A DNA stretch of 64,000 bases. Origin: an uncultured bacterium (GTDB taxonomy: Bacteria; Zixibacteria; MSB-5A5; UBA10806). Under the pieces are notes generated by a model, which was not told the origin of the DNA, ran no database searches, and saw only the letters and a list, made by a program, of their open reading frames with translations. Position numbers and translations under genes: made by a program. Shown here one piece after another: positions 1-64,000 of the stretch (position 1 is the stretch's first letter; each line of letters starts with the position of its first letter). The DNA lies in contig CBEUCH010000005.1 of assembly GCA_965541585.1 (NCBI GenBank), forward strand, positions 96,001 to 160,000. Direction: 5' to 3'.

Positions 1-450
1 GTTGTCGGCCGAATGGTTATCGGAAATTATAAACTCACCTTTTGCCAGAGGCATAAATTCCATCTCGTTGGACTGCTTCGATTCCGAACCATCGGGGGCC
101 ACCGTGCGGACGGTCAGATGGTAGGTCCATCCATTCTCCAGGCCGGTGATCTCGAATGATTCCCTGGTAATGTCGCCATCGGTATCACCTGGATAGGGAG
201 TGCTATTGTAGAGCTCCGCATGAGATTTATGCCAGTCCGGGAATCTTCCATTCAGGGGTTTCCGGGATAGATATACATTATAGCCTGAAATTAATTGCCC
301 TTCCCTGCGGTTCACCGACCAGCGTATGATCGCCCCTTTGCTGATCGTATGGACCTTCAAATCATATGGCGATGGAATACGCCCCGATTCTCTCGGTCCG
401 GGAATACAGCTCAGGGAGGCAATGGTCAACCAGAGGCCGACAATCGTCAA
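1..450 (-). CDS. Fibronectin-III-domain lipoprotein, partial (runs off the window edge)
   Basis: Not in the ORF track. Manual translation from TTG at 450: LTIVGLWLTIASLSC IPGPRESGRIPSPYDLKV...IIRWSV...SGYNVYLS...FEITGLENGWTYHLTVRTV. It has a lipobox-like LSC and FN3 signatures, is open to base 1, and abuts the upstream stop at 455. Start uncertain. Confidence 0.7.
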   Translation of the reverse strand, partial: MTIVGLWLTIASLSCIPGPRESGRIPSPYDLKVHTISKGAIIRWSVNRREGQLISGYNVYLSRKPLNGRFPDWHKSHAELYNSTPYPGDTDGDITRESFEITGLENGWTYHLTVRTVAPDGSESKQSNEMEFMPLAKGEFIISDNHSADN

Positions 451-454
451 CTTC

Positions 455-1180
455 CTAACGGAAATAATAGACCACTCCTGCGCTCAACTGCGAGATATCA
501 TGTTCGATCCTGAATTTGCTTAAGAATCTCGGGGGCTCAAAAGCTCGCAGGTTCCCGGAGCCTTTATACCATCTACCCTTGATATTGATCCAGATTTTGC
601 GTGTCACCCTGACAAAAGTCCCGGCCTCAAAATGGCCTCCGACGGACGATCCCGTATCGCGATAAGCATCCTGACGAAAACCGTCGTTTATAAAATCGTC
701 CAGCCGCATTGCGAAAATCGATATCCCGATCCCCACGTAGGGAACGACAGGCTGCCGGACTGAGAAATCGAGGAGAACGGGGATGGTGGCGGAGAATATG
801 CCCACCTGGTATTCTAACTCATGCTGCAGGAGTGGCGTGCCCTGAGTCGGATAATTATTATTGACTATATCGCCGCTGGATTTTAGCCGGTAGACCGAAA
901 AACCGACGTCCAGAGCAAAGTTCGGATAAAAGCGGTAAAAATATCCGGCCCCCATAACTGGCGCACTGCCGAATCTGTCTATCTTATCGACGGTATTATT
1001 AAACCGCACACTGTATGTGTCATTGATGAAGTCGAAGAAATCGGCGAAAGCGGGGCCGTTTACCACGCCGATGTTTCCATAGAATCCCTCGGTGAACACT
1101 CTTTCTCTGGTAGATTCAGGCTGGCTGGCCGCGGAAGCCACAAAAAAGAAAAAACTCGCAATCAGCACCAAGCTCTTCAT
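455..1180 (-). CDS. Outer-membrane beta-barrel protein (OmpW/OmpA-like)
   Basis: Signal peptide MKSLVLIASFFFFVASAAS from ATG 1180 (the ORF-track start at 1321 looks too long); PYVGIGI motif; alternating strands; C-terminal VYYFR. Confidence 0.75.
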   Translation of the reverse strand: MKSLVLIASFFFFVASAASQPESTRERVFTEGFYGNIGVVNGPAFADFFDFINDTYSVRFNNTVDKIDRFGSAPVMGAGYFYRFYPNFALDVGFSVYRLKSSGDIVNNNYPTQGTPLLQHELEYQVGIFSATIPVLLDFSVRQPVVPYVGIGISIFAMRLDDFINDGFRQDAYRDTGSSVGGHFEAGTFVRVTRKIWINIKGRWYKGSGNLRAFEPPRFLSKFRIEHDISQLSAGVVYYFR

Positions 1181-1402
1181 GCGGGGGAATCTATCGGATA
1201 TGTTTTTGAAAATCAACTTAAAAAATCTTGATGATGCACAGACATAAAGCGAGATTCTCTCGGAAAATATCCAGAATAAAAGAGGGAACATGGAAGAATT
1301 AAGAGAATGACTACAGGTCAAATAGTCTATCCATTGCTATTGCTGAAGAGAGACGACTATTAGAACAAAACAGTCGCCTAACAAACCTGATGCATTATCA
1401 AA

Positions 1403-4267
1403 TCAGCGCAAGAGGATCATCCGTCGCGAGATCGAATCCTCATCGAGCATAAGGCGGTAGAAATAGACACCCGATGGCAGGTCGCTGCCGCCCCAGGTGA
1501 CGAAATGATTGCCCGCCGGGTATTCGCCGTCGGCCAGGACCTCGACCTTCTGGCCCAGAACATTGTACACAGCCAGATGTATTCGAGCATTTCCGTTAAG
1601 CCTGAACCTGATTTTAGTCTCAGCATTGAAGGGATTGGGGTAATTCTGAGAGAGAAACGCCGAGGGCAGGGAACTTGCCCCGCCGATCTCCACTATTTCG
1701 GTCCTCTGCTCGCCAAACATATCCATGGCCGTGATAAACAGATCTCTGGCGGGGGTATCACCCATAGGGTAGATTGGAAACGTCAGGTAAACCGTTTTAG
1801 AATTATCATACTCGACATAAATCCCGACCGGCCGGCCGTCGAAAAGCGTATCCCCGGAGGCCGATATATATTCGTAGATCGGTGCGGAGCCCTCATTCAG
1901 ATCCATGACATCAATTGCGATCAGGAGCCCATCCCATGCCGGTAACACTCTTTCGGGGATGATGTTTAGATCCGGCCATCCCTCAACACCCCTGGCTCCG
2001 GAAAAATCGGGGCTCAAAGTGGTATTGACACTGTTAATCGATAGATATTCGAAAGGAAAGCTCCCTTCCTCAAAATCCAGCGGTCGCCCCATGCCGTAAC
2101 CGATAAAAGAGCGCCATCCGGCGAAGAATAAATTGCCTCCAGCCTCCAGGTAATCAGCCAGATGCCGATCGATTTCGGCCAGATACTGGTTGGTCGGATC
2201 ATCATCCACCCAGACCAGCGTCGAATAGGGGCCCAGATCGTTGATCCTCAACAGCCCTTCGTCAGCGACATCATGGAAGGTTATCTGGTACCCCTCCGAT
2301 ATAAACTCATAAAACAGATTCTGTTCCTCGTCGGTGGGATTTCCCTGACCTCCTGAGAAATCACGGGTCTCGTCGACAAAGAGAATACCCGAATCAAGAC
2401 TGATTATCTTGCCATAATCATCTGGCGAGGGCTCGCTTTCAAGCCCCGTGGTATCTACCTGCGTGACGTAGTAGTAATAGCGCAAATTCGACTGGAGGTC
2501 CTCATCGACATATTCCTCGCCGTCATATACCTGATGATATGCTTGATAATCGCCCTCCTGACCGATTCTCCTGTATACCTGATAGTAATCGAAATCGAGT
2601 TCGGGGGTAGTAACCCACTGGATTCGCAATTGCTCCGGCTCGGGTATCACGAACAGTGTATCCGGTCTTATGGGAACGCTGCTTGTGGTAAGCTGCACAA
2701 ATTCATCTATCAGGCTCCGGCCACCGTCGGCCGTAAAACCGGCGATCCCGAAATAATAGGTGGTGCTCTCATCGAGATTAAAGACGGTGTCAGCAGCCGC
2801 ATAGGAGGTATCATAAAGCGAAACGTCGTCCTCGGATGTTCCGAGGTACACCTCGTATCCTATAATCTCCACATCGGGCGATGGATCCCACTGAAGGTAA
2901 ACTGTATGGCCATCACCCGCGTTGAACGCTTCCAGACCCGTTATGGGAGCAGGCGCCTCCAGTGCTATGAGAAGCATGCCCAGATTGGACCTTGCGATCT
3001 CGGTCGCGTACTCCACGTCAATATTATCAATTATGTCGGTTTGCTGATGCCAGTTGGGTGAAAAATCGCTTTCCGCCGAATACACCGTCCGAATTCCTGC
3101 CTGATCGAATGGAAAATGATCCGAGCCGGAGAAATGACCAACATAGATCTCCGGTATCAGATACGTATATTCTTCGGCGATCTCCTCCAGGACTCTCCCA
3201 TAGGCAAGTCCGCCCTCGTTGCAATTTATATCGAAATTCAGGTAGCCGTCCGCTACATTGCCGATCATGTCGGCGTTTATCATCAATCCGATATCCTCTC
3301 CCCTCTGGAGAGCATCCGCAACATAAGCCCAGCTTCCTATCAGCCCTTGCTCTTCGGCCCCAAAGGTAATGAAGCGGACCGATTGCTTGAAAGGCGTATC
3401 GGCCAGCACCCGGGCTATTTCCATAGTCATAGCAGTGCCGCTGCCATTGTCATCGGCCCCGGGAGCAAATACGTTGGGGTCGCCGCCGTCATAGACCACT
3501 GCATCGCAATGGCCTCCCAGAATCAAAAACCTGTCAGGGTGAATCTCACCGACCTTGCTGGCGATCACATTGCGGGAATAGTTGCATTGCCATCCGGTAG
3601 GAAATTCTTGAAACGCTACGTCCTCGTATCCCCAGGATACAAATCTATCGTAAATCCACTGGCTGGCGGTCCAGAATGAATCGGTGCAGGTATACCGCGT
3701 ATGAAAATCCTGTAATCGTTGAATATATGCCCTGACCGAATCGACCGAGACGAGCGCCATTAGAGAATCTATATCGGTTGTTAGCGACTCCCGCGACCGC
3801 GGTTTCGCAGGGACGAAAAATGGCGGATCAGAAGGCAGGTCAATTCTCTGACATCTGGACAGACTGATCCCCGAGGCCATGAGATTTTGCGCCTCCCCGT
3901 ACGATAATTTAAGAAGCCGGAAATTGGGAGTACTCAATAGCAGGCCCGGCGGCTGGGATCGATCCTCGTCCCGTCCGCTCACCCACAACTTTTCGATATC
4001 GGGCGATCGATCAACCAGCACGGCCGAATCATCTATAGACTTTAAGCGATCCAGATTACCGTCTCTTAGCAGAGCTACAGCCCGATTATCCAATTTTGCA
4101 ATTACAATAAGATCGCATACGTTTCTTGCCGCCGATATCTTCGCCCTGTCGAATGCGATGAGATTCTCGGCAGCCCGACCGGGAGCCGCTACAACACAAA
4201 CCCCGACTGTGGCCAGCAACAAGTAAAGACCAAGCCTTCTAATCATTGTATATCCTTTTTTCAGCAC
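1403..4267 (-). CDS. Secreted M28-family aminopeptidase with FN3 domains and C-terminal FlgD/T9SS-like sorting domain
   Basis: GGHCD, GADDNGSG, AEEQGLIGS, DMIG, SDHFPF and WH motifs; FN3 repeats; QNYPNPFN tail. Start may be ATG 4246. Confidence 0.9.
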   Translation of the reverse strand: MLKKGYTMIRRLGLYLLLATVGVCVVAAPGRAAENLIAFDRAKISAARNVCDLIVIAKLDNRAVALLRDGNLDRLKSIDDSAVLVDRSPDIEKLWVSGRDEDRSQPPGLLLSTPNFRLLKLSYGEAQNLMASGISLSRCQRIDLPSDPPFFVPAKPRSRESLTTDIDSLMALVSVDSVRAYIQRLQDFHTRYTCTDSFWTASQWIYDRFVSWGYEDVAFQEFPTGWQCNYSRNVIASKVGEIHPDRFLILGGHCDAVVYDGGDPNVFAPGADDNGSGTAMTMEIARVLADTPFKQSVRFITFGAEEQGLIGSWAYVADALQRGEDIGLMINADMIGNVADGYLNFDINCNEGGLAYGRVLEEIAEEYTYLIPEIYVGHFSGSDHFPFDQAGIRTVYSAESDFSPNWHQQTDIIDNIDVEYATEIARSNLGMLLIALEAPAPITGLEAFNAGDGHTVYLQWDPSPDVEIIGYEVYLGTSEDDVSLYDTSYAAADTVFNLDESTTYYFGIAGFTADGGRSLIDEFVQLTTSSVPIRPDTLFVIPEPEQLRIQWVTTPELDFDYYQVYRRIGQEGDYQAYHQVYDGEEYVDEDLQSNLRYYYYVTQVDTTGLESEPSPDDYGKIISLDSGILFVDETRDFSGGQGNPTDEEQNLFYEFISEGYQITFHDVADEGLLRINDLGPYSTLVWVDDDPTNQYLAEIDRHLADYLEAGGNLFFAGWRSFIGYGMGRPLDFEEGSFPFEYLSINSVNTTLSPDFSGARGVEGWPDLNIIPERVLPAWDGLLIAIDVMDLNEGSAPIYEYISASGDTLFDGRPVGIYVEYDNSKTVYLTFPIYPMGDTPARDLFITAMDMFGEQRTEIVEIGGASSLPSAFLSQNYPNPFNAETKIRFRLNGNARIHLAVYNVLGQKVEVLADGEYPAGNHFVTWGGSDLPSGVYFYRLMLDEDSISRRMILLR

Positions 4268-4377
4268 AAATCCTTAGCTTTTGCGCTCGATAAATCCCCC
4301 TTAACGTTTGTCAACCTCGGCCCATCAGAATCCAGCCATTTTTCGCCGGCGGGCCGCTAATTACACTTTACAATTAG

Positions 4378-4406
4378 ATAATATAATAGGTTTCCAGATT
4401 TGTCAA
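4378..4406 (-). promoter_or_regulatory. Sigma70-type promoter for the M28 peptidase
   Basis: TTGACA-17 bp-TATTAT on the minus strand. Confidence 0.6.
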
Positions 4407-4483
4407 ACAAAAATGATCACTTGGACCTATATCATATCGGCGAATATCCATGTTGTCTCGGTTTTTGAAAATATCTGATTTTT

Positions 4484-4510
4484 AAATCCCGGGATTTGTC
4501 TCCCGGGATT
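4484..4510 (-). terminator. Hairpin closing the ArsR small-ORF unit
   Basis: Inverted repeat AAATCCCGGGA/TCCCGGGATTT with a 6-nt loop, downstream of the small ORFs. Confidence 0.5.
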
Positions 4511-4578
4511 TGGATGACTATTTGCGGGGAAATTATCCAACGAATAACCGTGGGGGCAGTTTTGCGTCATGCCCGGGA

Positions 4579-4638
4579 CTAAGGACTGCAGCCTTCGCTG
4601 CAATGAGCGATTCTGGGAATGCCAAATCTACGCATCAT
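4579..4638 (-). CDS. Putative 19-aa Cys-containing peptide MMRRFGIPRIAHCSEGCSP
   Basis: GAGGAGG Shine-Dalgarno directly upstream of tandem ATGs; in line with the arsR unit. Confidence 0.4.
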   Translation of the reverse strand: MMRRFGIPRIAHCSEGCSP

Positions 4639-4693
4639 ATCCTCCTCGTTAAAGGGTGATCTCCACTGAACATACCAGCTTCCGGAGATTACC

Positions 4694-4864
4694 TCAGTCT
4701 TTCTTCTCCTTCTCAGGGGGACAGCAATCCATTTTGACCGTCTTCCCCGCTCCAAACATCGGCATGCAGCATGAAAACGAATCCTTCAATTTTTTGCCGG
4801 TCACCTCGATCCGAAAACCGTCATCGGTTTCGGTAACTTTGATTTGTCCGTGTTCCTTCTCCAT
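4694..4864 (-). CDS. 56-aa small protein with two Cys-Cys pairs (candidate metal(loid) binder)
   Basis: AAAGGAGGTGA Shine-Dalgarno; MEKEHGQIKVTETDDGFRIEVTGKKLKDSFSCCMPMFGAGKTVKMDCCPPEKEKKD; below the ORF-track cutoff. Confidence 0.8.
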   Translation of the reverse strand: MEKEHGQIKVTETDDGFRIEVTGKKLKDSFSCCMPMFGAGKTVKMDCCPPEKEKKD

Positions 4865-4894
4865 CCAATTCACCTCCTTTTATTACCGCTCTTG

Positions 4895-4908
4895 CATATA
4901 TATATATG
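4895..4908. promoter_or_regulatory. Putative ArsR operator, copy 1
   Basis: Palindrome CATATA-TA-TATATG upstream of the 56-aa ORF; matches the copy at 5307-5320. Confidence 0.55.
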
Positions 4909-4940
4909 CACATATAACGATAAATGTTCCAAAAAAATAA

Positions 4941-5252
4941 CTATTTTTTGCTTTTTTTTCGCTTTCCGGCCCTCGGTACCGGAATATCCAGGCAATCGCA
5001 GAAGCCGATACAGCATATTTCCACATTCTTCTTTATCAGGCTATAGTACACTTTTTGCTTATCGCGGCGGTCAATGACGATTCCCGCTTCCCTGAGGATG
5101 GCGAGATGACGGCTCACGGTCGGTTGAGACAGCCCGATGGCACTGGTTATGTCGTTGACTGTCATCTCCTTAGATGATAAAAGCGTGACGATCCGCAGCC
5201 GCGAAAGATCGCCGAAAGCTTTGAAATATTTGCTGAATACCTTTTCGTCCAT
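4941..5252 (-). CDS. arsR: ArsR/SmtB-family metalloregulator
   Basis: FKAFGDLSRLRI and SQPTVSRHLAILREAG helix-turn-helix; C-terminal CCIGFCDC cluster. Confidence 0.9.
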   Translation of the reverse strand: MDEKVFSKYFKAFGDLSRLRIVTLLSSKEMTVNDITSAIGLSQPTVSRHLAILREAGIVIDRRDKQKVYYSLIKKNVEICCIGFCDCLDIPVPRAGKRKKSKK

Positions 5253-5306
5253 CTCAAAAACCGTCTGCCACGTTTAAAGTGATCTCCGCCCAATTAATTA
5301 CATCTA

Positions 5307-5320
5307 CATATAATTATATG
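5307..5320. promoter_or_regulatory. Putative ArsR operator, copy 2 (autoregulatory)
   Basis: Palindrome CATATA-AT-TATATG upstream of arsR. Confidence 0.55.
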
Positions 5321-5398
5321 TGTATAGGCAAATGTTCCCGATGTCAAAGAGTTTTTCGGTTGTTAACGGAAATTGAAATGTCGTCCCGCGAGCCGGAA

Positions 5399-6109
5399 TC
5401 AAAACTCATAGCCCAGACCTAATCTCAGAGAGGTGCCGCCGATATTCAAATCCCGCAGTTCAAGACTCCTGTCTGAATCGGATATTGCCAACTCCCAGTC
5501 CGATTCGGCATATTCATATCCTAGTTCGCCGTTGAGAAAAATATTTCCGATCAGAGCATAATCGAAGCCGGCTAAGAAACTAATAGTGATAGGAGTTGTC
5601 GTTTCATCCCGCAGAGATTCCCCCAGGGGCGGACTCCACCCGCCGGTCGTCTCCTGTTCCCATTCCGCAATATATAGCCCCGGTCCTATTCCAATGTAAG
5701 GGGCGAAACTCGAATTATTCCCCGCAAGTTTATGGATTAGAATCAGCTCGATCGAGTAGACTTTAAGCTCACCTTTATACTCCAATATCTCCCAGATTTG
5801 TCCCCGGATTTGGGCTTCCCTGGTAAGCGAGCGCGTCCCCAGACCCAATCGAAGCCCCCACCGGGGGAAACAATATGCAGCCTGCAGGCCGAAATCGATT
5901 CCGTCGCCGAAACCCATACTCCCGCCGTACCATTGCCAACGGTATGGCTGCCCTGGCGTTTCCGCCGGTCCCTGAATAAGCCAGTCCTGTGGCGCGAAAT
6001 GACCTATTCGAATACCGATCCTCATACGCCCCTCTGATGCAGAAGCGCTCAATGCTGATACTGACAGCAAAAGCAGTACCGGAATAATAAAGCGCGACAA
6101 TTTATTCAT
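5399..6109 (-). CDS. Outer-membrane beta-barrel protein (paralog A)
   Basis: Signal peptide, PYIGIG motif, C-terminal IGGTSLRLGLGYEF. Confidence 0.8.
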   Translation of the reverse strand: MNKLSRFIIPVLLLLSVSALSASASEGRMRIGIRIGHFAPQDWLIQGPAETPGQPYRWQWYGGSMGFGDGIDFGLQAAYCFPRWGLRLGLGTRSLTREAQIRGQIWEILEYKGELKVYSIELILIHKLAGNNSSFAPYIGIGPGLYIAEWEQETTGGWSPPLGESLRDETTTPITISFLAGFDYALIGNIFLNGELGYEYAESDWELAISDSDRSLELRDLNIGGTSLRLGLGYEF

Positions 6110-6152
6110 ATTATTAACCTCGTTATCATAGAGCCTATCACATCCCGGAATC

Positions 6153-6863
6153 CTAAAAACTATATCCCAGCCCCAGTTTCAAGGAAGTGCCCCCGATATC
6201 GAGATCTCTTATCTTCTCCCTCGCGTCCGTATCCTGGTTTTTCAGCTCCCAATTCAATTCTGCGTAGCTATAGCGGTATTCGAACTGAAGATAAAGATTC
6301 CGCCAGAGATCATAATCGATACCGGTTAGAAAATGGACGCCGAATGGAGCGGACGACCCTTTAAGCCACACTCTGCTATATGAGTAGCTAGACGAATAAC
6401 TGTATTTTTCATCCCAATCGGCAAAATATATTCCGCCGCCGATCCCGAAATAGGGAGAGAAAAAGGTGTTCAGGATATCTGTACGCCGGATAAAACTCAA
6501 CGTAAATGGATTTACTACAAGCCTGTTCTCGTAGCGTGTTTCGGAAGTCTCTGTAATTATATCCAGTTTTCTTTTTATCATCAGGCGCCCGCCGGCGTCG
6601 AATCTCAGTTCCCATTGGCCGAGCCGATATTGGCCATAGAGAATTATATCTATCCCGTTGCCAAAACCCTCAAGATGACCTGAGGAGATTGAGCCATCCT
6701 GATCGCGCGAAATAGAAGTCCATCCCTGAATCTGCCAATGATGCGGGATAAAAGGGCCTATCTGCAGCCCGAATCGATAGAGATTCTCACCCGCAGACAC
6801 ACCGCCGAACGATATGACCATAAAAAATAGACAGAATGACAGGACTGCAAAAGTCTTTCTCAT
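6153..6863 (-). CDS. Outer-membrane beta-barrel protein (paralog B)
   Basis: Signal peptide, PYFGIGGG, C-terminal IGGTSLKLGLGYSF. Confidence 0.8.
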   Translation of the reverse strand: MRKTFAVLSFCLFFMVISFGGVSAGENLYRFGLQIGPFIPHHWQIQGWTSISRDQDGSISSGHLEGFGNGIDIILYGQYRLGQWELRFDAGGRLMIKRKLDIITETSETRYENRLVVNPFTLSFIRRTDILNTFFSPYFGIGGGIYFADWDEKYSYSSSYSYSRVWLKGSSAPFGVHFLTGIDYDLWRNLYLQFEYRYSYAELNWELKNQDTDAREKIRDLDIGGTSLKLGLGYSF

Positions 6864-6991
6864 TACTCCCTCCCGCGAGATACCGGGTTTAAAAAAACTG
6901 ACTAATGATGCGTATCAAAGATGTGCTTTTGCACTTCAGCCTAATATATATTACTTATACAAGCCCAACCAGATATTATTCCATATGATAC

Positions 6992-7027
6992 AAAAGAAAA
7001 GGGGCCGGCGATCAGACCGCCAGCCCC
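6992..7027 (-). terminator. Rho-independent terminator of gltA
   Basis: GGGGCTGGCG-loop-CGCCGGCCCC followed by TTTTCTTTT on the minus strand. Confidence 0.8.
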
Positions 7028-7053
7028 ATATGAAGCTAAAATGATACGGTCGG

Positions 7054-8334
7054 CTACGCCTGAGGCACCTGCGCCTTGATCCACTTGGTGGTCACGGACT
7101 TCGGACGTTCGATCGCGGTTCCTATGGCGCGGTTGACAATCAACTGCGAGCACATACCCATGGCACGCGAAACCGAGAACAAAACCGTGTAGTATGAGAA
7201 TTCCTTCATACCGAAGTGATACAAGAGGGCACCGGAACCGGCATCGACATTCGGCCACGGATTCTTGGCCTTGCCCTGTTCTCTTAAGACATCGGGAACG
7301 ATGTTGAATACCTTATCCATGATCTGGAAAACCGGATCGTCCGGCATAACCTTTTGACCAAAGGCCCGGAAAGCAACAAAACGGGGGTCGGTTACCCTGA
7401 GTACCGCATGACCATAACCGGGGATGACTTTACCGGAATTCAGGGTATCCCAGGTGAACTTAAGGATCTGATCGTCAGTGGGAACACCTTTGAACTTCTC
7501 ATGTACCATCAGAACCCAGCCTAAGCATTCCTGGTTGGCCAGGCCATGGAGAGGACCCGCCAGGCCGTTCAATCCCGCCGAGACTGCGTAGTATGCATCG
7601 GAAAGAGCCGAGCCGACGCAATGACATGTATGCGCGGAGACATTGCCACCCTCGTGATCGGAATGCAAAACCATATACAACCGCATCAGATCGGCAAACT
7701 TTCCGGTTGGGTCTTTAATACCGAGCATCCGCGCAAAGTTGCCGGCCCAGTCGAGATCCTTTTTTAGCGGGATCCTGTTGCCCTTTTTGAAACGAAGCTT
7801 GTACACCCCTGCCGCCAATCCGGGGAGCCTGGCGATGAGGTTTAATGAGTCCTCTAACGTCGGCATCCAGTAATCGGTCTTTTTCATTCCCTCGGTGTAC
7901 TGTTTTCGAAAAACCGATTCGCGCTCCATAACCAGGATACCGGTATCGAACATAGCCATCGGGTGCGAATCTTTCGGCATCGCCTCCAGGACTTTCCAGA
8001 CGTATGCCGGAACCCGGCCGCGCTCGGCCAGTTCTTTCTGAAGCGATTTCAAACTCGATTCGTCCGGTGATTCTCCCGTTACGAGAAGATAGAAGATCTC
8101 CTCGGGGAGCTTTTCGGTCAATTCGCCAATCGGTATTCCTCTTATCAACAAGCCTTTATCAGGAGGAACCTCAGAGGTATCGCAGACCATGCCCTTAACC
8201 CCCCGCATACCGCCATAGGCCTGGGTTACTGAAACATCGGAAATCTTAAAATCGCCATGAGCTTTTGCAAGAGTCCCGATCTCTTCTCGCCAAGCGGGAA
8301 TAAGAGACGCTAACTTGCTCTTTAACGTCGCCAT
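7054..8334 (-). CDS. gltA: Citrate (Si)-synthase, eukaryote-like type
   Basis: YGGMRG, HSDHEGGNVSAH, GLAGPLHGLANQE, PGYGHAVLR, WPNVDA and IERPKS motifs. Confidence 0.95.
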   Translation of the reverse strand: MATLKSKLASLIPAWREEIGTLAKAHGDFKISDVSVTQAYGGMRGVKGMVCDTSEVPPDKGLLIRGIPIGELTEKLPEEIFYLLVTGESPDESSLKSLQKELAERGRVPAYVWKVLEAMPKDSHPMAMFDTGILVMERESVFRKQYTEGMKKTDYWMPTLEDSLNLIARLPGLAAGVYKLRFKKGNRIPLKKDLDWAGNFARMLGIKDPTGKFADLMRLYMVLHSDHEGGNVSAHTCHCVGSALSDAYYAVSAGLNGLAGPLHGLANQECLGWVLMVHEKFKGVPTDDQILKFTWDTLNSGKVIPGYGHAVLRVTDPRFVAFRAFGQKVMPDDPVFQIMDKVFNIVPDVLREQGKAKNPWPNVDAGSGALLYHFGMKEFSYYTVLFSVSRAMGMCSQLIVNRAIGTAIERPKSVTTKWIKAQVPQA

Positions 8335-8539
8335 TCGGGTTCTCCTCTCTTTTCTTGTCCGATATCGGGATGTAGAATCTCCTGATTACTTCCCGGACAT
8401 TTCTTGTGATTTATTTCACTTTTAATCGCCAAAAATAATCCGCTGAGCGGATATCCATCAACTACAAATATAAATATTCGGTGAAGTTGATGTCAACAAA
8501 AAACGTGAGCTTCATCCAGAAATGGCCGGGGATCGCAGA

Positions 8540-9394
8540 TTACCGGATCAGCGCCATTTTGCTGGTTTGGGCGAAATTGTCAGTAGTCAGCCGGTAAAAG
8601 TAGATCCCCGAAGGGACATCGGCCTTGCTGTCATTTGTCCCGTTCCACGCCACCGTATGAATCCCCGCCTCGCTAAAATCCCTTAAAAGCGTTCTAATCC
8701 GCTGGCCCAATATGTTGTAGATTTCAATAGTTACCGTCTGCCCCTCCGGAAGGGCAAATTCGATCATAGTCACCGGATTAAAAGGATTGGGATAATTCTG
8801 CTTTAAGGAAAAGATGGTTGGAATCGCCTCTGCCAGATCGTCAATGCCGGTGGGATCGCCATAGGTAATAGTGCCCGTCACAAAATCGGGCGCAAAACCT
8901 GTAACTCCATCCGTGAGGCCGAATCTCGACGGGCCCCCGACCGGATCAACCGCCGCATCGATCGTCACGTATTGGTCGGGCGTGTCCGGTTCGATTCTGA
9001 AAACAAGGTTCATGATATGTGCCCGCTCATATCCGGTTATCAGAGGCGGATTGTCCTCACCACCGGTATCCCAGAATCCGAACAGTCTCAAAAATCCGCC
9101 TTCATCTATGAAATCGTAATAGATTTCATCCCAGAGTGCCAGATAGGGGGGATCGGGAACCGCATAAACCATGTCGATAGCGAAACCGCCCTCGGGGGCT
9201 TCGAACATTAAGGGCAGGTTGAAGTATGCAACGGAGTCATCGGTAACGGCATATATGGGCACTGTCACAAGGGTATCACCTGAATTCGAGACTACATCTC
9301 CGATAATGATACTATCGGGCGCTCCAGGATCCTGAGCAAGAACCACTCCGCTGGCAATAAAGAATAGGCTATTGATGGAAATCAGAAACTTCAT
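8540..9394 (-). CDS. Secreted cohesin-like domain protein with FlgD/T9SS-like tail
   Basis: Signal peptide, acidic beta-rich cohesin-like domain, QNYPNPFN tail. Confidence 0.75.
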   Translation of the reverse strand: MKFLISINSLFFIASGVVLAQDPGAPDSIIIGDVVSNSGDTLVTVPIYAVTDDSVAYFNLPLMFEAPEGGFAIDMVYAVPDPPYLALWDEIYYDFIDEGGFLRLFGFWDTGGEDNPPLITGYERAHIMNLVFRIEPDTPDQYVTIDAAVDPVGGPSRFGLTDGVTGFAPDFVTGTITYGDPTGIDDLAEAIPTIFSLKQNYPNPFNPVTMIEFALPEGQTVTIEIYNILGQRIRTLLRDFSEAGIHTVAWNGTNDSKADVPSGIYFYRLTTDNFAQTSKMALIR

Positions 9395-9557
9395 TGCACG
9401 TTTCTCCTTCGATAACGAAAACCGATGCCTTCGCCAAGGCTACATTCAATTTCGTCATTTGTATCTGATTTGTCAAGTGAATTATACAACAGCGAGACGG
9501 CCCTATCCCGCTATTCTATGACGCTATGCTCTATGAATAATTGGGGTGCTGAGAACC

Positions 9558-10955
9558 TCAGACAGGTTCAGCGATCTCTTCGGAGACCTCTTTTTTGGTC
9601 TGGAGACCATATTTTTTTAGTTTCTCAAAGAGGGTAGTATAATCAATTTTTAAGATCTCGGCGCTTTTTTTCTTATTCCCCCTGCATTGCGATAAGACTC
9701 TCTTTATCAATGATTTTTCGGCCTCGGCCTGAGCGTGGGCGGCAACCTCCTTCAAGCCGGCTCCTTCCCTTATCCTGATTTCAGCCGTCGTCGCCAGACG
9801 GATGGCCAGATGATCCGGGGTGATGGTCTTTGCCTCACAGAGTATTATAGCCCGCTCGACGGTGTTTTCCAGCTCTCTGACGTTCCCTGGCCAGTGATAT
9901 TTGTCCATCAAAGCCAATGAATCGACCGAGAGTCTCTTTTTACTTTTGTTCATTTCGGTACAGAACCGCTCCACGAAATAATTCGCGAGCGCGGGAATAT
10001 CCTCACGTCGATCTCTCAACGGCGGAATCGTTATTGGAAAAACCGAAAGGCGATAAAAGAGATCCTCACGGAATCTCTTTTTTTGAATGGCTTCCTTAAG
10101 ATCTATATTGGTGGCCGCTATCACCCGTACATTGACCTTAATGGTCTTTGTCCCGCCGAGCCTTTCGAATCGCTTTTCCTGCAGGACGCGGAGGAGCTTG
10201 GCCTGTAACGAGACGTCCATATCTGAAATTTCGTCTAAGAATACGGTACCGCTCTCGGCAATCTCGAATTTACCCATCTTGCGGGCCGTACTGGAGGTGA
10301 AAGCGCCCCTCTCCGAACCGAATAGCTCGTTCTCCAGCAACTCCCGGGGTATGGCCGCACAGTTGATCGGCATAAACGGCCCATCTTTCCTCGGCGATAG
10401 ATAATGGATGGCTCGCGCAAAGAGCTCCTTGCCGGTGCCGGACTCGCCAAGCAAAAGTACGCTCGTACTCGATGCAGCAACCTTCTGAACCAGTTCAGTG
10501 GCGTCCTTCATCCTGCCCGATTTGCCTATTATCTCGGTCAGACTCAGATTTTGCGCCAGTTCCTCCCGCAGGAGGATATTCTCAGCCTTCAGGCGCCTGT
10601 TTTCGAGTGCCCGTTTTATGAGAAGTGTTAAACGGTCTGTATCGAACGGCTTGGTAAGGAAATCAAATGCCCCTATCTTCATAGCCTGAACCGCCGATTC
10701 AACGGTGCCGAATGCCGTCATGACTATGACAGAGGCCTCGGGATCGGCCTCCTTTACCTCCGAGAGGACTTTTATACCATCGGCGCCGGGCAGCTTGAGA
10801 TCAGTGAGAACCAGATCGTAGCGCTTATCCCTGGCCTTATTTATGCCTTCCTGCCCATCGGATGCGACATCAACCTCATAACCCTCTTCCGTCAGGGTAG
10901 CAGAGAGCATCTGCTGTAGGGCACCCTTGTCTTCAACTACCAGAATAGAAGCCAA
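9558..10955 (-). CDS. Sigma-54-dependent response regulator (NtrC/AtoC/ZraR family)
   Basis: REC domain, GESGTGKE, GAFTS variant of GAFTGA, FREDLFYRL, WPGNVREL, Fis-type HTH. Confidence 0.93.
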   Translation of the reverse strand: MASILVVEDKGALQQMLSATLTEEGYEVDVASDGQEGINKARDKRYDLVLTDLKLPGADGIKVLSEVKEADPEASVIVMTAFGTVESAVQAMKIGAFDFLTKPFDTDRLTLLIKRALENRRLKAENILLREELAQNLSLTEIIGKSGRMKDATELVQKVAASSTSVLLLGESGTGKELFARAIHYLSPRKDGPFMPINCAAIPRELLENELFGSERGAFTSSTARKMGKFEIAESGTVFLDEISDMDVSLQAKLLRVLQEKRFERLGGTKTIKVNVRVIAATNIDLKEAIQKKRFREDLFYRLSVFPITIPPLRDRREDIPALANYFVERFCTEMNKSKKRLSVDSLALMDKYHWPGNVRELENTVERAIILCEAKTITPDHLAIRLATTAEIRIREGAGLKEVAAHAQAEAEKSLIKRVLSQCRGNKKKSAEILKIDYTTLFEKLKKYGLQTKKEVSEEIAEPV

Positions 10956-11012
10956 ACCACTCTCCTTAAAATAATGCTGTTCATATTGGATATCGGCAGA
11001 ATGCGAAGGCTC

Positions 11013-11687
11013 TTAAGGCTGGCAGGTCCTGCAGGATGATAAGCCTATATCCAGTGGTTCCCCCCGCGTTTTAAACCGTCTGGCGCGAGAAAGATCGGTG
11101 GTTTTTATATTAGGACAGAGAGGTCTGTGAAAACGAAATGACCCGAAAGGACTTATATAGTGATCCTCGGGTGTCGGATCCGGCAAAGACCATATTCCGA
11201 CTTTCGATAATCTGGCATCCCTCTGTGCCAGAATCAGTTGCCCTGCAATCCTTTGATTCTTTTCAAACAGGTACACCGAGGCGAAACCCGAGTCGATCAC
11301 AAGTTTGTTGTAAAGAATCGAATCAACGTACAGGTAAACTAATCGGCGACCATAACGATCAACAGGCTCCGTATCATATTCAATCCGGACCTCTTCTCCC
11401 AGCAGCATCGATTCGGCGAAAACCCTCGCCCCCTTGAAAAACGGCCGTCCCTCCTCCGGCGTGTCAACGCCTATTAATCTGATCTGACCGCCGTCTGAAA
11501 GGAGAAACGTATCTCCGTCCAGAACCTGCTCGACAATTATCGCAGGCCTCACTCTTCCCTCAGTCAATTCGCGGTCATCCCGGCCTTTTCGTCCCCTTTC
11601 CTTGGTTGGAAGCAATAGCAGGATTATCGACAGTGCGACAAGAACGGCTGCCAGCCAGAGCCACCTTTTTGAAGATCTCTCTGTCAT
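11013..11687 (-). CDS. Membrane-anchored thermonuclease (SNase) with C-terminal Ada-like metal-binding domain
   Basis: VLDGDT, IRLIGVDTPE, DRYGR; tail FHRPLC...CRTCQP. Confidence 0.88.
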   Translation of the reverse strand: MTERSSKRWLWLAAVLVALSIILLLLPTKERGRKGRDDRELTEGRVRPAIIVEQVLDGDTFLLSDGGQIRLIGVDTPEEGRPFFKGARVFAESMLLGEEVRIEYDTEPVDRYGRRLVYLYVDSILYNKLVIDSGFASVYLFEKNQRIAGQLILAQRDARLSKVGIWSLPDPTPEDHYISPFGSFRFHRPLCPNIKTTDLSRARRFKTRGEPLDIGLSSCRTCQP

Positions 11688-12025
11688 TCTAATTCTCCTT
11701 TAATCTCTATATTACCGCCACCCACCGGCCAATTCTCTGTGCGATGACTCGTCCTATCGATCTGCAGGAATCTGCAGGGTTTTCTCCTGCGGAGGAAATG
11801 CTCGAGGTGAATGATCTAATTTACTCTGACCGATTCTGCGCGTTTATAATTCCAACGGAGCCGTCAAGCCCCTGAACGGCTCAAAATAGGATTGAATCCC
11901 GGCTTTATCCTTGATTGATCGATGAGAACAACACCCTGAAATCGCACTGATTCGCTGAATTCTGATTCGTTTTAGAAATAAAAGATGATTCTCTCATGGC
12001 CTGCTATATATATCTTTTGAGTTTT

Positions 12026-13063
12026 TCAAAAATCCCGCTCGACAACGAAATCCACCAGTTCGACTATTACCGATTTCCATTCATCGTCAATAGAGCCGTC
12101 GAGAGAATCCATAAACGTCGCCCGGGCATTCATGGCGAGCTTCTGCGATACCTCGATCGCATACTTTATAGACCCATATTTTCTCATCAGCAATAAGATA
12201 TCATCGATCATTCGAATGTTTTTATCGTCTCTATCTCTATCGAGGGAGTCTATTATATAACGTTTTTCATCACCGGTGCATTTGCCCAGGAGGCTGATCA
12301 AAATCAAGGTTCTTTTCCCCTCCAGAATATCTCCACCGATCTCCTTACCGTATTTTTCTTTGTCGCCGATGAGGTTTAAGACATCATCTTGAATCTGGAA
12401 TGCCACTCCAAGATCCATCCCGAATTTCACTATCGTTTCCCTTACATTCCCCGGCGCGCCTGCAATAAAGCATCCTGTCCAGGACGGCGTGATACAGGTA
12501 TACCAGGCGGTTTTGCGCCGACACATATCAAAATAATCATCTTGGCTGATATCCCAGCGGTGATTCTTCGCCCAGGCGAGTTCTATATGCTGTCCGGAGG
12601 TCGTCTGCGAATACATGTACAAGAACTCTTCGAATATGGACAGGGCTTTTTCGGCTCCAAGTATGTCCTTATTCTTAAGTATTAATTCCCACATTTTACC
12701 CGCCAGCGCGTCGCCGGCGTTCAGCGCCAGAGGAATGCCATATTTCACGTGAAGAGCCGGAAGCCCTCGCCTCAGGTCGGATTGATCCTCTATATCGTCG
12801 TGAATAACAATCCAGTTCTGAAATAGCTCCATCGCCGCTGCTGTGTTCAGAGCAATCTCGTCACTACCGCCAAAAGCGCGATTAAATATCAGTAGAAGCC
12901 CCGGTCGTAATCCCTTTCCGGATCGGGACGGATAATCGCGCATCATGGTATACAGAAGGTCGATCTCGGGAGTCTCATGAGTGGATGGCACTTCCTCGAA
13001 GATGTATTCATCCACTCGATTCTTGAAGGATTTCAATAGATCAAGAACCCCGGGAGCATTCAT
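12026..13063 (-). CDS. Polyprenyl (geranylgeranyl-type) diphosphate synthase
   Basis: GKGLRP, HDDIED..RRG, GQ, KT, FQIQDD, EGK motifs. Confidence 0.92.
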   Translation of the reverse strand: MNAPGVLDLLKSFKNRVDEYIFEEVPSTHETPEIDLLYTMMRDYPSRSGKGLRPGLLLIFNRAFGGSDEIALNTAAAMELFQNWIVIHDDIEDQSDLRRGLPALHVKYGIPLALNAGDALAGKMWELILKNKDILGAEKALSIFEEFLYMYSQTTSGQHIELAWAKNHRWDISQDDYFDMCRRKTAWYTCITPSWTGCFIAGAPGNVRETIVKFGMDLGVAFQIQDDVLNLIGDKEKYGKEIGGDILEGKRTLILISLLGKCTGDEKRYIIDSLDRDRDDKNIRMIDDILLLMRKYGSIKYAIEVSQKLAMNARATFMDSLDGSIDDEWKSVIVELVDFVVERDF

Positions 13064-13112
13064 AACTTATGTTAATAAATGAAATACTTTTTTTAAGTCA
13101 ACTCATTATTGT

Positions 13113-15245
13113 TCAGGGAACTGAAAGGTTCTGCTTTCGCTTTGATACCACCGAGTTAATTGTTTCCTCAAATTCCTCCATACTGAACGGTTTGGATAAA
13201 ACGGCATCGACCCGTTGTAAGGCTTCTTCTCCATCGAGTTGCGCCCCCCATCCTGAAATCAGAATGACGGGCATACTGGGATATTTATTTCGGCAGAATT
13301 GGGCTACCTCCCATCCTCCAACCTCGGGCATGCCGAGATCAGTGACAACCAGATCAAATTTCTCTTTCTCTAATATTTCGAGCGCCACCCGACCGCCGTC
13401 AGCTTTGCGGCAGCTGTGCTCCATGTAATCTATCATGTCTCCAACCACGTCAAGCAAGGGCACCTCATCATCAACCAGCAAGATTTTGAGATCGGATGGT
13501 TTGGCTGAGGTCTCATCAACATGTTGATCTAGCTCCGTTTCGTCCGCCGGACTGAATTTGAAAGTGAATTCAGCGCCCTCACCGGGCGATGATTTTACCG
13601 AAATATCAACCTGGCTGCGGAACATAATACCGTAAACCATGGACAGTCCCATCCCCGAACCTTTCTTGCCCCTTGTAGAGAAGAATGGGAAAAACATCTT
13701 GTTCTTGGTGTTTTCATCCATTCCAACCCCATCATCAGCTATTCGCAAGAAAACATCTCCGTCCGACACGCGGGTAGTTATCCAGATATTTCCACCTTCA
13801 GGAAGGGCGTCCACGGAGTTCAGTATCACATTCGAAACCGCCTCTCTCAACTCGTCATGGCTCCCCTTAACCATCGGGATCGATTTCAGATCGGATTGGA
13901 GATTGATAGTAATCCCCGCTCTCTGGGCTGTACTTTTCCAGGCCGGACTGGTATTCTCAATCGCCTCTCGGATCACCTTATTCAAATCGGCCTTCGCGTC
14001 TTGTGATCTGCGTGAAAGGTGAGTGAAATCCTGAAGCCTGAGGACCGTAGTCCTGCCCTCGAGTGTAGCGACCTCTATCGTCTCCAGTTCCCGTCTTAAT
14101 CCGGGGTCATCAATCCTCTTCTGAAGCAGTTGCACGCGACCCAGAATGGTTCCCAGGATATTATTGAAATCGTGGGCCACTCCGCCCGCCATATCGCCAA
14201 GTACTTTTAGCCTTTCGGCCATGATGAGACGGTCCTGTGTTGACCGCAACTCTTCATAGGCTTTTTCGAGTTTTTCGTAAAGCTTGGCGTTTTCGATGGC
14301 GTCGGCCGTCTGTCGAGCGAAGATCGTGAGAATTTCAAGATCTTCCTGAACGAAAATCTTGCCAACGTTATTCCGCAGGGTTATTACTCCTATCACGTCG
14401 CCGGACCATGTGAGTGGAACGCTTATTATGGATTCCGGCTCTACCGGCGTCCCCGGGACCTGAATGGATCGTGGATCGCTCTCGGATTGATTCGAGATCA
14501 TACCGACACCTGTCTGCGCCACACAACCGGTCAATCCCTGGCCCGGCCTGAGACGCATGGAGTTGATGGCATCCACATGCGATTCATCGATAGTCAGAAG
14601 GGGGATCAGGACATTTTCTTCTTTTTCGAGAATGAAAATCGTCCCGCCGGTGGCCCCGACGATCTCCATAGATAGTTTTACCGCTTTTTGAAGAACCTCT
14701 TTATAATTCAGGGATGAATATATGTGAGTGGAGAGATCCAGAAGCGCCGCCAGCTTCTCGCCCTGCTCTTTTGATCTTATTTCGCTCATCGATGCTGAGA
14801 GTGAAAGAGCAATCTGTTCGCCTATGAGCTCCGCCCGTGAGATATATTCCTGAGAGTCGGATATCCTCTCCTTCCATCCCCAGATAGCGTATCCGAATCC
14901 TATGTCCTCTATGAAGAAAGGCGAAATAATAATAGATTGGGTGTCGAACATGCTCATCAGCTTTTCTATAATTCGATCATTATTGCCCTGCTTGAAGAAG
15001 GTAGGCCCGGAAATAGACCGCATGGCGATCCAGTTATCCGGGTCTATTCCGCGCAATTCGTAATATACTCCGGACGTATCATCAATACAGCTCTCGTTCT
15101 CTACGTGCAGGTCAAAATGACGATGATCAACGTCCATCAGCAGAACCACAAATACATCGGCATCGAGAACCCTCTTCGCCCTGCTGGATGTAACCTTGAA
15201 AAGCGGTCCCGCGGCATTGAATCGTGTGGAGTCAAACCTGCTCAA
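13113..15245 (-). CDS. Hybrid histidine kinase (GAF-HisKA-HATPase-REC)
   Basis: AHDFNN H-box, NSVDA, DDGVGM, GMGL; C-terminal receiver. Confidence 0.92.
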   Translation of the reverse strand: MSRFDSTRFNAAGPLFKVTSSRAKRVLDADVFVVLLMDVDHRHFDLHVENESCIDDTSGVYYELRGIDPDNWIAMRSISGPTFFKQGNNDRIIEKLMSMFDTQSIIISPFFIEDIGFGYAIWGWKERISDSQEYISRAELIGEQIALSLSASMSEIRSKEQGEKLAALLDLSTHIYSSLNYKEVLQKAVKLSMEIVGATGGTIFILEKEENVLIPLLTIDESHVDAINSMRLRPGQGLTGCVAQTGVGMISNQSESDPRSIQVPGTPVEPESIISVPLTWSGDVIGVITLRNNVGKIFVQEDLEILTIFARQTADAIENAKLYEKLEKAYEELRSTQDRLIMAERLKVLGDMAGGVAHDFNNILGTILGRVQLLQKRIDDPGLRRELETIEVATLEGRTTVLRLQDFTHLSRRSQDAKADLNKVIREAIENTSPAWKSTAQRAGITINLQSDLKSIPMVKGSHDELREAVSNVILNSVDALPEGGNIWITTRVSDGDVFLRIADDGVGMDENTKNKMFFPFFSTRGKKGSGMGLSMVYGIMFRSQVDISVKSSPGEGAEFTFKFSPADETELDQHVDETSAKPSDLKILLVDDEVPLLDVVGDMIDYMEHSCRKADGGRVALEILEKEKFDLVVTDLGMPEVGGWEVAQFCRNKYPSMPVILISGWGAQLDGEEALQRVDAVLSKPFSMEEFEETINSVVSKRKQNLSVP

Positions 15246-18200
15246 TCAGCACCTCGTCTCTGCCACATTTGAGGACATCGCTTAGAATCTGCAGAATTTC
15301 GTTAATCTTGAACGGCTTTTTGATAAGGCCGTTGACGTGATGCGCAGAGAGATTCCCCGGCTCAACCTGCGCACCCCAGCCTGTGGCGACAACAACTTTC
15401 ATATCGCGGTATGTTTCGTAAACGGCATCTGCCAGATCCCAGCCAGAAATACCGTCCATGCCAAGATCGGTGATCAGCAGATCATACCTTTTCCTGGCCA
15501 TAACCTCCAGAGCTGCGGCCCCGCTGGCAACGGCTTCGACCTGATAACCGGTCGATTCGAGAATCTCGGTCAGGACTTCCACCAAACCCTCCTCGTCATC
15601 AACGATCAGAATTGAGCTATTAGCAGTCTGGTCATTATCATCTTGAAGCATCATTGGTTTCTCCGGCGAATCGCTGCGGCGTGGAATAGTTATGGTGATT
15701 GTGGTACCCCGGCCCGCGGAGGATTCCACATCGATCTTGCCACCATGACGGTTGACTATCCCATAGGTTACCGACAATCCCAATCCTGTACCGTGTTCAC
15801 CCTTGGTGGTGAAAAACGGCTCAAATATCTTCTTCTTCGTCTCATCCGACATCCCCTGACCGTTGTCCTCCACAACAATCCTGATAAGATTCTCATTCTC
15901 TATCGACGCATCTATCGAGATTTTGCCCTCCTGCGGAATCGCATCAACGGCATTGATGATGAGATTCGTGAAAACCTCCCTGAGTTCGGATGGACTACCG
16001 GTCGTTTGTAAGGATCCGCTGCGATGAAATTCTACGGCGATTTTCTTCCCCGATGCCCGCGCATGATCGTGCCACCGGGGCCTCGTCAATTCGATGACGT
16101 CGGCTATAATCTGGTCTATAAAGAGGTCTACAAACTTTTCAGTCGGCTTCTTCTTCGTGAACTCGCTTATACGTGACAATATATGTGAGCCGTCCATGGC
16201 CGCTTTTTCGATAACATCGAGGTTCTTACCAAAGGATTTCTTATAGGGATGATCCTCTGCGGTGTCCATCTTCCTTATCATCAACTGGACTCTTCCCAGA
16301 ATGGCGGCCAATATATTATTAAAATCATGAACCACGCCGGATGACATTTCACCCAGCGCCCTCAACTTCTCCGTTTGCACCATACGTTCCTGGGCATCCT
16401 GCAATTGCCTGTAAGCGGTTTTCAGTTGTTTATATAAATGAGCGTTTTGCCAGGCGATCCTCAGATGTACCGCCAGATCGTTCAATAAAGAAAGCTCCTG
16501 TGGAGTGAAACCGTCGCTCCGCGAGCCCCCTACGGTGAGAATGGCCTCCGATTTATCATTATTGCCAATCGGCAACAGCGCCAGATGTCGGATTCCAGCA
16601 TCTACAACGGGCTGTAACTTCTCGGGTCCGCCCAATCCTGTTAGTTCCTTAAAGGAAACAAATTCCGGTTTGCCGCTTGAGAAGACCTGGTGCAACTTAT
16701 CGCTGAGAATTTCTAAAACCGGGCCAGGAAAAATGTCCCCCAGCGATCTCGGCGAATAACCTGCCTTGCAGGAAAATGTATCGCCGTCGGGCACAACGAG
16801 AAGCGTCCATTTATATCCGGCGTTATCCGCAACCGCTTTAGCGACAACGTTGAAAAAGCTATCGAGATCGAGGGCAGCTGAAATGGCCGTATTGATCTTA
16901 TCTATTAGTCCGAGTCGCTCCGCTTTCTCCATAGTCTCCTTGAATAGATATGAATTGTCAATCGCCACGGCCAGAATATCCGCGAGTGTTTCTAAAATGT
17001 TGATATCGTCCGCTGCGAAATTATCAGCATACATTGATTCCACGTCCAGAACGCCCAGCACGTTGTCGGCTGCGATTATCGGAATACAGACCTCGCTTCG
17101 GACTTCATCAATGGCAAGTATATAATTGGGGTCGGTTCTCACATCGGCACAATAGAGGGTCTTCCTGGCACCTACGGCCCTCCCGAGAAGGCCATTATCC
17201 AGATCCACTGTAAAATCGGACGGCACCTTCTTCTCAGTTGCCGCCGCCTGCTGGGCCACAAAAAACCGTCCGCAATCATTATCAATCAAGAATATCGCTA
17301 CCAGATGATAGCCAAACGCCGCCTGAATCGAGTCGACGGCGAGTTTCAGAACTTCCTGAAGATTCAAAGATTCGGACGTTTTTCTGGAGAATTCAAATAT
17401 AGTCTTGAGCCTATGGCTGCGTTTCCGTTCCTGCTCGAAAAGCCTTGCCTTTTCCATGGCCACGGCGATCTGGGCCGCCAACGACTGAAGAAAATCCTCG
17501 TCGCGACTTGAAAAATTATTCCTGGCTTCTGAACCGACGCTGAATACGCCAATTACCTTCTCACCGATCTTTATGGGAACCGCCAGTTCCGATAACGTCT
17601 CCGGAAAAGACGATTTTAAATGCGAATCGAGACGAGTGTCATCGATGATTACTGCCTCTCCCGTGGATGCAGCCAATCCTGGAATGGTATCGCTTTTTAC
17701 AGGCAATCCGCTTTCGGTCCCGGCAACCGGATTCAACCCTCTAAAAGACAGTGGCTTGAGAGTCCTCTTCCCTTCATCGACTCCAAAAATCACTGAGGAG
17801 GTATTGTCGAGAAAGTCGCCCGTGGCCTCCAGAACCTTGGCTAACATGGAATCCACATCGATTTCCGAGTTGATCGCTGCACTGACATTAAAGGAAGCCG
17901 TCAATTGATCTACTTTTTGCCTTATAAACCCGTACAGGCGCGCATTTTCAATAGCTGACGCAGCCTGCGAGGCTAAGGCCTGAATGAAGTTCAACTCCTC
18001 ACTGCTTGTGGCGCCGCGAGCTCCCGATCGCTCCTCGCCCAGTATTATGGAGCCTATGAATTTCGCCGAATGGGAGATGGGAAGTATGGTAAGACTTTTG
18101 ATCGTATCGGTGCAGAAGAATGCTCTCTCTTCAGATGAGAGTTCAGCGATATCTTGCGATCCCAGGACGGTGGCCCGCTTGGTGCGAATAACTTCGGCCA

Positions 18201-19947
18201 AACGAGGAAATTCCGCTAAATTAATTCTGGAAACATCGGGGGCATGAACTCCCTCTCGCCTCCTGCTATAAAACGAGGCCAGTTCTGTATCACCACTTTC
18301 GTTAATATTCAATAGTATCATGCAATAAGTAGCACCCGCATAATCGGTCAACCGGTGAGCTACAATCGACAGGACCGATGGCAGATCGAGAGTAGACGAT
18401 ATTGCTACCGATATTTCCTGCAGAATACCGCTTCCTTCTGAGCGGGTGCGCTTTTCCTTCTCGAGCAGGGCGCCGTAGGCAAGGATTGCCAGCAACTCCA
18501 GAGACAGACCGCTGAGGCTTTCCAGAAATCGATCGCTGGACTCCTCTTCAGTAGAAGCCAATACTAATGTGGCAACATCCTGCGCCTTAAATCTGAGGGG
18601 GAAGGCATAGATGCTTCTATAGATCGAAGAAATACCCGCTATGTTTTTTTCCGCAGATTGCCCCAGAAAATCCCCGAGGCTCACCCCGGATCCCTGCTTC
18701 TGGGCAGCTTTGAGGAGCCCTGAGCCTTTCGGGTTATTCGTCAGCGTATGAATCAATTCCTTATTCACATTGTATTTGCCAAGCAAAATAGACGAGCCGT
18801 CTGACGGTTCAGGCGCCAGCACAATCCCTCCGCAACCCGGGATGCCCCGCAGAAGCACCTCTAATATCTCATTGAGAGACCTCCCCTCGAAGCCTTTCTC
18901 CTCAATCACTTCCAGCGTCATGCCTATCTGCTCGAGGTTTTTCCTGAGATTCACCCTGTCAGCCACGTTATCCTCGGCGAGATTGAATAATTCCGCCATT
19001 TCCGGCATATACTTTTCAACGATCTGTTGGTCGCGGCGGAAAATCTCAACGCCGGATTTTTCTTTTTTAAGCAATCTGCATAACGCATCGGAATGATTGG
19101 AAAAGGACTCGAAATACCTGACGAGCAAATAGCCGAATATTAATATGCCCAGAAGAGGTAAAAAGACCAATACTGTTACCTCCCACCTCCAGATGTCCAG
19201 GTATACAGAAGATCGGGGAGCTTTTTTGATATCTACCAGGCCGACCTCGGTATTATCGGAGGTGATCAATGGTATGGAGAATGTGGACTCTGATTCGGTT
19301 CTAGTCAGGCCTGCGCCGGCTGAGCTATATAGTTCTATATCGACAATTCGTTTATCCTGATCCAGAACCTCATAGATGTATTCTCTGGGAAAGGCCAATA
19401 TCAAATAGCCCATATCGTCCCTTCTGCCCGTCAGATGTTTGAGATCACCATAAATCAACGTATATAACCTGTTTCTATAGAGGATCTGACTTGAATTGCT
19501 CCCGGAATTTTCGAATCTTCGAAATTCCTCCGGAATCAGAGCTTCGATACGATTATGGTTATATGAGTATATCCTTCCGCTCTCATCCTGATACCAGATT
19601 CGCGTCTTATCGAGGCCGGCTCGGCTCAATCCGCTGCCGATGTATGAAATTGCCTCCGAATAGCCTGATCCGGCCTCAATCCTGTCGGAAAAGGCCGAGG
19701 CGAGATCGTTGATGATACTATCCGCATATATCGCGGCAAGCTCGTCCAGCCCCTCAAGATATTGTACCGTTTCTTTCCTCGATTGATCTTCAATCCTCTC
19801 CAGGACTGACATACCGTATTGCAGAAACGTTACAATCGAGGTGGCCGCAATTATAAAACCAACAATGATAACCTTTTTGAAAAGGGTCTTGTGCGATCGT
19901 ATGATCTTCATAAATATCTGCGGGAGGCTGCTACCTGTTTCCGGCAT
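15232..19947 (-). CDS. Large membrane-bound multi-GAF hybrid histidine kinase
   Basis: Two TM segments, several GAF domains, VHDFNN H-box, NAVDA/DNGQGM/GTGLGL, receiver. Confidence 0.92.
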   Translation of the reverse strand: MPETGSSLPQIFMKIIRSHKTLFKKVIIVGFIIAATSIVTFLQYGMSVLERIEDQSRKETVQYLEGLDELAAIYADSIINDLASAFSDRIEAGSGYSEAISYIGSGLSRAGLDKTRIWYQDESGRIYSYNHNRIEALIPEEFRRFENSGSNSSQILYRNRLYTLIYGDLKHLTGRRDDMGYLILAFPREYIYEVLDQDKRIVDIELYSSAGAGLTRTESESTFSIPLITSDNTEVGLVDIKKAPRSSVYLDIWRWEVTVLVFLPLLGILIFGYLLVRYFESFSNHSDALCRLLKKEKSGVEIFRRDQQIVEKYMPEMAELFNLAEDNVADRVNLRKNLEQIGMTLEVIEEKGFEGRSLNEILEVLLRGIPGCGGIVLAPEPSDGSSILLGKYNVNKELIHTLTNNPKGSGLLKAAQKQGSGVSLGDFLGQSAEKNIAGISSIYRSIYAFPLRFKAQDVATLVLASTEEESSDRFLESLSGLSLELLAILAYGALLEKEKRTRSEGSGILQEISVAISSTLDLPSVLSIVAHRLTDYAGATYCMILLNINESGDTELASFYSRRREGVHAPDVSRINLAEFPRLAEVIRTKRATVLGSQDIAELSSEERAFFCTDTIKSLTILPISHSAKFIGSIILGEERSGARGATSSEELNFIQALASQAASAIENARLYGFIRQKVDQLTASFNVSAAINSEIDVDSMLAKVLEATGDFLDNTSSVIFGVDEGKRTLKPLSFRGLNPVAGTESGLPVKSDTIPGLAASTGEAVIIDDTRLDSHLKSSFPETLSELAVPIKIGEKVIGVFSVGSEARNNFSSRDEDFLQSLAAQIAVAMEKARLFEQERKRSHRLKTIFEFSRKTSESLNLQEVLKLAVDSIQAAFGYHLVAIFLIDNDCGRFFVAQQAAATEKKVPSDFTVDLDNGLLGRAVGARKTLYCADVRTDPNYILAIDEVRSEVCIPIIAADNVLGVLDVESMYADNFAADDINILETLADILAVAIDNSYLFKETMEKAERLGLIDKINTAISAALDLDSFFNVVAKAVADNAGYKWTLLVVPDGDTFSCKAGYSPRSLGDIFPGPVLEILSDKLHQVFSSGKPEFVSFKELTGLGGPEKLQPVVDAGIRHLALLPIGNNDKSEAILTVGGSRSDGFTPQELSLLNDLAVHLRIAWQNAHLYKQLKTAYRQLQDAQERMVQTEKLRALGEMSSGVVHDFNNILAAILGRVQLMIRKMDTAEDHPYKKSFGKNLDVIEKAAMDGSHILSRISEFTKKKPTEKFVDLFIDQIIADVIELTRPRWHDHARASGKKIAVEFHRSGSLQTTGSPSELREVFTNLIINAVDAIPQEGKISIDASIENENLIRIVVEDNGQGMSDETKKKIFEPFFTTKGEHGTGLGLSVTYGIVNRHGGKIDVESSAGRGTTITITIPRRSDSPEKPMMLQDDNDQTANSSILIVDDEEGLVEVLTEILESTGYQVEAVASGAAALEVMARKRYDLLITDLGMDGISGWDLADAVYETYRDMKVVVATGWGAQVEPGNLSAHHVNGLIKKPFKINEILQILSDVLKCGRDEVLIEQV

Positions 19948-22012
19948 CCACTCCCGCGGTTATGTTATGTATCTTATTGGCGTTGCGCTGGATTATATCG
20001 ACAAAACGATCAACCTCGGAAATATCTTCGGGAGGGCAGCTCTTAAGATATTCACATGATGCTATAATGCCGGCCAATGGCCCGTTTACTCTAGATTTAA
20101 CGCTAAGACTCCCGCCCTTCCGGGCGGAGGCTTGTGAAGCAACGTTTTGCCGCAAAGTGAGCTTTCGGCTCCCCGCTGAGCTGGCCCTGGACATCCATTT
20201 TTCCTTGTGCAGGGTCAGGGCCATGGAGATCAATCCCGCAATGGATAAGACGAACATCGAAGGGCCTCCTGCCAGCGACGATCTCTCCATCTGCCGTGAT
20301 TCCCCGACAGTCAACAGTCCAACCACCCTCTCCCCCATGTTTAGAGGAATTATCAAACCATGTTTGATACCGGACGGCAATATCATGGCATTCTCTTCAG
20401 ACGAGATCTTGTCCTTTGAATCTCCACAGCCGAATCTGATGCTTTTGCCTTCAAAAAGCGCTTTGCGGTGTAATGGGACATCAGTTAATGAGATCGCGGG
20501 GATTTTCGCTGCCAGCCACCTGAGGTCCCGGGCCTGGGCCCATGCAGCGGTCTTAAAGATCTTGCGGTCTCGATCGACAAGCATTACCCGGCAAAAGGTC
20601 GACGGCGTTAGACCAGCTATCAGCCAGGCTAACTCCTTGAGCAACTCAGGAAGATCCTTCGATGATATGGCCTTTTCCTGATAATACTGCAGCGCTCCGA
20701 GCCATTGCCCCGACTGATCTTCGAGTTTCGCCGCCCGTTCCTTTTCGAGACACTCAGAAACTTTCTGCCTTATAGCTGCTCCCAACAAAGGAAGATACGA
20801 TGATCTGCTGGCTGGCGATAATAGCTCGATCTTTAGATGAGCGAGCGGATCTTTGCCGTCGCAGATCGGAAGCAGATAGGATCTTTGATCATCATGAATC
20901 AAGATATCCTTTGATATATTTCTATATCCGCCCGGTTTGGTGGCGCCCGAATGGAACTCTGGATATTCATTCTCCGGAAAATGTCCGGTTCTCACCGTTA
21001 CGGTTCCCCCGGTGGGAAGATTAAAATCGAGTGAGTGTGGTTTGCCGTTATCGTGGATATATAGACAAATCTGCCTGAAAGGAACGTAGCTGTGTATAAG
21101 TTTGGCGGACTTGACCAAGGCCGAGATAAGCGATTCTCCGTTATCGAAAGGCTTGGCGGCCAGGAGGAGCATCTCCTTATACCGGGCTTCGAGACGGTAA
21201 TTCTTTTCTGCTATATCCCCCTTCAGCGTCGCACCGAGACCATTGCAGACTATCCCTGCAAGATCTAAATCATCGCTGTTGAAATCTCGCTGGAAAGTCC
21301 TGTAGACCGTGAGTATGGCTAACGTTTCACTGCCGGATCTAACGGGTACGCAGATGGCGGTGACCACCGGGCCGCTCAACGTTTCCAGCTTAGCTCCTGC
21401 GGACAATTCATGATCGCCGTCGAGGATCATAGCCTGGGCGGATCTTTTTGATGCGCAGTAAAGGTTATCCTCGCCCTTCGGATTCTCAATGGCGTTTGCT
21501 GAGGCGGACGCAAAACCTCGCTCGAAAATGAGGTTAAGACAACCATCCTCCCACACTTGATGGAGGCTTATGGCCTGGCATGATAATATGCTCAACAAAT
21601 CCTCGGTCACGTCTTCCAATAACCGATTCGGCCCCCGGTTTTCTATCAGCGATGACGATACTTTTCCACTAATCCACTTTCCACTGGTCGTCGGCAAGAG
21701 ATTGCCGCGATGATCGAAATAGTCTCTTGCCCATTGAATCGTTCCCCAGATTATCAAAACCGAACCGAGCACGTAGCCCAGCAAGGTCTCAAGATAAAAA
21801 GCGATTCCGGACTCTGAAAACGAGCCGATTGAAAAACCAATCCTGTGGGTGATACCTACTGCGGCCCCGGCAATAATTAATATGAATCCTGCTCGTAGCT
21901 TATTGAGAGCGGCCAAACCGATACCAGCATGGCGAAGGTCAAGCCTGAAAAACAGCAATAAGGCTGCCCCGCCGGCCATAAACCAAACCAACTTTTGCTG
22001 AATGATATCCAT
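19931..22012 (-). CDS. Membrane GAF-domain protein with degenerate His-less HisKA-like tail
   Basis: Three N-terminal TM helices, GAF domains, C-terminal KSRVNGPLAGII...; no ATPase domain. Confidence 0.75.
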   Translation of the reverse strand: MDIIQQKLVWFMAGGAALLLFFRLDLRHAGIGLAALNKLRAGFILIIAGAAVGITHRIGFSIGSFSESGIAFYLETLLGYVLGSVLIIWGTIQWARDYFDHRGNLLPTTSGKWISGKVSSSLIENRGPNRLLEDVTEDLLSILSCQAISLHQVWEDGCLNLIFERGFASASANAIENPKGEDNLYCASKRSAQAMILDGDHELSAGAKLETLSGPVVTAICVPVRSGSETLAILTVYRTFQRDFNSDDLDLAGIVCNGLGATLKGDIAEKNYRLEARYKEMLLLAAKPFDNGESLISALVKSAKLIHSYVPFRQICLYIHDNGKPHSLDFNLPTGGTVTVRTGHFPENEYPEFHSGATKPGGYRNISKDILIHDDQRSYLLPICDGKDPLAHLKIELLSPASRSSYLPLLGAAIRQKVSECLEKERAAKLEDQSGQWLGALQYYQEKAISSKDLPELLKELAWLIAGLTPSTFCRVMLVDRDRKIFKTAAWAQARDLRWLAAKIPAISLTDVPLHRKALFEGKSIRFGCGDSKDKISSEENAMILPSGIKHGLIIPLNMGERVVGLLTVGESRQMERSSLAGGPSMFVLSIAGLISMALTLHKEKWMSRASSAGSRKLTLRQNVASQASARKGGSLSVKSRVNGPLAGIIASCEYLKSCPPEDISEVDRFVDIIQRNANKIHNITAGVDAGNR

Positions 22013-22130
22013 ATCTTACCTCGAACTGATCCTCTATGCCGATCTTTTTATTCAGATTATCGACCTTTTCAGGGCATTATTAAGGGGCTTTGATCTTGAC
22101 TTCTAATGATCTATGGGGTAATATTGAGCC

Positions 22131-23096
22131 GTGATTTCGGGTAGATTTCCGCTTCTTTTTATTCTCGCACCGGCCCTGATAGCAATTTCCTGCACAGATC
22201 CGCTTAAAGAACCACCGGGAGGCATTTCGGGTAAGGTATTCCTCGAACCTGACCTTCCCCCCGGCGAAGGCTGGGCCTACGTTCGGCTCTTCAATGATTT
22301 TGCCGATGATACAACCAGATCTGACCCCGACACTCATGAATTCGCATTCGACGATCTGAGAGTGGGGGATCTTGTAACCGAATACAATATAGAAGCTTTC
22401 AGGGAGGGATACATAACCCACCGTAATATAGTCCTGATACGGGCCGGGGCTACCCTCGTCAATTATGACATAACTTTGCTTCGAGGATCAAAAAGAGATA
22501 CTACATTTCAGGATGGCGTTGATCCCGATCCGAATTACGCAGGATGCCTTGATACTTATATTTCCACTCCCGATTCAACTGCGGTACACGGACTGGAGGA
22601 TCAATTGATTATAGCCGGAGGTCATCCTGATTCATTAGGTAGGGGATTGATCTATTTCGCTTTCTTCTGGCCCCAGTATTATCCTCCAATGGATACGCTG
22701 GAAATGGCAATTGATTCTGCTGTGCTGAGTCTTTTTGTTGATTCGGTAGAGACGGCTGCGCTTGTGAATGTTGCCATTTTCAATCTGGAGCATTTTTTCG
22801 ATGAGGATGCTGCCAGCTGGGCCTCAAACGGCGGTAACCCGTGGCCCGACGGTCCCGGTGGATCCTCTGGTGGGCTTTCCTCCGATACCCTGATTTTGAG
22901 ATCTTCGTCATTTGGTTGGCGTGATTTCTCTATCGAAGGAATTGCGGATGAATGGCTCGCATCAACTCGCCCGGCCGCCATGATGATCAAGCTGGTCGAT
23001 GAATCCGGGCGTGGTACCGTTTTCTTCCGGTCATCCGACAGCGATTCATTAGCGCTTCGCCCCAGGTTACGTTTAGCGATAAATTATTTGCAATAA
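22131..23096 (+). CDS. Lipoprotein with carboxypeptidase-regulatory-like and DNRLRE-like domains
   Basis: Lipobox AISC; DTYI...RGLIYF...IDSAVLSL...SW...RPRLRL pattern. Confidence 0.7.
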   Translation: MISGRFPLLFILAPALIAISCTDPLKEPPGGISGKVFLEPDLPPGEGWAYVRLFNDFADDTTRSDPDTHEFAFDDLRVGDLVTEYNIEAFREGYITHRNIVLIRAGATLVNYDITLLRGSKRDTTFQDGVDPDPNYAGCLDTYISTPDSTAVHGLEDQLIIAGGHPDSLGRGLIYFAFFWPQYYPPMDTLEMAIDSAVLSLFVDSVETAALVNVAIFNLEHFFDEDAASWASNGGNPWPDGPGGSSGGLSSDTLILRSSSFGWRDFSIEGIADEWLASTRPAAMMIKLVDESGRGTVFFRSSDSDSLALRPRLRLAINYLQ

Positions 23097-23119
23097 CAAT
23101 ATTCCATCAGGGAGTCTGT

Positions 23120-25135
23120 ATGGCGGAACAAAACTTCGAACCGTATATCAAGCACGATCAGCAATTACCGGAGATTACCTGGAAGTCGGTGATTATAGGC
23201 ACGCTCCTGGGAATCGTATTCGCCTGGGCCAACGCCTATGTAGGATTGATCTCGGGACTAACGATATCGGCTTCGATTCCGGTTTCGGTGATGTCGGTTG
23301 CCCTGTTCGCCCTTTTGCACAAGGTTTTCAAAACCAGTAAAGGTTCGCCGCTCGAAACGAATATGTCGCAGACGATAGGCTCAGCCGGAGAGTCACTGGC
23401 CGCAGGCGTTATCTTCACGATCCCGGCAATGTTTATGCTGGGATGGAATCCGGAATACGGCATGCAGGTCATCACCATAACCATAATCGCTGCCATCGGG
23501 GGAATCCTGGGCGTTACGTTTATGATCCCTCTGAGGAAATATCTTATCAAGAAGGAACATAAAGTTCTGCCGTTTCCGGAAGGCACCGCCTGCGCCGAAG
23601 TAATAAAGTCGGCTGACATTGGCGGAGCATCGGCGGGGTATGTTTTCGGCGGGCTTGGAGTGGGCGCGCTTATCGAGCTATTGAGAAACGGATTTTCGGC
23701 CTTTGCGGGAACGATCGAGTTACCCATCATATTCTTTAAAAACATGCTCGTTACCCTGGAAACCAATCCGGCCCTGCTGGGAGTCGGATATATCCTGAAG
23801 CGACGAATTTCGTCAATCATGGTGGCCGGCGGCGCAATTGCCTGGATAATCCTGATCCCTGTAATAGCCGCTTTCGGGGACAGCTGGGGGATGTTTCGAT
23901 TCTTAAACGAAAATGCCGTAAGCGCTCTCGCTGCCAACGGTATTGCCAGTATCGGCGATATGGCCGCCGGGGACATCTGGAACCACTTCATCCGCTATAT
24001 CGGCGCCGGCGCAGTGGCGTTTGGAGGAATTATCACATTAATCCGTTCCATCCCCACGATCGTGGAATCATTCAGACTCGGCTCCAGAGAGCTCATGGCC
24101 GGCTCCAGGGGATCCGAAAGTCTCAGAACTGACAGAGATCTCTCCATCAAGCTTGTGATGTGGATATCGATCGGCATGGTTGTGATCCTCGGTATCGGGA
24201 TCGCATTCGGATTGGAACAGATTTCGGGCCTCACTGCTGCTTTGGCTGCTCTTCTGGTGGTCATATTCTCGTTTTTCTTTGTCACGGTCGCCTCAAGAAT
24301 AGTGGGACTCGTAGGTTCGACATCGTCACCCGTATCAGGTATGACAATCGCCACTCTGCTGGGGACATCGATAATCTTCGTCCTCTTCGGGTTGACGTCG
24401 GGGCCGGCAAAAATCGCCGCCCTGACGATCGGCGCCGTGGTCTGCATGGCGGCCTGCACATCGGGAGACGCCTCGCAGGATCTGAAAACCGGTTTTCTTA
24501 TAGGCGCTACGCCGCGACGGCAGCAGTTAGGGGAGATGCTGGGAGTCCTGACCTCAGCGGCAGTGCTTGGATTTACGTTGATCATGCTGTATAACGCCTA
24601 CGGATTCGCAGAGGCACCATCGCCCATAACCGGCAAGGCGGAATTGCCCGCCCCGCAGGCTACGTTGATGAGCTTTGTGGTTAGAGGAGTTATAGATCAG
24701 AACATTCCATGGGCCCTGGTGGCAATCGGCGCCATTATCGCCGCCATCTTCGAACTGTTCAAGATACCGTCGCTGCCGGCAGCGGTGGGGCTCTATCTTC
24801 CGCTGGAAACCACCACGCCAATTTTCCTGGGCGGGCTCTTGCGGCATTTCCGCGACAAGGCTTCCGGCGAAAAAGCATCGGAGACCGATAACGGTGTGTT
24901 GTTCTCATCGGGATTGGTGGCCGGCGTTGGCGTCATTGGGATCCTTCTGGCGGTGACGGCTATTATCCCGATGGCCGGCGGGAACTTCCTGCTCGATGCC
25001 ATGCGTCTTCCCCTGGCAGCCATGTGGGAGTTTCTCCCCCTCGGCGAGCCTCTCTCGATGGTGCTAGCAACAATAATTTTCGCAATACTGTCCGTATCTT
25101 TGTTTAGATTAGCCAAACCTCGAATGAAAAAATAA
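23120..25135 (+). CDS. OPT-family oligopeptide transporter
   Basis: AYVGL..GLT.SASIP, PFPEG, SSPVSGM, QDLKTG, APQA motifs; many TM helices. Confidence 0.95.
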   Translation: MAEQNFEPYIKHDQQLPEITWKSVIIGTLLGIVFAWANAYVGLISGLTISASIPVSVMSVALFALLHKVFKTSKGSPLETNMSQTIGSAGESLAAGVIFTIPAMFMLGWNPEYGMQVITITIIAAIGGILGVTFMIPLRKYLIKKEHKVLPFPEGTACAEVIKSADIGGASAGYVFGGLGVGALIELLRNGFSAFAGTIELPIIFFKNMLVTLETNPALLGVGYILKRRISSIMVAGGAIAWIILIPVIAAFGDSWGMFRFLNENAVSALAANGIASIGDMAAGDIWNHFIRYIGAGAVAFGGIITLIRSIPTIVESFRLGSRELMAGSRGSESLRTDRDLSIKLVMWISIGMVVILGIGIAFGLEQISGLTAALAALLVVIFSFFFVTVASRIVGLVGSTSSPVSGMTIATLLGTSIIFVLFGLTSGPAKIAALTIGAVVCMAACTSGDASQDLKTGFLIGATPRRQQLGEMLGVLTSAAVLGFTLIMLYNAYGFAEAPSPITGKAELPAPQATLMSFVVRGVIDQNIPWALVAIGAIIAAIFELFKIPSLPAAVGLYLPLETTTPIFLGGLLRHFRDKASGEKASETDNGVLFSSGLVAGVGVIGILLAVTAIIPMAGGNFLLDAMRLPLAAMWEFLPLGEPLSMVLATIIFAILSVSLFRLAKPRMKK

Positions 25136-25156
25136 TCGAATAAACAGGTAACGCTT

Positions 25157-26449
25157 ATGCGCAACAAAACAATTGTTTTAACGATTCTATTCTTCGGGAT
25201 ATTCCTATCCCGGCCGCTCGCCGCATCTCAACCCATACTCATAAAAGGCGGCACTGTCATCACTGTCTCTGACGGCATCATCGAAAACGGCGATGTGCTT
25301 TTAAAGGACGGCAAAATCGAGAAGGTCGGGAAAAACATTAAACCGCCCGGGAATGCACGGGTTATTGACGCTGCGGGTAAATTTGTCATGCCCGGTATCA
25401 TTGATGCCCATTCTCATATAGGAGTCTACTCATGGCCGGGCGTTCCTGCGCACAGGGATGGCAACGAAGCCACCGATCCGATTACGCCGCAGGTCAGAGC
25501 CGAGGATTCCTTCAATGCCGATGATCCCGCCATCAAGCGCGCCGTTGCGGGCGGAGTGACCACCATACAGTCGCTGCCAGGTTCGGCCAACCTGATCGGA
25601 GGACAGACGTTCGTTCTGAAATTGAAACCCGGTCTCACCGCCCAGCAGATGAAAATAAAAAACGCTCCTCCGGGAATGAAAATGGCTCTGGGTGAGAATC
25701 CCAAGCGGGTCTATGGGCGCCGCAATAAGATGCCATCGACCAGGATGGGCAATTTCGCCATGATGAGAGAGTGGTTCACTAAAGCGAACAATTACATGCG
25801 AAAATTGGAACGAGCCGAAAGAAAGAAAAATAGCAAAGAGAGAGAAGACGAGCCCCCGGACCGCAATCTCAGGCTGGAGGCTTTAAGCGATGTTCTCAAG
25901 GGAAAAGTTCTGGTTCATGTGCACTGCTATACGAAAGATGAGATGCTGAAGATGATTGAAATAGCCGATGAATTCGGATTCGAGATTAGAACCTTCGAGC
26001 ATACTCTCGAGGGTTATAAGATCGCCGATACCCTGGCTGCTCGTGGCATAGCCGCCTGCACCTGGACCGATTGGTGGGGTTTCAAGATCGAGGCCTTCGA
26101 TGGCATCCCGCATTCCCCCGGCATAATGGCTTCCAAAGGGGTCCGCGTGGTTTTTCATTCGGATTCGGGCAACCAGATTCAGAGGCTATGGCTGGATGCT
26201 GCCAAAGCCGTAAGATACGGCATGGACAGGCAGAAAGCTTTCGAGGCGTTGACCATCAATCCTGCTTGGGCTCTGGGGCTTGAAGACCGGATTGGCTCGA
26301 TCGAGAAAGGCAAGGACGCCGATATCGCCATATTCTCCGGTCACCCTTTCAACATCTATACATTAGTCGAGATGACTATCGTCGATGGCGAAATCGTTTT
26401 CGACAGGGCAGAGGAGCCATCTTTGCTGGAGGCCGGTTATGAGAACTAA
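25157..26449 (+). CDS. Secreted amidohydrolase (catalytic subunit)
   Basis: PGIIDAHSH, KMALGENP, HVHCY, EH, HSD; signal peptide. Confidence 0.9.
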   Translation: MRNKTIVLTILFFGIFLSRPLAASQPILIKGGTVITVSDGIIENGDVLLKDGKIEKVGKNIKPPGNARVIDAAGKFVMPGIIDAHSHIGVYSWPGVPAHRDGNEATDPITPQVRAEDSFNADDPAIKRAVAGGVTTIQSLPGSANLIGGQTFVLKLKPGLTAQQMKIKNAPPGMKMALGENPKRVYGRRNKMPSTRMGNFAMMREWFTKANNYMRKLERAERKKNSKEREDEPPDRNLRLEALSDVLKGKVLVHVHCYTKDEMLKMIEIADEFGFEIRTFEHTLEGYKIADTLAARGIAACTWTDWWGFKIEAFDGIPHSPGIMASKGVRVVFHSDSGNQIQRLWLDAAKAVRYGMDRQKAFEALTINPAWALGLEDRIGSIEKGKDADIAIFSGHPFNIYTLVEMTIVDGEIVFDRAEEPSLLEAGYEN

Positions 26450-27749
26450 GATTATTTTAGCAATATCTCTGGTGCTGACTCTTGCAGTTGGCGCCCAGGC
26501 CTGGATTCTGGCGATTAAGGGCGGAAAAATCTTCACCATGTCTAATGGCATTATTGAGGACGGTATCATTATCATCGAGAACAATCGCATTGCGGATGTC
26601 GGTAAGGATATCGAGATACCGCCGGGAGCGGAGATAATCGATGCCGCGGAAAGTATCATCACACCGGGTTTATTTGATGCTTACAACCAGCTTGGGCTAA
26701 TCGAGATCAGCCTGACAGAGTCAACGGTTGATACCGAGGAAAAATCCAAACCGCTTACGCCGGAAGTCAGAGTCATCGACGCCATCAACACTCAATCCAA
26801 ACTTATCCCGATTACCCGGATCGAGGGAGTGACAACCGTCCTCTCGGCTCCCGGAACCGGCAACGTTATAGCAGGTCAGAGCGCTGTTATCGATCTATTC
26901 GGTTCAACCGTGAAAGAAATGATCGTAAAGGAGCCGGCCGCCCTGCATTTCAATTTCGGCGAGAGCCCAACCAGCAACTGGCGCAACCGGAAAAAGATCG
27001 ATACCAGAATGGGATTGGTAGCCATGCTCAGGCAAGCACTTATCGCTGCCCAGGAATACAAAAATGAATGGACCGAATATGAAACTGAGTTGAAGGAATA
27101 CAAAGACAACCAGAATCTTCCGAAAAAGAAAAGAAAAAAAGACCTGAAAGAACCCGAATTACCGGAACGCGATCTCGGTAAAGAAGCGATCGTTTTAGCC
27201 CTTAACCAGACCATACCGGCTATTGCCTCGGCCAGGAGAAAAGATGACATCCTGGCTGCCGTCAGCGTGGCCGAGGAATTCGGCCTTGAGCTTATCGTTC
27301 TGCACGGGACGGAAGCCTACAAGGTTGCTGATATCCTTAGAAAAAAGGATATACATGTCCTGCTTGGTCCGATCACTACACAGCCATCGTCCATGGAGAA
27401 TCTCGGAGCTATCTACGAGAATGCCGCCCTGCTTGACAAAGCGGGTGTGAAGTTTGCGATAATTTCGGGCAGCACTCACAATTCCAGAGATCTGAGATTC
27501 CAGGCGGGGATTGCGGCCCAGTATGGACTCTCCTTTTCCACGGCCCTGAAGGCCATAACCATCTATCCGGCGCAGATCCTCGGTGTTGATCCGGAGCTGG
27601 GCTCAATTGAGCCGGGCAAGATCGCTAATATAGCTATCTTCGATGGCGATCCGTTGCAGCCCCTGACCAGAGTCACCGATGTCATAATAGAGGGCCGCCG
27701 GATACCGATGAAATCGCATCAGACCGAGTTATTTGAGAAATACCGCTGA
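26439..27749 (+). CDS. Amidohydrolase-fold partner lacking metal ligands
   Basis: Start at ATG 26439 (MRTKIIL signal peptide); PGLFDAYNQ replaces the HxH motif. Confidence 0.85.
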   Translation: MRTKIILAISLVLTLAVGAQAWILAIKGGKIFTMSNGIIEDGIIIIENNRIADVGKDIEIPPGAEIIDAAESIITPGLFDAYNQLGLIEISLTESTVDTEEKSKPLTPEVRVIDAINTQSKLIPITRIEGVTTVLSAPGTGNVIAGQSAVIDLFGSTVKEMIVKEPAALHFNFGESPTSNWRNRKKIDTRMGLVAMLRQALIAAQEYKNEWTEYETELKEYKDNQNLPKKKRKKDLKEPELPERDLGKEAIVLALNQTIPAIASARRKDDILAAVSVAEEFGLELIVLHGTEAYKVADILRKKDIHVLLGPITTQPSSMENLGAIYENAALLDKAGVKFAIISGSTHNSRDLRFQAGIAAQYGLSFSTALKAITIYPAQILGVDPELGSIEPGKIANIAIFDGDPLQPLTRVTDVIIEGRRIPMKSHQTELFEKYR

Positions 27750-27816
27750 TCGAGCGTTTCTCTGAAAAAAATCGAATTTTGAGCGAATAAAACCGCTACT
27801 GACGGGTATCTGCGTC

Positions 27817-28470
27817 GTGGAAGGGACAAAGGATTTTGCGATGAATGGATACCCGCTAAAAATAGCCGGAATGAGTGTTCAGGAAATGATCCGATCCTCG
27901 ACCGCTGAAATAGAAATCAGCGATAACGCTCTGATTCGCCAGACGCTTGGCGGTAAAGTTAAATCCTTCAGGAAACTCGTTCAGAAGTATCAGAGACAAG
28001 CCGTTCTATTCGCTCGCGGCATGGTCGGCAATCCCGATGACGCTTACGATCTGTCGCAGGAAGCGTTTGTCAGAGTTTATAAACACCTGAACAGATTCGA
28101 TTCGTCGTATCCGTTCAAAGTATGGTTTTTTCATATACTCTCCAATCTCTGCAAGAATCACTTAAGACAGAGAAAGAACCGTCAGGCGGTGACAACGTCG
28201 ACAGAGATGACTGAGACGGCGGCGGCGCCGGAATCCCGGAGACCGGATATAGCATTCCAGAAAACCGAGGTTCAGCAAAAGGTATGGGAGGGGATCGGGG
28301 AGCTCCCTGAGAAGTTCAGGGAAATCATCATCCTCTGCCATTTCCAGGATATGTCATATGAGCAGATGGCCAACGTCCTTGATATTCCCCGGGGTTCGGT
28401 CATGTCGAGACTTTATTACGCGCGGCAGAAGCTACGAAAGATCCTGGAAAACAAGGGGGTGGCGTTATGA
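27817..28470 (+). CDS. ECF RNA polymerase sigma factor
   Basis: DLSQEAF, W.F.I..N.C.N, region 4 SYEQMA...GSVMSRL. Start uncertain. Confidence 0.92.
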   Translation: MEGTKDFAMNGYPLKIAGMSVQEMIRSSTAEIEISDNALIRQTLGGKVKSFRKLVQKYQRQAVLFARGMVGNPDDAYDLSQEAFVRVYKHLNRFDSSYPFKVWFFHILSNLCKNHLRQRKNRQAVTTSTEMTETAAAPESRRPDIAFQKTEVQQKVWEGIGELPEKFREIIILCHFQDMSYEQMANVLDIPRGSVMSRLYYARQKLRKILENKGVAL

Positions 28471-28913
28471 ATTGTGAGCAGGCCAGAATCCTCCTCTCCG
28501 GATTGATCGATGGCGAGCTTAATCCAGAGGAGAAAAAGATAGCTGGCGAGCATATTGCCTCCTGCCCCGACTGCAGGAAAGAATATGCCAGGTTGAAGAA
28601 TTTGAAGGAGGTTACCGACGATATGAAATATTTCGACCTTCCCGACAAGCTCTGGGCGGGCTACTGGCGGGAAATTTATAATCGTGTGGAAAGAGGCATC
28701 GGATGGATCTTTCTTTCCATCGGCGCCATAATTCTGCTGGCATTCATCGGCTGGCAGATACTCGACAATTTCTTCCTTAACCCCGCAGAACCCCTGTATT
28801 TGAAACTGGGGGTGGGGTTGCTTCTCCTGGGGTTGATAATCCTGCTGATATCGATTATCAGGGAGCGACTCTTTTCCCGCAAACACGATAGATACGACGA
28901 GGTGGAGATATGA
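28467..28913 (+). CDS. Zinc-binding anti-sigma factor (zf-HC2) with two TM helices
   Basis: MNCEQA...HIASCPDC; overlaps the sigma stop by ATGA. Confidence 0.9.
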   Translation: MNCEQARILLSGLIDGELNPEEKKIAGEHIASCPDCRKEYARLKNLKEVTDDMKYFDLPDKLWAGYWREIYNRVERGIGWIFLSIGAIILLAFIGWQILDNFFLNPAEPLYLKLGVGLLLLGLIILLISIIRERLFSRKHDRYDEVEI

Positions 28914-29230
28914 TTCTTGCGACTACCAATGAATTCCCCGCAAAGGAAATCACCGAGGTTCTCGGCTTGGTTCGGGGAAACACGATCCGGGCCAGACACT
29001 TAGGGCGCGATATAATGGCTCTTTTGAGAGGTATCGTGGGGGGAGAAGTCAAGGACTACACCAAGATGATGGCTGAGGCAAGAGAACAGGCCTTAGACCG
29101 GATGATTGCAGAAGCCGAAGCCCTGGGTGCGAATGCCATCACCGGTATCAGGTTTTCCACATCCTTCGTTATGCAAGGAGCTGCAGAGTTTTTGGTTTAC
29201 GGGACAGCCGTAAAGGTATCCGGCTCATAA
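28910..29230 (+). CDS. ybjQ: YbjQ/UPF0145 family protein
   Basis: VGGEVKDYT...AREQA...GANAI.GIRF...YGTAV. Confidence 0.92.
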   Translation: MILATTNEFPAKEITEVLGLVRGNTIRARHLGRDIMALLRGIVGGEVKDYTKMMAEAREQALDRMIAEAEALGANAITGIRFSTSFVMQGAAEFLVYGTAVKVSGS

Positions 29231-29307
29231 CGAATCATCCAGTTATCTATTCTCAGGCAGCTGAACAGGGCCTATAGGCCCCCATATTCATAATACCCAT
29301 AATTTCT

Positions 29308-29324
29308 TCGGCATCATAATTGCA
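29308..29324 (+). promoter_or_regulatory. Putative sigma-54 (-24/-12) promoter
   Basis: TCGGCATCATAATTGCA: GG(29310-11)-N10-GC(29322-23), upstream of 29442. Confidence 0.55.
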
Positions 29325-29441
29325 GTTATATGATACAGAATATGCTGTATCTTCTTTTAATTCAAGGCGTTAAGGACAGGGAATTGACGAAAAAAGACGA
29401 GATGTCTGCAGAGTATTGCATATTATGTAAAGGGGTTTAGC

Positions 29442-29924
29442 GTGTCAAAGCGGGCCGAAATCAAATTAGATTCGATTGTATTGTTAACTTCGGTGTTGGC
29501 TGTACTGGTGGCGGGAACCTTGACCATGGCTACCATTACAAGAAATTCCGATAAATCTGAGCAGCGGAGCGAAATCTTCTATGACTCACCGGATCCTATG
29601 AAGAGAGCTGAGCAGGCGGCTAAAGCGGGCATGGATGCTGCAAAGTGGCATATAGAGTGCCATGGCCGGATCGAGGCCGGAGGCCTATCGCCAAAATTCT
29701 TTGCCAATGGCGCAATATACACGGTCGCCTGGGACGATGTGGATATGTTCGATTCGACCGTGGTAGTCAGGAGCATAGGGGAATTTTCCTGGGGAGGCCA
29801 AAGACAATACCAGGTCGATGTCGAATCGAAAATAAAAATTGAATTTCTTCCCTCACGCGGGCAGGAAATATTAAGCGCATATTATTCGCGAAACTCCTCT
29901 ATGAATATAGAGCAGACAGAATAG
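29442..29924 (+). CDS. Hypothetical membrane-anchored protein, PilX-N-terminal-like
   Basis: N-terminal TM helix followed by AEQAAKAGMDAA and VVRSIG, reminiscent of PilX/GspK-type minor pilins. Confidence 0.55.
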   Translation: MSKRAEIKLDSIVLLTSVLAVLVAGTLTMATITRNSDKSEQRSEIFYDSPDPMKRAEQAAKAGMDAAKWHIECHGRIEAGGLSPKFFANGAIYTVAWDDVDMFDSTVVVRSIGEFSWGGQRQYQVDVESKIKIEFLPSRGQEILSAYYSRNSSMNIEQTE

Positions 29925-30081
29925 GGATATGAAGTAATATTTCACGTTCCGGCCATCAGCTTTTCCTAGGTAGCAAGCTGCCTGCCGACATTTCTATCCA
30001 ACAAGACAGTTTCCTTGACATGGCCGCTGCGGATACGAGCCTTGCGATCAAAAAAGATCACGACCCGGGTTGAAGCAACTC

Positions 30082-31038
30082 TCAAAGATGCATTCCGTAA
30101 CTCAGGCCGAATCTGGCCGTCCAGTCCTCTGTCAACTGGCTGCCATTGACATTCTGATAAATTGGTATCTCCAGATTGCTCCACAATTGCAACCCATGAA
30201 TGCCCCTGCCAAGAATGCTATAAGTAATCCCCGGCGAGACATAAATCCAGTCTCCCCCGCTGCTTGCGAAAACCTGACCGTCTCGTTTGTCTTTAGCTCT
30301 GTGGAGCGCATTCATGCGGAAGGAAAAATCCAGCCCGGATTGATTAGAGAAGATTAGCGAGTAAGCTGTGCCTATTCCGTATAGGAAAAAGGTTCCTGAT
30401 TTCGTTCCGTCATCTGATTCACTTAAGATAGGGCGGGCATACAGATTGGCGTTCGCGCTCCACGGTCCCTGAAGCGAGAAAACCATAGAGGCCAGAAAAA
30501 CCGGATCAACCGTCCCGCTGATGAAATTCTTATCGGAGCTAATCGGATTCTCAATGCCTTCTCCTACAGGGATATTGGTGCCGGCCCCCGCAGACAGCAT
30601 GGTCGGGGCGGCGAAATAGCCGAAGGACCAGAAGTATTGCGCTACCAGGGTCAGATCGCCAAATTTCGTGTCACTGTCCTGGACGCTGCCAAGATTAATG
30701 AAGTCCACGCTCAGAAGCGGAAGGGTAGCCTGCAAGGCCAGGCGGTTTGTGAGACCGTAATCAAGTTGCCCGGTATAGACCCGGGCGCGGGTAGCCTGAT
30801 CCATCGGGTTGCTCACAACTTCCGTGCCAGCGCGAAGATCAGCCCGCTTGCTGTAACTTCCCGTGAAGCCGAATTGAATATGTCCCTTGTGCAGGGCGCT
30901 CGATTCGGTCCTGCCGACCGGCAGGTGCGGTGAGCTTCAAAGGCCTCATTGACCTATGGCGACCTTAGCCAGCGGGATACTCAAGGCGATGGATGCCGCC
31001 AAGAACCATGCGGCTAAGTTTGTTGCCTTATTCTTCAT
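30082..31038 (-). CDS. Candidate selenoprotein: outer-membrane beta-barrel 'transporter' with N-terminal UxxU motif (318 aa)
   Basis: The frame of ORF 30082-30816 extends to ATG 31038 (or in-frame ATG 31083 with AAGGAGA SD) through TGA at 30946-48 and 30937-39: MKNKATNLAAWFLAASIALSIPLAKVAIGQ-U-G-L-U-SSPHLP...; SECIS-like hairpin; barrel motifs GDL, G...PVG, C-terminal RFGLSY. Confidence 0.8.
30910..30925 (-). promoter_or_regulatory. Bacterial SECIS-like stem-loop
   Basis: CCUGCC-GGUC-GGCAGG, starting after an 11-nt spacer from the second UGA. Confidence 0.75.
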
Positions 31039-31228
31039 TGAGAATCCCCCCGAAACTGCCCCCGATGCTGATTGCTGATGCATAATCTGATCTCCTTAAA
31101 TGTCCCATAGTGTGTCACAGTCCATCACTGCCGAACCTTGATGGCTTGCTGTGACCACCTCAATCTTCGGAGCTACAGGCCGCCCGCGGACGGCCATTTC
31201 CAAGTTGTCAGTTTTGTGGATAGCAGTT

Positions 31229-31282
31229 TCAGCCAAAAGGTTCCCCTACGCCGGCGGCCCTCAGGGTGGTTTCATCCGGTCC
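31229..31282 (-). repeat. Diverged duplicate of the thioredoxin gene 3' end
   Basis: Encodes GPDETTLRAAGVGEPFG* versus GPDEAALKAAGLGRPITGSS*; shares GGACCGGATGAA with 31345-31356. Confidence 0.8.
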
Positions 31283-31293
31283 GAGAGCTTCTT

Positions 31294-31572
31294 TCAGGAT
31301 GAGCCGGTTATTGGTCGCCCGAGACCGGCCGCTTTCAGGGCGGCTTCATCCGGTCCGCTATTAACGCAACAATCTGCTATCTTGCCATCAATCAAAACCG
31401 CCGGCACGGTGCGTATCCCCAGGCTCCTGGCCGCTTTCGCTACCCTGTCATCATTCATGTCATGCACGGTCACCTCGCATGACGGGCATGCCAGCCTGTT
31501 GACCATTTGAATTACCTCATTGCATGGGGGGCATCCGGCGCTGAAAATCTCTACTTTTCTTCTGGTGGCCAT
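31294..31572 (-). CDS. Small thioredoxin/glutaredoxin-like protein with six Cys
   Basis: VEIFSAGCPPC, CPSC, TVPAVLIDG, CC; AAGGAG SD. Confidence 0.88.
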   Translation of the reverse strand: MATRRKVEIFSAGCPPCNEVIQMVNRLACPSCEVTVHDMNDDRVAKAARSLGIRTVPAVLIDGKIADCCVNSGPDEAALKAAGLGRPITGSS

Positions 31573-31588
31573 AACTTTCTTCTCCTTC

Positions 31589-31649
31589 TATGGTTTGAAT
31601 CCCGATGCCGTGCGCGGCGAGCGACCTGGCCGATCGTTAGTGGTTTCAT
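31589..31649 (-). pseudogene. Vestige of a MerR-family regulator (first ~20 codons, frameshifted)
   Basis: GGAGG SD, then MKPLTIGQVARRA, one extra C, then GIGIQTI: the start of a MerR HTH. The rest is absent. Confidence 0.8.
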
Positions 31650-31668
31650 TTCAAGACCTCCACCCTGA

Positions 31669-31700
31669 ATAATACACCCTGTAGTATACTACAGGGTCAA
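31669..31700 (-). promoter_or_regulatory. MerR-family (CadR/PbrR/MerR-like) operator-promoter
   Basis: TTGACC-20 bp-TATTAT with perfect 22-bp palindrome ACCCTGTAG-TATA-CTACAGGGT at 31676-31697. Confidence 0.9.
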
Positions 31701-31747
31701 GAGTTTTTTTACGGTCTTTTGTATTTTCGACGAAAATTATCCTGTCA

Positions 31748-32728
31748 CTAATACTTCTTGCGCCGCTCTATCATATAATTGGAGCCGTGCAGCGTTTTGG
31801 TGTATTTCTTCAGATCCGCCATCATATGGCTCATCTCCCCCGGATGCTGGAACATTCTTTTCTGATTGTTAAGTACCGCGATCGATATTGTGATGATCTC
31901 GAAACGCTCCATTTCGCCCCTGCGGTTCGGAACATCGATCCATCCCCTCTCCCGGTCGACCTCGGCATAGCGAAATGGCGCCATACGATCAAAAGTAGCT
32001 ATTATATTTTTGCAGATGAGATGCACCATCTCGGACGGTATTATGAAGACGAAATCATCTCCGCCGATATGTCCGACGAAACCGTTTGGTGTGAGATCGT
32101 GGACGATGTTTCGCATGATATGCGATGTTATCTTGATCATCTTATCGCCATAGACATAGCCGTAATAATCGTTATAGGACTTAAAATTATCCAGGTCGGC
32201 ATAGCAGACTGCAAATTGCTCGCCAACCTTCAGCCGCCTGTCTATCTCGAATTCGATGGCATTGGGTCCCGGCAACCTGGACGAGGGATTAACGCTTAAA
32301 TCTCGTCGCGAACGGAAGATCATCATCTCGATCTTGGCCAGGATGATATCGGAATCCCAGGGTTCCGATGTAAAATCGTTCCCACCCTCTTTCAGAGAGG
32401 ATATGATCAATCCCTTTTCGGCGCCGGGGGCAATGACCATTACGGGAATATACTCCAGTATCGAATGCGATTTTATTCTGCGGATCATATCCGGTATCCA
32501 CGATTTTTCCTCGCCGCTGGCGATTATTATCAGATCTAAATACGAACGTTGATTCTGCTCAAGCAGTTGATCGGGCGTGTCGAATCTGTGGATCACGACC
32601 TCGAAACCATATTGCAGCATTCGGAGTCTTTCCTCGATATCTATCCACGACTGGCAAAGACCCAGGTGAAGTTTCGGGACTTTGACCTTTACAGAAGCGG
32701 TTTTTTTCTTTTGATCGACTTCTACCAT
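31748..32728 (-). CDS. Receiver-like plus GGDEF-domain protein (GGDDF)
   Basis: DLDNFKSYND.YG...GD and GHIGGDDF; atypical receiver. Confidence 0.88.
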   Translation of the reverse strand: MVEVDQKKKTASVKVKVPKLHLGLCQSWIDIEERLRMLQYGFEVVIHRFDTPDQLLEQNQRSYLDLIIIASGEEKSWIPDMIRRIKSHSILEYIPVMVIAPGAEKGLIISSLKEGGNDFTSEPWDSDIILAKIEMMIFRSRRDLSVNPSSRLPGPNAIEFEIDRRLKVGEQFAVCYADLDNFKSYNDYYGYVYGDKMIKITSHIMRNIVHDLTPNGFVGHIGGDDFVFIIPSEMVHLICKNIIATFDRMAPFRYAEVDRERGWIDVPNRRGEMERFEIITISIAVLNNQKRMFQHPGEMSHMMADLKKYTKTLHGSNYMIERRKKY

Positions 32729-33675
32729 TTTTCTCGAGGATGAAATTCCCCGTGCTCCGAAACCAGAAAATCTTTGTCAAGATGGGTGTAAATCTCGGTG
32801 GTGGCAATATCGGCATGCCCCAGTAGTTCCTGCACGGCAAACAGGTCAGCCCCCCCCTCTAGCAGGTGGGTTGCAAAACTATGCCTGAGAGTATGAGGGC
32901 TCACGTTTTTGGTTATGCCTGCGGCATCCACATACTTCCTCAGGATCTTCCAGATTCCCATGCGAGAGAGTTTCCCGCCGCGATTATTCAAAAACAGGTA
33001 ATCTTCGCTTCGTGCTCCGGCCAGCCTAGAACGGCAGGCACGCAAATAGATATCGATTGCCGCCCAGGCAGCTTTGCCCATAGGAACGACTCTCACTTTC
33101 TTCCCCTTACCATAGAGCTTAACAAGACTCATTTCGGTGTAGAGATCTTTTCGTTGAGCCTCGACCGCCTCCGATACCCTGGCACCGGTTCCATAGAGGA
33201 ATTCAAGCAAAGCCAGGTCCCTTGAAGGCAACTTTTTCCCCGAGCTATCGTTATCGGCCGCCCGCCTGGCGGAATCCAGCAGACTGAAGACCGCCTCCAC
33301 CGTAAGCGCACCGGGATGAGACCTGTACAGTTTGGGCCCGGCAATAGATTCCACTGGATTGGAGGCGGTCTCACCCACCCTGTTGAGATAACGATAATAT
33401 CCCTTTAGCGAGCTTAGCTGGCGAGCTATGGAGGACGGCGCCATTCCCGCCGTACGAAGATATTCCAGATAGGCTGACAGATCGTACTGCCTGAGTTGAT
33501 TGGGGTTCTTTCCGATTTTCTCAAGGTACCCGGAAAATTTCTCAATATCAGAGCGATAGGACTTGCAGCTTTGATCCGCCAATCCCTTTTCGAGACTCAG
33601 ATAGCCCAGGAATTGCTCGAGGCTTTCAGTCATCCGAGCAGACATCATATCACTATTTTCGGCAACAGGCAGCAT
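32722..33675 (-). CDS. xerD: Site-specific tyrosine recombinase XerD
   Basis: YGTGARVSE, GKGKK.R, SPHTLRHSFATHLLEGGADL, LGH..I.TTEIYTH. Start may be slightly downstream. Confidence 0.9.
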   Translation of the reverse strand: MLPVAENSDMMSARMTESLEQFLGYLSLEKGLADQSCKSYRSDIEKFSGYLEKIGKNPNQLRQYDLSAYLEYLRTAGMAPSSIARQLSSLKGYYRYLNRVGETASNPVESIAGPKLYRSHPGALTVEAVFSLLDSARRAADNDSSGKKLPSRDLALLEFLYGTGARVSEAVEAQRKDLYTEMSLVKLYGKGKKVRVVPMGKAAWAAIDIYLRACRSRLAGARSEDYLFLNNRGGKLSRMGIWKILRKYVDAAGITKNVSPHTLRHSFATHLLEGGADLFAVQELLGHADIATTEIYTHLDKDFLVSEHGEFHPREKW

Positions 33676-33740
33676 AAAGTTTACATAATATATCGAGAAT
33701 CTCCGAAAAATCTGCTTTTGCCCTTTTCCTCAGGCATATT

Positions 33741-33772
33741 AAAAGCCCCCCAATTTTCCGAAGGTGGGGGGC
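33741..33772 (-). terminator. Rho-independent terminator
   Basis: GCCCCCCA/TGGGGGGC stem followed by TTTT after the 1110-aa gene. Confidence 0.65.
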
Positions 33773-33792
33773 CGAATCAGCTGTCTTTGCGG

Positions 33793-36700
33793 CTATTTCA
33801 GCAGGGTCATTTTCTTGATGTCTGTATAGCTTTCTGCAGCGATTTTATAATAGTAGATACCGGATGACGAATTTGAGCCGTTCCAGCGGACGCTATGAAA
33901 ACCTGCAGGCAAAAGCCCCTCATAAAGAGTTACTACCTTCTGGCCGAGTATGTTGAAGATCTCGATTTTAACGTCGGACTGCTGCGGCAATCCGAACTTG
34001 ATTTCGGTGGACGGATTAAAGGGATTCGGATAATTCTGGAAAAGCGAGAACTCCAGTGGCAGATCGGAGGATTCGTCGTCGATGCCGGTACGAGGCGTTG
34101 AAACCACTGTGACCGGGATCTCGGGGGTTTCTGCACTATTGTTGTATATGGTTATGGCGGCCTGATATGTAGTATCGGGAATAATATCATTACCGCTAAA
34201 ATCGACCGTTATAGTCAAGTCTATATTCTCTGAGGGGGCGAGAGCGCCTGCCATTGGATCGACTGTCAGCCATTGCGTGAAAGGAGTGATTTCATAGCCC
34301 TGGACCATATCCGGCGAATCCTGCACCAGGCCGAAAACGACACCCAACGAAGGTTCCCAGGAAGTTGTGAAGCACATCCCGCCTGCCACAGCGTCGTCGC
34401 CCCCGCTGTGATCTATAGCATAGAATACGACACCGGTATATGAGCCGATCCCCGGATCAAACTGGCTGATCTGAAGTTGCGGTGTGCCATCCTGCGAGAA
34501 TACCCATAGCCAGGGGCCGCCCTCGGATACATTGTCCCAGGCCATACCATAAATGATATAGCCGTTGGCATAAGTGGCAAGGGTCTGGCCGCTGCGGTCA
34601 AACTCAATAATATTCGAGCCAAAATTAGCCGACCAGAAATGATCGGTATCCGGATCCCAGGCCAATGCCCTCAGAGGAGGGCTGATGCTGGTGGGCATCG
34701 GCAATTCATCTACCTTCTGTCCGGTGTTGGGGTCGATTACCGCCAGTTCGTATTCATCGGAGGCGTACAGGTAGGTGCCGTCCCACGCAAGATCGCGCCA
34801 TCCCCAGTCGGATGAGGTGCCCTGATCGAATGTATTCACAAGGATGCCGTCGCGATCGAACTTGTGCAGGTAGTGGGTTTCAAGATCGTTGGCCCCGGTA
34901 ACCCAAAAGTATTGCCCGTCGAACTCGACGCCGAGGCAACGAACGTCCCCGGTCTGGCCCTCTGTTTCAAACGTGAATACTTCGTCCCCGAAATCAAGAA
35001 CGGTCGGCGGATCGCCTGTGCCATGGACTGGAGCATACTCGTTCAATGCATAAGCCGGTTCAATCTCTACGCGCCGGACGATTTCACCTGTTCGGCGCAG
35101 ATTGATCTCCGGTTTCACTTTCAAAAGCCTGCCGCCCATTCTGATAACGACATCAAAACTCAAATCGCCATCTCCGACATTGGCGAGATTGCGAACGAAA
35201 TCCACCGTCTGACCCACTGCAATATTGGTATCTATGGGAGTAGTGTCGATCTGAATCACCGGAGCTGTAAGAACAAAATCCAAGGTTGTCGTCTGGCCCG
35301 CAAAAACCTCGATACCGTTAACCGTCATTGAGTTGTGGTATATCGCCGAAACAGTGACGGAATAGACGCCCGGGATCAATTCGAGAATATAACTGCCCTC
35401 GTTATCGGTCGTATCCGTCACGGTTCCCGTTTCGACAATTGCGCCTTCAATCGGGCTGCCGCCGGCCAGATCGGTGACGATACCGGTGATGTAGCCGGGT
35501 TCGCCACCCCCGCCTCCATAGACAACAAAATCGTCAATATACCAACCGGGATCTTCGACAGACGTATCCGATCCGAAGTCAAACTTTATCAATACCATCG
35601 CTCCGCTATATGCGGATAGATCAAAAGTCGCCAGTTCCCAGCCGTTCGATTCCCCGAAGAACGCCTCCTGACCACCAATGGGATTTTCGAAATTCGTGGA
35701 GAGGATACCGTCATAACCACCCTCGGGCGTGATCAGATCCCAACTAATGCCATCGGTGGATATCTTCACGTTACCGCCGTCGAATCCGCTTTCGGTATTA
35801 TACCAGTGCCAGAACGTAAGGACCGGATCGCTGGTAAGGCCCAGCAGAGGAGAAATCAGCGCGGAAAGGAGCGGACCGTTGGAATATGATCCGTTAAGAA
35901 TCGTGCCCCAGAGATTGGCTCCGGAATGAGCGTCACCCGGCCCTGATTCCGGGACTCCCCATTCCCAGTCGTTGTCCGCTTCGAAGAAACCGTTGTCTTC
36001 CTCAAAATCCTCCACAAATATGCTGGCAAAGGCGATGAATCCCATACGAAGAGTGTCATTCCCCGGGATTTCATCACCTGCAAGTTCGGTTATAGCCACC
36101 AACTCGAAGACGCCCTCCTCAAAGGGGGCATACGACGGGAACGTTATGTCGACAGTGGAGCCCTGATCAAGATCTACAATCTGTTCAGTTTCGTTATAAA
36201 CCTCACCCTCATGATTTATCACGAGGCGAGCGCCGAAGCTCTCGGCGCTGTTTCCGCCATTTGCAATTCTGATCTCGGTGTCAAACGGATCCCCCACCTG
36301 GCCTATACCGGGCGGCCTGAGGAATGCCTCCGGACTCACATCGTGTTCAGCGAAGATCGGCCCCTCGAGTCCGAAGTAGATGGCGGTCCCGGACTCGTCC
36401 CGGGAGATATTGTAAACATACTGCAATCCGATGCCGCCATCGGAATCCTCAATTCCTATAGTATGGGAATCGAGAATGCCGATCAGGGAAAGGTACTGAT
36501 AATGTATATCGCCGTCGGCAGTTAGAATCAGCTGAAACGTATAGGAACCTTCATCGGGGTAATGCGGGATTCCCTCCCAGGAAACGATTGCAGAATCTGC
36601 ATCATTTGTATAAAAATAGATCATGCCCCCGTTGCCCGGATTCAAATCATCCCAATAGGCAGCCAGAAGGTTATTCGGCTCAACGAGTGTCGGGATCGGC

Positions 36701-37125
36701 GAATTAACATAATTATTAACCGTGGATGTAAAAGATGCCCAGCCATTCGAGCAGATGTTGATGGTATTGAATCTGTTGCCGTAAAACTCGAAATCGAAAC
36801 CAAGAGTGAACGGCCCTTGATTCTCGTCGTCCGAAAACGTCAAAGGCTGGCCGATACCTGTAATATCGATCCATTCGAATTCCGGCGCGTTGTTGGCATC
36901 GTCCTCGGAATCTATATAGTAATAGCCGTATTCATCAGGGCCACCATTATCCAGGATCACCGATGGATCCGCAGAGTGAATCTCAATGCTGGCGGCATTA
37001 TCCTTGAGCCATTGTTCCTTCTCCGTCAAAGCGTCGGCGTTGGAATACAGCACCAATACTGCGCCCACCAGGATCACTGCTGCAAATAACTTTATAGCAA
37101 ATAAGCGTCTCAAGATAACCTCCAT
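33793..37125 (-). CDS. Large acidic secreted multidomain protein with FlgD/T9SS-like tail
   Basis: Signal peptide; nidogen-like region; MAM/InhA-like jelly roll; carboxypeptidase-regulatory-like domain; beta-propeller-like LAWD repeats; QNYPNPFN tail. Confidence 0.8.
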   Translation of the reverse strand: MEVILRRLFAIKLFAAVILVGAVLVLYSNADALTEKEQWLKDNAASIEIHSADPSVILDNGGPDEYGYYYIDSEDDANNAPEFEWIDITGIGQPLTFSDDENQGPFTLGFDFEFYGNRFNTINICSNGWASFTSTVNNYVNSPIPTLVEPNNLLAAYWDDLNPGNGGMIYFYTNDADSAIVSWEGIPHYPDEGSYTFQLILTADGDIHYQYLSLIGILDSHTIGIEDSDGGIGLQYVYNISRDESGTAIYFGLEGPIFAEHDVSPEAFLRPPGIGQVGDPFDTEIRIANGGNSAESFGARLVINHEGEVYNETEQIVDLDQGSTVDITFPSYAPFEEGVFELVAITELAGDEIPGNDTLRMGFIAFASIFVEDFEEDNGFFEADNDWEWGVPESGPGDAHSGANLWGTILNGSYSNGPLLSALISPLLGLTSDPVLTFWHWYNTESGFDGGNVKISTDGISWDLITPEGGYDGILSTNFENPIGGQEAFFGESNGWELATFDLSAYSGAMVLIKFDFGSDTSVEDPGWYIDDFVVYGGGGGEPGYITGIVTDLAGGSPIEGAIVETGTVTDTTDNEGSYILELIPGVYSVTVSAIYHNSMTVNGIEVFAGQTTTLDFVLTAPVIQIDTTPIDTNIAVGQTVDFVRNLANVGDGDLSFDVVIRMGGRLLKVKPEINLRRTGEIVRRVEIEPAYALNEYAPVHGTGDPPTVLDFGDEVFTFETEGQTGDVRCLGVEFDGQYFWVTGANDLETHYLHKFDRDGILVNTFDQGTSSDWGWRDLAWDGTYLYASDEYELAVIDPNTGQKVDELPMPTSISPPLRALAWDPDTDHFWSANFGSNIIEFDRSGQTLATYANGYIIYGMAWDNVSEGGPWLWVFSQDGTPQLQISQFDPGIGSYTGVVFYAIDHSGGDDAVAGGMCFTTSWEPSLGVVFGLVQDSPDMVQGYEITPFTQWLTVDPMAGALAPSENIDLTITVDFSGNDIIPDTTYQAAITIYNNSAETPEIPVTVVSTPRTGIDDESSDLPLEFSLFQNYPNPFNPSTEIKFGLPQQSDVKIEIFNILGQKVVTLYEGLLPAGFHSVRWNGSNSSSGIYYYKIAAESYTDIKKMTLLK

Positions 37126-37324
37126 TTACACAGATGGAAACCCGTGGAAATTGCCCTGTCTTTCCAATTGTTGTCCATCACCCGTTAGTTAAGATAAGCT
37201 TCTGGAGCCAAAATCCTGCAGGTTTCCTGCGTTTTTTCGGCTCAATTTCAAAATAAATAAAATACCTGATTTGTCAAGCGTTTTTACAACACGCATTTAG
37301 CCTAACTTAAATATTAATATAATG

Positions 37325-38065
37325 TTACGAGCTTCCGAGCCAGATTTTTGCGGGAATCGAGGGGTTTATTCGGATCTTATTGATCTCAAGCGATATCCTC
37401 CAGCTTTCGGTCCTGTCAAAGATCTCCACCCGTGACGGGTAGAAACCGCCTCCGTGATTTATTCTGTGGCTGTAAAGCGCTACAATATCGGCATTCCAGC
37501 AGCTCAACAGGAAAGACCGTTTTCCTGCTCCGGATTCGAAATAAAATTCCATATCTTCATATGGCGAGATCAGCCTGTTAGTGGAACTTTCGGAATCAGC
37601 TAAACGCAGATAATACTGGGGTAAAATATAGTTTCCCAGCAGGAACGGGGAAAGTTTTTCTATTCCATATTCGGGGATTTCCAGAAAATCGCCTTTTTTA
37701 AACCTGTACCACTTTCTATCGTCCCTGGAGTACGCATAAGCGCGATGGTCGGCAATTACCAGACGGAACAGATCTACTTTGAATGGTCCCTCGATAAGAA
37801 AAGACAGCGAATCGGGGCCGTTCAGAAAGAGCTGGAAAGAACCTGATTCTATCGCGACGCCGCTTTTAAACTCGATTGATCCTTTAATGGCCAGAGTCGA
37901 TGCATCATGCAGAAACATCGAGCCGGTGGAAAACAATATCCTGGGATTCAGAGGCTGATCCCCTCTGGGGCCGTTGCACGATAGCAGGCCAAGAAATAGA
38001 ATTGTCGAACCAATCCTGAGAAGGCGATTCTTCAATTCGCCTTTATCATCATATAGGCATGCCAA
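37325..38065 (-). CDS. Hypothetical lipoprotein, LolB/DUF4292-like
   Basis: Lipobox LLSC; beta-rich with GPF and YPSRVEI. True start probably a few codons downstream. Confidence 0.55.
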   Translation of the reverse strand: MACLYDDKGELKNRLLRIGSTILFLGLLSCNGPRGDQPLNPRILFSTGSMFLHDASTLAIKGSIEFKSGVAIESGSFQLFLNGPDSLSFLIEGPFKVDLFRLVIADHRAYAYSRDDRKWYRFKKGDFLEIPEYGIEKLSPFLLGNYILPQYYLRLADSESSTNRLISPYEDMEFYFESGAGKRSFLLSCWNADIVALYSHRINHGGGFYPSRVEIFDRTESWRISLEINKIRINPSIPAKIWLGSS

Positions 38066-38687
38066 TCAGAAATCCTCCGAGAATCCTGACTACAGGTGTG
38101 AAGATGGCGCCAAAGATATCGAGTCCGCTGAAACTGCTTAAGAATATCAGGCCCAACAACAGCATGGGGCCCATGGATTGAAGCTGCTGAAGCTTCAGGT
38201 AAGTCTCATATGATACCAGACCCTCGAGAATATGGAAACCATCCAGAGGCGGCAAAGGAAAGAGATTGAAAACCATAAGGATTATATTCAACCTCACTGA
38301 GAACTTAATCATGGCCAGTACAAAGATTCCTACATCTGAATAAATAAGAAAAGGAATCAGCATACGAAAAACAGCCGCCGACAGTACGGCCAGAATGAAA
38401 TTTGATGCAGGCCCGGCAAGGGAAATCCAGAGACCGTCTCTAATCGGCTCTCTTAAGTTGGCCGGATTAACCGGCACGGGCTTGGCCCATCCGAAATGCA
38501 CTATAAACAGAGCAATGAATCCGAAAGGATCTATATGAGGAATGGGATTTAGCGTTACCCTGCCCAGATCCTTGGCTGTAGGATCACCCAGCCTGTAGGC
38601 GATATAGGCATGGGCGCTTTCATGTACTGAGATGGCCAGAAGGAAGGGCGGGACAAATAAAATCACCTGTTGAATGAAATCCTGCAT
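38049..38687 (-). CDS. Site-2 protease (M50)
   Basis: HESAH, GWAKPVPVN, NLFPLPPLDG. Confidence 0.93.
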   Translation of the reverse strand: MQDFIQQVILFVPPFLLAISVHESAHAYIAYRLGDPTAKDLGRVTLNPIPHIDPFGFIALFIVHFGWAKPVPVNPANLREPIRDGLWISLAGPASNFILAVLSAAVFRMLIPFLIYSDVGIFVLAMIKFSVRLNIILMVFNLFPLPPLDGFHILEGLVSYETYLKLQQLQSMGPMLLLGLIFLSSFSGLDIFGAIFTPVVRILGGFLIGMPI

Positions 38688-38859
38688 AGTCTAAGTTCTT
38701 ACCTCGTGAATCGTCATTACATTGAAAACCCTTTTGAAGACCGGCATAGACTCTTCAATCGCCAATCCCTGCTAACCGACTATCTTACGCACATCGACAG
38801 CCAATATATGAGACCGAAATTCCAAAAACCACCATTATTCCGCCGGTCTTCGCAGGCTG

Positions 38860-39504
38860 TCAACTCAACGAGAACTTCATCGCCTTGGCCTCGGATAATC
38901 CAAAGCTCTTCTCTCTAATAGATCTCGGTGCAGATGAGACATGAGGATGGTCATTTATAAAAAAGCGCCACAGCTTTTCGCTCCCCATCGAGCCGATCCC
39001 GATTCTCGGGGACGCCTGGATCTCATTCTTGCCGCCGGACGGCCCCCTTATGTATATATGCGAGCTACTGAGGTCTGTTCCGTTCTCAGCGGTGGTAACG
39101 CCGAGCGCTCTCGCCAGCTTGCCGGGGCCCGAGGAGATATTCTTCGGATCAGTTGTCCCTCGCCTTTGTGCCATTGTCTCGATATTATAGCGAGGCTCTA
39201 TGGCCCGCAACAGGACTGCCGACGGGTATCCCTTGATTTCCGTGACCACATTTAACATGAAGTGATTCCCGTATGTAAAATAGACATACAAATATCCCGG
39301 GGGACCATACATAATCTCATTTCTCTTCGTTCGGCCGCGGGAGGCGTGGCAGGCGGGATCATCTTCACCGATATACGCCTCGGCCTCTACAATCATCCCA
39401 CCACTCCTGATGCCATTCGTGTTGCAAACGAGATGACAACCGATCAGTTCTTTAGCAACGTCCAATGTCCGACGATTATAGAATTTCCTCGGAAGCTTTC
39501 TCAT
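38860..39504 (-). CDS. mpg: 3-methyladenine DNA glycosylase (AAG/MPG type)
   Basis: IVEAEAY, YVYFTYG, AVLLRAIEP, GPGKL, PRIGI, WRF. Confidence 0.93.
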   Translation of the reverse strand: MRKLPRKFYNRRTLDVAKELIGCHLVCNTNGIRSGGMIVEAEAYIGEDDPACHASRGRTKRNEIMYGPPGYLYVYFTYGNHFMLNVVTEIKGYPSAVLLRAIEPRYNIETMAQRRGTTDPKNISSGPGKLARALGVTTAENGTDLSSSHIYIRGPSGGKNEIQASPRIGIGSMGSEKLWRFFINDHPHVSSAPRSIREKSFGLSEAKAMKFSLS

Positions 39505-40331
39505 ATCATTTTCGGGAATACAGGCTCTAAAGCTCTGCGATTGAGAAAGTCATAGGCCTCCGCGACCCCCTTGCCGAGATCGGCCGGCCTGTGACAATCG
39601 GAGCCCACGGAGGTTATTGCGACACCGCAACTGATAGCTCTATCGATTATCTTGCTCGACGGGTGAAACGTATCGCCACCTCTCTTGAAGGGGCTGGTAT
39701 TTATTTCAATTCCGATACCGTATTTTTTCAGCTTATCGAAAACAGGGTCGAATCGCTCCACCTCGATCTCATTTATCGAATCCCCGTAATACTCCCGGCC
39801 GTAGCGGATATAATAGTCCAGATGCCCCAGACAATCGAAGCCCTGACAACTTGCGGCTCTCAGCAAGAGCTCGAAGTAGTCGTCAGCCATCCGGTCGACG
39901 GATCTGTTCTCAAAATATGATGGCGCTTCACGTTTATCGGATATGGCAATATCATCCAGGCAATGAACGGAACCGACAACAAAATCAAGCGGGAATTTCG
40001 CTCTTAAGCTTTCGACCTCTTCCTCGACGCCCGGATAATAATCTACCTCGATACCACAGAACAGATCCAGCCCCAGGCGGTCATAAATTTCGCGTGCTCT
40101 CAGAATGTCCTTTACATAATCTCCTATGATCGAATCGGAGAATTTTACTCTTTTGCCGTTGTGTCTCCAGTAGCCGTCGATCTCCCTCCGCTTCGGATTC
40201 GAATCATAATGAGTGGTAAAACAAACGGCACCGAGTCCCATTTTCTGTGCCCTGTCGCAATACTGCCCGATACTGCCTTCGGCATCGATGGAATAATCGG
40301 GATGGATATGGAAATCGACTATATTTTTCAT
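39501..40331 (-). CDS. PHP-family histidinol-phosphatase (HisJ/HisK-like)
   Basis: DFHIH, GIEVDY, GSVH, GHLD, EINTS, GSDCH. Confidence 0.85.
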   Translation of the reverse strand: MKNIVDFHIHPDYSIDAEGSIGQYCDRAQKMGLGAVCFTTHYDSNPKRREIDGYWRHNGKRVKFSDSIIGDYVKDILRAREIYDRLGLDLFCGIEVDYYPGVEEEVESLRAKFPLDFVVGSVHCLDDIAISDKREAPSYFENRSVDRMADDYFELLLRAASCQGFDCLGHLDYYIRYGREYYGDSINEIEVERFDPVFDKLKKYGIGIEINTSPFKRGGDTFHPSSKIIDRAISCGVAITSVGSDCHRPADLGKGVAEAYDFLNRRALEPVFPKMI

Positions 40332-40960
40332 GAGAGGAAAGGATTGAATTCCCGTTCCTGGCCAATGGTCGAATCCGGTCCATGGCCGGAATAGATAATC
40401 GTATCGGCGGGGAGCGTCAACAGCTTGGTCTTGATCGAGTCGATAAGCGTCGCGTGGGAGCAGCCGGGGAAATCGGTTCGTCCGATGGAACCGAGAAACA
40501 ATGCATCGCCGGTAAAGGCCACGCCATGTCCATACAGGGAGATGGAGCCGGGAGAATGTCCCGGCGTCTCCAGAACCTTGAAATTAAATCGGCCGACCGA
40601 GATCGTATCGCCCTCTTTGATAAATTCTTCCGCCGCCCCGGTTATGATCTGTCCACCCGTCATACCGGAGAGATTGGTTATCGGATCGGTCAGCATGGCA
40701 GCGTCTTTCTCGCCGATCAATACCGGCGCTTTGAAATGACCGCGTATATCCTCCAGAGCCCCGATATGATCGGCATGGCCGTGAGTTATTACGATCTTGT
40801 CAATATTCAAACCATGCTTGCCCACGTGCGCAATAATCCGGTCCGGCTCCCATGAGGGATCGATTATCATCCCCTCTCCGGATTCGGGATCGCCCACTAT
40901 GTAACAATTTACGAAATACGGCCCGAGTTCCAGTATGTCAATTAGAGGATTGTCATTCAT
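40328..40960 (-). CDS. MBL-fold hydrolase (glyoxalase II-like)
   Basis: THGHADHIG, PGHSPG, GDALF.GSIGRTD. Confidence 0.9.
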   Translation of the reverse strand: MNDNPLIDILELGPYFVNCYIVGDPESGEGMIIDPSWEPDRIIAHVGKHGLNIDKIVITHGHADHIGALEDIRGHFKAPVLIGEKDAAMLTDPITNLSGMTGGQIITGAAEEFIKEGDTISVGRFNFKVLETPGHSPGSISLYGHGVAFTGDALFLGSIGRTDFPGCSHATLIDSIKTKLLTLPADTIIYSGHGPDSTIGQEREFNPFLS

Positions 40961-42785
40961 CCGTTACCTGCTCGTTGAAATGTTTCCAGATTGTCTTAGC
41001 TACATTCTGCGGAAGATACGGGGTCGCCAGCAGGTCGTCAAGCGACGCTTTCTTTATCGCCTCCAGCGAACCAAAGGCGGCCAGAAGATCCATCTTTCTT
41101 TTCTTGCCCACGCCGGGAATGCTGTCGAGTTCAGACTCCTCCAGCTTTCGAGAGCGAAGCTTACGATGGTATGTTACCGCGAACCGATGAGCCTCGTCGC
41201 GGATTCTCTGCAATAATCTTATGGATGACGACGTTTTCGGAATGGAAAGCGGCTCCCGGCGGCCCCGCAGATAAACCTCCTCGAAACGTTTGGCCAGCGA
41301 GACGGTTTGCTGGTCGGGGAGGTTCAATTCCTTTAGAGCATCCAGCGCAGCATTGAGTTGCCCCTTGCCCCCATCGATCAAAAGCAGATCGGGATAGTCT
41401 TTCTGATTTTCCGCCAGATGAACAAAGTAACGGCCGACGATTTCCTTCATCATGGAAAAATCGTCCTGACCTTCGATGGTCTTAATCTTCATGCGTCGAT
41501 ACTCAGATTTCCTGGGGCGCCCATCAGAAAAATATACTATCGAGCCGACCGCCTGTTCCCTCCCGAGATTAGAAATATCACAGGCCACAATCGACCGGGG
41601 AAGTCTTTTAAGATACAGGTCGCGGCTTAGTGAATATATCGGATGGGGCGCTCTTGTCCTGGCAATGCTCTTCTCTGCAAGATACAGATCCAGGTTATGC
41701 CTGGCATTATCAAGGGCCATTTTCAGAAGCGCCATCTTCTCCCCTCTCCGGGGAACGATTAGCTTGAGTTTATGCCTCGCTCCTTCTATAAGGAAATCCT
41801 GCATCAACTCCATATCCTCGAATTCTTCGGGGATCAATATCTCCTCCGGGGATATCGTTGCCGTCTTATAATATCTCGGCAGAAAATTCCTCGTTATCTC
41901 GGCCGTATCGAACCCGGCGGTGGCTACGATATAGCGCTTCTGACCCAGCAATACACCCTCTCGAACCTCCAGAAGGGCCACACACGCATCCCCGCCCTCG
42001 GCTGATACTGCTATGATATCGCGATCTGCCAGGTCATGACTGACAACGCGCTGTTTCTGGATTACAGATTCTATCGCCTTTATTTGATCGCGGACGCTCG
42101 CCGCCTCTTCATATTCGAGTTGGTCGGAAAGCTCAGCCATTCGTTCTCTTAACCGGGAGGCGATCTTTTTTGATCTCCCCGATAGAAAGAGAATGACCTC
42201 GCCGATCATGGCATTGTAAGACTCCACCGTGGTTTTCCCTTCTTCGCAGCAACCCGGGCAGCGCCCGATGGAATAATCGAGACAAACCCGGTACCTGCGC
42301 TTCGATGGTAACTCCAGCGAACAGGAACGTATGGTGAAGATACGCCTGATAAGTTTCAACGTCTTGCGCATGGATGCGACTTTTGTATACGGTCCAAAAT
42401 ACCTGGCTTTATCATTTTGAATTCGGCGAACCACAAGCATCCTGGGATACATCTCGTCAGTCGTAATCTTTATATACGGATAGCGTTTGTCGTCCTTGAG
42501 ATCGATGTTGTATCGAGGCTTGTGCTCTTTGATCAGGTTCGATTCTAAGATCAGCGCCTCTTTTTCAGATGACGTAACGAGAAGATCCAGATCAGCGATT
42601 CGGGAAACTAATTTTTCGGTCTTTGAATCGTGATGAGTCTTCTGAAAATATGAGCGCACCCTTTTTTTCAGGGAGCCGGCCTTGCCTATGTAGATTATGC
42701 GATTGTCCTTATCCTTGAAGAGATAGCATCCGGGCCTATCCGGGAGATTGTTGAGTCTTACATTCAGATCGATAGTTTGATTCAC
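40953..42785 (-). CDS. uvrC: Excinuclease ABC subunit C
   Basis: GIY-YIG (PGCY..IYIGKA), UVR domain, DIS/DD/IDGGKGQ, RDEAHRFA, HhH. Confidence 0.97.
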   Translation of the reverse strand: MNQTIDLNVRLNNLPDRPGCYLFKDKDNRIIYIGKAGSLKKRVRSYFQKTHHDSKTEKLVSRIADLDLLVTSSEKEALILESNLIKEHKPRYNIDLKDDKRYPYIKITTDEMYPRMLVVRRIQNDKARYFGPYTKVASMRKTLKLIRRIFTIRSCSLELPSKRRYRVCLDYSIGRCPGCCEEGKTTVESYNAMIGEVILFLSGRSKKIASRLRERMAELSDQLEYEEAASVRDQIKAIESVIQKQRVVSHDLADRDIIAVSAEGGDACVALLEVREGVLLGQKRYIVATAGFDTAEITRNFLPRYYKTATISPEEILIPEEFEDMELMQDFLIEGARHKLKLIVPRRGEKMALLKMALDNARHNLDLYLAEKSIARTRAPHPIYSLSRDLYLKRLPRSIVACDISNLGREQAVGSIVYFSDGRPRKSEYRRMKIKTIEGQDDFSMMKEIVGRYFVHLAENQKDYPDLLLIDGGKGQLNAALDALKELNLPDQQTVSLAKRFEEVYLRGRREPLSIPKTSSSIRLLQRIRDEAHRFAVTYHRKLRSRKLEESELDSIPGVGKKRKMDLLAAFGSLEAIKKASLDDLLATPYLPQNVAKTIWKHFNEQVTDE

Positions 42786-42837
42786 CTGGAGAAAATAACA
42801 TCGGGCGGAATTTTGTCAAGCCGCCAATATCCCGGGG

Positions 42838-42948
42838 CTATCGGATGGGGATTAAGACGATTGCGAGAGCAGCAAAGACAGCCAGGACGATCAACCCCAA
42901 CTCGAGATTATCGAGGATTCTCTTTTTCTCTTCTTTCATTACAATCAT
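42838..42948 (-). CDS. 36-aa single-pass membrane protein
   Basis: GGGAGA SD; MIVMKEEKKRILDNLELGLIVLAVFAALAIVLIPIR. Confidence 0.55.
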   Translation of the reverse strand: MIVMKEEKKRILDNLELGLIVLAVFAALAIVLIPIR

Positions 42949-42970
42949 TTTCGGTCTCCCAGAAAATTTT

Positions 42971-43044
42971 CATGGGAGTGGCGGAGGGGGAAACCCCGAA
43001 TCGTTCGGGGTGGCTGGATGGTGGTCCAGCACACCACTCCCATG
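42971..43044 (-). ncRNA. Structured three-way-junction RNA element (leader or sRNA)
   Basis: Outer stem CATGGGAGTGG/CCACTCCCATG enclosing hairpins GCTGGA/TCCAGC and ACCCCGAA/TTCGGGGT. Confidence 0.55.
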
Positions 43045-43083
43045 TCTTTCAGAACCACATTTGTGCCTTCGCTCTTAAAAAAG

Positions 43084-43098
43084 GCAAGATCAATGCCA
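43084..43098 (-). promoter_or_regulatory. Putative sigma-54 promoter
   Basis: TGGCAT-TGATC-TTGC (GG-N10-GC) on the minus strand. Confidence 0.6.
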
Positions 43099-43281
43099 GA
43101 ATCCCGATTTTGATCCGCAAGGAACGGGCAGTCGAAACTGCACCTTTAATTTATTGCCATACAATAAGTTAAGCAGAGAAATGCGGCTATTGCTCGAAGA
43201 TTTCATTTTCCCTATTCATAGTGAATCTCGTACAGATTGTCGCAGATTTATGAATCTCTGCAAAAAATTGCAGGATCGCAC

Positions 43282-45651
43282 TTATCTTAAGAGAGTCATG
43301 GATCGAATCTTCAGCCCATCTGATATCCTGTAGAAATAGATCCCCGATGACACCGGCTGACCACTATTATCGAGTCCCGTCCAGATATATCTGCCGCCTT
43401 TATGATCAACCTGAAGGCGTTTTACCAGCCTACCGAGAATGTCATATATCTCTAATTCCGGATAATTTTCCTGACCACCGGCCAAGCTGATTACCGTCGT
43501 TGAATTAAACGGGTTGGGATAATTCTGATTCAACTCCAGATGCTCCGGCGGCCCGACTGTCCCGGCCAACCCTGTTGGAAGACCCGTTCCGCCGAAATAG
43601 AAATTATCGATATAAACACCGTCATTGTTGGTCTCGGGGCTGGAGAAAAACCTGAAGCGAAAAGCCATATTCTCAAATCCCGGCCCGCAATAATCATCGA
43701 GAGAAATATATCGAAGTCTCCATTCGGACGATGAATAACCGGTGAGAGTATCGGGTAAAGCAGCCCAGGTTGCACCCCCGTTAATTGAAATCTGGTTAAA
43801 CACAAAATCATAGTTCGGCTGCAGGAAGTGTTCTTCGAAATAGTATATGCCTGCTGAAAGGTATGATGAAAGATCGAAAATCCGGTCGATTCGCGCCCAG
43901 CTAAGGCTGTTTGAATAATAATTATACGGCGAATCCTCGAGCGAATGATCCGATTGAAATCCTCGATTTGCAATCCCCCATTGATTTTGCGAGCCTCCGA
44001 AGACCCAGCCGGATGGATCCTCTTCAAAATCGTCCGTGAACAATTCACTTTCGAAACTCTGGAGAAAATACTCACTGCTTACGTAGCCTGTAATGAAACT
44101 ATGGTCGAAATCAGGAAGGTATCCCGGAACCAGGATTTCGATATCGTAAATATCGGCATCCAGGGTAATGGTGACAGGAGAACCATCGGTGACGACCAGC
44201 GTATCGAAATTGCCGGAGTGGATCTCCACAAACGCCGGTAGCGGTTCGCCCATCGAACTGTCGGATACGGTGAATTCGAATACCGCCATTTCAGCCGGAA
44301 CCAATTGGAAATCGTATCTTTGCGCAGGGCCGGGTCCGACCTCGATCGGCCCCATCTCAGCTGAAATGTAGCCCGGCGATTCCACCCTGATATGATAGAT
44401 ACCGGGTAGCAGCGGCCGATGATAATCGCCCACGATCGGGTCGGTATAAAACGGAAATCCTCCCTCCTCGATCCATACGGTCGCTTCCAGAGGCTCGCCC
44501 GTCGTCGAATCGATAACGATTCCTCGTATGCCGATATCAGCGGCATCGATAATGAATAGTATGGCCTCGCGATTGGCGTACCAATAAGTCTCGATATCTC
44601 TCTCCGGTGGCGTTTTTACCTCTGAGATTTCGATTGTCCAGTCGATATCGGAAAGATAGCCATAGGAGAAGTCGTTGGCGTCGCCATGCGTGGAGTACCA
44701 ATCGCATCCGTTGGTAACATAAAAACCGGGCGTCCCGTTAAGACCGGCATACGAATATGAGAGATCCATAATAAGCTCATCGTCAGGGGTCGCATGATAT
44801 TCTCCGCTGCGATGAAGCCCATCGTCGTAATTCCAGACAGCGTTGATATTCGTAGCGCCGGAGTGCATCGATAGTGATAGAACGTAACGATTAGTCATGG
44901 CATCGCCCCGAACCGCCTGAGTTTCAGGCTCTGAAAATGAGTATAGATGGTTGGCGTACGACGGGCAATCATCGCCCTCCGGACACAGGTAATCCCTGTT
45001 AAGATCCTGATACCGGTCATTATAACGTGAATTATTAGTGACGCCGTCGGGGTTGACCATGGGGATTATATAGATCTCCCGTTCGTTCACCAGGCGAGTG
45101 ACGGTGGTATCGCTGCCATAATTCGATGTCAAACAATCAACTATGTACAAAGGCAGCTCCACAGAGATCCTCTCGTCGCCGTGATGCGCTCCCATGATCC
45201 TCACTTCCGCCTCGTCCTCCTCGACTCCGGGATTGTCGCTTATCCGGATACCGATTATCAATCTACCTTCGATCGATTGCCCCAACGTATCCAGCTGGCA
45301 TATAGTGGGATTAGCAGTTGCTACCGAATCGAGAAAAAAGACTGTTTCCTCATAGCTGTGATATTCTCCCAGATCCAGAAGCGAAAAGACCCAGGCGGAT
45401 TCGTCGCGGTAGTCCTCGAACATTATCTCATAACCGACTCCTACGGAATCGAGCAGCGATCTTTCATATGCGGTGAGATATCCATACAGGTAGTCAAGGC
45501 TACCACGTTCTATATCGAGGTTATGTTTTAGTACCAGTTCCTGTAATCGATCTTGCGGAATAGGAAGTTTTAGTTTTGCTCTTACCGGTTCTTCGGCAGA
45601 CAACCGGTTGGCGGTCAAGAAAATCGTCAGGGCTGTGAGAATAATCCTCAT
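43282..45651 (-). CDS. Secreted M14 zinc carboxypeptidase with FlgD/T9SS-like tail
   Basis: HHGDE, VNPDG, DLNRD, SEPET, SMHSG, WTIE; QNYPNPFN. Confidence 0.92.
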   Translation of the reverse strand: MRIILTALTIFLTANRLSAEEPVRAKLKLPIPQDRLQELVLKHNLDIERGSLDYLYGYLTAYERSLLDSVGVGYEIMFEDYRDESAWVFSLLDLGEYHSYEETVFFLDSVATANPTICQLDTLGQSIEGRLIIGIRISDNPGVEEDEAEVRIMGAHHGDERISVELPLYIVDCLTSNYGSDTTVTRLVNEREIYIIPMVNPDGVTNNSRYNDRYQDLNRDYLCPEGDDCPSYANHLYSFSEPETQAVRGDAMTNRYVLSLSMHSGATNINAVWNYDDGLHRSGEYHATPDDELIMDLSYSYAGLNGTPGFYVTNGCDWYSTHGDANDFSYGYLSDIDWTIEISEVKTPPERDIETYWYANREAILFIIDAADIGIRGIVIDSTTGEPLEATVWIEEGGFPFYTDPIVGDYHRPLLPGIYHIRVESPGYISAEMGPIEVGPGPAQRYDFQLVPAEMAVFEFTVSDSSMGEPLPAFVEIHSGNFDTLVVTDGSPVTITLDADIYDIEILVPGYLPDFDHSFITGYVSSEYFLQSFESELFTDDFEEDPSGWVFGGSQNQWGIANRGFQSDHSLEDSPYNYYSNSLSWARIDRIFDLSSYLSAGIYYFEEHFLQPNYDFVFNQISINGGATWAALPDTLTGYSSSEWRLRYISLDDYCGPGFENMAFRFRFFSSPETNNDGVYIDNFYFGGTGLPTGLAGTVGPPEHLELNQNYPNPFNSTTVISLAGGQENYPELEIYDILGRLVKRLQVDHKGGRYIWTGLDNSGQPVSSGIYFYRISDGLKIRSMTLLR

Positions 45652-45815
45652 AACCCAAATATATCCGGGATCAATAATGTGTCAATCTAATAAGTTTTAT
45701 CTTCGAGATCCATTTTTGATATCAGATACAAATGATTTACATACAAGAGGAAATGCTGCCCTGGCATCTTGAGAAGTGACATTCTCGTATAGACTTATGC
45801 GGAACCTCTCTATTC

Positions 45816-46691
45816 TTATCGATCCAGCTTATCGCGGACCTCATTTATATCATCGGTATAGATCATGGGAACGGAATCGAGGAATTCTTCGAAATATATT
45901 TTTGCCAGGGCCGAATCCCCTTTCGCCTCGTGAAGCTCTCCCAGACGCTTCCGGGCGGCAAAAACCCCCGGATTCAGAGCCAGAGTTTTAGAAAAATACG
46001 AAATCGCAGCCGCGGTGTCGCCAACAATAGCCATGATTTCAGCGAAATTGAAACAGACCTCCGGAGAATCGGGTTTTACCTTTAGCGATCTTTCCGTATA
46101 TATTCGGGCCGAATCGATCTGCCCCCAGTTTCCCCAGATCGCGCCTATATTCAGATTTGCCTGATAATCGGCGGGATTGAAACCTAACGCCATATGGTAG
46201 TAAAAAAACGCCGAGTCAGTCTGTTCGAGCATATCATAAGAATACCCGAGATCGTAATAAAGGTTCTCCGGTGACGGGGAGAGGTGTATTGCCTGGACCA
46301 TGTATCGATTGGTTTTCTCGTAATCTGCCATAATATCATAAATATAGGCCAGATCTCGATAGGCCTCCCAGAAAGTGGAATCATGGCTGATTGCCAATGT
46401 ATAATATCCCATGGCCTCTGCAATGTTATCGGTCAGATCCAGAATCCGTCCGTAGAGGTATAATGCCTCCGCGTTGACACTGTCTATGGAGAGGTAATTA
46501 CTTAAGATAACCTCGCAGGCGCCATAATTTTCCTGATCAATGAGGATTCGCGCGAGTTTTTTGACCGAGCTAAAATCGTCGGGATGCTCCTTTATATTTC
46601 CTTCGAGTCCGGCGATTGTATCCTCTCGCGTAAATGAATTCAATGCTGACAGGATATATAAAGTCCCGATCATTACTATAAGCGATTTCAT
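45816..46691 (-). CDS. Tetratricopeptide-repeat protein
   Basis: Repeated TPR-like helices (AEALYLYG, YYDLGY, ANLNIG); N-terminal hydrophobic segment. Confidence 0.85.
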   Translation of the reverse strand: MKSLIVMIGTLYILSALNSFTREDTIAGLEGNIKEHPDDFSSVKKLARILIDQENYGACEVILSNYLSIDSVNAEALYLYGRILDLTDNIAEAMGYYTLAISHDSTFWEAYRDLAYIYDIMADYEKTNRYMVQAIHLSPSPENLYYDLGYSYDMLEQTDSAFFYYHMALGFNPADYQANLNIGAIWGNWGQIDSARIYTERSLKVKPDSPEVCFNFAEIMAIVGDTAAAISYFSKTLALNPGVFAARKRLGELHEAKGDSALAKIYFEEFLDSVPMIYTDDINEVRDKLDR

Positions 46692-46736
46692 AGAAGGTTT
46701 ATCGGCAAGAGAGATCAGGGTATTGATGACAGCATT

Positions 46737-48134
46737 TCAGATCTTTCGCTTCCACTTGGTGCCGGTAGAGGTATCCTCGAGGATGATGTCGCGTTCCAGC
46801 AAATCTGCTCTGATCCTATCGGCCAGGGCAAAGTCTTTTCCCCGTCTGGCCTCATTCCGCTCTTCTATCAGCTTTTCGATATCCTCATCGATAATTTCAT
46901 CTCCGGTGTAGATTACGCCCAGCACACTGTCGAATCTCCTCAACGCATCGAGAACCGATTCCTGATCGGCTTGAGAGAGACCACTATTGGCGACCAGAGC
47001 ATTGATCTCCCTGACGAAATCGAATATAGCCCCCAGTGACGGTGAAATATTCAGATCGTCATCAAGGCCTGCCTCGAAACCTCTCACGGCTTTAGCGATT
47101 GCCTCTTTAACCGCCCTGTTGTCAGGCCCGCTTCCGGAATCCTCTACGGTTGACCTGAAATCCTTAAGACGTGTAATGGCCGCCTTGGCCGCCTCCAGGC
47201 CTTCCATCGTAAAATTCAGTTGCTGACGATAATGTGTAGCTATTAGAACATATCTGACGGCCAGGGGATTATGTCCCTGGCTGACCAGGTCTTCAACCGT
47301 GAAAAAATTGCCTTCCGACTTCGCCATTTTCTTGCTTTCGACTATGAGATGCGCATTATGAAGCCAGTAGTTAACGAATCTCTTCTCCGTAGCACCCTCT
47401 GATTGGGCTATTTCATTCTCGTGATGGGGAAATATATTATCCACGCCCCCGGTATGGATATCGAATTGTTCACCGAGATATTTCATGGCCATAGCCGAGC
47501 ACTCGATATGCCATCCGGGACGGCCTTTGCCCAACGGGGTCTCCCAGAAGACTGCACCATCGCTCTCGGTCCAGCCTTTCCAGAGAGCGAAATCCGAGGC
47601 CGATTCCTTTTCGTATTCATCGGAGCTAACCCTTGCTCCTGCCTTCAGATCGTCGAGCTTCATATGGGATAAATCTCCATATCCCGGGAATGTCGATATC
47701 TTGAAGTAGATGGAATCTCCTGATCTATAGGCGTGCCCTCGCTCCATGAGTTTCTGAACCAATTCAACCATCTCATCGATATGCTCGGTGGCCGCCGGAT
47801 AGAATTCGGCTCTTTGAATATTCAACCTGTCCAGATCGCGAAAGAACATATCTTTATACTTACTGGTATGTTCGGTCAGGGAGATTCCGGCCGCTTTGGA
47901 ATCGCGAATCGTTTTATCGTCGATGTCGGTCAGGTTCATGACCTGCGTAACCTCGAATCCTCTGTAGATCAAATACCTTCTTAAGAGGTCCTCGAACAGA
48001 TAGGCCCTGTAATTGCCTATATGCGCCGGCGCATAGACTGTCGGCCCGCAGGTATACATTCTCACGACTCCGGGTTCGATTGGATTGAACTCCTCCAGCC
48101 TGCGGGTCATGGTGTTGTAGAATTTCAATGACAT
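46737..48134 (-). CDS. cysS: Cysteine--tRNA ligase
   Basis: YTCGPTVY, HIGN, GRPGWHIECSAM, KMAKS. Confidence 0.97.
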   Translation of the reverse strand: MSLKFYNTMTRRLEEFNPIEPGVVRMYTCGPTVYAPAHIGNYRAYLFEDLLRRYLIYRGFEVTQVMNLTDIDDKTIRDSKAAGISLTEHTSKYKDMFFRDLDRLNIQRAEFYPAATEHIDEMVELVQKLMERGHAYRSGDSIYFKISTFPGYGDLSHMKLDDLKAGARVSSDEYEKESASDFALWKGWTESDGAVFWETPLGKGRPGWHIECSAMAMKYLGEQFDIHTGGVDNIFPHHENEIAQSEGATEKRFVNYWLHNAHLIVESKKMAKSEGNFFTVEDLVSQGHNPLAVRYVLIATHYRQQLNFTMEGLEAAKAAITRLKDFRSTVEDSGSGPDNRAVKEAIAKAVRGFEAGLDDDLNISPSLGAIFDFVREINALVANSGLSQADQESVLDALRRFDSVLGVIYTGDEIIDEDIEKLIEERNEARRGKDFALADRIRADLLERDIILEDTSTGTKWKRKI

Positions 48135-48217
48135 CGCCGAATCCCTCCGCAAGGATCAATTACCTTATACAACAATAATCGAAAAAACATCGCCTAGGTT
48201 TAGCATGTCTCGCAAAT

Positions 48218-49288
48218 TTATCTGTCGGTCAGTGATTCAACAGTTTTTGAATCGAGCTTCTTTATGACTTCGACTATCAGTTTTACAAGGTTTTCGAAAT
48301 CTCCTTTATGTATGATACCCGTATGGCTATGTATATATCGGGTGGCGATTCCCATATATATGCAGGGCACGCCTCCCCGGCTGATATGGATTCTGCCGCC
48401 ATCGGTGCCGCCCCTGTCGAGGGCCGCAAGATGGAACGCTATATTATTTTCGGTTGCAGTGTCTATTACAAGATCGCGAAGCTTTCTATTAGGTATCATG
48501 GAGCCGTCGTAAACAGTAATGGACGGCCCCGAACCGAGCTTGGCGGAGGAGCCTTTGGGGGCGTCCGGTCCATCGGCGGCCAGTGATACGTCGGCCACAA
48601 ACGCAACGTCGGGATCGACCACGTGGGCAGCGGTATTGGCGCCGCGCAGGTCCACTTCTTCCTGCACCGTGCCGACTCCGAAAACCGTATTGGGATGCTT
48701 AACCCCGGCCAGTTCATTGATCACGGCCACGGCCGCGGCGGCTCCGATTCTATCGTCGAAAGCCTTGTTCATATATAGATCCGGATTGCCCATCACCCGG
48801 AATCTGGAATCAGGGACGATCGGATCTCCCGCCCTGACTCCCAGAGACTGAACGTCGAAACCGTCACAGGCTCCGACATCGATGAACATTTCCTTGATCT
48901 CCTGCACCTTTTTCCTCTCGTCTTCCTTGAGAATATGCGGCGGCTTCGAGCCTATTATACCGGGAATATCGCCTTTCGACGTTTTGACAATCACCCTTTG
49001 CGAAAGAGCCACGTGGCCCCACCATCCCCCGAGCGGCAGGAATTTGATATAACCATCCGGCGTAACCTCTTTGACAATGAACCCGATTTCGTCGATATGT
49101 CCGGCAATCATCACCCGGGGTCTCTCCGATGATCCTTTCTTTTTTGCGATCAGACTCCCCAGCTTATCATAGGCGATCTCATCGGCCTGTTTAAGATGGC
49201 TTTTCATTACGGCTACGGCGTCCTCCTCGAATCCCGGTATGCCGTGCGCATCGGTAAGCTCCCGAAGCAATTTCTCATATTTACTCAA
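48218..49288 (-). CDS. M42-family aminopeptidase
   Basis: GHIDEIG, KAFDDRIG, VQEEV, GGTDGG, RYIHS. Confidence 0.93.
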   Translation of the reverse strand: MSKYEKLLRELTDAHGIPGFEEDAVAVMKSHLKQADEIAYDKLGSLIAKKKGSSERPRVMIAGHIDEIGFIVKEVTPDGYIKFLPLGGWWGHVALSQRVIVKTSKGDIPGIIGSKPPHILKEDERKKVQEIKEMFIDVGACDGFDVQSLGVRAGDPIVPDSRFRVMGNPDLYMNKAFDDRIGAAAAVAVINELAGVKHPNTVFGVGTVQEEVDLRGANTAAHVVDPDVAFVADVSLAADGPDAPKGSSAKLGSGPSITVYDGSMIPNRKLRDLVIDTATENNIAFHLAALDRGGTDGGRIHISRGGVPCIYMGIATRYIHSHTGIIHKGDFENLVKLIVEVIKKLDSKTVESLTDR

Positions 49289-49300
49289 AATTCCTCCCTT

Positions 49301-50029
49301 TTATTCCAGGATGATTTTCCCGAGCTCATCAAGACCATGAACCGTCCGGTAAGGTTCCGCGGGATCGCTGTAATCCCGCCTCTCGTCGAACTTCAAAATC
49401 GCTTTCATCCCCACCGCTTGCGGTCCGGCGACATCTTCTAATAAACGGTCGCCGACGAAAACCGTTCTTTCCGATTGCGATTTCGCCAGTGACAACGCCT
49501 TAAGATAAATCTCTTTATTGGGCTTGCGGATCATAACCTCGGATGAGAAGATGGTGAAATCGAAATAATGCAATATGCCGAATCTTCGCATCTCGTCGCG
49601 ATGAAATTTCGCCGGAAATATAGAGTTTGAAATAAGGCCGATTTTCAGACCGGCATCTTTCAATTTCGACAGAAGCTCGACGGCTCCTGGAACAAGGATA
49701 ATCTGATCGGTTGTCGGTTCGTAGTAGGAATCGACGAATTTCGCGGGAAGCCCGTCGCTAATTTCAACGCCGAGATCCGAAAGAACAACGGAAATGATCT
49801 CATACAGGTCGATTTCGGCCAGGTCCTCGCTGTGCGCCTGAATCGCATCATCCAATACTTGAAGCAGATGCGACCGGATTCTCTCGGCCGGAATCTCCGC
49901 ACCGGAAAGCTCTTTCAGAACAGGCGCGGCATTCCGACATCCCAGAAGCGCCAATTCCTTCCAGGAATGCTTATTTTCATAGATGATGAGCGTTCCGCCA
50001 AGATCAAACAAAGCGGCATCGAATTTCAA
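49301..50029 (-). CDS. HAD-superfamily hydrolase
   Basis: FDLGGTL, ISN, RKP, VGDR..EDV. Confidence 0.9.
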   Translation of the reverse strand: MKFDAALFDLGGTLIIYENKHSWKELALLGCRNAAPVLKELSGAEIPAERIRSHLLQVLDDAIQAHSEDLAEIDLYEIISVVLSDLGVEISDGLPAKFVDSYYEPTTDQIILVPGAVELLSKLKDAGLKIGLISNSIFPAKFHRDEMRRFGILHYFDFTIFSSEVMIRKPNKEIYLKALSLAKSQSERTVFVGDRLLEDVAGPQAVGMKAILKFDERRDYSDPAEPYRTVHGLDELGKIILE

Positions 50030-51087
50030 ACCTCTTTTCCTTTCTCGAAATCCTCCAGGGCGATCCGGGCAATTCGGTTTAGAAGCTCCGGAAAATCTAT
50101 ACCGGCGGCTTTTGCTGCCTTCGGCACGAGCGAGGTTTGAGTCATGCCCGGAAGGGTGTTTGCCTCCAGAAAATAAAATTCACCCTCGGAGGACATTCTG
50201 AAATCTATCCGGGCGTAACCTCTGCATCCAAGCGCCTTAAAAGCAGACATTCCCAGTTTCTGAATATTCTTCGTTTCCTCCTCCGTAATGGGCGCTGGCA
50301 CAATCTTATCGGTCAAACCGGGGGTGTATTTGTGATGGTAATCGTAAAAACCATCTTTGGGTTTGACCTCGGCCACCGGCAAGATCTCGTTGCCCAGTAT
50401 GCTGACGGTCAGCTCTCGTCCCGGAATGAATCTTTCAAATAAAACCTTGTTGGAATATTCGGCTGCCAGACGAGCTTTTTCAAAAAGCTGATCGGGCGAT
50501 TGAACAATATCCAATCCGACCGATGAGCCCTGGTCATTAGGCTTGACTACAACGGGAAAACCAACGCTTTCCTTGACCGCCCTGATAAGTTCGTCTTCGT
50601 CGGTCAGGCTTTCTGAATCTCTTACCATCCAATCCGGGGTCTGGATTCCGGATGCAGAGGCTACCTTCTTGGCGGCCTGCTTATCCATGGAAATTGCGGA
50701 TGCCGCAACGCCGGAGCCGGTGTAGGGTATCTTCAAGAGGTCCAGGAGAGCCTGGATAGTACCATTCTCGCCCACACCACCGTGGAGTGCGATAAAAACC
50801 AGATTCACCCGTCGCAGATCCGGAGAACTGACTGTTTGAATAGTGGTTTCGCCTTTGTAGGTTGAGAGCACTTTCGAATCGGGCGGCTTCTCTTTTATCA
50901 GCGGAGTTTTTTTAGCCTCCGGACCCGAAAGCTGCCCTGCGCCCAGGGCGGTATCGACTCCTATCGCCTCATGACCAGCTTCACGAAGCCCGGCTATGAC
51001 GCCTGCGCCGGTCGCCAGTGATACGTCCCGTTCGGCCGACTCGCCCCCCATCAGGACCGCTATTCTCAGCTTTTTCTTTTCCGCCAT
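50026..51087 (-). CDS. ddl: D-alanine--D-alanine ligase
   Basis: GGESAER, ALHGGVGENG, KPNDQGSSVG, EANTLPGMT. Confidence 0.95.
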   Translation of the reverse strand: MAEKKKLRIAVLMGGESAERDVSLATGAGVIAGLREAGHEAIGVDTALGAGQLSGPEAKKTPLIKEKPPDSKVLSTYKGETTIQTVSSPDLRRVNLVFIALHGGVGENGTIQALLDLLKIPYTGSGVAASAISMDKQAAKKVASASGIQTPDWMVRDSESLTDEDELIRAVKESVGFPVVVKPNDQGSSVGLDIVQSPDQLFEKARLAAEYSNKVLFERFIPGRELTVSILGNEILPVAEVKPKDGFYDYHHKYTPGLTDKIVPAPITEEETKNIQKLGMSAFKALGCRGYARIDFRMSSEGEFYFLEANTLPGMTQTSLVPKAAKAAGIDFPELLNRIARIALEDFEKGKEV

Positions 51088-51674
51088 ACCCTCGATACTA
51101 CCAGTGCCAGGATTACTGCTGCCCCTGAGATAAAAAGAAGGTAAGTATATTTTCTTACGATGTCCATGATCATCTCCCAGTTCGATTTACTGGCGATCAT
51201 AAGCCCCAGTAGAATTCCATTCCAGAGGAGAAAACTGATAAGCGATAATCCCACCATCCGGGATGGTCTGACATCGCCTATACCCGCTGCGATTGCAACC
51301 GCCGATCTCACCCCGGCCAGAAACCTTGAAACGATAAGTAACGAATTCCCGTATCTTTGGAATAGCGCTTCTACCCTCTCTAAAGCGGCCTTTCCAATAT
51401 ATTTGCTGTTTCTCCTTTCAAAAAATCTTCGCCCCTTCGACCTTCCCAGATAATATAATACCAGCATGCCCAGAAGACCGCCGGATGTTGTAGAGACCAG
51501 AACCCCGATATAGCCGATATTCCCCTCGCCTGCAACGAACGCCCCCGCCAGAGTCACCATGTCTCCGGGGAATGGTGGAAACAGGTTTTCTATAAAAGCG
51601 CTCATCAACAGTATGCCATAAATGACAAACCCATTCTGAAACCGAATAAACTCTAAAACCTGATCGAAACTCAT
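51066..51674 (-). CDS. dedA: DedA-family membrane protein
   Basis: ENLFPPFPGD and RFLAGVR. Confidence 0.9.
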   Translation of the reverse strand: MSFDQVLEFIRFQNGFVIYGILLMSAFIENLFPPFPGDMVTLAGAFVAGEGNIGYIGVLVSTTSGGLLGMLVLYYLGRSKGRRFFERRNSKYIGKAALERVEALFQRYGNSLLIVSRFLAGVRSAVAIAAGIGDVRPSRMVGLSLISFLLWNGILLGLMIASKSNWEMIMDIVRKYTYLLFISGAAVILALVVSRVWRKRKS

Positions 51675-52150
51675 GTATACAACAGGACAACCGAAAAGGC
51701 GGCTATCCCTTCTCCCTTTCCGATAGCGCCGATTTTTTCATTAGTAGTCGCCTTGAGTGAAACATCACCCAATGAAATTCCGACTGCCTCCGTCACTCTG
51801 CGTTTCATTTCCGTGACGTATGGTGCCAGCCTGGGACTCTCAGCGATTATCGTAACATCAATATTGCCCACGGCGAAACCCTTTTCTTCAACCATGGCTC
51901 TGGTTTTTTTCAAAAGCTCGATTGAGTCAGCATCCTTGTAGGCGGGGTCATCATCAGGGAAATGTGATCCTATATCACCCAGAGACGCGGCCCCCAGAAG
52001 TGCATCGATAATTGCATGAGACACTACATCGGCATCGGAGTGCCCGTCGAGGCCGAGATCGAAAGGTATCTCGATTCCACCCAGGACGAGCCTTCGTCCG
52101 GCCACCAGCCTGTGAATATCGTAACCGAGTCCTATTCTGAATTTGCTCAA
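51671..52150 (-). CDS. ispF: 2-C-methyl-D-erythritol 2,4-cyclodiphosphate synthase
   Basis: GYDIH, GHSDADV..H, KATTNE. Confidence 0.97.
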   Translation of the reverse strand: MSKFRIGLGYDIHRLVAGRRLVLGGIEIPFDLGLDGHSDADVVSHAIIDALLGAASLGDIGSHFPDDDPAYKDADSIELLKKTRAMVEEKGFAVGNIDVTIIAESPRLAPYVTEMKRRVTEAVGISLGDVSLKATTNEKIGAIGKGEGIAAFSVVLLYT

Positions 52151-52842
52151 GCAGAACCTTTCAACAACTCCGCAGCCAGGATTAAATCGCCGGGCGTGGT
52201 AATTTTTATATTGTTATAGCTGCCATGGATTACCGATACACGACCGCAATACTGTTCATAAAGCTCCGAGTCATCGGTGGCCTCATTTCCGGCGGCCTCG
52301 GCCCGCTTGTGAGCATCAAGAATCTTTTCGAACCTGAAGACCTGTGGCGTTTGCGCGATCCATATTGTATCTCGCATCAGAGTCCTCACGACGGATTCAC
52401 CCTCGACCAGTTTGACGCTCTCCGTGGAGGGCACCGCCAGTATTGCTCCGTCTGTTTGGTCTGCTTTTTCCATCGTCTTACTTAGAAGATCCATAGTTAA
52501 AAGCGGGCGGACGGCATCATGGATAACCACCAGATCCACCCCCGGCTGGCAGGCAGAAAGTCCGGCCAGCACAGATTCCTGTCGATTCTCGCCGCCGGTG
52601 GTGAGTTTGTTGATTTTTTTTAACCTGTACCTGTCCATAATCTCCTGCGAGGCATATACAAGATAATCCTCAGCTACCACAAGCACTACCTCGTCGATCA
52701 GGCTACAGCGCTCGAAGAGTTCAAGACTATACACCACTATTGGCTTCCCCAGGAGATCTGCAAATTGTTTGGAGAGTTCTCCTCCGAAACGGCTGCCACC
52801 ACCCGCTGCAACTACCAGGGCTGTATTTCGACGAGTCTTCAT
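52147..52842 (-). CDS. ispD: 2-C-methyl-D-erythritol 4-phosphate cytidylyltransferase
   Basis: AAGGGSRF..KQF, HDAVRP, QTPQ, NIKITT. Confidence 0.95.
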   Translation of the reverse strand: MKTRRNTALVVAAGGGSRFGGELSKQFADLLGKPIVVYSLELFERCSLIDEVVLVVAEDYLVYASQEIMDRYRLKKINKLTTGGENRQESVLAGLSACQPGVDLVVIHDAVRPLLTMDLLSKTMEKADQTDGAILAVPSTESVKLVEGESVVRTLMRDTIWIAQTPQVFRFEKILDAHKRAEAAGNEATDDSELYEQYCGRVSVIHGSYNNIKITTPGDLILAAELLKGSA

Positions 52843-53879
52843 AGTATCAACATGGCATCGCCATAGCTATAGAAACGATAGCCGGCAGTGATCGCTTCCC
52901 TGTAAGCGGCCAATACCTGCTCTCTTCCTGCCAGGGCGGATACCAGAAGCAACAGGGTCGATTTGGGAAGATGAAAATTGGTCAAGAGGCCGTCAATGAC
53001 TCTAAATTCATAGGGCGGTTTTATGAAAAGATCCGTTTTACGCCAATCGCAGGCGTTGATTCTGCCATTTGAACCGCACGACGATTCAAGCGCCCGGGCA
53101 GTTGTGGTGCCGACGGCAATCACCCGCCGGCCCTCCTCTCTGGCCAGATTTATCATCCGGGCGGTTTGGGCAGGGATTGTGTATTTCTCCGGATGCATCC
53201 TGTGCTGGCTGATATCCGTTTTTGTAATCGGCCTGAAAGTTCCCAGCCCCGGATGCAATGTCAACCTGGCGGTTTCTGCGCCTCTTGATTTGATTCCATC
53301 GAATACCGCTTTCGTAAAATGAAATCCTGCCGTTGGCGCTGCAACGGCGCCCACCTCTTCCGCATATATTGTCTGATAGCGAGCCTTATCCTCCTCCTCC
53401 GCGGAGCGGTCTATATATGGCGGTAAAGGAACCTCGCCGCACTCCCAGATTATGGACATCAGATCGCCGTTAGTTTGGAAATAAACTATTCGTCCACCGC
53501 TCTTTGTTCTCTCTCCGAGCGTGGCCGAAAGCCTGTCTTCAAAAAAGACTACTTCGGTTCCGGGCGGAAGACGTCTGCCTGGCCGAACCAGCGCCTCCCA
53601 TGAGCCGTCATCGAAATTCTCCAGCAGGAAAATTTCCACCTTGCCTCCGGATTTTCTTTTCCTTCCATACAGGCGGGCCGGGAATACCCTGGAATTGTTC
53701 AATATCAGAAGATCGCCCGGACGAAGATATTCGGCGAAATCGGTAAATTTCCTATGCTCCGGTTTTTCATCACTTTTTGACAGAAATAAAAGCCTGGAGC
53801 TGTCCCTCGGTTCTGCCGGATAAAGCGCAATCATCCCCTCCGGAAGGTCGTAATCGTATAGGCTGATATCGAGTGTCAT
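52839..53879 (-). CDS. queA: S-adenosylmethionine:tRNA ribosyltransferase-isomerase
   Basis: PLPPYI, AVAAPTAG, TNFHLPKSTL, YSYGDAM. Confidence 0.97.
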   Translation of the reverse strand: MTLDISLYDYDLPEGMIALYPAEPRDSSRLLFLSKSDEKPEHRKFTDFAEYLRPGDLLILNNSRVFPARLYGRKRKSGGKVEIFLLENFDDGSWEALVRPGRRLPPGTEVVFFEDRLSATLGERTKSGGRIVYFQTNGDLMSIIWECGEVPLPPYIDRSAEEEDKARYQTIYAEEVGAVAAPTAGFHFTKAVFDGIKSRGAETARLTLHPGLGTFRPITKTDISQHRMHPEKYTIPAQTARMINLAREEGRRVIAVGTTTARALESSCGSNGRINACDWRKTDLFIKPPYEFRVIDGLLTNFHLPKSTLLLLVSALAGREQVLAAYREAITAGYRFYSYGDAMLIL

Positions 53880-54103
53880 TTTTTTAAATGGCCGAGCGAG
53901 TAAAAAACGATCGAAAGAACGATGCTGATAAGAATCGATGTGGCGATGGGGAAATAAAATGTAACGTTTTTTCTTTTCACTACAATATCGCCCGGAAGCC
54001 TGCCAAGCAATGGAATCTTATCGGAGACAAGCAGAATAAAACCCAGAATAACGAATGCGGCTCCGGCTATTACCAGCAATTTGCCGAGATAATTCAGATT
54101 CAC
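53876..54103 (-). CDS. DUF2905-family small membrane protein
   Basis: GRLPGDI...FYFPIATSILIS, located between ruvB and queA. Confidence 0.88.
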   Translation of the reverse strand: MNLNYLGKLLVIAGAAFVILGFILLVSDKIPLLGRLPGDIVVKRKNVTFYFPIATSILISIVLSIVFYSLGHLKK

Positions 54104-55122
54104 AGCAGATCCTTCTGCATGCCGCCTTTTTTCTTCAGGTTTAGATGAGTGAACGCTGCATCACCCACCACGCGGCCGTTTCTCGTTCGCTTGACGAAGC
54201 CGATCTTCAATAGATAAGGTTCCACCATCTCCTCCAGTGTTCCCGACTCCTCGTTCAATGCCGCCGCGATCGACTCGATACCCACAGGTCCGCCATTGTA
54301 GTAATCGACGATGGTGGTGATAAGCCGCCTGTCGAGATCGTCCAGCCCGGCGGAGTCGATTCCCTCCATTTCAAAAGACTTATTGACCGAAGGCAGGTCG
54401 ATTTGTGCAATGCCATTCACCTGACAGTAGTCGCGAACTCTGCGAAGCAGCCGGTTGGCTACGCGAGGCGTGCCCCGGCTCCGGCCGGCGACCTCAACGG
54501 CCGCCTCATCCACTATTTTTATATCCAGAATGCCGGCGGTGCGTTTCACAATTTCGGCCAGTTCGGCTGGTGGATAGAAACCAAGATGGTGGACGATTCC
54601 GAATCTATCGCGAAGAGGCGAGGAAATCAACCCCGCCCTGGTAGTTGCGCCAACTAAAGTGAACTTCTTCAATGGAACGTTGATGACCCGTGCGAACGCC
54701 CCCTTGTCAACAACGAAATCGACTTTGAAATCCTCCATGGCCGGATAGATAAACTCCTCCACCGACGGCGCCAGCCTGTGGATCTCGTCTATGAGCAGAA
54801 CATCGCCTTGCTCCAGATTGGTCAATATGCCCATAAGGTCGCCGGTCCGTTGCAGAGTCGGCCCCGATGATACGATCAACCTGGTTCCCATCTCCTCGGC
54901 CAGGATATGGGCCAGAGTAGTCTTGCCGAGGCCGGGAGGACCATATATCAGCATATGTTCGTGCGGCTCGGCGCGCTCGAGGGCCGCCTGCAGAGAAACG
55001 ATTAGCTTCTCAACCAGCTTCTTTTGCCCGATATACTCCGCCAGACGCCTGGGTCGCAATCCGGCAATATACTTTTCTTCTTCCTCGGAGTATCGTCCCG
55101 GGGTCACGATTCTCTCTCTCAT
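54100..55122 (-). CDS. ruvB: Holliday junction helicase RuvB
   Basis: LRP...YIGQ, GPPGLGKTT, DEIHR, RGTPR; start reassigned to ATG 55122. Confidence 0.97.
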   Translation of the reverse strand: MRERIVTPGRYSEEEEKYIAGLRPRRLAEYIGQKKLVEKLIVSLQAALERAEPHEHMLIYGPPGLGKTTLAHILAEEMGTRLIVSSGPTLQRTGDLMGILTNLEQGDVLLIDEIHRLAPSVEEFIYPAMEDFKVDFVVDKGAFARVINVPLKKFTLVGATTRAGLISSPLRDRFGIVHHLGFYPPAELAEIVKRTAGILDIKIVDEAAVEVAGRSRGTPRVANRLLRRVRDYCQVNGIAQIDLPSVNKSFEMEGIDSAGLDDLDRRLITTIVDYYNGGPVGIESIAAALNEESGTLEEMVEPYLLKIGFVKRTRNGRVVGDAAFTHLNLKKKGGMQKDLL

Positions 55123-55126
55123 CTGA

Positions 55127-55756
55127 CTATCCCGGAGCGGTCTGATTAAATATCTGCTGCAAGAGGTCCTCGGACGATTTAAAACGTTTGCCGGTGGACA
55201 GCGCGCGCTCAAGCATCGCCTGAGCTTCCGATTTCTTGTATTGAAGCTGGAGCAGGATCGCCATCACCTCTTCCGCATGGTCGGGTTTGGTTTCCGGCCT
55301 GGCCAGCGGTTTGCTTTCCTTTGCCAGTGCGAATCGAGCCGTTTTTCCTTTCAATTCGGCGATAATTTTCTCGGCCAGCCTGGGGCCGACACCGGGGAGC
55401 CTTTTCAAGGCCGAGACCTCCTCGGTCTCGATGGCCCTGGCAATCTCATTTATCGGTATCGTTAACGACTTTAGAGCTTTCTTGATCCCCAGCCCGGAGA
55501 CAGAGGTGTATAGGCTGAAAAATTCTTTGTCGATGGCCTCCGCAAATCCCACCAGGCGAGGATATTGATTTCCCACCTGCCCCCCCTCGATATAATCGAG
55601 AGTGTAAAATTCTATCTCAGATCCTTTAGCACCATTTCTTTTCAGGGAGTCAACAAGCGCGGACGGAAGCATGATTTCATAGAATAAGCCACCCACATCA
55701 ACCGACGCCGAAGAGTCTCCGACCTTATCGAGCATCCCTCGAATCTTCGCTATCAT
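55127..55756 (-). CDS. ruvA: Holliday junction binding protein RuvA
   Basis: MIAKIRG, HhH motifs VSGLGIK and PGVGPRLA. Confidence 0.95.
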   Translation of the reverse strand: MIAKIRGMLDKVGDSSASVDVGGLFYEIMLPSALVDSLKRNGAKGSEIEFYTLDYIEGGQVGNQYPRLVGFAEAIDKEFFSLYTSVSGLGIKKALKSLTIPINEIARAIETEEVSALKRLPGVGPRLAEKIIAELKGKTARFALAKESKPLARPETKPDHAEEVMAILLQLQYKKSEAQAMLERALSTGKRFKSSEDLLQQIFNQTAPG

Positions 55757-56232
55757 CTCGAAGCCTCGATATGGCACAGCGCGGTGGCGATGGCGTCCGC
55801 AACGTCCGGCGGCTTCGGAATTGAATTTAAGCGTAAGACGCTTCTGACCGATCTTTGCATCTGCAGCTTTGACGCCCTTCCACTTCCGGTAAGCGATTTC
55901 TTAATACGAGTGGCGGCATAACTCTCTACCGGTATCCGATGATTGGCGGCACATAAGAATATCATGCCTCTGGCATGGCCCATATTTACGGCCGTCTGGG
56001 GATGTTTATAATGCGAGTACAGCTTTTCGACAGCCACGGCGTTCGGCTTGAATTCAGAGATTATCTCTTCAAGGCCGTCATAGATGGTCTTGAGCCGCAT
56101 TTCGAAAGTGTCTTCGCTCTTAGTCTTCAAAACACCGGCTTCCCTGACCTCGGGACCGTTGCCGTCCAGAGATACAATCGCATAACCTGTAACTCGCAAT
56201 CCGGGATCTATACCGAGAACGGTCAGGGCCAT
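55753..56232 (-). CDS. ruvC: Holliday junction resolvase RuvC
   Basis: LGIDPG, AVE, G.GRASK, DVADA. Confidence 0.96.
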   Translation of the reverse strand: MALTVLGIDPGLRVTGYAIVSLDGNGPEVREAGVLKTKSEDTFEMRLKTIYDGLEEIISEFKPNAVAVEKLYSHYKHPQTAVNMGHARGMIFLCAANHRIPVESYAATRIKKSLTGSGRASKLQMQRSVRSVLRLNSIPKPPDVADAIATALCHIEASR

Positions 56233-56985
56233 CTAACCCTCTGAGAATTTTTCCATTACGGAATCATCAATATCGAAATTAGCGTAGACATGGACCACGT
56301 CGTCGTGGTCCTCGAGGGACTCATAGAGCCTCAGCATCTGTTCGGCCTGCTTGCCATCGAGTTTGATGGTGTTCTGCGGGATCATTGCCGGTTCTACCGA
56401 TGCGATCTCGATATTGCGGTTTTCAAGCTCCGACCGCACTGATTCGAGATCGGAGAAATCAGTGTAAATTTCGTATAAATCATTGGACGATTGCACATCA
56501 ATAGCGCCGGCGTCGAGAGCTTTCTCCATCAATTCGTCTTCGTCGATCCTGTTTTTATCAACCGTAATATATCCCTTACGATTAAACATCCACCCAACGC
56601 AGCCAACCTCCCCCAGAGAGCCATTATGTTTCGTGAGGATATGGCGAACCTCCGCCACTGTCCGTTTTTTATTATCTGTAAGGACTTCAACCAGAATGGC
56701 TACTCCACCCGGGCCGTACCCCTCATAAGAAAATTCCTCATAGCGGACACCCTCGAGCTCACCGGTCCCTTTTAGAATCGCCCTCTTAATGTTATCAGCC
56801 GGCATATTGCCCGCCCTGGCGGCGGCCACGGCGGTTCTAAGCTTGGGATTGGCCTCAAGATCACCGCCTCCTTCCCGGGCAGCCACCGTAATTTCACGGA
56901 TCAACTTGGTGAAGATCCTACCCCGTTCTGCATCCGCCTTGCCTTTTTTCCTCTTTATAGTTGACCATTTGGAATGGCCGGACAT
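56233..56985 (-). CDS. yebC: YebC/PmpR-family protein
   Basis: [21 protein letters not shown]. Confidence 0.96.
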
Positions 56986-57115
56986 AACTCCTCCTGTCAC
57001 TTATTACAAAAATGCCTCAACCAATTATACTAACACAACAACTATGTTATTGCAATATGTTTCTAATCGATAGAATCATAGTCTATTGCAGAAACTGGGG
57101 CGCAAAAACATAATA

Positions 57116-57147
57116 TAAAAAAGGGCCCCCGCTTCCACGGGGACCCT
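57116..57147 (-). terminator. Rho-independent terminator after EF-G gene
   Basis: AGGGTCCCCG/CGGGGGCCCT stem followed by a T-run. Confidence 0.8.
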
Positions 57148-57168
57148 GAAAAAGACGGATTTGCAATT

Positions 57169-59256
57169 CTATTTTTCTTCTTCCTTCGCCTTCTTGGCGT
57201 CCTCGATCACCTTGGCGGCAATTTCACGGGGTACTTCCTCATAACAGGAGAATTCCCTGGTGTGGATACCCCTTCCCTGGGTTAAGGAACGCAGGGAGGT
57301 GGAGTATTTGTATAGCTCCGCCAGCGGCACCTGGGCCCTGATCTTCTGATTTTTGCCATCGGGGTCCATACCCATGATCTTGCCGCGACGAGCCGATATA
57401 TCTCCCATCACATCGCCCATATGATCTTCCGGCACAAGTACCTCGATAATATAAATCGGCTCCAGAAGGTATGGTCCAGCCTTTAAGAAACCGTCCTTGA
57501 AAGCCATGGAGGCGGCGATCTTGAAAGCCATATCGGATGAATCGACATTGTGGAACGAACCATCGTAGACCGTAACTTTGATATCGACAACGCGGCTGCC
57601 GGAAAGACCTCCGGAAAGCCTCGCTTCCTGGATGCCTTTTTCGACCGACGGTATATATTTGGTGGGGATTACCCCACCCGCGATGGCATTGACAAACTCG
57701 AAATCCGCGCCTTTCGGCATAGGCTCGAGTTTGAGCCAGCAGTCTCCGTATTGCCCACGCCCTCCGGTCTGCTTTTTGTATTTGCCCTGAACTTCGACCT
57801 TACTCTTGATGGTCTCCCTGTACGGAACCCGGGGCTTTTCCAATTCGACCTCAACCCCGAATTTTCGTTTCAATCGATCGACGATGACCTCCAGATGCAG
57901 TTCTCCCTGGCCGGAAATTATGGTCTGTCTGATTTCGCCGTCGACAACTACCTTAATCGAGGGATCCTCCTCCTTCAAACGTGCTAGTCCGCTGGCAATT
58001 TTCTCCTCATCGCCTTTGGCCTTGGACCGGATAGACATCCTGATAACTGCTCCGGGCACCTCCGCCCGTTCGTACTGGATCGGGGTTTTCTTATCGCAGA
58101 GAGTATGACCGGTATGCGTCGATTTCAATTTCACCAGGGCGCCGATATCACCCGCGGTTAGCGTTCCAATTTCTTTCCGCTCCTTACCGTTCATCAGGAA
58201 AATCTGGCCGATCCGCTCGCCCGAACTGCTGATGACATTATGTAAGTCGTCTCCGCTAGATACCTTGCCGGAAAACACTTTAAAGAAGGAAAGCTCACCC
58301 ACGTGCGGTTCCGATATGGTTTTGAAAATGTACAACGAGGTCGGAGCGTCATGGGCAATTTTTCTCCGGACTATATCCTCCGTTCCCGGCTTAAAGCCGA
58401 TCTTCTCGCCGGCATAATCAGGAGAGGGCAGATAGTCAGCAGCGAAATCCAGAAACAGGGATATGCCCGAGATCTCGGTAGCCGCCCCGGCGAATATGGG
58501 GAAGATTTTAGCTTCGGCAATTCCTTTTGCCAGCCCTTGTTTGAGTTCGTCACCGGTCAATTCACCGGCATCGAAAAACTTCTCCAGAAGAGCATCGTCC
58601 GCCTCGGCAGCAGCCTCCACCAGTTTCTCGCGGTAAGATTCAGCCTCCGATTTATGATCTTCCGGTATGGGAGCCTCTGTGGCTTTTCCGGATTTATCAA
58701 ACGTAAACGCTTTTTGGCCTATGATATCGATTACACCTTTGTATGAAGTCCCTCCACCCCAGGACATGATTACCGGCACTGCTCGATCTCCATAATTCGA
58801 TTGAATCTGCCCTACCGTTTTGCCAAAATCGGCATGCTCTTTATCCATCCTGTTTACGAAAAAACCGCAGGGAAGGGAGCCCTTCGAGGCTGCGCGCCAG
58901 GCTATATCGGTTCCAACCTCGGGGCCTGCCACGCCGTTGACCACAATCAGTGCAAAATCCGAGGCGCTCAGACCGGAATACAACTCCCCGCAGAAATCAG
59001 CGTAACCGGGTATATCGATTAAGTTTATCTTGCAGCCTTTCCAATCCAGATTCGAGAGAGCCAGCCCGATGGAGATCTTTCTGGAGATCTCATCCTCCGT
59101 ATAATCCGAAATCGTAGAGCCGTCGTCTATAGTGCCCATGCGAGTCGTTACTTTGGCGCAAAAGAGCATGGCCTCGTTGAGGGAGGTTTTCCCGATGCTC
59201 CCATGTCCCGTCAGTCCGATATTCCTCAATTTATCTATCGAATATTCCTTCATCAT
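57169..59256 (-). CDS. fusA: Elongation factor G paralog (EF-G2-like)
   Basis: EF-G domains (GQGELHL, KKQTGGRGQYG, VDSS); variant G motifs GHGSIGKT and NRMD; not in the str operon. Confidence 0.9.
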   Translation of the reverse strand: MMKEYSIDKLRNIGLTGHGSIGKTSLNEAMLFCAKVTTRMGTIDDGSTISDYTEDEISRKISIGLALSNLDWKGCKINLIDIPGYADFCGELYSGLSASDFALIVVNGVAGPEVGTDIAWRAASKGSLPCGFFVNRMDKEHADFGKTVGQIQSNYGDRAVPVIMSWGGGTSYKGVIDIIGQKAFTFDKSGKATEAPIPEDHKSEAESYREKLVEAAAEADDALLEKFFDAGELTGDELKQGLAKGIAEAKIFPIFAGAATEISGISLFLDFAADYLPSPDYAGEKIGFKPGTEDIVRRKIAHDAPTSLYIFKTISEPHVGELSFFKVFSGKVSSGDDLHNVISSSGERIGQIFLMNGKERKEIGTLTAGDIGALVKLKSTHTGHTLCDKKTPIQYERAEVPGAVIRMSIRSKAKGDEEKIASGLARLKEEDPSIKVVVDGEIRQTIISGQGELHLEVIVDRLKRKFGVEVELEKPRVPYRETIKSKVEVQGKYKKQTGGRGQYGDCWLKLEPMPKGADFEFVNAIAGGVIPTKYIPSVEKGIQEARLSGGLSGSRVVDIKVTVYDGSFHNVDSSDMAFKIAASMAFKDGFLKAGPYLLEPIYIIEVLVPEDHMGDVMGDISARRGKIMGMDPDGKNQKIRAQVPLAELYKYSTSLRSLTQGRGIHTREFSCYEEVPREIAAKVIEDAKKAKEEEK

Positions 59257-59408
59257 GCCTCCGTCATATTATTCAGACAAGCGCACAAAATAAAGGGCGG
59301 AGTGCCTGATGTCAATATCAAATCGGATGTCCTAATATAACGTTCAGATCCCGGGGGAATCAAGCTGCAGCCACACCGGAATAATTCGTGGCGGCTTATC
59401 CGGCATAT

Positions 59409-59744
59409 TCATCCCGGCGGCCAGGTAAACCATCGCCCGCCCAATACATGAACATGAAGATGATCGACAGACTGGCCGGCATGCCGACGGCAGTTGACCA
59501 CCGTTCGAAATCCATCTTTCCCCAGACCCTTGCTTTCCGCTATCCGGGCCGCCGTATATAAGAGCTTCCCGAGTATGCTCTCGTCGCCGTCGAGCACCGT
59601 TTCTATATGTTTTTTGGGAATTACCAGAAAATGCACCGGCGCCTGAGGACTGATATCCTCAAATGCCATACAATTCTCGTCCTCGTGCAGAACTCGGGCG
59701 CTGAGTTCGCCGCCGGCGATTTTGCAGAAAATACAATCGCTCAT
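59409..59744 (-). CDS. hinT: HIT-family nucleotide-binding protein
   Basis: CIFCKI and HLHVHVLGGR...WPPG. Confidence 0.93.
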   Translation of the reverse strand: MSDCIFCKIAGGELSARVLHEDENCMAFEDISPQAPVHFLVIPKKHIETVLDGDESILGKLLYTAARIAESKGLGKDGFRTVVNCRRHAGQSVDHLHVHVLGGRWFTWPPG

Positions 59745-60451
59745 AGATCCCCGAGATGGTTGAGAACCAGAGTGGGGAATAAGACGCCGGCCGTCTCCGC
59801 GCGCAAACGGCGAGGCCCAAGCCTTACCGGCGAGAATCCAGCATCGATCACCGAAGATACCTCATCATCCGTAAAACCGCTTTCCGGTCCAACCAATAGC
59901 AACAATCTTTTAAGATCGTGAGATTTTCTAACCGCCTGTTCCATGGTTTTGGAAGATCTGTTCGAAATCGCTATAAGCGAGAGATCGAAATCGCCTTTAA
60001 TACCCAGGGTTTCGGCGAATGTTTTGAATTGCATAACCGACGGTATTACCGATCTTTTCGATTGCTTGGCGGCGGCCCTGACGATTTTTTTGAGGCGCGA
60101 GATTCTCCTCACAGACGATGAATCCCCCTTCATCTTTAAGTAGCTCTTTTCAGAATAATAGAATATGAACGATGCCACCCCGATTTCGGTGCCTTTCTCG
60201 ACTATGAAATCCATCCTGGACGGGCGGCAGATCCCCATGGCCAGAGTGATATTGTGAAACGGTTCGTTTTCCAGGCGAGTCACGTTCGAGATCAAACCCT
60301 TGACAGTGGAGCCGGAAACGGATTCGATAACAACTCGATATTTCAACCCGCTGCCGTCGATTGCATAAAACGAATCCCCGATCTTGGCACGCAATACCTT
60401 TTTCAAATGGTGGGCCTCGGTGCCGGCTAATACCAGCCGCTCATCGTTCAC
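59741..60451 (-). CDS. rsmE: 16S rRNA m3U1498 methyltransferase
   Basis: HLKKVLR, EKGTEIG, VGPESG, LG.R.LRAETA. True start may lie upstream. Confidence 0.93.
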   Translation of the reverse strand: MNDERLVLAGTEAHHLKKVLRAKIGDSFYAIDGSGLKYRVVIESVSGSTVKGLISNVTRLENEPFHNITLAMGICRPSRMDFIVEKGTEIGVASFIFYYSEKSYLKMKGDSSSVRRISRLKKIVRAAAKQSKRSVIPSVMQFKTFAETLGIKGDFDLSLIAISNRSSKTMEQAVRKSHDLKRLLLLVGPESGFTDDEVSSVIDAGFSPVRLGPRRLRAETAGVLFPTLVLNHLGDL

Positions 60452-60611
60452 CCGGGCGGGATCGATTATGAAGTTCGTAGCTGTAATTTCGATTTCGGCA
60501 CCTCTCAGTTGAGAGTATTCGAGCAGGAAATCTATTCCAGTCGGTTTTGAATCTTATGAAAATTCATACTATCAGTCAACGTAAACTTTATTTAAATCGG
60601 TTGTATCGACC

Positions 60612-61769
60612 TCAAACGCCGAGCGTAGCGCGCAGTTTCTCAAAGAACGATCTGTCCGCCGGAGGGGGTTTCTCGCCTCGCGAGTCGGCCAGCTTTATGA
60701 AGAGAGCTTTTTCCTCATCCGAGAGTTTGGTCGGCGTCCAGATTACGACCCTGATCAGCTGGTGGCCCCTCCCGTAACCGTTCAGGTGCGGAATACCCTT
60801 GTTGCGAAGCATGAATATCTTCCCGGATTGTGTACCCGCCGGGATTTTCAAATTTGCCTTGCTGCCCAGCGCCGGAACCTCGATCTCCGCCCCCAGGGTG
60901 GCCTGTGAAAACGATAACGGCGTCTCACAGATGATATCGTCTCCTCTCCTGGTGAAATGCTCGTGCTCTACCTCATCGATTATCACCAATACGTCACCGG
61001 GCGGGCCGCCACGCGGTCCATAATTTCCAGAACCGCTGACAGATATATAGTTCCCAGCCGACACTCCAGCCGGGATCTTGACCTTAATGGAAGTTCGTCC
61101 GTCTACAAGGCCGTTGCCGGCACAGCGGCTGCACACTTTTTCAATGATCCGACCCTCTCCGGCGCAATGCTGGCAGGTCTGGATATTTACAAATTGCCCG
61201 AAAAGCGATCTTGACACTTTCCTGATCTGCCCGTTTCCGCCGCATGTGGGGCATGTCTTTCTCGATGATCCGGCCTCGGCGCCTGTACCAGAACAACTCT
61301 CACAAGCGACCAGACGCTTGATTTTTAAAGTTTTCTCAACACCTGCGGCGATCTCCTCCAGCGTCATACTCAGCTTGACCTGCAAATCCTGGCCTCGCTG
61401 AGGGCGGGCATCCCCGCCGGAGCGAGAACCGCCAAAGCCAAATACATCATCGAAACCGAAGCCCCCGAAATCTCTCATGAAGGCTCGCAGGGCATCGCCG
61501 AGATCGAAGCCCTCGAAGCCCCCGAAGCCTCCTGCCCCCGCTCCTCTCAGCCCGGCATGACCATACTGATCATATAGCTGACGTTTCTGAACGTCTTTCA
61601 GGACTTCATAAGCCTCGGTGGCTTCCTTAAATGACTCCTCCGCTGACTTATTGCCGGGATTTTTGTCGGGATGATATTTTACGGCCAGCTTGCGATACGC
61701 TTTTTTAATTTCGTCCTCGCCGGCGTCCCGCCGTAAGCCCAGGATTGTGTAGTAGTCTCTTTTTGCCAT
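60612..61769 (-). CDS. dnaJ: Chaperone DnaJ
   Basis: J-domain HPD, G/F region, four CxxCxGxG repeats. Confidence 0.98.
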
Positions 61770-62056
61770 TTTTCAGTAATTTGAAAAAATTATCTATTCC
61801 CGAAAACCTTTTAATATATCCTTGACCATCAGTCAAGTCAACATACGCTCTACGAAAAGTTTCGCCAACAGCCGAAACCGCCAACTCCAGATCCTTAAAA
61901 CTATAATCCCTTGATAAAAAGTAGGTTCTACAAATTAATCCGAAATTATGGGGAGGCTCCCGGAAAGGGGGTGGTAAGTCACCATACTTTCAGGGTACCG
62001 CTAAGAGTCTATTCTTAGAGATGCAATTATCCTGGTGGTCATTTTTACGAACGAAA

Positions 62057-62089
62057 GGTAGGTCAAAACCACAAGGGTCTCGACCTACC
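62057..62089 (-). terminator. Terminator hairpin with REP-like GTAG ends
   Basis: GGTAGGTCGAGACC-CTTGT-GGTTTTGACCTACC (14 bp including 2 G-U on the minus strand) followed by TTT. Confidence 0.6.
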
Positions 62090-62131
62090 CGGATAATCCT
62101 GAGCGGCGAGTGTCCTCAATCTCTCAGGAAT

Positions 62132-62509
62132 CTACCTTCTCTTAAGGTTAATCACGTCGGATATTGCTCCCAGCCGATCCATATCGACATTCCTGATTCT
62201 ACCCATCCTATTCTTGAGGTCCCTTACGACCCGGCTCGAGAACTTTCTCCACTTCGCCTCGGACATCAAATAGATTCTACCTCCATAGTGCAAATGAGGT
62301 ACGGGTATTCCCGGAAAATGTCGCGGCCATCTGATCGGTCTTTTGTCTACAAGAACGCTCAATTTGACGGACTTAAGTCTTTCAGTACGGATGAACGTTC
62401 TTGTAATGGCGGTAAATTCTCTCCACATCAATCGCTTACCGCCAGCAGTCCCATCGAACAAGTACCGTCCGTCTATAACTACTACGCCCATTTGTTCGTT
62501 CTCCTTCAT
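62132..62509 (-). CDS. Basic hypothetical protein downstream of radical SAM gene
   Basis: 125-aa ORF co-oriented with the rSAM gene; distinctive WPRHFPGIPVPHLHY segment. Start uncertain. Confidence 0.65.
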   Translation of the reverse strand: MKENEQMGVVVIDGRYLFDGTAGGKRLMWREFTAITRTFIRTERLKSVKLSVLVDKRPIRWPRHFPGIPVPHLHYGGRIYLMSEAKWRKFSSRVVRDLKNRMGRIRNVDMDRLGAISDVINLKRR

Positions 62510-62578
62510 TTTCTGAATGTTGATATCATATTCGAATCCCCAAGCTATGGTCTGTAATACCTATCACCCCCTCTCTTG

Positions 62579-63694
62579 CTATTTAAATAGCGTTTTTACG
62601 TGCGGTCTTCCTGCAAGATGTTCTACGAAATGGTTTCCCGGTTCTTTTTCAAGTTTTTGAAATACATCGTAGGCAGTCTTTACGGCCGCTCTTTCCGAGG
62701 CGCAGAGAAATGTACCTACCCGATTATAATAGCCCGATGAAAAGTAATTAGAGCAACCACACCAGTTCATACAATAGTCCTTAATGCCGCATTCGAGACA
62801 TTCAACGTTAAATTCGCCGCCCGACTTGGAATGGCACTTACTGAGGTTTACGTCTGTGCCCACAGCTATATTTCCTAAGCAATGTGGGGAGCCATTATCG
62901 TCGCCGATAAGCCTCTCACACCCATAAATATTGCCCGTGGGAGCGAAAGCTAATTCACCGGTACCCATTCGGCAACGTTCGGATGCCTGATATCCTCCAC
63001 GAAGAAAGACCGTAATTTTATTATCAATTATATTGATAAAATAAGGGTCGCCCTGCAGATGACTGGCGATATATTTTTCCGCGATACAAGCATATTCCCG
63101 TTCCAGAATTTCGATATCCTCTGCCGACCAAACGGCAGAGAAATCCGGACTTAAAAATAGCCTTCTAAGACCAAGTGAACGAAAGTAGTCCACCGTTCTC
63201 GCCAACAAGGAAAGCGTATCCGGCGTATAAACGGCATTGACCATAACCGTGGGGAATATATTCACGGCCTTCCTGATTGTATCTTCTACTATAGCCGATG
63301 TTTTTCCACCGTTGCGGAAACGTCTGAAACGATCCTGCGCCGAAGGAGGACCATCGCAACTTATACAAAAATCTATACCCTCGGCATCTATAAACTCTGC
63401 TATCTCTTCGCTGAATACGGTTCCGTTTGTAACTACAGAGAGAACCACTCGTTCGGCATCATAGTGACGATGAGATTTTATCATAGATGTGATTGAGCGG
63501 ATCAATTCGAATTCCAGCAAAGGCTCTCCCCCGAAAAACCCGATGTCCAGCATTTCCTGAGGGGGAGTTCTTGTGAAAATAAAATCGATAATCTTCTCGG
63601 CGACATCAAGAGACATCGAAATGTTTTTTTTGCCTATATAGCAATAACCGCATTTAAGGTTACATTTTTGAGTTATACAAAAGATGTATTTCAC
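62579..63694 (-). CDS. Radical SAM/SPASM-domain maturase
   Basis: CNLKCGYC, FFGGEPLL, TNG; SPASM Cys set C...GNIYGC...CLECGIKDYCMNWCGC...C; GGAGG SD. Confidence 0.92.
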   Translation of the reverse strand: MKYIFCITQKCNLKCGYCYIGKKNISMSLDVAEKIIDFIFTRTPPQEMLDIGFFGGEPLLEFELIRSITSMIKSHRHYDAERVVLSVVTNGTVFSEEIAEFIDAEGIDFCISCDGPPSAQDRFRRFRNGGKTSAIVEDTIRKAVNIFPTVMVNAVYTPDTLSLLARTVDYFRSLGLRRLFLSPDFSAVWSAEDIEILEREYACIAEKYIASHLQGDPYFINIIDNKITVFLRGGYQASERCRMGTGELAFAPTGNIYGCERLIGDDNGSPHCLGNIAVGTDVNLSKCHSKSGGEFNVECLECGIKDYCMNWCGCSNYFSSGYYNRVGTFLCASERAAVKTAYDVFQKLEKEPGNHFVEHLAGRPHVKTLFK

Positions 63695-63958
63695 CGCTGA
63701 GCCTCCGATTATTCGCTTGTGTGATTATTTTTGCCTTTACATTTTTGGATTGCTTCCTCCTTGCCATCAGGTCGATCATGAAACCGACTCTTAGCGGAAA
63801 TAAAACGCGCAGTAAGATTCTAAATTGCTATTCCAGGAGAGTGATTTAACCCGGTGTTTCAGGCCGATCTGGAATGCAAAACCTCCTTACGCATAACAGT
63901 AAGGTACTATGACCGGGAATTGATGAATCTCTATAATGCTATACTCAACCCAGATCTA

Positions 63959-63987
63959 TTAATAGTTTATGGCGTTATGATTGTCAA
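63959..63987 (-). promoter_or_regulatory. Sigma70-type promoter upstream of the rSAM unit
   Basis: TTGACA-17 bp-TATTAA. Confidence 0.55.
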
Positions 63988-64000
63988 GCGTTTTTAGTAA

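Follow-up and report, generated by a model that had tools for sequence, protein, structure and literature searches.

The window, as the 64,000-nucleotide stretch of DNA analysed here is called, encodes on its minus strand an outer-membrane beta-barrel protein of the COG4313/Pput2725 fold that is very probably a double selenoprotein, its UxxU motif decoded via one SECIS, and that apparently constitutes an unlisted family of double-Sec outer-membrane selenoproteins. The gene stands behind a promoter-operator, a merR vestige and a thioredoxin-like gene, and all four elements, first proposed in a first-pass annotation, were found at their sites on that strand. The reading developed here, of a Sec-plugged outer-membrane channel in a reductase-less mer-type regulon that is induced in trans by a Hg-responsive MerR, is plausible as a whole, if slightly more doubtful than probable.

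A sigma-70-type promoter is predicted at 31669..31700 (minus strand), with a -35 box TTGACC (31700-31695), a 20-nt spacer and a -10 box TATTAT (31674-31669). It overlaps a candidate MerR-type operator (31676..31697, minus strand), a perfect 22-bp palindrome with its centre 8 bp from the -35 box. In the available text of PMC5045206, MerR sites are given as 22 bp long with the centre 8 bp from the -35 box, as opposed to the 21-bp/7-bp arrangement of CueR or CadR, and mer promoters are described there and in part of PMC4551924 as combining a 19-20-bp spacer with a 22-bp dyad. The window promoter-operator has the long spacer, the 22-bp dyad and the 8-bp distance. Its 20-nt layout recurs before the intact merR genes of homologous loci and at the same site in congener G001, and similar dyads lie upstream of 19 of the 24 merR ORFs examined. 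The operator is one of eight perfect palindromes of at least 22 bp in the 3.52-Mb genome. A REP-like family of perfect 22-28-bp palindromes also occurs in this genome (C2:3594, C3:160418, C7:94970, C10:21681 and C23:34695).

The merR stub (31591..31649, minus strand) was identified by eye against homologous MerRs, since it has no family match. It comprises the frameshifted first ~19 codons: after ~13 codons that resemble the N-terminus of MerR the frame shifts, ~6 further codons follow, and the remainder is deleted. Judged by its sequence, this stub cannot regulate; the window module is therefore not self-contained, and control, if any, would be exerted in trans. MerR control as originally proposed thus agrees with the operator geometry, and its local cis regulator is a dead stub. 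Another contig of the same genome, C1, encodes an intact MerR above cut-off (155.9 versus 150.85 bits) with three Cys, and the best genome-wide match to the window operator is the dyad upstream of this merR gene (3 mismatches, against 5 for the next best). From this near-identity of the operators we infer that the C1 MerR most likely drives the window promoter in trans, and the window operator is probably still MerR-controlled. The C1 operon (C1:99466-103726) consists of merR, DF, thioredoxin, merT/HMA, lipoprotein, CC barrel and SagB-like dehydrogenase genes, with no merA. Its CC-motif barrel has the same fold as the window barrel, and its merT-HMA-like gene scores 112.9 bits, below the MerTP cut-off of 180.

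Congener G001 has the operator, stub and thioredoxin gene at the same site with no barrel, and no MerR was found in this 89% complete genome. G007 has the thioredoxin gene only, and the site is empty in G002 and G003. Contigs from runs X1 and X4 have the stub replaced by 79 unlike letters of equal length between matching flanks; the related contigs come from two other studies and were aligned at 82% likeness, which marks them as relatives. Comparison of the congeners and related contigs indicates a drifting stub beside an operator and two genes that have been retained.

The thioredoxin-like gene (31294..31572, minus strand) encodes a 92-aa cytoplasmic thioredoxin/glutaredoxin-fold protein with six Cys (CxxC, CxxC and CC) that matches PF13192 at 31.6 bits (cut-off 24.8). 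Its six-Cys homologues adjoin merR, merT/merP, csoR or P-type ATPase genes, and by these gene contexts the protein is a general companion of metal operons, often without a barrel. A diverged duplicate of its 3′ end lies in the intergenic gap (31229..31282, minus strand; 37/54 nt identical), and contigs from runs X1 and X2 skip a 74-nt stretch at this duplicated tail. The duplicate was considered as a mark of recent barrel import, an idea weakened by related populations that link thioredoxin and barrel without it; the barrel may have been either gained in G000, the genome of the window, or lost in G001-G007. A weak scan of the gap found no terminator-like site, and the promoter scan covers spacers of 16-18 nt, so that it misses the 20-nt-spacer promoter.

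The barrel gene (30082..31038, minus strand; alternative start 31083) encodes a 318-aa precursor. The start had been placed at 31083, however 31038 is likelier, because a 1-base deletion at 31038 in a related contig puts the upstream ATG out of frame and because homologue lengths agree with it, which widens the gap after the thioredoxin gene from ~210 to ~255 nt. A putative 29-aa signal peptide (30952..31038, minus strand), read by eye, ends in A-I-G, and the predicted mature chain starts with Q-U-G-L-U. AlphaFold2 models the protein as a barrel of 12 strands (pLDDT 90.7, or 86.0 with a narrower alignment) in which the N-terminal 16-17 residues fall below pLDDT 50 in both models. Foldseek returns Pput2725 at the top (E 6e-10, TM 0.70) and FapF next, the same entries that are matched by a profile search with the barrel family. 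The protein has no match in Pfam or NCBIfam (June 2026), and of six homologues scanned against PF13557 (cut-off 22 bits), two score 21.7 and 24.8 and four have no match. The 12-stranded barrel and a short segment before strand 1 are common to the COG4313/SphA/PF13557 channels (Pput2725, PDB 4RL8; FapF, 5O65-5O68), from which the window barrel differs in its two Sec at the mature N-terminus and its metal-regulon context, with an identity of 17-18%. Residues 1-14 of Pput2725 plug the lumen from the periplasmic side, and the characterised COG4313 channels carry hydrophobic organics, as described in sections of PMC4493636. The UxxU-bearing N-terminus of the window barrel may likewise plug its lumen from the periplasm; since these residues are poorly modelled, the position is one of analogy with Pput2725.

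A search of 285 genomes of the phylum places the close UxxU barrel clade in 15, the own genome included, and in 14 of these the N-terminus is on the contig. Six metagenome loci were added, four of which show the clade N-terminus; the remaining two are one cut locus and one distant Cys form. Among the named homologues, the nearest bear the label candidate division Zixibacteria, from which the phylum is deduced. Beyond the phylum, the range of the barrel rests on truncated proteins in which the TGAs are not visible, one of them labelled Myxococcota, and all nine non-self protein matches are without the N-terminus. A related-locus search of genome contigs produced only three distant loci, the plasmid search gave two weak 'transporter' matches, one near nikR and chromate-resistance genes, and a 251-genome sample of the phylum of G285 gave no barrel match in a search that had no positive control.

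Gene neighbourhoods were compared at 19 homologous loci, 15 of them with upstream context; the other four are uninformative (G132, where the contig starts in the DF gene, G136, L062 and L063). Intact merR-led operons contain the barrel in 9 of the 15 informative loci, a csoR-like gene precedes it in one (L061), and five have no metal-related neighbours (G197, G167, G200, G199 and G089). The merR-led loci show the orders merR-thioredoxin-barrel (L060, and G077, where csoR-like and merT-HMA genes follow), merR-DF-merC-(HMA or thioredoxin)-barrel (G175, G159 and G177) and merR-merT/HMA-DF-barrel (G134, G133, G135 and L064), and the barrel start overlaps the upstream stop or sits within about 70 nt of it. 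The association of barrel homologues with metal loci that the first-pass annotation proposed to look for is thus borne out. Its interpretation of the genes as a metal module is in part sustained by this association and by the double Sec; the self-contained character falls away, and the five homologues without metal neighbours count against it. The UxxU rows form one clade on the tree (100/97), on which the merR label needs three changes, and the clustering of merR-linked rows indicates few independent linkage events. MerR-like genes (E 1e-36 or better) occur in 12/15 barrel genomes versus 18/270 others (Fisher test, p 7e-11, a value that is overstated owing to the non-independence of kin and is given no weight here). 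The Cys-free barrels form a third COG4313 clade (L102, L110 and L113), located in operons of the MerR family that also contain HMA and merC or merF-like genes, and the regulators at L102 and L106, which are without the first Cys, may sense another metal. On the plus strand of the window, ECF sigma-like, zf-HC2 anti-sigma and ybjQ-family genes stand in a row (27817-29230) that is conserved in relatives. The ybjQ-like 'heavy-metal-binding' gene (28910-29230) was rejected as a part of the module, being on the other strand and conserved in relatives that are without the module.

It is conceivable, and on balance unlikely, that the barrel is a real selenoprotein whose selenols serve as a redox or diselenide gate for a non-metal channel, or repair thiol stress, and that it hitch-hikes in merR operons, with the window promoter a weak orphan. 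The five loci with no metal-related neighbours agree with such a gate, as do the dead local merR in G000, G001 and related populations, the hydrophobic organic substrates of COG4313 channels (PMC4493636, in the sections available), the thioredoxin-fused one-Sec sister subfamily in non-metal contexts and a UxxC thioredoxin-like selenoprotein candidate next to the barrel in genus g66. However, the barrel has been recruited into at least three layouts of merR operon, with tight junctions between the genes, two other COG4313 clades are also found in MerR-family operons, and the window operator is still a perfect dyad while the adjacent stub decays. The balance leans slightly towards a barrel that handles the metal itself.

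The metal can be narrowed towards Hg by the three-Cys MerR and the merT/merC neighbours, as far as sequence allows. The barrel-linked MerRs score best on TIGR02051, at 128-142 bits, below its cut-off of 150.85, and in 6/6 regulators scanned the Hg MerR model beats those for CueR, ZntR and CadR/PbrR by 20-40 bits. Cys spacing alone does not exclude Pb or Cd sensors. The three Cys found in the MerRs of Bacillus and Tn501 are retained in the linked MerRs, along with an 8-residue loop, a combination tied to Hg in the accessible portion of PMC4551924. A regulon that answers a different or broader set of metals, such as Cu(I), Ag, Cd, Pb or As, with the barrel as a general soft-metal channel, is improbable, and it has several neighbours to recommend it: csoR-like genes adjoin the barrel in L061 and L066, a Cu-type ATPase converges on it in L067, L062 includes an arsenite methyltransferase, the six-Cys thioredoxin adjoins csoR and a P-type ATPase in Hymenobacter, and no merA, merB or hgcA was found that would justify Hg traffic. 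Against it stand the lead of the MerR model in all six regulators, the Hg-type Cys and loop, the 22-bp site 8 bp from the -35 box (as in the part of PMC5045206 cited above) and the merT and merC neighbours. In our reading of these sequences, Hg is probably the main inducer.

No match to an HMA domain, a heavy-metal P-type ATPase or MerA lies inside the 64-kb window, so that the earlier statement that merA and P-type ATPase genes are missing holds for the window; the genome has merR and merT-HMA elsewhere, one merT-like gene being seen, on C1. MerA scores above cut-off in 2/285 phylum genomes (G199 and G200) and in none in which the barrel is merR-linked, in a survey that scored five candidates per genome and all candidates in 17 genomes. 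In G199 and G200, merA belongs to merR-merT/HMA-merA operons and the barrel is elsewhere in the genome. The best MerA match of the own genome reaches 381 bits (cut-off 454) and is without the C-terminal Cys pair. In none of the 15 barrel genomes was hgcA found, for which reason a feed of Hg to methylation in these genomes was rejected, nor was merB, in a search without a working control. Single absences are weak in draft genomes, yet the merA-less pattern is not. The other merR loci inspected are mostly merR-DF-merC or merR-DF-merT; many of them include the six-Cys thioredoxin, and both merA and the UxxU barrel are missing. Modules of the merR-DF-merC/merT-thioredoxin kind without merA are common in the phylum (L091-L118), and the gene that follows merR or merT almost invariably belongs to the DF family (NF049942, of unknown function). 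A Burkholderia plasmid (L130:4001-5609) carries a six-Cys-type thioredoxin, merR, merT, merP and a GDCCVxC (seleno)protein gene, with no merA in 8 kb.

The window module resembles a mer operon in its MerR-led design, with the long-spacer promoter and 22-bp dyad, and in the merT-HMA or merC genes of the homologous loci and C1. Unlike a mer operon, the system, taken with these loci, has no merA or merB that could be found and has DF and six-Cys thioredoxin-fold genes and an outer-membrane barrel added, and in the window its local merR is dead; the window unit is also without the MerT/MerP/MerC uptake genes that are present in homologous operons. In its working, the module would correspond to that half of a mer operon which serves uptake and sensing, and it is not a member of that class, having neither MerA nor a cis MerR. 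Hg import without a reductase is expected to be harmful, which counts against the Hg reading, and selenolates bind Hg with high affinity. The barrel gene would be an accessory member of a mer-type regulon without mercuric reductase, in which the C1 MerR, which also leads the DF-thioredoxin-merT/HMA operon, would run the window promoter. On exposure to Hg(II), the selenol pair would bind Hg species that reach the barrel or pass through it, and would hold the Hg or pass it to HMA/MerT/MerC, while small cytoplasmic Cys-rich thioredoxin-fold proteins may form the Hg sink in place of MerA. Hg detoxification without MerA is discussed as open in PMC8261052, thiol-dependent Hg reduction in an anaerobe is reported in PMC12282025, and a paper on MerP/MerT-mediated resistance is cited by title in PMC12484752.

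The Hg reading is favoured by the variety of merR-led layouts, which show three or more gene orders and include merC, merT-HMA, HMA, DF or six-Cys thioredoxin genes, and in G199 and G200 merA itself stands behind a merR-merTP of this type. Against this, these two merA-owning genomes are among the five loci without metal neighbours, most merR operons of the phylum are without the UxxU barrel, G001 keeps the operator and thioredoxin with no barrel, the linked MerRs stay below the MerR cut-off, the known COG4313 substrates are hydrophobic organics (PMC4493636, as above), the plug is positioned by analogy, and the independent merR-linkage events on the tree are few. A more far-reaching form, which we regard as speculative and rather doubtful, is a reductase-independent Hg defence, in which a diselenol plug of a MerR-induced channel would capture neutral Hg species or Hg(II) in the envelope, perhaps for good in the form of Hg-Se, DF and six-Cys thioredoxins would replace MerA, and COG4313 barrels would be an unrecognised mer component recruited three times in the phylum (UxxU, CC and Cys-free).

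The selenocysteine assignment rests on two in-frame TGA codons (30948-30946 and 30939-30937, minus strand), conserved in homologues, and on a single bacterial SECIS hairpin (30910..30925, minus strand) with a 6-bp stem and a GGUC loop, which starts at a distance of 11 nt from the second TGA and 20 nt from the first. All 18 homologous loci with a visible N-terminus have TGA at both positions, never TAA or TAG, and in each of the 18 the signal-peptide-like segment is followed by Q or G and the first TGA, then by A or G, L and the second TGA. As their true stop, 17 of these barrel genes, one near-duplicate being omitted, have TGA in 4 cases, TAA in 6 and TAG in 7. The 6-bp GGUC-loop hairpin follows 11 nt after the second TGA in all visible loci, and in a one-Sec sister subfamily (3 loci) the same hairpin follows 11 nt after the single TGA. 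In a 21-row alignment, 92.5% of hairpin cells are paired with 13 double-change cells, 0/500 shuffles pair as highly and slid registers reach 25-57%, figures that are inflated by the relatedness of the rows and by a structure drawn from the same rows. A sharper control, independent of the covariation test, is provided by the four-fold codons: 3 of the 26 conserved ones keep their third base (94-100%), and these are exactly the three under the hairpin, the other 23 ranging from 29 to 81%. Genome-wide, a SECIS-like hairpin follows 26 of 123,017 TGA triplets. The loop starts with G, as the guanine rule stated in the available text of PMC13582414 requires. The genome has selA, selB and tRNA-Sec (selC) above cut-off and a selD that itself contains Sec, read by eye from the ORF. 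All 15 barrel genomes have selA, a weak test of co-occurrence because selA is present in 258/285 phylum genomes anyway. No CxxC form was found inside the UxxU barrel clade, which therefore offers no direct Sec/Cys column, and in distant barrels the mature N-terminus, directly behind the signal peptide, has CC, CxC or CG motifs.

That one or both TGAs are not Sec, and are read as Cys via tRNA-ReC or are true stops of a decayed or re-initiated gene, is very unlikely. In its favour, tRNA-ReC occurs in about half of the UXXU-hydrogenase genomes (PMC13582414), the hairpin is further from the first TGA (20 nt) than from the second or from the TGA of the one-Sec subfamily (11 nt), and no CxxC form was found in the clade, but the own genome has just one tRNA-Sec-like gene above cut-off and one ordinary tRNA-Cys, with no tRNA-ReC seen, stops other than TGA never occupy either position in the 18 loci, all of which have an in-frame signal-peptide-like segment before the first TGA, and distant relatives have Cys motifs at the mature N-terminus. 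The UxxU motif proposed in the first-pass annotation is therefore well supported as double Sec by the 18/18 conserved TGA pairs, the covarying SECIS and the sel genes. For UXXU group 4 [NiFeSe] hydrogenases, which likewise have two UGA three codons apart and one downstream SECIS, the portion of PMC13582414 consulted proposes one SECIS for both UGAs and allows that tRNA-ReC may insert Cys. The barrel is an unrelated protein, and in its one-Sec sister the register of the hairpin is that of the second UGA.

A COG4313/PF13557 barrel is absent from the 119 selenoprotein families in Table 1 of a 2026 inventory (PMC13188914), and no Sec barrel is mentioned in the available sections of PMC12013277, PMC13326102 or bioRxiv 10.1101/2022.07.06.499078. 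The literature searched, which covers Haft and Tolstoy 2025 through the PMC13188914 table and not the BSepDB family table, makes no mention of Sec barrels as members of mer operons. Sec is a presumed soft-metal ligand, as in the barrel, in known envelope or metal selenoproteins (the UxxU metal-binding protein NF041115, the MerT selenoproteins PF02411 and NF045683, the FCYXU TonB-dependent receptor NF049945, the GSU2204 MtrB/PioB barrel NF041027 and the SAO system), some of which share the UxxU motif or an outer-membrane location with it. All of these have other folds, none being COG4313, and the window barrel has no match to those models.

Gene callers cut the UxxU barrel family short at its N-terminus. 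The one-Sec and two-Sec barrels form a natural pair in which to ask by what means a single SECIS serves two UGAs at a spacing of three codons. The MerR-led module without merA is common (30 MerR-like versus 2 merA in 285 genomes) and would be missed by surveys that count merA. Two questions are made testable, namely the route by which Hg passes the outer membrane and the means by which anaerobes that have no mercuric reductase withstand Hg.

The one-Sec sister barrels (L050:1111-2379 in G048, L056:385-1707 in G201 and L080:7247-8560 in G199) have a fused C-terminal thioredoxin-like domain, and that of G048 is flanked by genes for iron-sulfur repair and for a di-haem peroxidase-like protein. 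In genus g66, the gene directly after the barrel (L072:6031-7323 in G135; similar in L070 and L071) shows TGA read-through into a UxxC thioredoxin-like domain; it is a second, exported selenoprotein candidate with no NCBIfam match at 1e-10. A further selenoprotein candidate in the own genome (C9:98414) has an in-frame TGA after an 829-codon ORF, followed by a hairpin with the same 11-nt, GGUC-loop geometry.
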